Positions 1 to 37,162 of a stretch of DNA of 37,162 bases are shown in pieces. The number at the start of each line of letters is the position of its first letter. Position 1 is the stretch's first letter. The notes below the pieces were generated by a model, which saw only the letters and a list, made by a program, of their open reading frames with translations, searched no databases and was not told the DNA's origin. This stretch comes from a virus (lineage: Duplodnaviria; Caudoviricetes). The DNA is taken from IMG/VR virus record IMGVR_UViG_3300042396_000043, positions 1 to 37,162 of that record; one strand, given 5' to 3'. The position numbers and the translations under genes were made by a program.

Positions 1-127
1 CCACGGTTAATCTTTTGACGGAGTGTGCTTCGCTGAAGTGTACCAAGACCAAGATTAAAGCTGAAGCTAACAAGAGAGTCAAACATACCTTGTGTAAGTT
101 TTGCAGATATATAGCGTTTAACCCCAC
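1..127. repeat. 127-bp terminal direct repeat identical to 37036..37162 (circular assembly overlap)
   Basis: Exact match of the first and last 127 nt; the lysozyme ORF reads through the join. Confidence 0.97.
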
Positions 128-332
128 GTTCAAATCTGTAGACATCCTTAGCCAGTAAGTCATCAACTTCCTTTACTGAAAATGCACGATTCCAATTATC
201 TGGCAGAACACTACCGTCACCAATAAGATGACCGCATCCAACAGTCCAGAGTCCAGCCGGACAACGATATGGTTTAAGTTTGATACCTTCATAGCGTTTG
301 ATTAAATCCAAGCCACGTTGTGATGTCTTCAT
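1..332 (-). CDS. GH24 (T4/P21-like) endolysin, 5' part; continues across the origin to 36924 (147 aa total)
   Basis: Manual translation from ATG at 332: MKTSQRGLDLIKRYEGIKLKPYRCPAGLWTVGCGH...; E-x8-C-x5-T triad; ATGA overlap with the holin stop. Confidence 0.93.
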   Translation of the reverse strand, partial: MKTSQRGLDLIKRYEGIKLKPYRCPAGLWTVGCGHLIGDGSVLPDNWNRAFSVKEVDDLLAKDVYRFERGVKRYISAKLTQGMFDSLVSFSFNLGLGTLQRSTLRQKINR

Positions 333-811
333 TTTGCAAAGGCACGTGTACCAAAGTGAAAGGCTACGATTGATGCCCATACGGTTTGCATATCATCAGA
401 CCACAATGTACGCATAGCATCGTTATAACTTATGTTAGTGTGAATGGCATAATAAAATCCAAATAACTCAACCACAACCAACAAGCCAAACAGACCAAAA
501 GTAATGGCAGGGCGAACCATAGCACGTAAGTTAATAACCCACGTAGATGCGCCTTTACCGATTTCGATGTCGTGATTATATAAGGCAGTTCTTTCTTCCC
601 CAGCGACTTGCGTTTGTATTTGGTCATATTTAATCTCCTCAATGTCCTTCTGAAGTACGTAACCAGCTTTCTGTAATTCTAGCTGTTGCGACATTTGTAA
701 TTGAGCCATAGCTAGTTCGTGTTTATTGTCAGACTTGTTTTGAAAGAAGTCTAATATCTTAGGCACACCGCCAGTTAAAAAAGATACAAGTGTAGTTAGT
801 AAAGTAAAAAT
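329..811 (-). CDS. Holin-like membrane protein (GTA 3TM-holin-like); probable ATT start at 811
   Basis: Hydrophobic N-terminus, coiled region, VRPAITFGLF TM segment and VAFHFGTR C-terminus; directly upstream of the endolysin; AAGGAG 7 nt before ATT. Confidence 0.65.
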   Translation of the reverse strand: MFTLLTTLVSFLTGGVPKILDFFQNKSDNKHELAMAQLQMSQQLELQKAGYVLQKDIEEIKYDQIQTQVAGEERTALYNHDIEIGKGASTWVINLRAMVRPAITFGLFGLLVVVELFGFYYAIHTNISYNDAMRTLWSDDMQTVWASIVAFHFGTRAFAK

Positions 812-812
812 T

Positions 813-1011
813 TTAATTCTCCTTAATTTTTTTCCATCTATTAAAGCCACCTTCTGATATTTTTTTTCTATGTTCTAAAGAAAGTTTTTTACCAATATGT
901 GATTTTGCTAAATTTAATTTATGTTGTTCAGATTTTGGTTTCCCACGACTTGCTTGCCACATTTTTTCCATTACTTCTATGTTGATATACATAAAAAGAA
1001 CAATTTTCCAT
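813..1011 (-). pseudogene. Internally deleted GIY-YIG/NUMOD3 homing endonuclease remnant
   Basis: ATG at 1011 gives MENCSFYVYQHRS; a second frame (971..813) gives ...GKPKSEQHKLNLAKSHIGKKLSLEHRKKISEG... (NUMOD3-like repeats). Confidence 0.65.
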
Positions 1012-1016
1012 TTAAT

Positions 1017-1208
1017 CTAGCCATCCAATTCAGGTCGTTCGTTAATCTGCATCGCCAAGCCATCTACGTCTTCAAAAATACATACCTCTGACTGGTCATC
1101 TAAGAATATGACTAATTCACCGTCAAAGATACCTACTTCTTCTATGGTCTTGCCTATCATGTGTTCAAAGTAATCCTGCGCACCACCAAACAAGTTATGT
1201 ACGGTCAT
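1017..1208 (-). CDS. Hypothetical acidic protein (63 aa)
   Basis: ORF track; fits the tightly packed operon. Confidence 0.7.
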   Translation of the reverse strand: MTVHNLFGGAQDYFEHMIGKTIEEVGIFDGELVIFLDDQSEVCIFEDVDGLAMQINERPELDG

Positions 1209-1368
1209 AATTTACGCCAATTAAATCACCAGAGTCTAGTATTTCATGTGTTAGTTCGTCTTCTGCTAAACAATTATCACAAGTAGTTTCATTACCTTGT
1301 TCATTAATAATAAAAGCCTTACGACAATGGTTACATAAACAAATGCGATTAATCATAGCTTGTTTCAT
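1195..1368 (-). CDS. Small zinc-ribbon protein (57 aa)
   Basis: MKQAMINRICLCNHC...CDNC with two CxxC motifs; ATG at 1368 overlaps the upstream TGA. Confidence 0.65.
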   Translation of the reverse strand: MKQAMINRICLCNHCRKAFIINEQGNETTCDNCLAEDELTHEILDSGDLIGVNYDRT

Positions 1369-1541
1369 TTTATTACCCAACCGTGAGCAGCAGCGTAGGC
1401 ATACAGAAACATACCTAGAGCCACCGATGTGATACCACGCAATGTCCACTTGCCAACCGTAGCAAATTGCTTGTCTAGCCACTCAGAAATAGCCTCTTTG
1501 AATGCTGCTTTGTGTAGTTCTTTTTGTTCTTCTGGAGTCAT
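1365..1541 (-). CDS. Small single-TM membrane protein (58 aa), possible lysis accessory
   Basis: Manual translation MTPEEQKELHKAAFKEAISEWLDKQFATVGKWTLRGITSVALGMFLYAYAAAHGWVIK; AAGGA RBS; below the ORF-track cutoff. Confidence 0.75.
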   Translation of the reverse strand: MTPEEQKELHKAAFKEAISEWLDKQFATVGKWTLRGITSVALGMFLYAYAAAHGWVIK

Positions 1542-1550
1542 ACTATTTCC

Positions 1551-2954
1551 TTATTTTTCTAATAAACCTTGTTGTGTGTTTAATTGATTTATTGAAGTAA
1601 CGCCTGATGAGGCAGGTAATCCAATTAATCCTTTATTTGATGGAGTAGGAACGCGAGATAATGCTTTTTGCGTTTGATACATCATTCGTGCTATTAATGC
1701 TTTAAACGCATCACTTCTATCAGCCATCATGCCAGCTAATTGAACAGGGTCTGATGCAAGACCAGCAATCCCAACAGGATTATTTTTTAATGCTGTATAT
1801 GCCCTAGACTCTGCAACATCTAAAGCATTAATTAATTGTGATTCTTTAGCATTTAATAAGTTTACAGGTTCAACTTGTGCAATTTCTTCTTTAAGCCCTT
1901 TTGCACCTGCTCGTAACGCTTCTTTAGTAAATCCACCTAGTTCATTAAAGTTTTTAGTACCTATTGCTTTATATGTACCTTGTTTTAATTTTTGTGCTAA
2001 TTGAACTGGTATTTCTGTCCCAGTAGCAAGTGGATGTGCAATAAATTGGTCTTTAACTGCTTGAACAGCAGCAATATCTGCATCTGGTGCAAGTGAGTAT
2101 TTTGCTTTTTCCATTAAGTCATCTAAATATCCAATGACTGATGTTTTACTAATAGTTTTATTTGAACTTTTAATAATGTTTGATATTTCATCATTTAAAG
2201 CACCAATTTTTGATTCTAATGTATTTAACCCACGACCAAATATAGTACGATTAACAGTAGGATTTACACCTTCTTCTAATAATGTTTGTACTGCTTTTTG
2301 CCCTGCACCAGAAGTTAATTCTGATTTTGCTGGTTTAACAGCAGACATCATTAATTTATTTGCGCCAGCACTTAATGGTGCTTGCAGAAGTTTAGGTGCA
2401 TTAGGTATCAATCCACTTGTTAAAGCACCAATACCTAAATTTTCCAATCTGCTTTCTTGACCTAATGTTGGTTGTAATCCACTTAAAACACCACCAGCAA
2501 GCATACTTCCAGCAGTTCTATTCGCACCTGGAACAAATGCTAATGGAACGGCTGTAGCTATATTACCTGCAATAGCACCTATAGGGGCTTCTTCAGCAAT
2601 TAATCTATTTTCTTTAATCTGAGAAGTATCATATAGCTTTTTAGGTAAAGCTATATAACCTTGAACTGGCGATGATGATGTTTCTCCAGTATTAGGATTT
2701 ATATATTGTTGTGGATTTTGCAAGTCACTAAATAATTGTTTAGCACCTTCTAATAAATTAGATGGAGCAGTTGCAGCACCTTTTATATTACGAGATAACC
2801 ATGACTCTTGTTGCAAAGCAGCACGTTTAGCATCATTAATTTGTTTTTTGCCTTCTAATTCAGCATAATCTAATATGTTTTTTTGAGAAGTGCCTTTTGG
2901 TGCAGTTACGATATATTTTTGACCATCTGGTGATGTAACTTCAAATTCTTCCAT
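1551..2954 (-). CDS. Putative internal virion/DNA ejection protein (467 aa)
   Basis: Start MEEFEVTSPDG with GGAG RBS; Gly/Ala-rich hydrophobic stretch; last of the ejection-protein block. Confidence 0.6.
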   Translation of the reverse strand: MEEFEVTSPDGQKYIVTAPKGTSQKNILDYAELEGKKQINDAKRAALQQESWLSRNIKGAATAPSNLLEGAKQLFSDLQNPQQYINPNTGETSSSPVQGYIALPKKLYDTSQIKENRLIAEEAPIGAIAGNIATAVPLAFVPGANRTAGSMLAGGVLSGLQPTLGQESRLENLGIGALTSGLIPNAPKLLQAPLSAGANKLMMSAVKPAKSELTSGAGQKAVQTLLEEGVNPTVNRTIFGRGLNTLESKIGALNDEISNIIKSSNKTISKTSVIGYLDDLMEKAKYSLAPDADIAAVQAVKDQFIAHPLATGTEIPVQLAQKLKQGTYKAIGTKNFNELGGFTKEALRAGAKGLKEEIAQVEPVNLLNAKESQLINALDVAESRAYTALKNNPVGIAGLASDPVQLAGMMADRSDAFKALIARMMYQTQKALSRVPTPSNKGLIGLPASSGVTSINQLNTQQGLLEK

Positions 2955-2955
2955 A

Positions 2956-3588
2956 TTATTCTCCAGAAGGTACTGGGCTAGAAGATACTGGTCTAATTGA
3001 CCATCCAGATTTAACTTTATTATATTGTGTTGGTGGATTTTTTGTTGACCATATTTTTTCAGCACCATTTAGATGACCATATTGGTCATAATAGCTTTGT
3101 AAAAAATCAACTTTAGCTTTAGCCTTATCATATTGTTTTTGATACAAGTCACGAATTTGTCTATTTGCTTCACCACCTTTGCTGATGCTTGGCAATGATT
3201 CTAAATATAATGAAATATCTTTATCTGAAGTTGTACCAGAACCTTCTACTCGTTTATTAGGTGCTATTTCAGATGTAATACTTTGCATTACTTTTTCAGC
3301 GTCACCTCTAAAAGATTCTGGCATCAATGATGCTAATGAACCTTCGTATAATGCGCCAGTTCTATTTTGAGTGTTTAAATCAATAAATTTATTAAGTAAA
3401 GATAAGTTATTTGAACCTTTATTTAAAACTTCATAACTAGCATCTAATTTTTTCTGTGCAAGTTCAGCAGCCCTATCTAATGCTTTATCTCTAATTTGAC
3501 CAGGCAATCCCTGTCCAGGAGTTCTAACTCCAGTAGGGGCAAGTGCTGATTGCGCATTCCCATATAGTAATTGTGATAAATCAGCCAT
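2956..3588 (-). CDS. Putative internal virion/ejection protein
   Basis: Helical protein containing GSGTTSDKDI, in the ejection-protein block. Confidence 0.55.
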   Translation of the reverse strand: MADLSQLLYGNAQSALAPTGVRTPGQGLPGQIRDKALDRAAELAQKKLDASYEVLNKGSNNLSLLNKFIDLNTQNRTGALYEGSLASLMPESFRGDAEKVMQSITSEIAPNKRVEGSGTTSDKDISLYLESLPSISKGGEANRQIRDLYQKQYDKAKAKVDFLQSYYDQYGHLNGAEKIWSTKNPPTQYNKVKSGWSIRPVSSSPVPSGE

Positions 3589-4529
3589 TAGTTTACTCCT
3601 TGAATTTTAATACCACGTCTTTTTAAATCAGCTTGCACTTGTTTAATTGTTTTTCCAGAACCGACTGCTGTATCTGCTACATCTTGAGCAGTCCATACTT
3701 TAGGAAGAGCAGCAGGAGTAGGTGTAGTACCATATTTATATGCAAATTCTTCTTCTTGTAATTGTTGTGCAGCATTTTTAAGTGGGGCTTGTGCTTGCGC
3801 TTGAGCAGTCCATTTATTTTGTAAAAACTTCATAAACTCTGGGTCTTGTTTTGCACGTTCAAATTCTTGTACAGATGCAATATCAGCAGATGCTTTAGGT
3901 ATGGCACGTAATTTAGTTGTATCATAGCCTGATTGAATAAAATTAGCCCATGATTCTGAAGTAAAGTTTTGTGGTTCTAATTTACCAATAGGTGAATCTG
4001 TTGTTTGTTTAGCTTGCAGTTCTAAATACTTATCAAACGGCAATGCCCCAGATTGTAATGCTTCATTCATCATTACTTTTGGGTCAAAGTATTGTTGTTG
4101 AGTAACAACAGGTGCTTGCATTTGTGTTTGATAGTTTGGTGCTTCTGTACCTTGCGCCATAGGAACTTGTGCAGTTTCTTGCATAACAACATCACGAGTA
4201 GCATTAGGTTGACCAATACGGCTTCTAAATAAGTCTTGTGCTGCTTGTTGTTTTTGTTGACGTTGCATCTCAGCAATCTTTTGTCGTGTCATGTAATCTT
4301 GTGCAGCAGCATCGTAAACGCCTTGTGAACCTGTCATACCTGATTGCAAAGATTGTGCCAAGATACGACCAAGTCCTAAGTTTTGGTTCTTAGGTGCTGC
4401 AAGATAACCTAAAGCTGTGTTAATTAACCCAGTAGTCATAGCCTTACGTTGCAAATCTTTTGTGGCTTGTTCACCTAAAAGACCTGCTAATGACTCTGGT
4501 GCTGTACCAAATATATTAAAATCAGCCAT
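3588..4529 (-). CDS. Putative internal virion/ejection protein (Gln-rich)
   Basis: Q/A-rich helical composition; position after tail genes. Confidence 0.55.
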   Translation of the reverse strand: MADFNIFGTAPESLAGLLGEQATKDLQRKAMTTGLINTALGYLAAPKNQNLGLGRILAQSLQSGMTGSQGVYDAAAQDYMTRQKIAEMQRQQKQQAAQDLFRSRIGQPNATRDVVMQETAQVPMAQGTEAPNYQTQMQAPVVTQQQYFDPKVMMNEALQSGALPFDKYLELQAKQTTDSPIGKLEPQNFTSESWANFIQSGYDTTKLRAIPKASADIASVQEFERAKQDPEFMKFLQNKWTAQAQAQAPLKNAAQQLQEEEFAYKYGTTPTPAALPKVWTAQDVADTAVGSGKTIKQVQADLKRRGIKIQGVN

Positions 4530-5130
4530 TTTGACTCATCCTTCTTTTACGTGAAGATACTGCTACATTACTCATAGGTTGATACTGAACTGCGCCACCT
4601 TGCCTAATACCACCACCACCGCCAAAGTTAGGTGCTGGAGTAGGTTGTGCTAGTATTTGACTAACTCCAAGTAAGTTTTGTGGAGTGGCAAAGTCTGAAG
4701 CGTATTGACTAAACTGGTCAAGATAACTAGATGGAACTTGTCCAATGTTATTAGCAGCCAAAGCATCAGCAACACCGGCAGGTAATTGAACACCTTGACC
4801 TATTGCACTTTCTAATGCACTTGTTGGAATGCCTGGTGCACCGCTAGATAACACAGAACTTGGATTAAACACCATGTCTTGACCTGCATCTAATAAGCCT
4901 ACACCCATGCCTTGACCTGCGCCTTGAGCAGCACCAACAGCAGACTGACCAGCAGCACCTTGTGCAGCACCAGTAGCACCAGCCATGCCAGTTAAACCAC
5001 CACCAACACCGCCTAAAGCACCACCTAATGCAGCACCTTTAAGAATACCGCCAAGACCTTTGCCTTGAAGTAGTTTTGTACCACCGCCTACGGCAGCACC
5101 TATCATAATTGGAACGGCTAATTGACCCAT
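4522..5130 (-). CDS. Gly/Ala-rich putative ejection (membrane-penetrating) protein
   Basis: GAALGGALGGVGGG glycine-zipper N-terminus. Confidence 0.55.
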   Translation of the reverse strand: MGQLAVPIMIGAAVGGGTKLLQGKGLGGILKGAALGGALGGVGGGLTGMAGATGAAQGAAGQSAVGAAQGAGQGMGVGLLDAGQDMVFNPSSVLSSGAPGIPTSALESAIGQGVQLPAGVADALAANNIGQVPSSYLDQFSQYASDFATPQNLLGVSQILAQPTPAPNFGGGGGIRQGGAVQYQPMSNVAVSSRKRRMSQNG

Positions 5131-5131
5131 A

Positions 5132-6256
5132 CTAATACCCCTTCACTTTACCAACAACGTAGCAGATAGGTTCAATGACAGCACGATAGATGCGACCTAG
5201 TGGGTCACGCTTCTTACCACGCATCTCTTTCCATAAGTCAGCAGTACGATGACGTGCAATATGCTCTGCAACACGTCTTACAGCTTTTCTAAGCGCATTT
5301 GGTGTACCGTTGAAGGCATAGGCTACGACAGGCAAGAATAATGTGTGATAGCCCTTCTCAATCGTCTTAGCATTTGGCATAGTGGCAGAATGTTGTAACC
5401 AGATAGCTTGACGGAATGAACCGAAGCCATAAGCCTGATTCATTGCAGTACATACTATTTTACCACCACTTGATGTACTTGTAGTAACAGAACCTTGAGG
5501 TGCGCCATAAGCAGAGTTAAGATAAGTAGATAATTTTTGATACGGCAAGTTTTGTTCAAAGTTAAACCGATTGATGTCAGCTTCAAGTGCATTTTGTTGG
5601 TAGTCTTCTTGAGTTCTACCTACGTTAGCAAGTTGAGCAATATCACCGTAATCAGCAGCAGCCAAAGCAGGTGCATTACCGGCAGCAGCTTCTTGTCTTG
5701 CACGTTCAGCACCGTAGTTTTGGTAAGCAAGTTCACCGTACTTATTAGCTAAAGTGTTGCTTAAAGTTTGCGCTGCACGATTTTGTAAATCAGCAGATAC
5801 ACCTGAGCCATAGCGACCAGCCATTGATGCGCCACCTTGTGCTTGTTTAATGGCATCGTAATAGTTTTGTTGTGCGCCTTGTGCTGCCCCAGCCAATGCT
5901 TGATTAAAGTATGGGTTGCTGTTTAGATAGTTGCCACTAATAACATCTTGTTGTTGTTGTTGTGCTGCCGGTAATAATGGATTACCCATTGTTGCACGAT
6001 TAGTAGTAGCCTGTAATGCTTGCTGTGTTGTAGCAGATGGACTTACATAAGTTTGACCAGGATAATATGCTGGCGTATTAGTTTGATATAAATTCTTAGC
6101 TTCACTCAGACCGTATTGAATGTATGGCTTAAGCATTGGGTCTATCCCAGTTTGGGATTTTTGTTGTTGACTACCACCGCCACCTTCCAATGTCATTCTT
6201 TTACCGACTGGTTGAAACGCTAACTCTGGTAACATATCTAAATGGTTGTAACGCAT
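5132..6256 (-). CDS. Putative DNA transfer/pilot protein (P22 gp7-like position)
   Basis: Leader followed by GGGGS, Q/A-rich helical body, C-terminal GGKIVCTAM domain. Confidence 0.55.
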   Translation of the reverse strand: MRYNHLDMLPELAFQPVGKRMTLEGGGGSQQQKSQTGIDPMLKPYIQYGLSEAKNLYQTNTPAYYPGQTYVSPSATTQQALQATTNRATMGNPLLPAAQQQQQDVISGNYLNSNPYFNQALAGAAQGAQQNYYDAIKQAQGGASMAGRYGSGVSADLQNRAAQTLSNTLANKYGELAYQNYGAERARQEAAAGNAPALAAADYGDIAQLANVGRTQEDYQQNALEADINRFNFEQNLPYQKLSTYLNSAYGAPQGSVTTSTSSGGKIVCTAMNQAYGFGSFRQAIWLQHSATMPNAKTIEKGYHTLFLPVVAYAFNGTPNALRKAVRRVAEHIARHRTADLWKEMRGKKRDPLGRIYRAVIEPICYVVGKVKGY

Positions 6257-6265
6257 ACTATCTCC

Positions 6266-6658
6266 TTAAACTTTCATTTCCCATGTTGATGGGTTAAATC
6301 CTAATTGTTTTGCCTTTTTATCCCACCCTCTACGGGCAGATGCAAACGTTAATTTATTATAGCCACCTTCCTTAGCAATAGCCTTAGCATGAAATAATCC
6401 TTCTGATATATCTTGATTATTGTCTAGCCAAGCTGCCCATAGGTGCATAGAATGTCCGTTAGGTTGCATTACCATAAAGCCTATATTTACATCATCTTTA
6501 ATACACAAAAACAGTAGTGACCTTTGTTCATAACAGTCGCAATAAATGTCTTCTACTATCCAATCATTGTGTCCTTTACTTCTTACCTTTTCTAAGCCAC
6601 TCTTAACAAATTCCCAGTTGGTTCTTAGTTGGTCTTTTGATATGTATTTAACTTGCAT
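6266..6658 (-). CDS. GNAT-like protein (P22 gp14/T7 gp13-like position)
   Basis: 130 aa with IGFMVM...HLWAAW...RRGWDK...LGF pattern, between tail and ejection genes. Confidence 0.5.
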   Translation of the reverse strand: MQVKYISKDQLRTNWEFVKSGLEKVRSKGHNDWIVEDIYCDCYEQRSLLFLCIKDDVNIGFMVMQPNGHSMHLWAAWLDNNQDISEGLFHAKAIAKEGGYNKLTFASARRGWDKKAKQLGFNPSTWEMKV

Positions 6659-7449
6659 TAACCTACCACAACATATCCATAAGTTTTATCTGAAACTGAA
6701 TTAGCATAATGAGTTAATGTAGCAGAACCTTTAGTTTGTGCGCTTACATACGGTGATTGTATTGGAGATGCTAATGTCAATGTTACTACGCTAGACGGTA
6801 TTGATGGTCTAGCAAATGGTGTAGTTTGTGCTGCGTATGCTTCTATATAAGTACCAGTTGCAGCAATTGCTATGCCAAGTTCAATGTAATCACCAGCATT
6901 ACATGTAACAAAAAAGTTAGCCACGGCTACTAAATAACCATCAGAAGAACCATGCTTTGATGGAACATCAAATTTGCTTGCTGTACCTGCTATATTTGTA
7001 CCATTTAATTTTAACCATACAGACGTTGCATCTACTTGAGTTGTTGTATTGGCTAATTGTAACGAAAACTGTACATTATAAGTACCAGCATTCCTTACAT
7101 ATATCTTATTAGCTGATAGGTATGAACCATCAGCAATATCTGTTGTGTTCAATGCAACAGTATAAGCAGTATTAGCTGCTGCAAATGTTTGGTCTACTGT
7201 ATTTTGATATGACGCATACGGTACTAAGTTATTTCCTGCTGCTGACGATATTGGAGTTAACAATATAACTGAATTATAACCAATACGTTCATTATAAATA
7301 GTTGTAGTGGTTGCATTGCCTGTAGCTAATGTTATCGTGCCGGTATTATTAGACTTACCATTCATTAGGTTGTTGACCACCTCTGATATTTCACGAGGTG
7401 AACCACCGGCAGGATTAAGGTTTCTGTATTGTTGATTAACAACGGTCAT
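6658..7449 (-). CDS. Tail-associated protein with an internal C1q/BclA-like beta domain
   Basis: IYVRNAGTYNVQFSLQL...VWLKLNG...AGDYIEL jelly-roll pattern. Confidence 0.5.
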   Translation of the reverse strand: MTVVNQQYRNLNPAGGSPREISEVVNNLMNGKSNNTGTITLATGNATTTTIYNERIGYNSVILLTPISSAAGNNLVPYASYQNTVDQTFAAANTAYTVALNTTDIADGSYLSANKIYVRNAGTYNVQFSLQLANTTTQVDATSVWLKLNGTNIAGTASKFDVPSKHGSSDGYLVAVANFFVTCNAGDYIELGIAIAATGTYIEAYAAQTTPFARPSIPSSVVTLTLASPIQSPYVSAQTKGSATLTHYANSVSDKTYGYVVVG

Positions 7450-8876
7450 CGTGTACCTTGTGCAGTAACATCAACATCAATAGCTAAAATGTTTGACCAG
7501 TTATCTCCAGTTGGAATAACTGATAAACGATGGTATTTACCACTACTACGTAATGATACTCTATTATCGCTATCTGCTGGTGTGTATGAACCAAATGCAG
7601 GAACTTGGTTTAATAATGTGCGTGATGCAATAGCTACTTCTGCTGAACCATTATCTACTACTGGTCGTGCTAGTGTGACTACGGATGTCGCTTCACTTCC
7701 AATGTCACCAGTATTGATTTTAGCAGCAGCATTAGTGCCAGTAAATGTAATAATCTTTTCGCCACGAACACCACCAAATAAGAAACCACCACCAGACCAT
7801 AAACGGTCATCAAGTGATGTAGTTAAAGAGTCAATCGTACCGTAAGCATCTAAGCCTTCTAATGTAATACCAGCCGTTGCTACTCGGCATAAGTAGTTTA
7901 CATCAGTTGTACCATAAGACCATTTTTGAACTTGCCAGTTATAAATGATTAGTTGACGATTACCAAAGTTATCTAAAAAGTTCCATACGACAATTTTACG
8001 TACAGGGTCAACGGTGGCTGAAATAGTATCTAGTTTAGATGGATTAGCTGTTTCATAAAACCAACGGTCTACTTTCTCATTACCTATGGCTGTAATGGTT
8101 GTACCATCGCATGAATAAAAACCTTCGTCACCTAAGAAGTAAGTCATATTGCCATACTTAGTAACAGAGTTTCCTTCTACACAACCTAAACTGCGTGAAA
8201 TTGTATCAAACTGGAAGAAGTAAGGTGAACCTATGTATGACATACGAACAATGGCTCTGTCCATTAAGATTAAGCCAAATTCACCGCCTGTAATACCACG
8301 AATGTTACCGCCATCAGGCAAAATCTGAAAGTCAGATTGTGATGCTGCACCACTTACCCAGTTTGTTTCGTTATTGATGTCTGACCATTGAACCTTGTTA
8401 GCATTAGACCCACCATCTAAGTTAGCAGCTACGACAAAGTCACGAACAATCGTTACATACGTAGCAACAGGTGCATCAGCAGACAAATCATCAAATGTTG
8501 TACTTGAACCTAATGTATAGTATTGAAGTTTGTTTACATTATTTGCAGCAATAATAGTTTCACCAAATTGAGCAAAATTGGCTCTAGTAACATTAGAATA
8601 ACCACCTGTTTTAGATATGTCATCTAAATTAAGTGTTGTACTATCAAACTTAAATAGTTTAGTAGAACCGGCAGCAAATACTGATGTAGTACCGCTAAAC
8701 TTGCCAGCAAACGCATTGTTTAAATCTTCTGTTGCTGAATTAGAATAATTAACGGCAGTAGGGAATGGAGTATAACCAATAGCAGCAGGAACAACATTCT
8801 GTGCGACAGATAAGTTTTCAACTACACCTGGTTGGTCTGGAGTCCATTCTGTAAATGTTATACGTTGAGTTGCCAT
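7446..8876 (-). CDS. Tail nozzle/tubular protein (P22 gp10-like DNA stabilization protein)
   Basis: 476 aa beta-rich; VQWSDINNETNW and GC...SV motifs; podovirus synteny. Confidence 0.65.
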   Translation of the reverse strand: MATQRITFTEWTPDQPGVVENLSVAQNVVPAAIGYTPFPTAVNYSNSATEDLNNAFAGKFSGTTSVFAAGSTKLFKFDSTTLNLDDISKTGGYSNVTRANFAQFGETIIAANNVNKLQYYTLGSSTTFDDLSADAPVATYVTIVRDFVVAANLDGGSNANKVQWSDINNETNWVSGAASQSDFQILPDGGNIRGITGGEFGLILMDRAIVRMSYIGSPYFFQFDTISRSLGCVEGNSVTKYGNMTYFLGDEGFYSCDGTTITAIGNEKVDRWFYETANPSKLDTISATVDPVRKIVVWNFLDNFGNRQLIIYNWQVQKWSYGTTDVNYLCRVATAGITLEGLDAYGTIDSLTTSLDDRLWSGGGFLFGGVRGEKIITFTGTNAAAKINTGDIGSEATSVVTLARPVVDNGSAEVAIASRTLLNQVPAFGSYTPADSDNRVSLRSSGKYHRLSVIPTGDNWSNILAIDVDVTAQGTR

Positions 8877-9647
8877 TTAGTATCCTATTGCAAGCCAGTT
8901 ATATGTCAATGTACTGCTATTAGTATTTCTTAAAACTATTTGTGTAGCAGATGTAGATTCTATTTTAGGCGCATAATAATCTGTAGCACCTGATGTTGCT
9001 ATTGTTATTTGTGCATTTAATGTACCAGTTGGGAAAGCTATAGGATAAGTAACAGTTGTAGTTGTACTTGAAGAAATAGAATTGCTGCCCCATTGCATAA
9101 TCAAACCACCAGGTAATTTTTGATAGCCATTAGTAGTTTTTGATTGATTAGTACCACTAAAGTCAGTTGTATAAACACCATTAGTTACTGTACCAGCATT
9201 ACCTGAAACTGTACCTGTAACATTACCTGTAACATTCCCTGTAAGATTCCCAGTTACATCACCTGTAAAGCCACCTGATGCAGATGCAGTAGTAAATGCG
9301 CCTGTACTTGGTGTAGTAGCACCAACAGTACCATTATGTGCGCCAGTAGAGTTACCTGTAACATTCCCTGTGACGTTTCCTGTGACGTTGCCTGTAACGT
9401 TACCAGTTACACCACTAGGAGCAGAAACAGCCCCAGTTAATGTAGATGTACCAGCAACAGATAAGTTACTACCTACTGCAAATGTATCGCCATCAGTCCC
9501 AGCTTGCATATCTTTAATTTGAGCCATCATCTCACGGATAGCATTGTTAATTCCAGATGGTGCGCAACCTTCAGCAATATCAATCCCACCAACGTCTGTG
9601 TTAGAGGCTGGTGTTGAACTCCATTGACTAACCTTATCTCTTGCCAT
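8877..9647 (-). CDS. Tail fiber protein
   Basis: EGCAPSGINNAIREMMA N-terminus, (TGNV)n stalk, NGYQKLPGGLIMQWG...WLAIGY gp53-like C-terminal domain. Confidence 0.8.
   Translation of the reverse strand: MARDKVSQWSSTPASNTDVGGIDIAEGCAPSGINNAIREMMAQIKDMQAGTDGDTFAVGSNLSVAGTSTLTGAVSAPSGVTGNVTGNVTGNVTGNVTGNSTGAHNGTVGATTPSTGAFTTASASGGFTGDVTGNLTGNVTGNVTGTVSGNAGTVTNGVYTTDFSGTNQSKTTNGYQKLPGGLIMQWGSNSISSSTTTTVTYPIAFPTGTLNAQITIATSGATDYYAPKIESTSATQIVLRNTNSSTLTYNWLAIGY
9213..9413 (-). repeat. Two blocks of degenerate 12-bp tandem repeats encoding (TGNV)n
   Basis: TGNVTGNVTGNVTGNVTGNS and TGDVTGNLTGNVTGNVTGTV in the translation. Confidence 0.85.
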
Positions 9648-9657
9648 AATTTATCCT

Positions 9658-9888
9658 TTACCCTATGTCATTCCATGTGTTTGTACCAACCGGAACATCT
9701 GTCCATGTGTTTTGATTGAATACAGTTGATAATGTTGCTAATACTGAAATTGATGCCGTTCCATTAACTGTTGTTGCAAATGTCCACCCACTATTATTAC
9801 CAGCGTCAGTTGAGTCTACAGCAATAAATGTATCTGCCGGTGATGCTGCGCTGTCTATAACACTAAGATAATTTAAGTATAGTTTCAT
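9658..9888 (-). CDS. Small virion protein carrying the YLxIxDS...GNNxGWxF motif
   Basis: Motif shared with 15342..15782; C-terminal WTDVPVGTNTW. Confidence 0.65.
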   Translation of the reverse strand: MKLYLNYLSVIDSAASPADTFIAVDSTDAGNNSGWTFATTVNGTASISVLATLSTVFNQNTWTDVPVGTNTWNDIG

Positions 9889-9895
9889 TATTAAC

Positions 9896-10282
9896 TCACG
9901 CTAAAGTTATTGTTAAGCCACTAGCCGGAATAGAAAATAACTCATTTGTAGTAATTGTTTCTGGTGTTGTTAGTGGGTCGCTATATAGCAAGTTCCCACT
10001 TGTTAAAGCATCGTATATAGCAATGTAAGTAACAGTACCCCAATCCGTTGTAGCTGCATCAAAAGTAACTGCTGATGAGTTTGTAGTTATACCATTTGAA
10101 GGCGCAGTTAATGAAATAGCTTTACGCACATAAGATGCACCAGATACTTCTGCACCTGTACCGCCATCTGTAGGGTCAGTTAAGAATAAAGCCAAGTAAA
10201 CTGTTGATGGTGATGTAAACGATGTTGACCGTAACGTAGCATTGATAACTGCATTAGCTAAATATGTGGACATTCCTGACAT
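9896..10282 (-). CDS. Conserved phage structural/tail-associated protein
   Basis: YLALFxxDP...GAEVSGxSYxR...WGTVT...IYDALTSGNLLY pattern. Confidence 0.65.
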   Translation of the reverse strand: MSGMSTYLANAVINATLRSTSFTSPSTVYLALFLTDPTDGGTGAEVSGASYVRKAISLTAPSNGITTNSSAVTFDAATTDWGTVTYIAIYDALTSGNLLYSDPLTTPETITTNELFSIPASGLTITLA

Positions 10283-10291
10283 AATTATTCC

Positions 10292-10900
10292 TTATCGTGG
10301 CACTACATTTAAGATTGCATTAGGGTACTTACCACCCTCATCGTTTAATTTAATATCCCTTATTGCCCTGTCGTATAAAGCAGCCCAAGATTGAACTCGT
10401 GCGTCATTCATTAGATACATCTCAGCTTCACCAAGAGAAGCATACAACAAAGCATCGCTGTAATTAGCTAAGTAAACATTACTAGGTTGTGTGCTAGATA
10501 AAGATACTGGCTCTGCATAGTAAAGCATTTGTAATGTTTGAGTGCCATTAGGAACTGGCGCAAATTGGAACTCTTGACCAATCAATGTGTAAAAGACTGT
10601 GATGCCAGATGTTGATGTTAATTCATTACGAAAGAACAAGTCTGGTGACTGATACTGAAACACGACATTAGGATTGCCTTGGATGTGTACATCACGCAAC
10701 TCTAAGAAGTCTGTAGGTAATGTTACTGTACCGTCTGTTACTGTTGTAGTCACTACCTTTAACATTGGGCGTGTACGTAAGTTACGAGTAAGTCTAGTTT
10801 CAGCCATTTGAATAAATACAGGGATTTGGCTGGTCAAGTCTGTTCTTGCTAAATAGCTTGCAATAGTTGCTTGCAGCCCACTATAGTTATTAAAATCCAT
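10292..10900 (-). CDS. Head-tail adaptor (tail tubular A-like)
   Basis: YLARTDLTSQIPxFI...LPTDFLE...LLYASL; podovirus synteny. Confidence 0.7.
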   Translation of the reverse strand: MDFNNYSGLQATIASYLARTDLTSQIPVFIQMAETRLTRNLRTRPMLKVVTTTVTDGTVTLPTDFLELRDVHIQGNPNVVFQYQSPDLFFRNELTSTSGITVFYTLIGQEFQFAPVPNGTQTLQMLYYAEPVSLSSTQPSNVYLANYSDALLYASLGEAEMYLMNDARVQSWAALYDRAIRDIKLNDEGGKYPNAILNVVPR

Positions 10901-10902
10901 AT

Positions 10903-11415
10903 TTAATCCTTATGTTTAACTAATACTACTATTCCATTATCAATAGCAATGTGTCTGATAATTCCAAATCTATTGGATAGTTTACCTTGCCACCATTCCC
11001 ACGGTTCTTGTATTAAATGTGCATTACGACCATCGGGCAATACTTTAACTGCTGCGCCTGTATGAATAGTAAAAATTCCGTATGACAAAACACATCGTTG
11101 CAAATCATCTAGCACATCATCAAGGCATTCAGGTTCTATGTGTTCTAGTACGTCTATACAAGCTACTAACTCTGCCGGTGATGGTGTTGCATCCCATAAT
11201 GGGTTACTAGGTTCGTATGGTATGTATTTAACGTCTTGCGTTAAACTATCTCTTAAACGGCATTTGCCAGCACCATAATCCAATAACTCTTCAATTTGGT
11301 ACTCTGCTATCACCATGTCAACAATAGGCGCAAAAAACGTGCTAGAGATGCCATATTCAGGGTTTAAATGCAAATCTGATTGCATCTTACGGTAGTCTTC
11401 CGTAATTAAACTCAT
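10903..11415 (-). CDS. Class I SAM-dependent methyltransferase (non-DNA)
   Basis: LLDYGAGK motif I and CIDVLEHI motif. Confidence 0.85.
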   Translation of the reverse strand: MSLITEDYRKMQSDLHLNPEYGISSTFFAPIVDMVIAEYQIEELLDYGAGKCRLRDSLTQDVKYIPYEPSNPLWDATPSPAELVACIDVLEHIEPECLDDVLDDLQRCVLSYGIFTIHTGAAVKVLPDGRNAHLIQEPWEWWQGKLSNRFGIIRHIAIDNGIVVLVKHKD

Positions 11416-12740
11416 AACTGCTTTTCTACTCTACGGATAACATCAATCCAGTCAGCGTCATCTTGATACATTAGTCGCATTGTCTTAAACCAGTACATAC
11501 TAGGCTGTGCATAACGCCATTGATGACGTTTAGGTACTAAGCACCATGTCTTAATGCCTAAAGCAGCAGCACAAAGCTGTGCAGTAGTATTGACACCTAT
11601 TACCATGTCTAATTCAGCGATTAAAGCAGCTAAATCATCATAATCATCCGTGTTTACAGCGCAGTCTGGGTAGTAAACACCATCAATCTTGTCTTCTACG
11701 ATGTAATCTAAGCTGACTAGCTGTATATCTTTACGTTTAAGCAATGGTGCAAGGTCAGTTGCTTTAATTTGCCGACCTTTAGCATTGGTCATCTTCTTGC
11801 CACCGTGTGTGGTAATACCAATTACTGTTTTCTTCCAAGAACCAAATAGTTCTTTCCACTCTTTACGCTTGTTTTCATCAGCCACTAGATAGGTAGTGCC
11901 AGGGAAGTCTTTATTGGTGTGTCTAAAGAACTGTGGTAACGCACCAATAGCACATCTAGCATCAATGTTTGCGTCTTGCACCCATTCTGGCATTGTATCT
12001 CTACGAGTTCCGTGTACTTCTGCAGTAGGGAAGCTGCGCTTAAACAAAGTAGCTAGTCTTGGGTCACAATCAATATAGACTTTTTCGCTTTTATTGATTA
12101 AGTCAGGTAAACATGACGCATAAAATATCTCATCACCTAAACCTTGTTCACCATACACTACAACACGCTTGCCTTCTGAACCATCCCACCTAGACTCATC
12201 GCCATAGGTGTATTCTTTTCTAAACTTGCCACCTAGTGACTTATCCCACTCTTTCCAACCAGCATCCCATTCGCCTCTAGCTAAATAGCAATGCGCCAAG
12301 TTAAGTTGAGCATTTAAGTCTGTTGGTGATATTTCTAATGCTGTCTTAGCAGCCTTCTCTGCAGCATCCCAGTCACTTAACTGAACCAATGTTGCCGACA
12401 TATTTGAATATGCCATAGCATAGTTGTTATCTAACTCTGCCGACTTAATAAAATATCTAATCGCTTCTTCTGGTCTGTCTAGTTCATGGCAAGCACGACC
12501 TAGAGATGTCCACAATGCCTTGTTAGTTGGGTTCTCTTGTAATGCCCTACGAAATAGCTGATAAGCAAAAGCTGTTCTGTCAGACATTAACCAGATATAA
12601 CCAAGAAAATGTAATGTTGCTGCATCGTCTGGGTATTCTTCTAACACCGCATAAATCAATGGCATTGCATTTTCATAATCATCAACTTCAATTAACTGAT
12701 GTATTGCCACTTGGCATTCTTTTAATTCATTCTTATCCAT
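11412..12740 (-). CDS. TPR-repeat protein with a C-terminal GT-B (GT9-like) glycosyltransferase domain
   Basis: About five TPRs, then WDG...VVVYGEQGLGDEI...DLAALIAELDMVIGVNT...AAALG...WRY. Confidence 0.85.
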   Translation of the reverse strand: MDKNELKECQVAIHQLIEVDDYENAMPLIYAVLEEYPDDAATLHFLGYIWLMSDRTAFAYQLFRRALQENPTNKALWTSLGRACHELDRPEEAIRYFIKSAELDNNYAMAYSNMSATLVQLSDWDAAEKAAKTALEISPTDLNAQLNLAHCYLARGEWDAGWKEWDKSLGGKFRKEYTYGDESRWDGSEGKRVVVYGEQGLGDEIFYASCLPDLINKSEKVYIDCDPRLATLFKRSFPTAEVHGTRRDTMPEWVQDANIDARCAIGALPQFFRHTNKDFPGTTYLVADENKRKEWKELFGSWKKTVIGITTHGGKKMTNAKGRQIKATDLAPLLKRKDIQLVSLDYIVEDKIDGVYYPDCAVNTDDYDDLAALIAELDMVIGVNTTAQLCAAALGIKTWCLVPKRHQWRYAQPSMYWFKTMRLMYQDDADWIDVIRRVEKQL

Positions 12741-13066
12741 TATTTTATAATCGCATTAGTCGCTTTTAAGAATGGATATTTAGTATTGATGGCTCTCATC
12801 AATTCTTTTGTTTGGTTAGGATTATGTATATCAATCCCTTGTTTTAATAATTCCATCTCAATTACAGTAGGAATACTTGCGTAATGCGCCCATTCTTCCT
12901 TAACGCCTTTCTTCCATGCGTCAGGGTTATCTCGCTTTGCTTTTAAGTTTTCAAAGAAAGCATTTAAGTCTTGTGTACTCGTTAAGCGTACATCTTCTGT
13001 TACAGGGTCATAATCAAATGTCTGTGTTACACCTGTATCAGGGTTGTAATCAAAAAATACTGACAT
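12740..13066 (-). CDS. Hypothetical protein downstream of the capsid gene
   Basis: ORF track; AAGGA RBS; WAHYASIP motif. Confidence 0.7.
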   Translation of the reverse strand: MSVFFDYNPDTGVTQTFDYDPVTEDVRLTSTQDLNAFFENLKAKRDNPDAWKKGVKEEWAHYASIPTVIEMELLKQGIDIHNPNQTKELMRAINTKYPFLKATNAIIK

Positions 13067-13077
13067 TCACATCCTTT

Positions 13078-13111
13078 AGAAAGAGAGGCAGTTTCCCACC
13101 CCTCTATTCTA
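13078..13111 (-). terminator. GAAA-capped imperfect hairpin after the capsid gene (possible terminator/attenuator)
   Basis: TAGAATAGAGGGTGG-GAAA-CTGCCTCTCTTTCTA; weak U tract. Confidence 0.35.
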
Positions 13112-13117
13112 CACTAT

Positions 13118-14071
13118 TTAAACGCCTACGTTTTGTACCTTAGCGTGTGCACTTGGGTTTTGTACTACTAAAGCGTACTCAGTAGTCAATAGCCATTTGC
13201 TTGAGTCACCAGTTTTAGCTAATTCTTGTTTTTCCATTGGGCGCAATGAAGCTAGACCAACGTAGTTAGAATCTAAGCATAAAACAGCTTGGTCACGCAT
13301 GAAACGGTCAAGTTTCACAGAGTGATTACCAAAGTCTGACACATACACGTCAGCAGCACCTACGATTACGCCTTGTGAGCCATTAGCAACGTTATTGTAT
13401 TTAGTAGCAACGCCAGCAAATACAGAGAAACGAGCCTTGTTAGTAGCAGACATCAAGATTGTTGATGTTTCGCCACCAGCAGCCCAAGCTAGTTGTAATG
13501 CAGATTTCAAATCAGCTTCAATGAATGTTACTGATGTACCATCTGTAGGAGCAGCAACAGTACCGCCAGAGAAGCCTGGTGTTGTACCTGCAGTTGAACC
13601 TGTAGCTAATACACGGTTAGTAATCCATGACTCAATACCAGCACTTGAACGAGCAGTACCTGCGCCACCAGCAGAAGATGCTTGGTTACGCACGATTGCA
13701 TATTCCATGTCACGTTTAAGTTCTTTACCAGCTTTCATTAGTTGGTAAGCAACCTCTGATTTACGACCATATTTCTTAACAACATCGTATGTACCAGAGA
13801 TTTGAACTGTTTTACGTGAGATTTGAGTGTAGTTACCCAAAACTGTAGTAGCAGCCAAGGTAGCGAATGAACCATCGTCACCCTCAACCTGTGTGTTAGT
13901 AGCAGCAGCAGCTAAAGCGTCTGTTTGCCATTGGTGATAAGTTTGACCAGCAGTCATACGTTTTGCCATAGAAAGCAAAGGTGTATCTTCTGGTGAAATA
14001 TCAAAAATTACGTCTTCAAAAGACTCGGCTATACCCTTACCGGTATAGGTGTTGGTTGATGAAACAGCCAT
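13118..14071 (-). CDS. Major capsid protein (SU10/DUF5309-type)
   Basis: ISPEDTPLLS, HQWQTDAL, GNYTQI, KELKRDME, ELAKTGDS motifs; strong AGGAG RBS. Confidence 0.88.
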   Translation of the reverse strand: MAVSSTNTYTGKGIAESFEDVIFDISPEDTPLLSMAKRMTAGQTYHQWQTDALAAAATNTQVEGDDGSFATLAATTVLGNYTQISRKTVQISGTYDVVKKYGRKSEVAYQLMKAGKELKRDMEYAIVRNQASSAGGAGTARSSAGIESWITNRVLATGSTAGTTPGFSGGTVAAPTDGTSVTFIEADLKSALQLAWAAGGETSTILMSATNKARFSVFAGVATKYNNVANGSQGVIVGAADVYVSDFGNHSVKLDRFMRDQAVLCLDSNYVGLASLRPMEKQELAKTGDSSKWLLTTEYALVVQNPSAHAKVQNVGV

Positions 14072-14081
14072 ATTATTTCTC

Positions 14082-15032
14082 CTAAATCATTCTTTCAATA
14101 AGTTTTTGGGCATACTCAGATTTGCCAGTCTTACGTAACGAATCACGTTGCTGTTTAAATTGTGAGTTGACCTCGTTTTTTGTATCTTTTGCACCAGGCT
14201 TAACGACTGGTTTAGCATTAGACACTTTGTTCTTTACAACCGAGTTCGATTGTAACTTGCGCCATTGCATAGCATCGTGCAAGACCTTTACGTGCCTTGG
14301 GTCAACAATCATTCCTAATTCATCGTCTGTAAAGCCGTATTCCTTGCCTGTGGAAATAATTTGCTGGCTGGTATCTCTACTCCAGTTCGGTATCTCTTTG
14401 GCTAGAATCTCTTTGCCTTTAACAATACGGTCGGTTAATAATTGTTGTTGCTGTGTTGCAATTTGTTGTGACTTAGCTTCAAGTTCGGTGGCTAATTGCC
14501 CACGTTGTTGTTGCAGTTGGTTATAAGTAAAGAACAGCTTTTGGGCTTCTACAAAATCATTGTCACTTAACTCTTGCCAGTTGACGTCATTAAAAGCAGA
14601 GAGTCGTTGGTCAATGTTTGTTAGTTGCGCCACGTCACCAATTAAAGCATTCTGTAATTGAACTTGTTGCCTAAAGTTTTGCTCTTGAACTTGAATAGTT
14701 TGAGCATAGTCCTCTAGTGCTTTACGTTGTTCTGCTACTTCTTGCGTCTTTTTGGTGTAATCTAGTCCTTGCTGTGCTAGTGCTACGACTTCGTTGAAAG
14801 GCTTTTCAATTTCCTCTCCATTAACTTTAAGTTTAATAGCTTGTTCGGGTTGCTCTTCCGAGTCCTCACCTTCTACTTCACCTTCTGTTTCTGGTTCATC
14901 CTCACCTTCAGTTTCTTCTTCCTCTTCTTCGTACTCTTCAGGAATTTCCTCTAACGGTGCTTCTTCCTCAACTTCATCCAGCATAGTCATCAAACGACTT
15001 TCTGGTGACTGCACTTCTGCTTGGTCACTCAT
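14082..15032 (-). CDS. Capsid scaffolding protein
   Basis: Acidic N-terminus, KVNGEE, DYTKKTQ, coiled coil; directly upstream of the capsid gene. Confidence 0.85.
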   Translation of the reverse strand: MSDQAEVQSPESRLMTMLDEVEEEAPLEEIPEEYEEEEEETEGEDEPETEGEVEGEDSEEQPEQAIKLKVNGEEIEKPFNEVVALAQQGLDYTKKTQEVAEQRKALEDYAQTIQVQEQNFRQQVQLQNALIGDVAQLTNIDQRLSAFNDVNWQELSDNDFVEAQKLFFTYNQLQQQRGQLATELEAKSQQIATQQQQLLTDRIVKGKEILAKEIPNWSRDTSQQIISTGKEYGFTDDELGMIVDPRHVKVLHDAMQWRKLQSNSVVKNKVSNAKPVVKPGAKDTKNEVNSQFKQQRDSLRKTGKSEYAQKLIERMI

Positions 15033-15075
15033 TGTATTTCTCCATTATGGGCTAAGTTATATTTAGGTTCGCCCA

Positions 15076-15342
15076 TTACCTAAATAGTTTAAATTTGTTA
15101 TCAGTCTGTATAGCTGACATTTTACCTGTGTTTATAACGTCTTGTAGCTGTTTTTCTATTTGGTTTAATAGTTGCATAGCTATGACTAAACGATTGTGCG
15201 TCTCAGAGTCACCTAGTGCGCTTGAAGCCATACTCTTGATGATTCCGTCACGTACTTTTTCTATTGATTCTTTGAATAATGGGTTATCAAGCACTTGAGA
15301 TGCTTGTTCACCACGTTTTACTTCATTTAGTTGATTGTCCAT
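15076..15342 (-). CDS. Small helical protein between portal and scaffold
   Basis: RGEQASQVLDNPLF...INTGKM; typical position. Confidence 0.7.
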   Translation of the reverse strand: MDNQLNEVKRGEQASQVLDNPLFKESIEKVRDGIIKSMASSALGDSETHNRLVIAMQLLNQIEKQLQDVINTGKMSAIQTDNKFKLFR

Positions 15343-15782
15343 TAATATCCCAATGCTTTGTTAATCAAACGACCTCTGACAGTTAAACCACTAACACGAG
15401 TAGTATAAACCCCATCAGCCTTTATTTTAACAATATCTGCCTCAATTTGTCCTGCACCACCTAAACGAGATACTTTGTTAGGTAATGCTGATGATATTTG
15501 ACCATAGGCTATTGCACCGGCTTCAGCTAAACGGTTATTTGCAGATGTAGTAATTGTTCCATTAATAAACCAGCCTGTATTGTCACTAACATCAATACTA
15601 TTGGTAGCAATAAAATACTGTGGTGGAGTAGCATTTGAATCTTGTATGCTTAAATACTCAACATTAATGCCAAATAGCCATCCAGTATTGTTGCCAGAAT
15701 CTAATCCACGACTAACTACAAATGAATCTGTCGGTGTTTGTACAGAATCTTGTACTTCAACATAATTTAAAACTGTAGCCAT
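15342..15782 (-). CDS. Virion accessory protein with two tandem YLxIxDS...NNTGWxF motifs
   Basis: NYVEVQDS...DSGNNTGWLF and EYLSIQDS...DVSDNTGWF. Confidence 0.7.
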   Translation of the reverse strand: MATVLNYVEVQDSVQTPTDSFVVSRGLDSGNNTGWLFGINVEYLSIQDSNATPPQYFIATNSIDVSDNTGWFINGTITTSANNRLAEAGAIAYGQISSALPNKVSRLGGAGQIEADIVKIKADGVYTTRVSGLTVRGRLINKALGY

Positions 15783-15791
15783 AATGTATCC

Positions 15792-18302
15792 TTAAACTTT
15801 AGCCAAAGTCCATTGAACTCCAGGTGTAGTTGAATTAAGCGTAATTAAGTTTCCACTAGTGCCTGATACAGTAAAGTTTTGTACGCTTGTTGTAGTTCCT
15901 GCTGTAAAGGTAATTGTAGCCGGTTGTACAGTATTGCTGATGTTAGCAAACTGATTGCTGCCAGTAATAGTCAATGCACCAGCGCCACCTTGATTAAGTG
16001 TGTATGGGTATGTTTTGCTACCACCTGCAAATGTCTTAGCAGTACCGTATGTCATGTCAATCGTACCAGTACCAGTTAATGATAGGTTGGTAGATGTAGT
16101 TGCTGTCCAGCCACCGCCATTTAATGTAATTTTACCATTAGTACCAAGGTTTAATGTACGAGCATTACTATTAGATGAACTAAATGCACCTGAAGTTAAT
16201 GTTTTTCCATTTACATTTAGAGTACCATTAGTTAATGTGTAAGTACGAGTAGAACCTGAAGTTAAATTATCTTGTAGTTGAACTGTACCACCTACACCAT
16301 TTTGTATGATAGGACAGTCTATTGTTACACCATTTGTAGTAATTTGTTGTGTACCTGATGTTGCTAAAAATGACATCGAAGTTGCAGTTGCTGTATAAGT
16401 TAAACCACTAGGTATTGTTAGGTTTCCATAAATTGCAGAAGAAGCATTTGTAATTGTTCCACTAAAACCTGTTAGATTTATATTTTTAACACCTGAAAAA
16501 CTAGCTATATCTGTACCAGCAGTAAAATTTACATTAATTGCATTTGCTTCACTTAAACCTGCTGTTGTACCTAAATAAACATTTCTTCCAGCTGTTGAAC
16601 CTGAATAAGTACAATTAACAGTTGAAGTACCTGTATAAGTAAATCCAGTAGCAGTACCCATAGACCAAATAGTACCTGAATTACCAGTTAAATTAATAAC
16701 TCCAGTTGTACCAAAAGCAATAGCACGAGTATTAGAGTTACTGGAACTCAATACAGTACAGGTTAGTGTTTTGTCGTTAAGGTTTAGTGTGCCTGATGTT
16801 AGAGTAGCTGCACCTGCTGATGTTAAGTTATCAGCAAGTGTTATTGTATCTGTAGGGCTATTAATTAATATGCTTTGAGTAAATGATACGCCAGCAGATG
16901 TAATGGTTTGTGTTTTGTTATATCCAACAAATGCTAAAGTGCCTGACCCAGTAGTAGTAACAGATGAACTAAAAGTTAAGTTTCCATAAATTGATGGGCT
17001 AAAAGCCCCAGTTGCAAATGTCATAGCATTTGAACGTGTTGAAGCATTAATAGTACCAATTTGCCAAATATTATCTATAGTAATAGTTGCAGAAGTATTT
17101 AACCCAGTATTTTCAATTATTACTGTATCTTGAGGTAAAGGAAAGTTATTTACATCTACAGCACCGCCTGATGTTAAAGCCCATGCTGTTGCTGACCAGT
17201 TACCACCAGCTACTAAATTCCAATACTTAGTTACACCAGCAGCAAAAGTTATATTTGAGTTATTACCGGCATTACCTAAACGAGTACCTGACCATGTACC
17301 TGATGCACCAGCAGCAGCAATATCTCTAAAGTCAACATCATTTAAAGTAGCTATTGTTGCTACCGTTAAAGTTACTTGTGTGCCGATACCAACGTTACCT
17401 ACAACAATTATTCTGCGTATTGCAGTATTTGCTGTACCTAAAGTCAGCGTTCCATTTACAGTAGTAGATGCAGGCAAAGCTATAAATCTAACACCTGTTG
17501 TACTAGGACTAGTAAATGTTAAATTATTAAAAGTATTATTGCCTGAAATTGTGTATGTAAAACCTTGTGATGCACTTGTAAACGATACGTTATAAAATGT
17601 TAGCCCACCGCCAGCAAAGGTAGTGGCTGTAGCAGAACAAGTGATTTGAGATGTACCAGCGTTAAATGTAAGCCCACCAGTAGAACTATTAGTAAAGGTA
17701 GTAGATAAAGTTACTGTTGATGAGCCTAAAGTTACAACTTTTGTATTTGCATTAGGATTCATTAATAATGTTGCACAAGTGACATTGTAATTATTTGTTA
17801 TAAATGTCCCGCCAGATGAAGATATATTACCTAATGTTGATATTGCGCTTCCTAAAGTCCATTCACCGCCAATACCGCTAAAATATACTGATATATTGCT
17901 TAAACTTACACCATTCGTTGTAAATGTTTTACCTGTTGTTGTTGCGGATAAAAATAATAGTGAGCCAGCAGTTGCAGAGCAAGTAAAATTAGAAGCAGGC
18001 AATGTCATTGAACCAAAGCAACTTAAATATGCTGTAGCACCCATAGTAAATGTCATTACAGCATCTAAAGCACCACCAGCACCGCCTGTACTAAAATCAC
18101 GACATAATGCAGGTGAAACAGAAGTACCAGTTACAGTAACAGCAAATGCAGTTGTACCTGTATTGGAGTTAGCGTCAAAGATAACATCGTCTACAGACGT
18201 AGGCGCACTAGCACCACTAGCACCGCCTGAAGTTGCTGACCAATTTGTTGTTGATGTGGCATCCCAGTTGCCTGAACCACCTACCCAGTATCTAGTTGCC
18301 AT
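15792..18302 (-). CDS. Large Thr/Gly/Ser-rich repeat protein (beta-helix/adhesin-like fiber or decoration protein, 836 aa)
   Basis: Two units starting RYWVGGSGNW and KYWNLVAGGNW; repeated ITTNG / LxDNLT / SSSNSNxR sub-repeats. Confidence 0.7.
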   Translation of the reverse strand: MATRYWVGGSGNWDATSTTNWSATSGGASGASAPTSVDDVIFDANSNTGTTAFAVTVTGTSVSPALCRDFSTGGAGGALDAVMTFTMGATAYLSCFGSMTLPASNFTCSATAGSLLFLSATTTGKTFTTNGVSLSNISVYFSGIGGEWTLGSAISTLGNISSSGGTFITNNYNVTCATLLMNPNANTKVVTLGSSTVTLSTTFTNSSTGGLTFNAGTSQITCSATATTFAGGGLTFYNVSFTSASQGFTYTISGNNTFNNLTFTSPSTTGVRFIALPASTTVNGTLTLGTANTAIRRIIVVGNVGIGTQVTLTVATIATLNDVDFRDIAAAGASGTWSGTRLGNAGNNSNITFAAGVTKYWNLVAGGNWSATAWALTSGGAVDVNNFPLPQDTVIIENTGLNTSATITIDNIWQIGTINASTRSNAMTFATGAFSPSIYGNLTFSSSVTTTGSGTLAFVGYNKTQTITSAGVSFTQSILINSPTDTITLADNLTSAGAATLTSGTLNLNDKTLTCTVLSSSNSNTRAIAFGTTGVINLTGNSGTIWSMGTATGFTYTGTSTVNCTYSGSTAGRNVYLGTTAGLSEANAINVNFTAGTDIASFSGVKNINLTGFSGTITNASSAIYGNLTIPSGLTYTATATSMSFLATSGTQQITTNGVTIDCPIIQNGVGGTVQLQDNLTSGSTRTYTLTNGTLNVNGKTLTSGAFSSSNSNARTLNLGTNGKITLNGGGWTATTSTNLSLTGTGTIDMTYGTAKTFAGGSKTYPYTLNQGGAGALTITGSNQFANISNTVQPATITFTAGTTTSVQNFTVSGTSGNLITLNSTTPGVQWTLAKV

Positions 18303-18525
18303 CTTCAGTCACCTCTTCATTAAGTTGTTCTTCACTAGGTGCAGTTACAATAGCGTACCAATCATCCCAGCGTTTTTGTTCCATTGCTTCTAATTGCTCT
18401 TGTGTTGTGTTGTTATACTCTTCTTCAGTTAAAACAATAGCGTCTACTAAAGTATAAGTACCATCTGTGTGTTCAAAATTGATAGTAACGTACCCATCAA
18501 CATTAGTTGTTTTAATAATTGACAT
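18292..18525 (-). CDS. Small acidic protein (possible fiber chaperone)
   Basis: DAIVL...EAMEQKRWDDW; coupled to the large repeat protein gene. Confidence 0.6.
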   Translation of the reverse strand: MSIIKTTNVDGYVTINFEHTDGTYTLVDAIVLTEEEYNNTTQEQLEAMEQKRWDDWYAIVTAPSEEQLNEEVTEDGN

Positions 18526-20527
18526 AGTTTGCTCCCGCTTTAATTTGTGCTATTGCTAAATCTGTTTCTGCTTTAAGTTGAGCCTTGAATCGTTCTAACT
18601 CTGCTTGCGATGCGATGCGTTCACGTTCAATGGTCACATCATTCTGACTACGTACTTGTTCTTGTTGTAATTGCGCTTGGGCTTTTTGTTGCGCTAGTTG
18701 TTGTTCATTCTGCGCCTTCATTTGCTCAATCTGCATTTGACCTTCTATCAATGTTTGATTTGGGTCTTTTTGTTGTTCTTGTTGATTTTCACTAGGATTA
18801 GTCCAGAACTCTTCAGGATTTTTAAAGCCAGCGTTCTGTGTGAGTTTAGCCAATGCGTTATATATCTTCTCTGGTGAGGTGATACCAACAGACAATGCCT
18901 CTTTCTGCATTTGTAAGATAGTGGTTAGGTGCATTAGTTGTTGGTCTTTATTGCCAGCGCCTAAGCCTACAGAGATAGTTAAGTCATTACGGTTCTTCCA
19001 CTCACGAGGGTCAACCTCTACCCATTTGTTACGCAAGCGCATAATGTCAGGTTTAGTGTAAGAAGTTCTAACCAAGCGATGCACAAGTTTGAATAAGTCT
19101 TTAACACCTGTTTCAGCAAATGTCCTAGCAACCAACTCAATACGTTGCTGTGATGCAGACATAATCTGTGCAATACCACTAGCAGTTTTGTTTAAGCTAT
19201 TAGCATCCAAGCCTTGATTGTAGGCAGTAACACCGGTACGGTTCTCTTTCATGCTGTCCATGTACTCAACCAAAGCAAAGCTAGATGGTGGTAATGGTGG
19301 ATGACTTAAAGGCATGATGGCTGACATTGGCTCACCTTCAACACGAACAATACCGCCTGGTCGTGATGTAAGCATATCGTCTAGGTTTACTCGGTCAGAG
19401 ATGGCATAGCGACCATTGTTAGCTAGGTACATATTATCAAGCTGACCACGCAATAACGTAGACTTGATTAGCTGAATGTCCATCGTTAAGTCTGAATAAC
19501 TGCGACCAATGTGACGATGTGGCATAAGCATTGGAGTGATACAGGCAAACGGCACTACGTCTGTCTTCTCTTTAAAGACTATCTCATTACCAATCACAAC
19601 ACAGCGAGTGAGTTCGTTATCAAGGCGTATGTAAGTATCACGCACTAATATCATGCCCATGTCTGCTACTCGGTCATATTCTTCATTGTATATGTCACGT
19701 GCATTAGACTCTTGTTCGTACTCATCAGATACTTCAGCGTAGATAGTGTCTATCTTATCCTTGCTAATACCAAATGCTTCAGCAGCTTCACTACGACTCA
19801 TTACTTCACGATGCTGTACGAAACGTGCGTTTTGTAGCGATGGGCTTGATGTGTCTACTGAAATCATCATGTTTTCAGGTGCTACGTTCTTAATGACAAT
19901 CTTTCCCTTAGTTTCTGTAACCTTAATCTTAACATCGTGTAACTGTGGTGCTACCATGCCGTATGGGTCTTGACCATTCATTACAGCTTGCTGCATCATG
20001 GCTTCTAGATTAAATGATGGGTCAGGATAGGCTGTGTGGTTCAACACTTCAATGTTAGAGTCTTGCACTAGCATTTGTAGCTGTGCGTCAGTCAATCCTT
20101 CGTAGTCTTCTTCCTCTACCTCTGACTCTTCCTCGTAGTAAGCCTTAACGTAACCATTCTTAGACAGTAGTGCATCTTTGAACCATACGTAGAATACGGT
20201 AAAGCCTTCGTTCTTCTCCATGACTACGTGATTGATGTAATCTGTTTCTTGTTCGGCAGCAGCTTCGTCTTCTGCGTTCTTAGGGTCAAAGCTAACAACC
20301 GTGTCACCAGATACAAAGACCTTTAGTAACTGTGGCAAAGCAGACTCAATCGTGTCCTGTACGTCTGAACTTACGACCTGTGAACGACCTTCTACTTCGT
20401 TACCAAACATCTCACCTAGGTAGTAATTAATAGCAACAGCCCTATCGTTAGATAAGGCAGCATCGTTAATACCGTAAGCAATCTGTTCTTCTTGGTCTAT
20501 CAGGTAAAGTATTTCGCTGTCATTCAT
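18512..20527 (-). CDS. Portal protein (P22-like)
   Basis: YYLG..GNEVEGRSQVV, KDALLSKNG, TGV...QG..TASG, C-terminal Q-rich barrel helix. Confidence 0.92.
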   Translation of the reverse strand: MNDSEILYLIDQEEQIAYGINDAALSNDRAVAINYYLGEMFGNEVEGRSQVVSSDVQDTIESALPQLLKVFVSGDTVVSFDPKNAEDEAAAEQETDYINHVVMEKNEGFTVFYVWFKDALLSKNGYVKAYYEEESEVEEEDYEGLTDAQLQMLVQDSNIEVLNHTAYPDPSFNLEAMMQQAVMNGQDPYGMVAPQLHDVKIKVTETKGKIVIKNVAPENMMISVDTSSPSLQNARFVQHREVMSRSEAAEAFGISKDKIDTIYAEVSDEYEQESNARDIYNEEYDRVADMGMILVRDTYIRLDNELTRCVVIGNEIVFKEKTDVVPFACITPMLMPHRHIGRSYSDLTMDIQLIKSTLLRGQLDNMYLANNGRYAISDRVNLDDMLTSRPGGIVRVEGEPMSAIMPLSHPPLPPSSFALVEYMDSMKENRTGVTAYNQGLDANSLNKTASGIAQIMSASQQRIELVARTFAETGVKDLFKLVHRLVRTSYTKPDIMRLRNKWVEVDPREWKNRNDLTISVGLGAGNKDQQLMHLTTILQMQKEALSVGITSPEKIYNALAKLTQNAGFKNPEEFWTNPSENQQEQQKDPNQTLIEGQMQIEQMKAQNEQQLAQQKAQAQLQQEQVRSQNDVTIERERIASQAELERFKAQLKAETDLAIAQIKAGANYVNY

Positions 20528-21789
20528 TAGACTATTCCTTGACTATTGTATTGAATCTTCCCACCGCCCCATGACTCGTTCTTCATTTGGTCAATGGAAG
20601 TTGACATATATCTGAAAGCATCTGCACCATGAGAGTATTCATCGTGTAATGGTGCGCCAGGTTCTTGTGTGTTTCCGTTAATGCTGCGTCTGTAGTGCTT
20701 CAAACAATCCACTAACCTAATCGCTGCTTTATCAAAATAGACACGGTGGAAGTTCATCCTTGCCGTTCTAATGCCAGACTCTATGTCAGCAATAGGAACT
20801 ATACGTACATCCCATCCTTGCTTGCGCATTATCTCTTCTGCGCTAGTGCCATACTTAAAGTCTTTAGTCCTGCCATCATGTGGTAAGAACATTTGACCCC
20901 AGTTGTAGTTAAACGCTTTAAGTTCAGCAGAGTAACTGTCCAAAGTCCTATGGTCATCCTCAATGTAGCCTATAACACGTATGTCTGATACACCACGCTG
21001 GCATAAGATAACTGACATACTATCATTCCAACCTAAGTCCATTACAACATGAACCTTCAACATCGGGTCATACGGTACGGTTGTTATTCTATTGCCTTCT
21101 TGCGCCTCTCTAATCTCATTAGAATAGATAGCACCATCAACAGCAGCCTTACAATCGCCTTCCCATATATTAGCATAGTCAGGGTTGTGTTCTTGGCTAT
21201 GTAATCGTTCAATCTCTAGTACGCTAGGAAACCAAGCATTGTCGCTGTAGTTTACCTTAACAACATGGGCAGTTTCAGGTGGATTAACAACAAACCTTTG
21301 GTATGTGTCATCAGTATCAACGTCTGGGTTAAAGCTAATCCATATCTCTGAGTTTTCAGAACGTATCGTAGGTATCAATATATCCCATGACCGCTTAGAT
21401 ACTGTTTGCGCCTCTTCTACCCAAACTATGTTACAACCTTCAAACGACTTGATAGACTCTACCGTATTACTAGCCAAACCAGCAAAGGTAAACGAACTAC
21501 CATTCCTGCCTCTAATCTCTGACTCTAGCACCTCGTAGAATGCACCTAATCCTAAAGCCTGTATCTGGTCATTAAGTAGCGTATGTACTGACTGCTTAAT
21601 AGACTTCTGTATCTCACGAGTACAAAGTATGCGTAAAGGTTTGTTAGCAGCCTGTATCAACAATGCCCTAGCAAAGCCCCATGACTTCCCACTACCACGC
21701 CCACCATAAGCAACCTTGTATCTATGTGGCTCAAATAGGAACTTTAGCTTTTCAGGGAACTCAGCTAATTTCTCACTCGGTTGTGACAA
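20527..21789 (-). CDS. terL: Terminase large subunit (PBSX/Terminase_3-type)
   Basis: Walker A GGRGSGKS, Walker B VWVEEA, nuclease DLG...HDG...HGADAFRY. Confidence 0.95.
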   Translation of the reverse strand: MSQPSEKLAEFPEKLKFLFEPHRYKVAYGGRGSGKSWGFARALLIQAANKPLRILCTREIQKSIKQSVHTLLNDQIQALGLGAFYEVLESEIRGRNGSSFTFAGLASNTVESIKSFEGCNIVWVEEAQTVSKRSWDILIPTIRSENSEIWISFNPDVDTDDTYQRFVVNPPETAHVVKVNYSDNAWFPSVLEIERLHSQEHNPDYANIWEGDCKAAVDGAIYSNEIREAQEGNRITTVPYDPMLKVHVVMDLGWNDSMSVILCQRGVSDIRVIGYIEDDHRTLDSYSAELKAFNYNWGQMFLPHDGRTKDFKYGTSAEEIMRKQGWDVRIVPIADIESGIRTARMNFHRVYFDKAAIRLVDCLKHYRRSINGNTQEPGAPLHDEYSHGADAFRYMSTSIDQMKNESWGGGKIQYNSQGIV

Positions 21790-22075
21790 ACTTAATTCCT
21801 ATGCTTAATGGAATGTCTGCACCATCTACACCGCTTATCTCTGTTGTTGCTACTGACTTGCCATCAAGTCTATCGCCTAATTCTCTTATAGCAGCTATGT
21901 CACCCTCTTGTGCCTTTAGTATCAAAGCCTCTGCTACTCTGCGTAATGTTTCACCATCGCCTTGTACTACAACTCGCTTAATTGTTTCAGCCCATAAACG
22001 ATTGTTCTTACTTGAGTTTTGGTTGCCTAATGGCGCACCTGCACCCCTTGGGTTTGTTTCTGTTATTTCTGCCAT
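21773..22075 (-). CDS. terS: Terminase small subunit
   Basis: GAPLGNQN, KAQEGDIAAIRELGDRLDGK; directly upstream of terL. Confidence 0.8.
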   Translation of the reverse strand: MAEITETNPRGAGAPLGNQNSSKNNRLWAETIKRVVVQGDGETLRRVAEALILKAQEGDIAAIRELGDRLDGKSVATTEISGVDGADIPLSIGIKFVTTE

Positions 22076-22081
22076 TTTGTT

Positions 22082-22104
22082 GTGACTCCTTATAGGTTGG
22101 TCAC
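22082..22104 (-). promoter_or_regulatory. Hairpin occluding the terS ribosome-binding site
   Basis: GTGAC-caa-CCT-ata-AGG-a-GTCAC includes AAGGAG. Confidence 0.45.
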
Positions 22105-22117
22105 CCTGTTGTTAATG

Positions 22118-22528
22118 TTATTTGCTACTTAAAAACCTACCAGCACCATAACTAGGTGTTGCTGTTTGTGCTGTCTGTGTTTGTGCTGGTGCTAGATACT
22201 GACTTTGTGTAAGTTGTGGAAACAGTTGTTCAATGCTTGGTGTGCTAGTTTGAGTAGCTGCTTGTTGCGCCCTAGCAATCATATCATTCATTGGTGTTGT
22301 TCTACCTGCACCATTTACAAAGATTTTTTGAGGTGTTGCCTTTTGACCAGTTTTAAGCATCTGACCTAATAGCTTTAACCCATTTGTAGGGTCATTAGGA
22401 TTCATGCCTTCATAGCCCATGTAATACTGTTGACCAGTATCATAGTCGTAGTAAAGTTGACCAGGCTGATTACCGCTTGGTCTTGGATTTAATCCACCGT
22501 TATCATAATCAAAAGTTTGTGCGCCCAT
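22118..22528 (-). CDS. Hypothetical Gln/Thr-rich protein
   Basis: ORF track; GAGGT RBS. Confidence 0.7.
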   Translation of the reverse strand: MGAQTFDYDNGGLNPRPSGNQPGQLYYDYDTGQQYYMGYEGMNPNDPTNGLKLLGQMLKTGQKATPQKIFVNGAGRTTPMNDMIARAQQAATQTSTPSIEQLFPQLTQSQYLAPAQTQTAQTATPSYGAGRFLSSK

Positions 22529-22532
22529 ATTA

Positions 22533-23267
22533 TTACCTCAGTATTTTTCTGACTAAATCTAAATCTGCTTGTGTATCTACACCTATGCTTGCTACCTTAT
22601 CTGAAACAAACACGCTAATCTTGTGTCCATTCCATAATGTTCTTAACTGTTCTAGTGATTCTATACCTTCAATCTTAGAATGTTCTAGCAAGTGATAATC
22701 TTTTAGGAACTTAACTCTGTAAGCATAAATTCCTACATGACTATAACCTGTTACCTCTTCCGTAATAGCACCTCGTGGATAAGGTATAGCAGCACGACTA
22801 AAATATAAAGCATAACCGTTCTTATCCATTACAACTTTAACGTGATTCGGACTGTGTAATGTTATGTTGTTTAAAATTGGGTGACACGCAGTAGCAATAG
22901 AAGCTAATGGGTACTCTGCCAAATTTAAAGCTGTTTCGTTAATAATCTGTGGGTCAATTAAAGGTTCATCACCTTGTACGTTTACGACAATCTCGTTGTC
23001 ATCCCACTCTAATGTCTTAACTACTTCTGCAATTCTGTCTGTGCCAGTTTGATGTTGGTCACTTGTCATTACAGCCCTAAATCCATGCTGTATGGCTGCA
23101 TCAAATATATCTGTATGGTCTGTTGCTATGATAACTTCACTAGCATCACTCTTTGCTGCTTGTTGTGCAACTCGTATGACCATTGGCTTGCCGTTTATAA
23201 GTGCTAATGGCTTTGCCGGTAACCTTGTACTTCCATAACGAGCCGGTATTACTACTTTAAATGTCAT
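22533..23267 (-). CDS. kdsB: CMP-Kdo synthetase (3-deoxy-manno-octulosonate cytidylyltransferase)
   Basis: IPARYGSTRLPAKPL, HQTGTDR, VNVQGDEP, ALYFSR, HVGIYAY, ESLEQLR, VDT. Confidence 0.95.
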   Translation of the reverse strand: MTFKVVIPARYGSTRLPAKPLALINGKPMVIRVAQQAAKSDASEVIIATDHTDIFDAAIQHGFRAVMTSDQHQTGTDRIAEVVKTLEWDDNEIVVNVQGDEPLIDPQIINETALNLAEYPLASIATACHPILNNITLHSPNHVKVVMDKNGYALYFSRAAIPYPRGAITEEVTGYSHVGIYAYRVKFLKDYHLLEHSKIEGIESLEQLRTLWNGHKISVFVSDKVASIGVDTQADLDLVRKILR

Positions 23268-23605
23268 TTGACGTAACCAACCGTATCTCGTTCAATATCA
23301 TCGTGATTAAATTCTGTCCAGTATATTTCAAAAGCGATTGTAGGTTCTAGTGCCTCAAACTGATGAAACTCACCTGGTGCAACTTTAGTGTATTGACCTG
23401 CTGTTAATATCGTTACATCAACCAAGTCGTAACTCTTCCATACGCTAATCTTTAATTTGCCTGACTCTACAAAAAACCCATTCCACTTATGCTTATGAAT
23501 GTGTTTGCTGCAAGTACCACCTTTAACAATATCAATGCGATGAAACTCTAAACTTGCATTGGCTTCTATGTTTTGGGTACTTCCCCATATTTTGCCGGCA
23601 ATCAT
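23264..23605 (-). CDS. Cupin-fold protein (sugar isomerase-like)
   Basis: KIWG, CSKHxHxxK...F.VESG, PGEFHQF. Confidence 0.8.
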   Translation of the reverse strand: MIAGKIWGSTQNIEANASLEFHRIDIVKGGTCSKHIHKHKWNGFFVESGKLKISVWKSYDLVDVTILTAGQYTKVAPGEFHQFEALEPTIAFEIYWTEFNHDDIERDTVGYVK

Positions 23606-24372
23606 TTTGTATAATTATATTTTACAATTTGTTCAACTACAGACTCAAAGTCTTCTAGCTTCAACATATTAAGCCCATCACTAGGCGCATTGTCTGGGTC
23701 AGGGTGAACCTCAATAAAGAAGTTTTGTACGCCTAATGCACTAGCTGCTCTTGCTAATGACGGTACATACTCTCTATTGCCACCACTACTTGTTCCTAGA
23801 CCACCAGGCTTTTGTACTGAATGTGTAACGTCAAACACTACATTATCGTAATTGTTCAACATATAATCCATGCCAGTATAATCAACCACCAAGGTATTAT
23901 AGCCAAAACTCGTGCCACGTTCAGTAATCCAAACTTCTTTGGCATTATCAGTCTTTGATAATATACCTGCAACATCCCAAGGTGCTAAGAACTGACCTTT
24001 CTTGACGTTCACAATCTTATCGGTTAAACACGCTGCTTGTATTAAGTCTGTCTGACGGCATAAGAAGGCAGGTATCTGTAATACATCAACAGCATCACCA
24101 AACTCTTCTATAAACTCTACGTCATTAACACTATGTACGTCAGTTAGTATCTTTAATTCAGGTATCTCACGCTTCATGTCAGCAAAGTCATATAGCGTAT
24201 ATACAAGACCAATGCCTCGTTTACCTTCAATACTACTTCTGTTAGCCTTATCGTAGCTGGCTTTAAAGTAATACTCTATGCCATGCTTTGCACAAATATC
24301 TGCACAATGCTTTGCAATATGAAGACTAAGTTCTAATGTTTCGTGCTGACAGCACCCTGCAATAATTTTCAT
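23602..24372 (-). CDS. kdsA: Kdo-8-phosphate synthase, metal-dependent type
   Basis: KASYDKANRSS, LQIPAFLCRQTDL, KKGQF, ERGTSFGY, DVTHSVQ; Cys/His/Glu/Asp ligand positions present. Confidence 0.96.
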   Translation of the reverse strand: MKIIAGCCQHETLELSLHIAKHCADICAKHGIEYYFKASYDKANRSSIEGKRGIGLVYTLYDFADMKREIPELKILTDVHSVNDVEFIEEFGDAVDVLQIPAFLCRQTDLIQAACLTDKIVNVKKGQFLAPWDVAGILSKTDNAKEVWITERGTSFGYNTLVVDYTGMDYMLNNYDNVVFDVTHSVQKPGGLGTSSGGNREYVPSLARAASALGVQNFFIEVHPDPDNAPSDGLNMLKLEDFESVVEQIVKYNYTK

Positions 24373-24382
24373 TAATTAGCAA

Positions 24383-25078
24383 TCAAAGTTTACTGGTCTT
24401 ATTGTTGCCTGTTAATGGATGTATCATGTTATGGTAAGTCTGCCACCAGTCATCGCTGTAGTCTGTGGCTTGGTAATCAGTAAAGCATGGTGTACCTAAT
24501 GTAGTATGAACCAGTTTTGCTTTGCTGTTGTAATTATATTCTGTGGCTAACCAGTTCCACTCTATTGGCAATGAACCTATATCTTTATCATCTAACCAAC
24601 TAAAGCGATGCAAATAACTGCCTGTTGATGCCATTACCAATTCTGGTGTTAGGGCTTTGTTTTTTTCGCAGTTAAACAGTATGACGCTTGACCAGTTCTT
24701 GCGTGGATAACTTTCATTCTTTGCGCCCAAGTATTTAACTGGGTGCTGGGTAATGTAATTATGCTTAACGACTTGAACGGCTTTGCTGTCATCATATAGT
24801 GCGAGTAACTCCGCTATGTCTGCCTTAACAATCATGTCACCATCAGCAAATATAGCCATACCTTCGTAAGCACACATTGCAGGGACTAAAAAGCGAGAGT
24901 AGATGAAAGCATTACTTCCATCGGTGTGCGTTTCCTTATAGCCTTGCAACGTGTTCAATGCTAACGGTACAAATGATACCGGTATGCTGCTGTGTTCTAT
25001 TACTGATTGACAAAATGCGTGATACGCAACAGGTTCAGCACTATTGTCAAATCCTACAAATATACGTAAAGGTTTCAT
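24383..25078 (-). CDS. GT-A (GT8-like) glycosyltransferase
   Basis: IFVGFD, FxYSRF, FADGDM (DxD), YPRKNWSS, LPIEWNWL, HxTLGTP. Confidence 0.85.
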   Translation of the reverse strand: MKPLRIFVGFDNSAEPVAYHAFCQSVIEHSSIPVSFVPLALNTLQGYKETHTDGSNAFIYSRFLVPAMCAYEGMAIFADGDMIVKADIAELLALYDDSKAVQVVKHNYITQHPVKYLGAKNESYPRKNWSSVILFNCEKNKALTPELVMASTGSYLHRFSWLDDKDIGSLPIEWNWLATEYNYNSKAKLVHTTLGTPCFTDYQATDYSDDWWQTYHNMIHPLTGNNKTSKL

Positions 25079-25158
25079 TACCAATGGTGAATAGCGTTAA
25101 TTACCAATGTAATGTTAGCAATTACAGCCAACAGGATAATAAACCAATGGTCGTTCAT
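25078..25158 (-). CDS. 26-aa hydrophobic micro-protein
   Basis: MNDHWFIILLAVIANITLVINAIHHW; abuts the upstream stop, and its TAA overlaps the ATG of the glycosyltransferase. Confidence 0.55.
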   Translation of the reverse strand: MNDHWFIILLAVIANITLVINAIHHW

Positions 25159-25182
25159 TTACCATTTGACCTTGTTAGCCAT
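25159..25182 (-). pseudogene. 7-codon mini-ORF MANKVKW, probable deletion remnant
   Basis: TAATG coupling to the upstream gene; stop abuts the next ATG. Confidence 0.45.
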
Positions 25183-25319
25183 TACTTTTTACTCTTTTTA
25201 GATTTACCAGCTTGAGATAGTGCGATTGCAATACTTTGCTTTTGTGACTTACCAGCATTCATCTCTGTTTTGATGTTTTTGCTGATAGTCTTTTGACTTG
25301 AACCTTTTTTTAACGGCAT
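25182..25319 (-). CDS. Small basic phage protein (45 aa)
   Basis: [45 protein letters not shown]. Confidence 0.8.
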
Positions 25320-25320
25320 A

Positions 25321-25695
25321 TCACATATCCTCGTTTTCAAAATCTTTACGTTCCCATGCTTGGCAAACTCTAGGGTTATGGCATGAAAAATCTAATTTAT
25401 GACAATAACCACGTTGCGTGAATGAGTCATATATATCGTATTCGTTTAATGGATATTTGGCTGTCATAGCCTCTAACATCTCTGGAGTATTCTCATAATA
25501 CTCACAGTTACCACAGATTCTTGTACGGGCTGTCTTTTCGTCTACTAACCATATCTTAGCCATTTTGCGCCAAAACTCGTTGTTAGGAGCATCAACATCT
25601 AATGCACCAAGATTCCAGTTGTTAATAGCGTTCTTAGTATTAGCTATATTTTCTTTAGCAGAAACAATAACTGGAGCAGCTTCTAATATACCCAT
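25321..25695 (-). CDS. Cys-rich hypothetical protein, first gene of the late operon
   Basis: CGNCEYY...GYC...C...CQAW; AAGGA RBS. Confidence 0.75.
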
Positions 25696-25700
25696 ACAAT

Positions 25701-25800
25701 TCCTTAAATTTAGGAGCCTCTCGCAACTAGACTGACTCGGAGTCTACCCTACCACGTCTGGGGGGCTATGGTTACTTTCTAGCGATGTACTGTCGCTGGA
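25701..25800. ncRNA. Candidate structured RNA in the late-operon leader
   Basis: GC-rich island with stems AGCCTCTC/GGGGGGCT, TAGACT/AGTCTA, CTAGCGAT/GTCGCTGG. Confidence 0.4.
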
Positions 25801-25982
25801 ATAAAAAAGTAAAATAACTATGCAATTACTTTACTATAAACCTTTACGTGACTTTAACATATTAATCAATCGTGGTCAATATATCACTTTTAATGGTTTT
25901 AACTATGGTAACGTGTCTAAAAAAGAGCAGAATGTAAACACGTACACGCTAATGTGTACACTTAATCAACAGGAGATTCATC

Positions 25983-26054
25983 ATGTGGACAACACCAGCA
26001 GCTACTGAAATGCGTTTTGGCTTTGAAGTTACTATGTATATTTGCAACCGTTAG
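25983..26054 (+). CDS. pqqA: Pyrroloquinoline quinone precursor peptide PqqA (23 aa)
   Basis: [23 protein letters not shown] with the E-x3-Y core; AGGAG RBS 7 nt upstream. Confidence 0.95.
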
Positions 26055-26069
26055 TAATTATGTTATAGT
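26042..26069 (+). promoter_or_regulatory. Putative sigma70 promoter for the endonuclease gene
   Basis: TTGCAA-16nt-TATAGT with extended TG; the -35 lies in the pqqA 3' end. Confidence 0.5.
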
Positions 26070-26076
26070 AGCAAAT

Positions 26077-26160
26077 CTACCAGAGTGACTTAGCGGTCAC
26101 GTTCGGCTTCAGTAACCGACTGGTAGTTACAAACTTTCTTACTGACCTTAACTGAAAGGT
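26077..26160 (+). ncRNA. Three-way-junction RNA with potential pseudoknot in the endonuclease 5' leader
   Basis: CTACCAG/CTGGTAG, GTGAC/GTCAC, TCGG/CCGA stems; loop TCAGTAA complementary to TTACTGA at 26139..26145. Confidence 0.55.
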
Positions 26161-26166
26161 ATCACA

Positions 26167-26583
26167 ATGCCACATAAAGACCCTGCTGCACAAAAAGCCT
26201 ATTTAAAATCTTATCATGCTAAATGGTATCAAGCTAATAAAGAAAAAAGATTAGCACAAATAGAGTTATATCAAACAACAAAATCTGATGACTGGAGAAA
26301 ACTAATTGGTCAAAAGCATCATTTAAAAACTAGATATAATTTAACTCCAGAACAATACAATGAAATGGCAAAACAACAAGATTACAAATGTGCTATATGT
26401 AATATTGATGTAACTGATAATATCAGAGCAAATAAACAAATAGCATTAAGCGTTGACCATAATCACACAACAGGAACTATAAGAGAATTGCTGTGCATGA
26501 AATGTAATTATGGTTTAGGTTATTTTAGAGATGATTTTTCAATATTACAAAAAGCATCAAATTATTTAAAAAAACACAAATAG
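26167..26583 (+). CDS. Endonuclease VII-family HNH endonuclease
   Basis: QQDYKCAIC...LSVDHNHTTGTIRELLCMKCNYGLG. Confidence 0.92.
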   Translation: MPHKDPAAQKAYLKSYHAKWYQANKEKRLAQIELYQTTKSDDWRKLIGQKHHLKTRYNLTPEQYNEMAKQQDYKCAICNIDVTDNIRANKQIALSVDHNHTTGTIRELLCMKCNYGLGYFRDDFSILQKASNYLKKHK

Positions 26584-26605
26584 TATATACATTGTATATA
26601 CCCAG

Positions 26606-26854
26606 TTATGGAGTTACATTTTTCATAATGTCTTCATGGCTGGGTTCTTTAGAGTACTCAAACTCTATCAGCATCTCAATAAAGTGTATCGCCTTTTTTA
26701 AATCCTCAAGACCGTTTTTATTCCTATGCCTACAAAGGTACTTGATTGCAGTAGCCTCTAGGTACGGAATGTTATTGTAATAGCAAAACTCTGCCGGCTG
26801 TATTGCAAAGCCCTTGTAGTGATTGCCACCGTGTTGGATGTCTAATACACTCAT
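26606..26854 (-). CDS. DUF3310 (T7 gp1.7/SaV-like) protein
   Basis: GGNHYK..IQP...IKYLCR..KNGLEDLKKA. Confidence 0.85.
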   Translation of the reverse strand: MSVLDIQHGGNHYKGFAIQPAEFCYYNNIPYLEATAIKYLCRHRNKNGLEDLKKAIHFIEMLIEFEYSKEPSHEDIMKNVTP

Positions 26855-27456
26855 TACCAGTCACTCGCTGACATTGTTGAACCGCTTACATGGTTTTTAG
26901 GTGATTTCATGTTAGCCCTGTCTATTGCACGTTGATTCATATATAAGTTACTTAATTTTCTGTCATCAAAATTAATTACCCTAGCACCAGGTATTGTTGG
27001 TGTATTTTCGCTAACTTTAGTTTTGTATTTCTTAGGTGACACGTACTCTAAAGCATCCTCGTAACTCATCAGCTTGGTAGTGACAAAACTATAATACTTA
27101 CGTGTGCCGGTATCGCTAACAACAATACTCTTCATAAATCCTCTAGCCATTAAACTCTTAATTGTGTTAGATGCAGTATTCTTGTCATCATCTAATTGCT
27201 GTTTCATATCTGTAAGCGTTTTAGGTAGTACGCAAAACTCTAGGTAGACGTTGTATCTAGCAACCATCTCTTTTGCCATCCTGTCTAGCTTTTCTTCTTG
27301 TTTTGCGTATGAGTCTGCTATTCTTTTCTCTCTGAATGCCTGTTCTGCTGCCTTGGCTTCTTCTTGGGTTTTGTAGTCACCTATGTGGATAATCTGACAA
27401 TCTGAGTCTCTAGCTGTTACTACCCATGCGTCTACTTTCTTACGAAAGACAATCAT
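26854..27456 (-). CDS. Putative DNA-binding protein (AP2-like N-terminus plus winged-helix-like region)
   Basis: WVV...HIGDYKTQEEAKAA; central PKTLTDM...IKSLMARG. Confidence 0.5.
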   Translation of the reverse strand: MIVFRKKVDAWVVTARDSDCQIIHIGDYKTQEEAKAAEQAFREKRIADSYAKQEEKLDRMAKEMVARYNVYLEFCVLPKTLTDMKQQLDDDKNTASNTIKSLMARGFMKSIVVSDTGTRKYYSFVTTKLMSYEDALEYVSPKKYKTKVSENTPTIPGARVINFDDRKLSNLYMNQRAIDRANMKSPKNHVSGSTMSASDW

Positions 27457-27743
27457 AATAAACCTTTCTCAATTAATCTTAACTGCGTTTCAATAACACC
27501 CTCTAGGTGCGATAACTTTAATTCATCTCTTGTGTGGTTAGTTCTTACTCTGCCATCTATAGCATCATGGCATCCAGAGCAACAATACGCACCATGTAGG
27601 TCGTTTACTTTCTGACCAGTACCGTGTCCATACCTAATTCCACTTAAATGCGCTAGAACGGTTGTTTCTGGATTGCCATTGCAATAGCCAATAATTCTGA
27701 CCGTGCAATTCTCGCCTTTAGCTGATTGTGTGATTTTACTCAT
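27453..27743 (-). CDS. DUF1364 (YbcO-like) putative nuclease
   Basis: AKGENCTVRI.G.CNGNPETTVLAH...AYCCSGCHDAIDGR. Confidence 0.88.
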   Translation of the reverse strand: MSKITQSAKGENCTVRIIGYCNGNPETTVLAHLSGIRYGHGTGQKVNDLHGAYCCSGCHDAIDGRVRTNHTRDELKLSHLEGVIETQLRLIEKGLL

Positions 27744-28098
27744 TGAACACAAATCCAATCGTGCCAGCCCATAGTTCTATATGACGTTGGTAATCAGCCA
27801 TCTCTGCAGTAGATAGTTTAGTTGTACTCTTAATGACTTCTATTGTTTCGCCATTGACAGTAGACTGGCTTCGTAGGAACTTCCATCCCATCAATTCATG
27901 CACTTTATCTGGTGACTCGCCAATATACTCGCCAAGCGCACCATATAGTTTCCATAGACGTGAGTTTTGTTCTAAGTTACGAGTGTGTGATTTAACTGTT
28001 ACGTTAGCTACATAACCTAGTGATAAATCCAATGCTTTAATCTTTTCAAACAAGTAAGGTAAATTAGTGCTGCTGATATTAAAGTTTTTAACTTCCAT
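27736..28098 (-). CDS. ninB: NinB/YbcN-family recombination protein
   Basis: RNLEQNSRLW...STTKLS..EM..Y. Confidence 0.8.
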   Translation of the reverse strand: MEVKNFNISSTNLPYLFEKIKALDLSLGYVANVTVKSHTRNLEQNSRLWKLYGALGEYIGESPDKVHELMGWKFLRSQSTVNGETIEVIKSTTKLSTAEMADYQRHIELWAGTIGFVFNE

Positions 28099-28276
28099 GA
28101 AACATATCCTTTATCTTTCTGCGTGACTCTTGAGATGTAGCCACTTTCACCGTTTCTATTTCGTCTTGCTTTATTTCACCAGTTATTACCCTAGTACCAT
28201 CTGTTGCACGAAACTTACCTGTAAAGCCAGCAGCCTTCATTCGTTTAATCCATTCATTACATGAAATCATAGTCAA
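28088..28276 (-). CDS. Hypothetical protein
   Basis: ORF track; overlapping operon packing. Confidence 0.65.
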   Translation of the reverse strand: MTMISCNEWIKRMKAAGFTGKFRATDGTRVITGEIKQDEIETVKVATSQESRRKIKDMFHGS

Positions 28277-28719
28277 CTATTCTTATCCTTTAATGATAAA
28301 ACATAAGCTACTAAGTCTTGATATCGCTTGCTGACCATCTTTACTTCGTGTGCTGGGCAAATCCTATACGCATAAGCAATCTCATTAAATTCTTCTTCAT
28401 TCCAACCCACAGTTTCTTGCGCTGGTTGTTTTAATGCTTTCTTTTCGCCCATACATTTAGCCAATAATTTTAAGGTTGTATTAGCATCTTTTCTGTTTCT
28501 AGCAATACATTCTGCTGGTGTTTCATCCTCTTTTAAATATTCTTCACAGTCGCTTAATCTGCGTTGCATATCTTGTAATTTATCTAAAGGCACAGCCACC
28601 ATATTGCTTTGTCGTTCTAGTGCTTCTTTGCAAGCGTTGATTGCTTCTTCAGGTTCAAACCATCCTTCGTCTTGGCTCAAGGCATCAATCGCCATCTTTA
28701 ATGCTTCGTCTTTAGTCAT
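28273..28719 (-). CDS. Hypothetical phage protein (MTKDEALKMA-type N-terminus)
   Basis: ORF track; overlaps the upstream gene's stop. Confidence 0.7.
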   Translation of the reverse strand: MTKDEALKMAIDALSQDEGWFEPEEAINACKEALERQSNMVAVPLDKLQDMQRRLSDCEEYLKEDETPAECIARNRKDANTTLKLLAKCMGEKKALKQPAQETVGWNEEEFNEIAYAYRICPAHEVKMVSKRYQDLVAYVLSLKDKNS

Positions 28720-28879
28720 TAAATACCGCCTTTACTAAAATGTCCATGTAAGCAGGAATCGTAAACTTGCCAGACTCGTACTTAGCAATGCTATCCCTAG
28801 TCTTAAATAACTTAGTGCCAAACTCTTTCTGTGATAATCCTGTTTTACTGCGCAGTTCTTTTAACTCTGTATGTGTCAT
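28712..28879 (-). CDS. Small Cro/XRE-like HTH protein (55 aa)
   Basis: Manual translation MTHTELKELRSKTGLSQKEFGTKLFKTRDSIAKYESGKFTIP...; missing from the ORF track. Confidence 0.85.
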   Translation of the reverse strand: MTHTELKELRSKTGLSQKEFGTKLFKTRDSIAKYESGKFTIPAYMDILVKAVFND

Positions 28880-28940
28880 ATATAACCCTATCTGTCGTTG
28901 ATGATTTATTATATATCACGCTGTATAAAATATGCAACTA

Positions 28941-29696
28941 TTAAAATAATCTTTCTTGTGCAGCATGTTGTTTAATTCGTTTACAAGCAGCTTCAAAATA
29001 ATCTGTGTCTAATTCACATCCATAAAATTTTCTATCGTGCATTAATGCTGCAATACCTGTAGTGCCTGTCCCCATAAATGGGTCAAATACCAAATCACCT
29101 TTTTTAGAAAAATTAACTATTGCTGTTTCAGCAAGCCTAACTGGGAATATAGCTGAATGTCCAGCAACTCCGCTTTGTTCTTTTGGTATTCTCCAAATGT
29201 CAGATAATGTTCCTCTCTCAAAGTTAAAAACATTAAAACACCGACCAGCTTTTGCGTTTGGTTCAAATATTAAAATTAACTCTGTGGCTTTATTTAAAAC
29301 TCCATCGTGCATAGCTGGTTGTCCATGCCCCTTATCCCAAATTACAATATCTTTAATTTCTTTATGAAACAATCCAATCATTTTAAATATAGCTTCTTTA
29401 CTGCCAGTTACTATCTGTATGTTATAAATTATAATTTTAGATAACCTTAACATTTCTTTAATTGCTTCAGAATGAAATATAAAATAATCATCAATACTTA
29501 ATGCGTCATCAAAATTATTATATTTTTTACTAAAATGTTCAGATTTTTCTCTTGTAGTATATTCACCATTTCTTACTCTTGTTCTCATGTTGTATGGTGG
29601 TGATGTAACAATCAAATCAAAAGCATTGTTAGGCAATGATTTCATATAGTCCATGCAGTCCATATTGTGTAGCGTTGCTTTACCTATCGTTATCAT
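28941..29696 (-). CDS. DNA N4/N6 methyltransferase (beta class, SPPY)
   Basis: IVTSPPY motif IV, HSAIFP, DPFMGTGTTG motif I. Confidence 0.93.
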   Translation of the reverse strand: MITIGKATLHNMDCMDYMKSLPNNAFDLIVTSPPYNMRTRVRNGEYTTREKSEHFSKKYNNFDDALSIDDYFIFHSEAIKEMLRLSKIIIYNIQIVTGSKEAIFKMIGLFHKEIKDIVIWDKGHGQPAMHDGVLNKATELILIFEPNAKAGRCFNVFNFERGTLSDIWRIPKEQSGVAGHSAIFPVRLAETAIVNFSKKGDLVFDPFMGTGTTGIAALMHDRKFYGCELDTDYFEAACKRIKQHAAQERLF

Positions 29697-29853
29697 TTTC
29701 TGCCCTTTGTTTAGCTTCTTCCAATGTGTCGTAATAGCCTAGGTTTTTATTGCGCTGGCTAAGCCCGTACTTTACTCCAGTAGCTGAGTAGTATTTGGCT
29801 ATAGTCCATGAGCCAGAACTAATATGATATTTGTCTTGTTCTATCCACTTCAT
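29680..29853 (-). CDS. Hypothetical protein (57 aa)
   Basis: MKWIEQDKYHISSGSWTIAK...LGYYDTLEEAK; fills the operon gap with ATGA coupling. Confidence 0.7.
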   Translation of the reverse strand: MKWIEQDKYHISSGSWTIAKYYSATGVKYGLSQRNKNLGYYDTLEEAKQRAENDNDR

Positions 29854-30227
29854 ACGTATTTCTCTTTTAATTTGAGTACAGCATCATGCAAAGTTACTTT
29901 GTGCTTTGGTATATGCCATTGCTTTTCCCATCTGTATTTAGTGACTGTTGAATTTCCAAGGTCAATGTTATCTTCGTCAGAATTATTATTGTGAGATGTC
30001 ATAAACACTACAGAAACTTTACCAGCGTCTTGGCAAGCATCACATAATCGTTCCAATGCAAGTTGTTGACCAAATGGCATTGCAGCATCTAAGTATTTAG
30101 TTTCAATAAATATAAATAACTTATTCTTAAACTCCATAAACGCATCAAAATCCATAGGCGATATTTTGTCAAAGTGCATATTGCTGAAGTTTACAAAACA
30201 ACCTAAATGCTTACGATTTCGTATCAT
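29850..30227 (-). CDS. PD-(D/E)XK-like nuclease-fold protein
   Basis: PMDFDA...FIFIETK...GQQLALE. Confidence 0.55.
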   Translation of the reverse strand: MIRNRKHLGCFVNFSNMHFDKISPMDFDAFMEFKNKLFIFIETKYLDAAMPFGQQLALERLCDACQDAGKVSVVFMTSHNNNSDEDNIDLGNSTVTKYRWEKQWHIPKHKVTLHDAVLKLKEKYV

Positions 30228-30690
30228 AGTTATCCCCTAAAACTTTACGTGCAGCTTCTACTGAAGTTTCTGGAAAGTTCTGTGGATTCTTTAAAATTCT
30301 TTTAGCCCAGGCGTGATAGTCAGTCTTAGGTTTTAGTCTTTCGTGAATAAACAAAGCCAACTTATCAGCGTGTGCTTTATTGTCTTCATGGTTTACTGGT
30401 GCTGGTAATGCTTTAAAGTCTTGTATGTTACTTGTAACGCAATGCTTTAAAAACTCATCGCAATTAGGTGCATATTGATACTTTGCATCTAATCCAGCCT
30501 TAATACGTTCTGCGCTTACACCAGCTAATTCTAATGACCATGTAGCCTTTGCATTTGCAATACCTACATCCTCACCAGCATCGTTTACCTGACCAATCTT
30601 AAACTTGTCAAAGAAGTTATTACCAAAACGACCATGCAATCGCATAAAAATACGTTCAACCCATTCTGCTGGCAAATTAAAAGTCTGCAT
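30211..30690 (-). CDS. Lambda P-like helicase loader
   Basis: IF.RL.GRFG..F...WSLELAG...IKAGL...APNCDEF; follows the initiator. Confidence 0.6.
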   Translation of the reverse strand: MQTFNLPAEWVERIFMRLHGRFGNNFFDKFKIGQVNDAGEDVGIANAKATWSLELAGVSAERIKAGLDAKYQYAPNCDEFLKHCVTSNIQDFKALPAPVNHEDNKAHADKLALFIHERLKPKTDYHAWAKRILKNPQNFPETSVEAARKVLGDNYDTKS

Positions 30691-31399
30691 GATTATCTCC
30701 AACTAATTTTATGTGTGCTGTTTGTTCTGCAATGTACTGTGGTTTAAATACTGATAATGCTGCATTTAATGTTGATGCTTGCTTATCTTGTTTTAACCAC
30801 GATGCTTCAAATCCAGTCCAACCTTTTTCACAACAAATAGTAATTGCTTTCTCTGGAGTTATACCTGCTAGTGATGCTTGCTTACATAATGAGTTATACA
30901 TACGTTCAGTAAATGGTGCTGCCCTTTTACTTTTTCTGATAGCTTGATACTCAGTAAATAATTCCGCAGGAATTGGTGGTATGTATTTGTTTAATGGTTT
31001 ATGTTTAGTGGTTATTGTTTCTTGTTTAGCATTAGCCTTTGGTACACCCCCTGATAGCCCCCCTATAACCTCGCTATTACCATCCTTTGACCACCTCTTA
31101 GCAGCCCCACGTTTGCCAGCTTCACTAAATGCTTGGTATTGTTCAATTTCTTTATTAGCACGATGATTTATCCAACCATCATCAGTCAAAGTAAAAAACT
31201 CTGTCAATACGCTTTCAACGTCAGATAAATACTCTTTGTTTAAGCAAAGTAGTCTAGTAATTTTTATTAAATCATTTTGTATTGGTTGCTCATGTAGGTA
31301 ATAAAAGTCTAATAACCTACGGTAGCAAATATCCTCGGTAGGCGATAAATGCTTTGTGTGGCTCTGATAGTCACCAATGTTAAATTGGTAGTAATGCAT
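30677..31399 (-). CDS. DUF1376/YdaU-family replication initiator
   Basis: MHYYQFNIGDY...YRRLLDFYY...AGKRGAAKRW; C-terminal GWTGF; GGAG RBS. Confidence 0.88.
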   Translation of the reverse strand: MHYYQFNIGDYQSHTKHLSPTEDICYRRLLDFYYLHEQPIQNDLIKITRLLCLNKEYLSDVESVLTEFFTLTDDGWINHRANKEIEQYQAFSEAGKRGAAKRWSKDGNSEVIGGLSGGVPKANAKQETITTKHKPLNKYIPPIPAELFTEYQAIRKSKRAAPFTERMYNSLCKQASLAGITPEKAITICCEKGWTGFEASWLKQDKQASTLNAALSVFKPQYIAEQTAHIKLVGDNHADF

Positions 31400-31410
31400 T
31401 TGGTTTCTCC

Positions 31411-31513
31411 AAAAAAAAACCTTAGACAACACTCTCATCTTTTTTAGGGATGTTGACGGACTGGTGGGTACCAGCAGAGTGTTGACTAAGGCTTACCCAA
31501 TGTTCACCGTCAA
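31411..31513 (-). ncRNA. P4 CI/P1 C4-like cloverleaf antisense/attenuator RNA
   Basis: Long closing stem followed by U9; loop TACCCA and bulge CCGTCAA are complementary to upstream TGGGTA and TTGACGG. Confidence 0.65.
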
Positions 31514-31524
31514 GTGATGTAATA

Positions 31525-31553
31525 ACTATAAACTAACTTTTTCTTTCTTGCAA
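31525..31553 (-). promoter_or_regulatory. sigma70 promoter for the replication operon
   Basis: TTGCAA-17nt-TATAGT. Confidence 0.65.
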
Positions 31554-31744
31554 GTATTTTGTTGTCTACGTCTTTGTCCTGTTGATTTATTATTACGAAC
31601 TGCTGTCATCCATAACTTACCATCTTCTAATATAAAGACTACATCATGCACAAGACCACAATCACAACAAAACAAACGGTACTTTTCACCAATTGGTATT
31701 TCAAATGGCTCAAAGTCATATCTTTGTGTAATTTTACTTTTCAT
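31526..31744 (-). CDS. Small Zn-binding hypothetical protein
   Basis: CCDCGLVH motif. Confidence 0.7.
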   Translation of the reverse strand: MKSKITQRYDFEPFEIPIGEKYRLFCCDCGLVHDVVFILEDGKLWMTAVRNNKSTGQRRRQQNTCKKEKVSL

Positions 31745-32087
31745 TTAAATACTCCATAATTGCAGTTTTAGCTTCATCAAATCCGTAGCAGACAACCGAC
31801 AAGTAGTTCATTGAACTAGCTGCTGCCATAAACTCTTTCTGACTATCTGATACTTTGCCAGTCTTTGCCTTCATCTCAATAAACATTCCATGATATTTAG
31901 TATTAGGAATCATTAAGAATAAATCGCTGACTCCGGCAAGCACTCCCTCTGCCTTTAAATTGACTGCCGTGACTATGTGCCTAGACCCACCATTAGGGAT
32001 TGCCCACAAGTGATACTTGTATTGCTTGTATTGCATTCTAAACCAGTTGATTAGCATTACCTGTTCTTGATGTTCTGATATTTTCAT
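31734..32087 (-). CDS. VRR-NUC domain nuclease
   Basis: SEHQEQ, AIPNGG, EGVLAGVSDL, FIEMK, SDSQ. Confidence 0.92.
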   Translation of the reverse strand: MKISEHQEQVMLINWFRMQYKQYKYHLWAIPNGGSRHIVTAVNLKAEGVLAGVSDLFLMIPNTKYHGMFIEMKAKTGKVSDSQKEFMAAASSMNYLSVVCYGFDEAKTAIMEYLNEK

Positions 32088-32117
32088 AATTATTTTCAAT
32101 AAATGTATAAATAATGC

Positions 32118-32146
32118 TTGACATGGCTATTTGCTGTTGATATTAT
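32118..32146 (+). promoter_or_regulatory. Strong sigma70 early promoter
   Basis: TTGACA-17nt-TATTAT at the divergence point. Confidence 0.8.
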
Positions 32147-32203
32147 ACACACATCGCAGCAAATTATGCGATTAACTTAATAGAAACGGTAAGGAGAAAT
32201 AAA

Positions 32204-32542
32204 ATGGACTATAACGCAGATTGGTATCCTGGTTGCACTAACGACCCAGACTGGCAAGACCGTGACAATCATTACGATAACGCAGAAGAACGTGTTTATG
32301 ACCGTGTCACAGAAACCCTACAAGCATCAGCATACGATGTATTTTCAATCGTAATAGACTACGCTGACCAAGAAGCTATTGCACAGACTCTCAAGGCAAT
32401 GGTTATTGCATACGACAATTCCTTAAACGCAGGTAGAAAAGTAGACCGTGAACAAAGCGCACAAGATTTCGTTGTGTTTGCTAAGTCATTTGCTAACGTA
32501 TGTATATCTGCTATTGAAAAAGAGGCAGAACAAAATGCGTGA
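32204..32542 (+). CDS. Hypothetical early protein
   Basis: AAGGAG RBS; first gene after the promoter. Confidence 0.8.
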   Translation: MDYNADWYPGCTNDPDWQDRDNHYDNAEERVYDRVTETLQASAYDVFSIVIDYADQEAIAQTLKAMVIAYDNSLNAGRKVDREQSAQDFVVFAKSFANVCISAIEKEAEQNA

Positions 32543-32651
32543 TTACAAAAACTACAAACCTAAAACAGACTTTACACCAGTTATTGAAGGCTTATGCTTT
32601 GTGGGTGTAGTCTTATTATCAATTTTCTTATATTTATTATTGGCGGTGTAA
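32535..32651 (+). CDS. Small membrane protein (38 aa)
   Basis: MRDYKNYKPK... followed by a C-terminal TM segment. Confidence 0.6.
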   Translation: MRDYKNYKPKTDFTPVIEGLCFVGVVLLSIFLYLLLAV

Positions 32652-32652
32652 T

Positions 32653-32844
32653 ATGTCAGTTTCTTACGAACAAGAACGCAAGCAACATATTGCTGACCTG
32701 CAAGCACAGTTTACAGAGTTTCTGTATGACAATTACAGCATAGGCAATGGTGAACAACTTATTCACATACTAGAACAAGGTGATGCACTTGAGGCTTTTT
32801 TAGACCTTAAAGGTTTACCAGAAGACACAGAGATTGAAATTTAA
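32653..32844 (+). CDS. Acidic hypothetical protein
   Basis: ORF track; operon packing. Confidence 0.7.
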   Translation: MSVSYEQERKQHIADLQAQFTEFLYDNYSIGNGEQLIHILEQGDALEAFLDLKGLPEDTEIEI

Positions 32845-32854
32845 GGAGAATGAT

Positions 32855-33457
32855 ATGTCAGTTTACAAAAAATTAAACAATGCTAGATTAGAGTTACAAA
32901 ACACTAAACTAAGCAAGTCAGGTCACAACAAGTTTGCCGGCTACAAATACTTTGAACTTGGTGACTTCTTGCCAACCATCAACAACATATTCAGCAATTC
33001 TGGTTTATGTGGTGTAGTTAGTTTTACGTCAGACTTAGCAACATTAACCATCACAGACGTTGATGACAACTCACAGATAGTTATTACTAGCCCTATGGGT
33101 AGCGCAGCGTTAAAGGGTTGCCATGAGGTGCAAAACGTAGGGGCAGTAGAAACATATCAACGTAGGTACTTGTGGGTCACGGCAATGGAAATCGTAGAAC
33201 ATGACGCACTTGATGCTACTACTGGAGCAGACAAGCCAGTAATACCAGAACTCAAGTCACCAGAGTACAGCAAGGAAGAGATGGACATATTGCACTCATT
33301 AGCTGAAGGCTTTACTGCATTTGTAGCTGACAACAATCATGCTGAAGCCAAAGTAACATGGGATGCACTTGATAACGAACAGAAGTCTGTAATGTGGGGT
33401 TTGTTAGATAGCAAGACTAGGTCATCATACAAAAAGTATTCTAGTTCAAACAAATAG
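32855..33457 (+). CDS. erf: ERF-family ssDNA annealing protein
   Basis: KSGHNKFAGYKYFEL.D, QNVGAVETYQRRY; AAGGAG RBS. Confidence 0.88.
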   Translation: MSVYKKLNNARLELQNTKLSKSGHNKFAGYKYFELGDFLPTINNIFSNSGLCGVVSFTSDLATLTITDVDDNSQIVITSPMGSAALKGCHEVQNVGAVETYQRRYLWVTAMEIVEHDALDATTGADKPVIPELKSPEYSKEEMDILHSLAEGFTAFVADNNHAEAKVTWDALDNEQKSVMWGLLDSKTRSSYKKYSSSNK

Positions 33458-33466
33458 GAGATAGAC

Positions 33467-33619
33467 ATGAACAAAATTTTAATCGCTTTAGCATTACTAG
33501 TAGTATCAGCAACAGCGTACGCAGCTTGCACAACTCAAACATATACATCTGGTGGCAAGATGGTAATGTGTACTACTTGCTGTGACAGTCTTGGCAACTG
33601 CAATACGAATTGCTTTTAA
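33467..33619 (+). CDS. Secreted six-cysteine micro-protein (50 aa)
   Basis: MNKILIALALLVVSATAYA|ACTTQTYTSGGKMVMCTTCCDSLGNCNTNCF; AGGAG RBS. Confidence 0.8.
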   Translation: MNKILIALALLVVSATAYAACTTQTYTSGGKMVMCTTCCDSLGNCNTNCF

Positions 33620-33629
33620 GGTGGATAAC

Positions 33630-33767
33630 ATGATTATCAAGTCACTATATGGCTTAACACCACCCAGCCAAAAAGAGGTGGCAGACCGTGATGCTAAAAT
33701 AGCGCAAGCTATAAAAGAAATGGGTCACAAGTATTTACTTTCAAAACCAATGCCTAAAATTAGGTAA
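33630..33767 (+). CDS. Hypothetical protein (45 aa)
   Basis: ATG at 33630; ...MGHKYLL. Confidence 0.6.
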   Translation: MIIKSLYGLTPPSQKEVADRDAKIAQAIKEMGHKYLLSKPMPKIR

Positions 33768-33784
33768 CAACTAAAGGAAATAGT

Positions 33785-34165
33785 ATGAATTTATTAGCAG
33801 CAACAGGTCGTTTAGGACAAGATGCAAAATTAAGTTACACGGCAAACCAAGATGCAATCTGCAACTTTTCGCTGTCATTGACTGCCGGTTACGGTGATAA
33901 AGCAACGACTACCTGGTTAAACTGCAATCTTTGGGGTAAACGTGCAGAGATATTAGCACCAATGCTTCTAAAAGGAACGCAGATAGGCATTACAGGCGAG
34001 ATTAACTTGCGCCCATACAAAGCAAAGGATGGCACAGAGAAATCAAGCCTAGAGTGCCGTGTTGGTGACGTAACTTTGCTAGGTGGCAAATCTGAAGGTG
34101 GTGCATCTAAACCAGCAGTAAAAGCTGACCCTATGGATGGTTTAGAAAGCGATATTCCGTTCTAG
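33785..34165 (+). CDS. ssb: Single-stranded DNA-binding protein
   Basis: GRLGQD OB-fold, W.NC.LWGKRAE, acidic DIPF tail. Confidence 0.95.
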   Translation: MNLLAATGRLGQDAKLSYTANQDAICNFSLSLTAGYGDKATTTWLNCNLWGKRAEILAPMLLKGTQIGITGEINLRPYKAKDGTEKSSLECRVGDVTLLGGKSEGGASKPAVKADPMDGLESDIPF

Positions 34166-34169
34166 TCAT

Positions 34170-34209
34170 AAGGTCGTGTTATGAAAGTTAAATGGCACGA
34201 CCTTCTTTT
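34170..34209 (+). terminator. Rho-independent terminator-like hairpin after ssb
   Basis: 13-bp stem AAGGTCGTGTTAT/ATGGCACGACCTT followed by CTTTT. Confidence 0.6.
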
Positions 34210-34237
34210 GAAACCAATAAATTTATGGAGTCTACCT

Positions 34238-34432
34238 ATGTCAAATAATGATGTAACTGGTGATGCTTTACGAACTAAACTTGGTAGTAAAGAACAACAA
34301 GAAAAGTTTTCTGAAGGCTTTGACCGTATCTTTAGTAAAAAGAAAAAAACAGTAGATTGGGATGAAAACCGCATTGATACTATTGGTCAAAATGGTAACG
34401 ATGGGCTGCACTACGAAGCTAACGATAAATAG
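34238..34432 (+). CDS. Small conserved phage hypothetical protein
   Basis: NDVTGD...FDRIF and RIDTIGQNGNDGLHY motifs; GGAG RBS. Confidence 0.7.
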   Translation: MSNNDVTGDALRTKLGSKEQQEKFSEGFDRIFSKKKKTVDWDENRIDTIGQNGNDGLHYEANDK

Positions 34433-34441
34433 GAGAACTAT

Positions 34442-34666
34442 ATGCCATGCAATAATAACTGCAATCAAGGCAGGTCGTGTGACTGCAAAAAAGACGCAAG
34501 CGTAGATAGAGCCACAGTAGTTGTAGTAACGTTGCTAATTATCTGTATTGTTTCCATTGGATTTGGATTATATAAGCTAGTCAATGGAACTAAAGGTCAA
34601 GACTGCGCTGTAGAGGTTCAATTTGGTGGTGGTGTTAAGGCAACTTACCTTGGGACTAGCGTTTAA
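34442..34666 (+). CDS. Membrane protein with a Cys-rich N-terminus
   Basis: CNNNCNQGRSCDC followed by a TM helix. Confidence 0.75.
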   Translation: MPCNNNCNQGRSCDCKKDASVDRATVVVVTLLIICIVSIGFGLYKLVNGTKGQDCAVEVQFGGGVKATYLGTSV

Positions 34667-34813
34667 ATGTACACTTTAGACTATATCTTGTGTTACAAAG
34701 AGGCTTTTATACTAGGTATTGTGGTAGGGTTAATTATATCTACATATTATGCAAAATATGTATATAATAAACAAAAACATAAGGATAGCTATGGTAACTC
34801 CAATAGACGATAA
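34667..34813 (+). CDS. Small membrane protein (48 aa)
   Basis: MYTLDYILCYKEAFILGIVVGLIISTYY...; ATG directly after the upstream stop. Confidence 0.5.
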   Translation: MYTLDYILCYKEAFILGIVVGLIISTYYAKYVYNKQKHKDSYGNSNRR

Positions 34814-35960
34814 ACTTGCCCAGTTTGCTACTAACAGACAATGGGAGTATTACTCAAAGTCTTGTGAACTAGGTTCTAATAGGGCAGCAGCAAAATTCTT
34901 TGGTGTAACTGCTACGGTAGTTGATGTGTCTGTTAGAGGATTAAAAGCCAAGGCAGCACTAGCAGGTTACGCACCAAATAATGATATGACTAGAGTAGCA
35001 CCAGAACCGTTTATAGTTCGTGGTGTATCTACCTACTACAATGCTGAAGGCAAAGCGTCTGGGCAATGGGTTAAGACTAAGGTAGACGATAGCAAGTTAG
35101 AAGAAATAGTGCGTAACTTTGTTGCAGACCTTGCAGAAGACATCAAAGGTCTAGCACCAATAACTCCACCACCAGCAATAACGTCAGACAATGTCTTAAC
35201 TGTAATCCCTATGGGTGACCCTCACTTTGGATTATATGCCTGGGCAAAAGACGCTGGCGATGACTTTGATTTAGACATTGCAGAGAAGCTAACCTGTAGC
35301 GCAATAGATAGACTTATAGCAAGTTCACCAAATACTCACACGGCATTGTTATTAAACCTAGGTGACCAATTCCATGCCGACAACCAAAAGAATATAACGA
35401 ACTCTGGTCACCAACTTGATGTAGATGGTCGCTGGGCAAAGGTGCAGCAGGTAGGATTACGTGCAATTATCTACTGCCTAAAACGATTGCTAGAAAAGCA
35501 CCAGAAGGTAGTCTTCCGTATCAATAAAGGCAACCACGATGGACATTCATCTTACGCACTAGCATTGATGATTAGTTGCTATTTTCATAACGAGCCACGC
35601 ATGGAAGTTGACCTGTCACCGGCAGTATGCTGGTACTACACGTTTGGCAAGGTGCTAATAGGCTCTACGCATGGCGATACAGTTAAGGGTAAAGATATGC
35701 TGTCTATCATGGCAGCAGATAAGTCAGAGGACTGGGGAAGGTCTAAGTTTAGGTACTGGTATGTTGGTCACGTACACCATAAAGACGTTAAAGAGTATCA
35801 CGGTGGTGTAGTTGAGTACTTTAGGACACTAGCAGCTAGAGATGCTTGGCATCAAGGACAAGGCTACCGTGCTGGTCGTGATATGTGTTCAATCATACTG
35901 CACAAAGAGTACGGTGAGATAGAACGACATACCTGCGACATTGGAATGATTACTGATTAG
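34791..35960 (+). CDS. Calcineurin-like metallophosphoesterase with an N-terminal HTH-like region
   Basis: GDPH, GDQFH, GNHD, HGD, GHVHH motifs. Confidence 0.88.
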   Translation: MVTPIDDKLAQFATNRQWEYYSKSCELGSNRAAAKFFGVTATVVDVSVRGLKAKAALAGYAPNNDMTRVAPEPFIVRGVSTYYNAEGKASGQWVKTKVDDSKLEEIVRNFVADLAEDIKGLAPITPPPAITSDNVLTVIPMGDPHFGLYAWAKDAGDDFDLDIAEKLTCSAIDRLIASSPNTHTALLLNLGDQFHADNQKNITNSGHQLDVDGRWAKVQQVGLRAIIYCLKRLLEKHQKVVFRINKGNHDGHSSYALALMISCYFHNEPRMEVDLSPAVCWYYTFGKVLIGSTHGDTVKGKDMLSIMAADKSEDWGRSKFRYWYVGHVHHKDVKEYHGGVVEYFRTLAARDAWHQGQGYRAGRDMCSIILHKEYGEIERHTCDIGMITD

Positions 35961-35963
35961 TTA

Positions 35964-36914
35964 TTATTTAATTGGTTGCTTATTTCTTTCTAGTATTTTA
36001 ACTATGTTTGGGTCAAATACAACAAAATTTTGAGTACCTTTCATTGCATCTCTACTAGGGTTATCAAAATACTTTACACCTTTAACTCCATATTGATTTA
36101 ATAGTGTCTCACCAACATTAGGTTGACCTCTAATAATTTCCCATGTATTTAAAAATTGTGCAGGTGTTATATCTTTACCATATAGCAATCTTGCATCTCC
36201 ACCTAATTCTGCCAAATCATCACTTGTAAGAGATTTTTTTGTTTTATTAATTGCAGCCATTACTGTAGGATTTTGCTGACTAATTGGTTTATCCCAATTT
36301 AACATATTTTCTATATGTGTATCTGGAATATCAACTTTATATAAATTGCTTGTACCTAAATTTTTTACATCTGACTTTTTATTGACGGAAGATAATATGT
36401 TATTTATATTGGTTGAAAAATTAAGTTCGTCTGGTCTAGAATTTTTAACCCAATCATTAACAAATTTCTTAGCTTTATTTAATCCAAGTTCATCTACTAA
36501 TTGTGCTGCTTTATATTCTGGAGTTCTTGGTTCTACTTCTTTTCCAAAAATTGTTCGTCTTGGAGAAGCTATTTCACCAGCAGGTTCTATATTTGCATAA
36601 GATTGTGCAACTTTAGGATTTTCAGCAAAATATAATCCATGACCGTATGCTTGTGCGCCTTCTCCACTACCAATCTTAGTAGGGTCAAACTTATCAAATC
36701 GGTAAGGACTACCATGCCATGCTGTAATTCCCATAGGAGCAAATGTCATAGCAACATCTAACGCTTCATTAGGCATAACTGGCGATGGTTTGTTTAATTC
36801 TTGTAAGGCTGTCATGTCACCAGACAATAGACCACCTAGCGCATTACGGTATGGTGCGCCTTTAGCGTATTGTGCTTTTGCTGCTTCGGTAATGTAATCT
36901 AATAATCCTGCCAT
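35964..36914 (-). CDS. ADP-ribosyltransferase of the ART-PolyVal type, possibly virion-packaged
   Basis: AWHGSP..FDKFD...GEGAQAYGHGLYFAE..VA..Y; C-terminal NFVVFD. Confidence 0.75.
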   Translation of the reverse strand: MAGLLDYITEAAKAQYAKGAPYRNALGGLLSGDMTALQELNKPSPVMPNEALDVAMTFAPMGITAWHGSPYRFDKFDPTKIGSGEGAQAYGHGLYFAENPKVAQSYANIEPAGEIASPRRTIFGKEVEPRTPEYKAAQLVDELGLNKAKKFVNDWVKNSRPDELNFSTNINNILSSVNKKSDVKNLGTSNLYKVDIPDTHIENMLNWDKPISQQNPTVMAAINKTKKSLTSDDLAELGGDARLLYGKDITPAQFLNTWEIIRGQPNVGETLLNQYGVKGVKYFDNPSRDAMKGTQNFVVFDPNIVKILERNKQPIK

Positions 36915-36923
36915 AACTTATCC

Positions 36924-37162
36924 TTATTTATTAAATAATGCTGCTTCAGCCTTGCGTCTTAAATCTAAACCTTTAAGAACTTTGCCACCAGCTTTGTTAT
37001 ATTTGAGAAGACTTTTAACAGCACCTTCATAATCGCCACGGTTAATCTTTTGACGGAGTGTGCTTCGCTGAAGTGTACCAAGACCAAGATTAAAGCTGAA
37101 GCTAACAAGAGAGTCAAACATACCTTGTGTAAGTTTTGCAGATATATAGCGTTTAACCCCAC
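36924..37162 (-). CDS. GH24 endolysin, 3' part
   Basis: FDSLVSFSFNLG...STL...YNKAGGKVLKGL..RR.AEAALF. Confidence 0.93.
   Translation of the reverse strand, partial: GVKRYISAKLTQGMFDSLVSFSFNLGLGTLQRSTLRQKINRGDYEGAVKSLLKYNKAGGKVLKGLDLRRKAEAALFNK
37036..37162. repeat. Terminal direct repeat (copy of 1..127)
   Basis: Exact sequence identity. Confidence 0.97.

What the first reader, a model, noticed from the sequence alone, without database searches (positions are those of the whole stretch)
15342..18302. Split repeat protein whose terminal cap motif is encoded in the next, in-frame gene
Seen: the 836-aa protein has two units. Unit 1 ends ...VTLTV...DVDFRDIAAAGASGTWSGTRLGNAGNNSNITF, whereas unit 2 stops at ...QWTLAKV*, just before the equivalent segment. 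The next gene is in frame (TAA GGA TAC ATT ATG), has its own RBS, and starts with two copies of a similar segment (YVEVQDS...DSGNNTGWLF; YLSIQDS...DVSDNTGWF). Inference: the fold is completed in trans, so the small protein acts as a two-plug adaptor docking fibers to the virion. Stop read-through is a less likely alternative. The whole cassette sits between portal and scaffold.
Basis: partly seen in the sequence, partly recalled or inferred. Interest (0 to 1): 0.72.

Follow-up and report, generated by a model that had tools for sequence, protein, structure and literature searches.

The report
Detachable beta-helix cap docks phage fibres
In this lake phage and a group of its relatives, a long predicted beta-helix protein stops just before the 35-residue end-piece that most of its homologues carry in the same chain; that end-piece is encoded on other genes, including known tail proteins in relatives, where it is predicted to complete the fold and likely serves as a movable plug that clips the fibre onto the virus particle.

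Summary
Observation confirmed. The 836-aa protein is a predicted beta-helix that ends where 76 of its 119 best homologues continue into a ~35-aa cap; 33 end at the same point. The next gene starts with two caps.

The in-frame junction is incidental: 2 of 14 adjacent junctions are in frame, and some caps lie upstream. Read-through is unlikely.

Free caps track capless helices: 12 of 13 capless loci have one, against 0 of 59 fused loci. These loci are related, so the counts are not independent. Relatives show helix, cap and the same anchor module in one gene, split, or anchor alone. Caps are also grafted onto a tail-tip J protein (a clean 43-residue insertion), a DUF1833 tail protein and a baseplate wedge.

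A complex model puts cap 2 on the helix's last rung (0.79, best control 0.34). Best reading: the cap is a portable plug that completes the fold in trans and docks the fibre on the virion. Binding by both caps, the anchor's position and the fibre's ligand are untested.

The parts
15792..18302 (-). 836-aa predicted parallel beta-helix protein, two units (about 1-355 and 356-836), no terminal cap; likely a virion fibre
   Evidence: pLDDT 94.4, pTM 0.83, all-beta; Z 15.8, rmsd 4.0, 275 aligned to Vag8; tailspikes Z 12-14
17238..17342 (-). diverged internal cap closing unit 1 (residues 321-355), in cis
   Evidence: weak profile hit (13.1 bits; 4.8 bits); ordered in the model
15798..15926 (-). last rungs of unit 2 (residues 793-835), the predicted socket for the cap
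   Evidence: interface residues
15780..15794 (-). stop codon overlapping a Shine-Dalgarno-like TAAGGA, 6-nt spacer, ATG
15672..15782 (-). cap 1 of the 146-aa protein (extra, somewhat diverged copy)
   Evidence: 40.5 bits; absent from 7 single-cap orthologues
15564..15668 (-). cap 2 of the 146-aa protein, the predicted plug
   Evidence: 56.3 bits; residues 39-69 form the modelled interface
15345..15542 (-). 65-aa module, a stand-alone gene after the portal gene in relatives that lack the helix; inferred virion anchor
   Evidence: fused behind helix and cap in L031/L032; no PHROG or Pfam match for the two stand-alone examples scanned
9658..9888 (-). 76-aa protein: third cap (9778-9888) plus a short rope-like segment and a Trp-containing tail
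   Evidence: 53.7 bits; orthologues in L001, L058, L208/L211; cap pN 0.035, pS 0.286 against L001 (3 and 7 changes)
9896..10282 (-). GP4 gp80-like fibre protein, directly upstream of the 76-aa gene
   Evidence: PF23140 E 5e-43; PDB 8jou E 1.7e-13
18292..18525 (-). 77-aa acidic protein that travels with the helix gene in split and fused loci; possibly a chaperone
   Evidence: seen by eye upstream of the helix gene in L001, L005, L006, L011, L013, L030-L032, L217 and phage DC31; no family
15076..15342 (-). 88-aa gene that follows the anchor module at this site; native to the site, not part of the inserted cassette

Best explanation
The 836-aa protein is a predicted beta-helix, likely a virion fibre, that ends without its last rung and cap; the 35-residue cap encoded on separate genes is predicted to stack on the open end and finish the fold, and so likely works as a plug that ties the fibre to whatever virion protein carries it. 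In this phage the plugs sit on the 65-aa module encoded after the portal gene (two caps) and on a short rope-like protein encoded after the gp80-like fibre gene (one cap), so one fibre gene would supply two kinds of site. SHOWN in sequence: the split, the three caps, fused and split forms with the same tails, co-occurrence, caps on known tail proteins of relatives. PREDICTED: the fold and the cap 2 interface. INFERRED: stable binding in the particle, the anchor role of the 65-aa module, binding by cap 1 and by the 76-aa protein, and a non-enzymatic adhesin role.
For: (1) The cap belongs to the domain: fused in 76 of 119 best homologues and repeated once per 330-420-aa unit in large bacterial proteins, many with type IX secretion tails. 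(2) The break is precise and recurrent: 33 of 119 end within about one residue of the same point. (3) Co-occurrence among 73 distinct helix ends: 12 of 13 capless loci hold a free cap (the 13th, L082, lacks its upstream DNA), 0 of 59 fused loci do, 1 end was open. In loci found from the cap side, 7 of 7 capless helices have a free cap, 5 of them new loci. Of 25 loci L033-L057 found with the anchor, 24 have neither helix nor cap and 1 is fused. (4) Natural series at the portal-scaffold site: anchor alone; helix-cap-anchor in one ORF (L031, L032); helix, stop, cap-anchor (L030, L001, window). The same fused/split pair exists for a second tail (L006, L015 against L067, L080). (5) Caps on recognised virion proteins: a 43-residue insertion in a J-like tail-tip protein with a capless helix gene 1.5 kb away (L217); the N-terminus of a DUF1833 minor tail protein (L157); inside a baseplate-wedge-like protein (L153). 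In L011 and L014 the cap ends an upstream gene. (6) Complex model of residues 356-836 with residues 1-76: score 0.79, best of 3 controls 0.34; the mark was reached by 116 of 157 solved complexes and 2 of 215 mismatched pairs (counts hold only roughly, own alignments used); runs agree in 100% of contacts; partner pLDDT at least 74; residues 819-823 and 830-833 pair with cap residues 43-51. (7) Precedent: a BppU hairpin completes a BppA sheet in Tuc2009 (PMC4742702, passages); split nozzle complementation in A1002 (PMC13730344, passages).
Against: No experiment and no virion proteomics. All 13 split forms of the first census fall in one 23-row clade mixed with fused forms; the quick tree needs 7 changes, but well-supported branches force only 1, so the counts are not independent events. 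The census used a query made from capless ends, kept 80 of 519 hits and scanned one strand of partial contigs. AlphaFold folds the capless end at pLDDT about 96 without a partner, so nothing here shows that the cap is needed. Halves of split genes tend to pass the complex test, and the model may reflect fused homologues. Two free-cap ORFs had no capless helix detected (L208, a 4.4-kb contig; L171, apparently split earlier in the helix), L153 shows no helix gene in 8 kb, and the L019 partner appears to be caps only. The anchor module matches no family or solved structure.
Confidence: 0.72

Rival explanations
1. The cap acts in trans only as a transient folding template or anti-aggregation lid, as autotransporter autochaperone domains can, and the fibre attaches to the particle by another route.
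For: Autochaperone domains rescue beta-helix passengers in trans (PMC5767081, passages citing Oliver 2003); open solenoid ends fray or aggregate (PMC13288671, passages). Some carriers are little more than caps (L019; several 89-133-aa proteins).
Against: Most carriers examined join the cap to tails that end the fused proteins or to known tail proteins. A folding aid would not need to sit inside a J-like tail-tip protein. No other anchor is evident in the 836-aa protein.
Confidence: 0.13
2. The split is a neutral gene fission. The helix works without a cap and the free caps are leftovers on proteins that have their own jobs.
For: Confident model without the cap; split forms cluster in one clade; two homologues end halfway through the cap (P0014, P0016).
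Against: Caps are duplicated, moved 6 kb, placed upstream and inserted into unrelated genes; 0 of 59 fused loci keep a free cap; the remote cap shows few amino-acid changes (3 non-synonymous against 7 synonymous; small numbers).
Confidence: 0.09
3. Stop read-through (or recoding) makes a fused helix-cap-anchor protein at some frequency.
For: In frame here and in L001; a natural fully fused form exists (L031, L032).
Against: 12 of 14 adjacent junctions are out of frame, with gaps of -4, -1, 1, 2 and 4 nt; caps lie upstream in L011, L014 and L217; the 9-nt gap is explained by the ribosome site and recurs at an unrelated junction; no tRNA gene in the genome.
Confidence: 0.04
4. The TAA is an assembly error and the gene is one ORF.
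For: Only one run, a possible source, spans the site.
Against: 33 of 119 homologues end at the same point; L001 and L030 have different junction letters with the same break; a 98%-identical protein starts at the same Met.
Confidence: 0.01

Closest known systems
Lactococcal phage Tuc2009 BppU extension and BppA (PMC4742702, passages read)
   Same: A short segment on a virion protein completes the beta structure of an accessory, carbohydrate-binding-like protein and thereby attaches it.
   Different: There a hairpin completes a beta-sandwich at one fixed site. Here the segment is the last rung and cap of a beta-helix, exists fused in most homologues, and is moved, multiplied and grafted onto several unrelated carriers.
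Branched receptor-binding proteins of Klebsiella podophages KP32, K11, KP34: conserved peptide and branching domain (PMC13352976, abstract read; PMC6872550, listing only)
   Same: A short portable peptide docks a second receptor-binding protein on the virion without covalent linkage.
   Different: There the peptide is on the fibre's N-terminus and binds a separate branching domain. Here the peptide is on the virion side and the socket is the fibre's own unfinished C-terminus.
Pseudomonas phage A1002 split nozzle, and gp80-type dimers on rope proteins in A1002 and GP4 (PMC13730344, abstract and passages read; the GP4 paper itself not read)
   Same: A split structural protein is made whole by beta-strand complementation. 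The window has a gp80 homologue followed by a rope-like gene, which here carries a cap.
   Different: That split is a beta-propeller nozzle between two large fixed partners, not a reusable tag. That the 76-aa protein is a rope is inferred from position and sequence style only.
Autotransporter beta-helix passengers (Vag8, pertactin-type) and their autochaperone domain (PMC5767081, passages read)
   Same: Similar fold (best structural match Vag8, Z 15.8, 11% identity); a C-terminal element can act in trans.
   Different: No signal peptide or barrel is evident. The autochaperone is about 110 aa and was supplied in trans by experimenters; this cap is about 35 aa and is naturally on separate genes.

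Membership tests
Parallel beta-helix (autotransporter/tailspike-like fold) | Stacked parallel beta rungs | tested here: met
   Predicted model, all-beta, pLDDT 94.4; VIA-align Z 12-16 at rmsd 4-5 to Vag8, tailspikes and pectin lyases. Foldseek gave no PDB hit at E 0.001 or better.
Enzymatic phage tailspike (depolymerase) | Trimer with an N-terminal virion anchor | not tested
   No oligomer model was run; no N-terminal anchor domain is recognised.
Enzymatic phage tailspike (depolymerase) | Catalytic acidic pair in a groove | tested here: inconclusive
Autotransporter autochaperone | About 110-aa beta-sandwich next to a translocator barrel | tested here: not met
   The cap is about 35 aa; no Pfam hit for either protein at E 0.1; phage structural context.
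Branched RBP system (KP32 type) | T4 gp10-like branching domain on a primary RBP | tested here: inconclusive
   No such Pfam or PHROG hit among the late proteins scanned; absence of a hit does not exclude it.
Branched RBP system (KP32 type) | Docking peptide at the N-terminus of the secondary RBP | tested here: not met
   The shared peptide is on the partner and the modelled socket is the C-terminus.
Fold-complementation docking (Tuc2009 BppU-BppA, A1002 nozzle) | Donor segment completes the acceptor's fold | tested here: met
   By prediction and by fused homologues only.
Fold-complementation docking (Tuc2009 BppU-BppA, A1002 nozzle) | Both partners present and bound in the virion | not testable with these tools
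   Uncultured phage; no proteomics or map.
Programmed stop read-through | Frame conserved across relatives | tested here: not met
   2 of 14 adjacent junctions in frame.

The most novel reading that the evidence does not exclude
A single capless fibre gene is displayed at several places on the particle, with number and position set by where and how often a 35-residue plug is pasted into structural genes (post-portal module, gp80 rope, tail tip J, DUF1833, baseplate wedge; 1 to 4 plugs per carrier). This would be a natural, portable split-solenoid tag that sets fibre valency.
Probability: 0.42. Interest if true: 0.84.

Novelty: new variant of a known kind. Interest (0 to 1): 0.7.

Why it matters
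It gives a testable account of how a large, unnamed family of freshwater phage proteins attaches to particles (2,756 proteins matched the C-terminal part at E 1e-10 or better). It also suggests how fibres move between phage types and virion sites through a 100-base insertion. A natural 35-residue tag that completes a beta-helix would allow direct tests of how caps control beta-solenoid folding and aggregation, and could serve as a protein-joining tool. Docking by fold completion is known in phages. A reusable, multi-copy version built from a solenoid cap was not found in my searches. Earlier unchecked notes of this scan describe similar splits in other beta-helix families.

Tried and rejected
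Named phages: no match for the 146-aa protein or the junction DNA; one record, Limnohabitans phage DC31, matches the helix. Prokaryote genomes: 52 pattern matches, none confirmed. PDB by sequence: nothing significant for the cap, the anchor alignment or a rope-like relative. ESM Atlas: only unnamed viral clusters for the helix; no hit of 0.9 or more for the anchor. The 146-aa protein folded alone gave pLDDT 66.8 and pTM 0.32; with 32 rows this does not show that it is unfolded. Promoter scan: 7 sites against 13.1 expected, none used. The careful tree did not finish; the quick tree is cited. No significance test was put on the co-occurrence table because the loci are related. Literature: four searches for a split or trans-capped phage beta-helix gave 0, 0, 0 and 1 papers; the one (an archaeal virus preprint) was seen as a listing only. 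The library lacks most subscription papers. No supplements were read.
Full report
CONTEXT. The window is a complete 37,162-base virus record with direct terminal repeats. Its portal, adaptor and major capsid proteins match SU10-type Pfam families, and one gene matches the GP4 gp80 fibre family. The two best-matching runs are lake metagenomes and may be the source. The late genes run on the - strand: portal, 77 aa, 836 aa, 146 aa, 88 aa, scaffold, capsid.

OBSERVATION. The 836-aa protein has no Pfam or PHROG match. AlphaFold2 on 113 rows gives an all-beta model, pLDDT 94.4. It aligns to Vag8, tailspikes and pectin-lyase-type beta-helices at Z 12-16 and 5-12% identity. Foldseek found no PDB hit at E 0.001; its nine strongest viral hits are uncultured Caudovirales proteins, apart from one unnamed entry. 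A whole-genome search finds three free caps: two on the 146-aa protein and one opening a 76-aa gene directly after the gp80-like gene. The internal cap of unit 1 is only weakly similar.

THE CAP IS PART OF THE DOMAIN. Of the 119 best homologues of residues 560-836 (out of 2,756), 76 continue directly into the cap, 33 stop within about one residue of the window's end point, and 10 were not classified; two of those end mid-cap and one has the cap's halves in swapped order. A cap profile hits 2,099 clusters at 50% identity. Among the 148 new proteins listed, 108 are long and 40 are 450 aa or shorter; most of the short ones carry 2-4 caps plus a short tail. In many of the long ones the cap recurs every 330-420 residues. 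Of 22 proteins scanned, 9 passed the Pfam cut-off for a type IX secretion tail.

THE FRAME IS INCIDENTAL. Adjacent helix-to-cap junctions have gaps of 9, 9, 2, -4, -4, -1, 1, 4, 4 and -4 nt and -4 in four more. Two of 14 are in frame: the window and its close relative L001. The 9-nt gap follows from a ribosome site that begins with the stop codon, and recurs at the adaptor-gp80 junction. In L011 and L014 the cap ends a gene upstream of the helix. Read-through cannot be the general rule. It is not strictly excluded for this one locus.

FREE CAPS TRACK CAPLESS HELICES. Among 73 distinct helix ends in loci L001-L140, 59 are fused, 13 capless (the window included) and 1 open. Twelve of the 13 capless loci hold a free cap; L082 starts inside the helix gene, so its upstream side is unseen. 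None of the 59 fused loci holds one. From the cap side (L141-L221), 66 distinct cap ORFs split into 53 fused, 7 free with a capless helix, 2 free without one detected and 4 long. Of the 4 long ones, two look fused by eye, one is L217 and one L153. All 7 capless helices there have a free cap; 2 of the 7 repeat contigs already counted. Limits: partial contigs, one strand scanned, 80 of 519 hits kept, and relatedness. All 13 split forms lie in one 23-row clade (support 97) mixed with fused forms; 7 changes on the quick tree, 1 forced by strong branches. A single origin followed by re-fusions is not ruled out.

WHAT CARRIES THE CAP. At the portal-scaffold site, relatives show a natural series: a 65-aa gene alone, with no helix and no cap in 24 of 25 loci L033-L057 (several are the same contig in two collections); one ORF of helix, cap and that module (L031, L032); and helix, stop, cap plus module (L030, L001, window). 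The helix cassette was therefore inserted in front of a native small gene, to which it is tied covalently in some phages and, by inference, through the cap in others. A second tail shows the same fused and split pair. Caps also sit on proteins with known virion roles. In L217 a 43-residue insertion, essentially the cap, interrupts a J-like tail-tip protein relative to a 42%-identical homologue, and a capless helix gene lies 1.5 kb downstream. In L157 the cap opens a DUF1833 minor tail protein. In L153 it lies in a baseplate-wedge-like protein after gp25- and gp6-like genes, with no helix gene in the 8-kb contig. The window's 76-aa gene has orthologues after gp80-like genes in L001, L058 and L208/L211. 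In GP4, gp80 dimers are strung on a separately encoded rope protein (PMC13730344, passages). That the 76-aa protein is such a rope is my inference.

MODEL OF THE COMPLEX. Residues 356-836 with residues 1-76 scored 0.79, best of 3 controls 0.34. The mark was reached by 116 of 157 solved complexes and 2 of 215 mismatched pairs, counts that hold only roughly with my alignments. Runs agreed in 100% of contacts; partner pLDDT was at least 74. Cap 2 residues 43-51 lie on residues 819-823 and 830-833, as a further rung would. No solved chain resembles the cap by sequence, but halves of split genes tend to pass this test, so it supports the reading without showing it. Cap 1 made no listed contact. With one helix copy and only 3 of 32 alignment rows covering cap 1, that says nothing about it.

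MECHANISM. The helix is made without its last rung, perhaps helped by the 77-aa protein that travels with it (inferred from gene order). The cap on a structural carrier completes the fold and fixes the C-terminus to the particle, leaving the N-terminal unit outward (inferred). The composition, 20% Thr and about 5% charged residues, fits an adhesin better than an enzyme, but this is untested. Confidence in trans completion plus docking is about 0.72. The two-plug stoichiometry is about even: 7 orthologues manage with one cap, while carriers with 2-4 caps are common.

COMPARISON AND NOVELTY. Docking by fold completion is known from Tuc2009 BppU-BppA (PMC4742702, passages) and the A1002 nozzle (PMC13730344, abstract and passages). 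Peptide docking of second fibres is known from KP32-type phages (PMC13352976, abstract), and action of a beta-helix end element in trans from autotransporter experiments (PMC5767081, passages). The system works like these but is a member of none of them on the features tested. Four literature searches found no description of it, within a library that lacks most subscription papers. Earlier notes of this scan report comparable splits in other families. They are unchecked; they suggest the theme recurs but are not support. Verdict: real, conserved and larger than first reported; a new variant of a known kind; interest 0.70.

Noticed in passing
window 22533-25084 (-): Cluster of a cytidylyltransferase, a cupin, a DAHP-synthase-family protein and a weak GT8 glycosyltransferase upstream of the terminase genes. 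With the TPR protein and methyltransferase after the capsid gene (10903-12740), it suggests a sugar-modification pathway, possibly for the virion.
   Followed up: no
window 35964-36914 (-): 316-aa ORF with a short match to ART-PolyVal (31.4 bits, cut-off 31.2).
   Followed up: no
PQ492658.1 (Limnohabitans phage DC31), L028 9001-13119: An unannotated ORF of more than 1,373 aa of this helix family runs off the start of the record; only short opposite-strand ORFs are annotated there.
   Followed up: partly
P0117, P0014, P0016: One homologue has the two halves of the cap in swapped order; two end halfway through the cap.
   Followed up: no
L171 6720-10216: A 982-aa gene ends and an overlapping 182-aa gene carries further rungs plus the cap: apparently a second, earlier split point.
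   Followed up: no
P0011, P0012: The 65-aa module also opens other proteins without a cap; in P0012 it precedes a region matching PHROG tail and virion proteins, which fits a general anchor.
   Followed up: partly
ESM Atlas structure row 3: A 71-member viral cluster of 299-aa proteins matches residues 1-310 at TM 0.95: possibly single-unit capless helices.
   Followed up: no
P0132-P0279: The helix unit, with its cap, is an unnamed repeat domain of large secreted bacterial proteins up to 7,700 aa; no Pfam model covered it in the 22 proteins scanned.
   Followed up: partly
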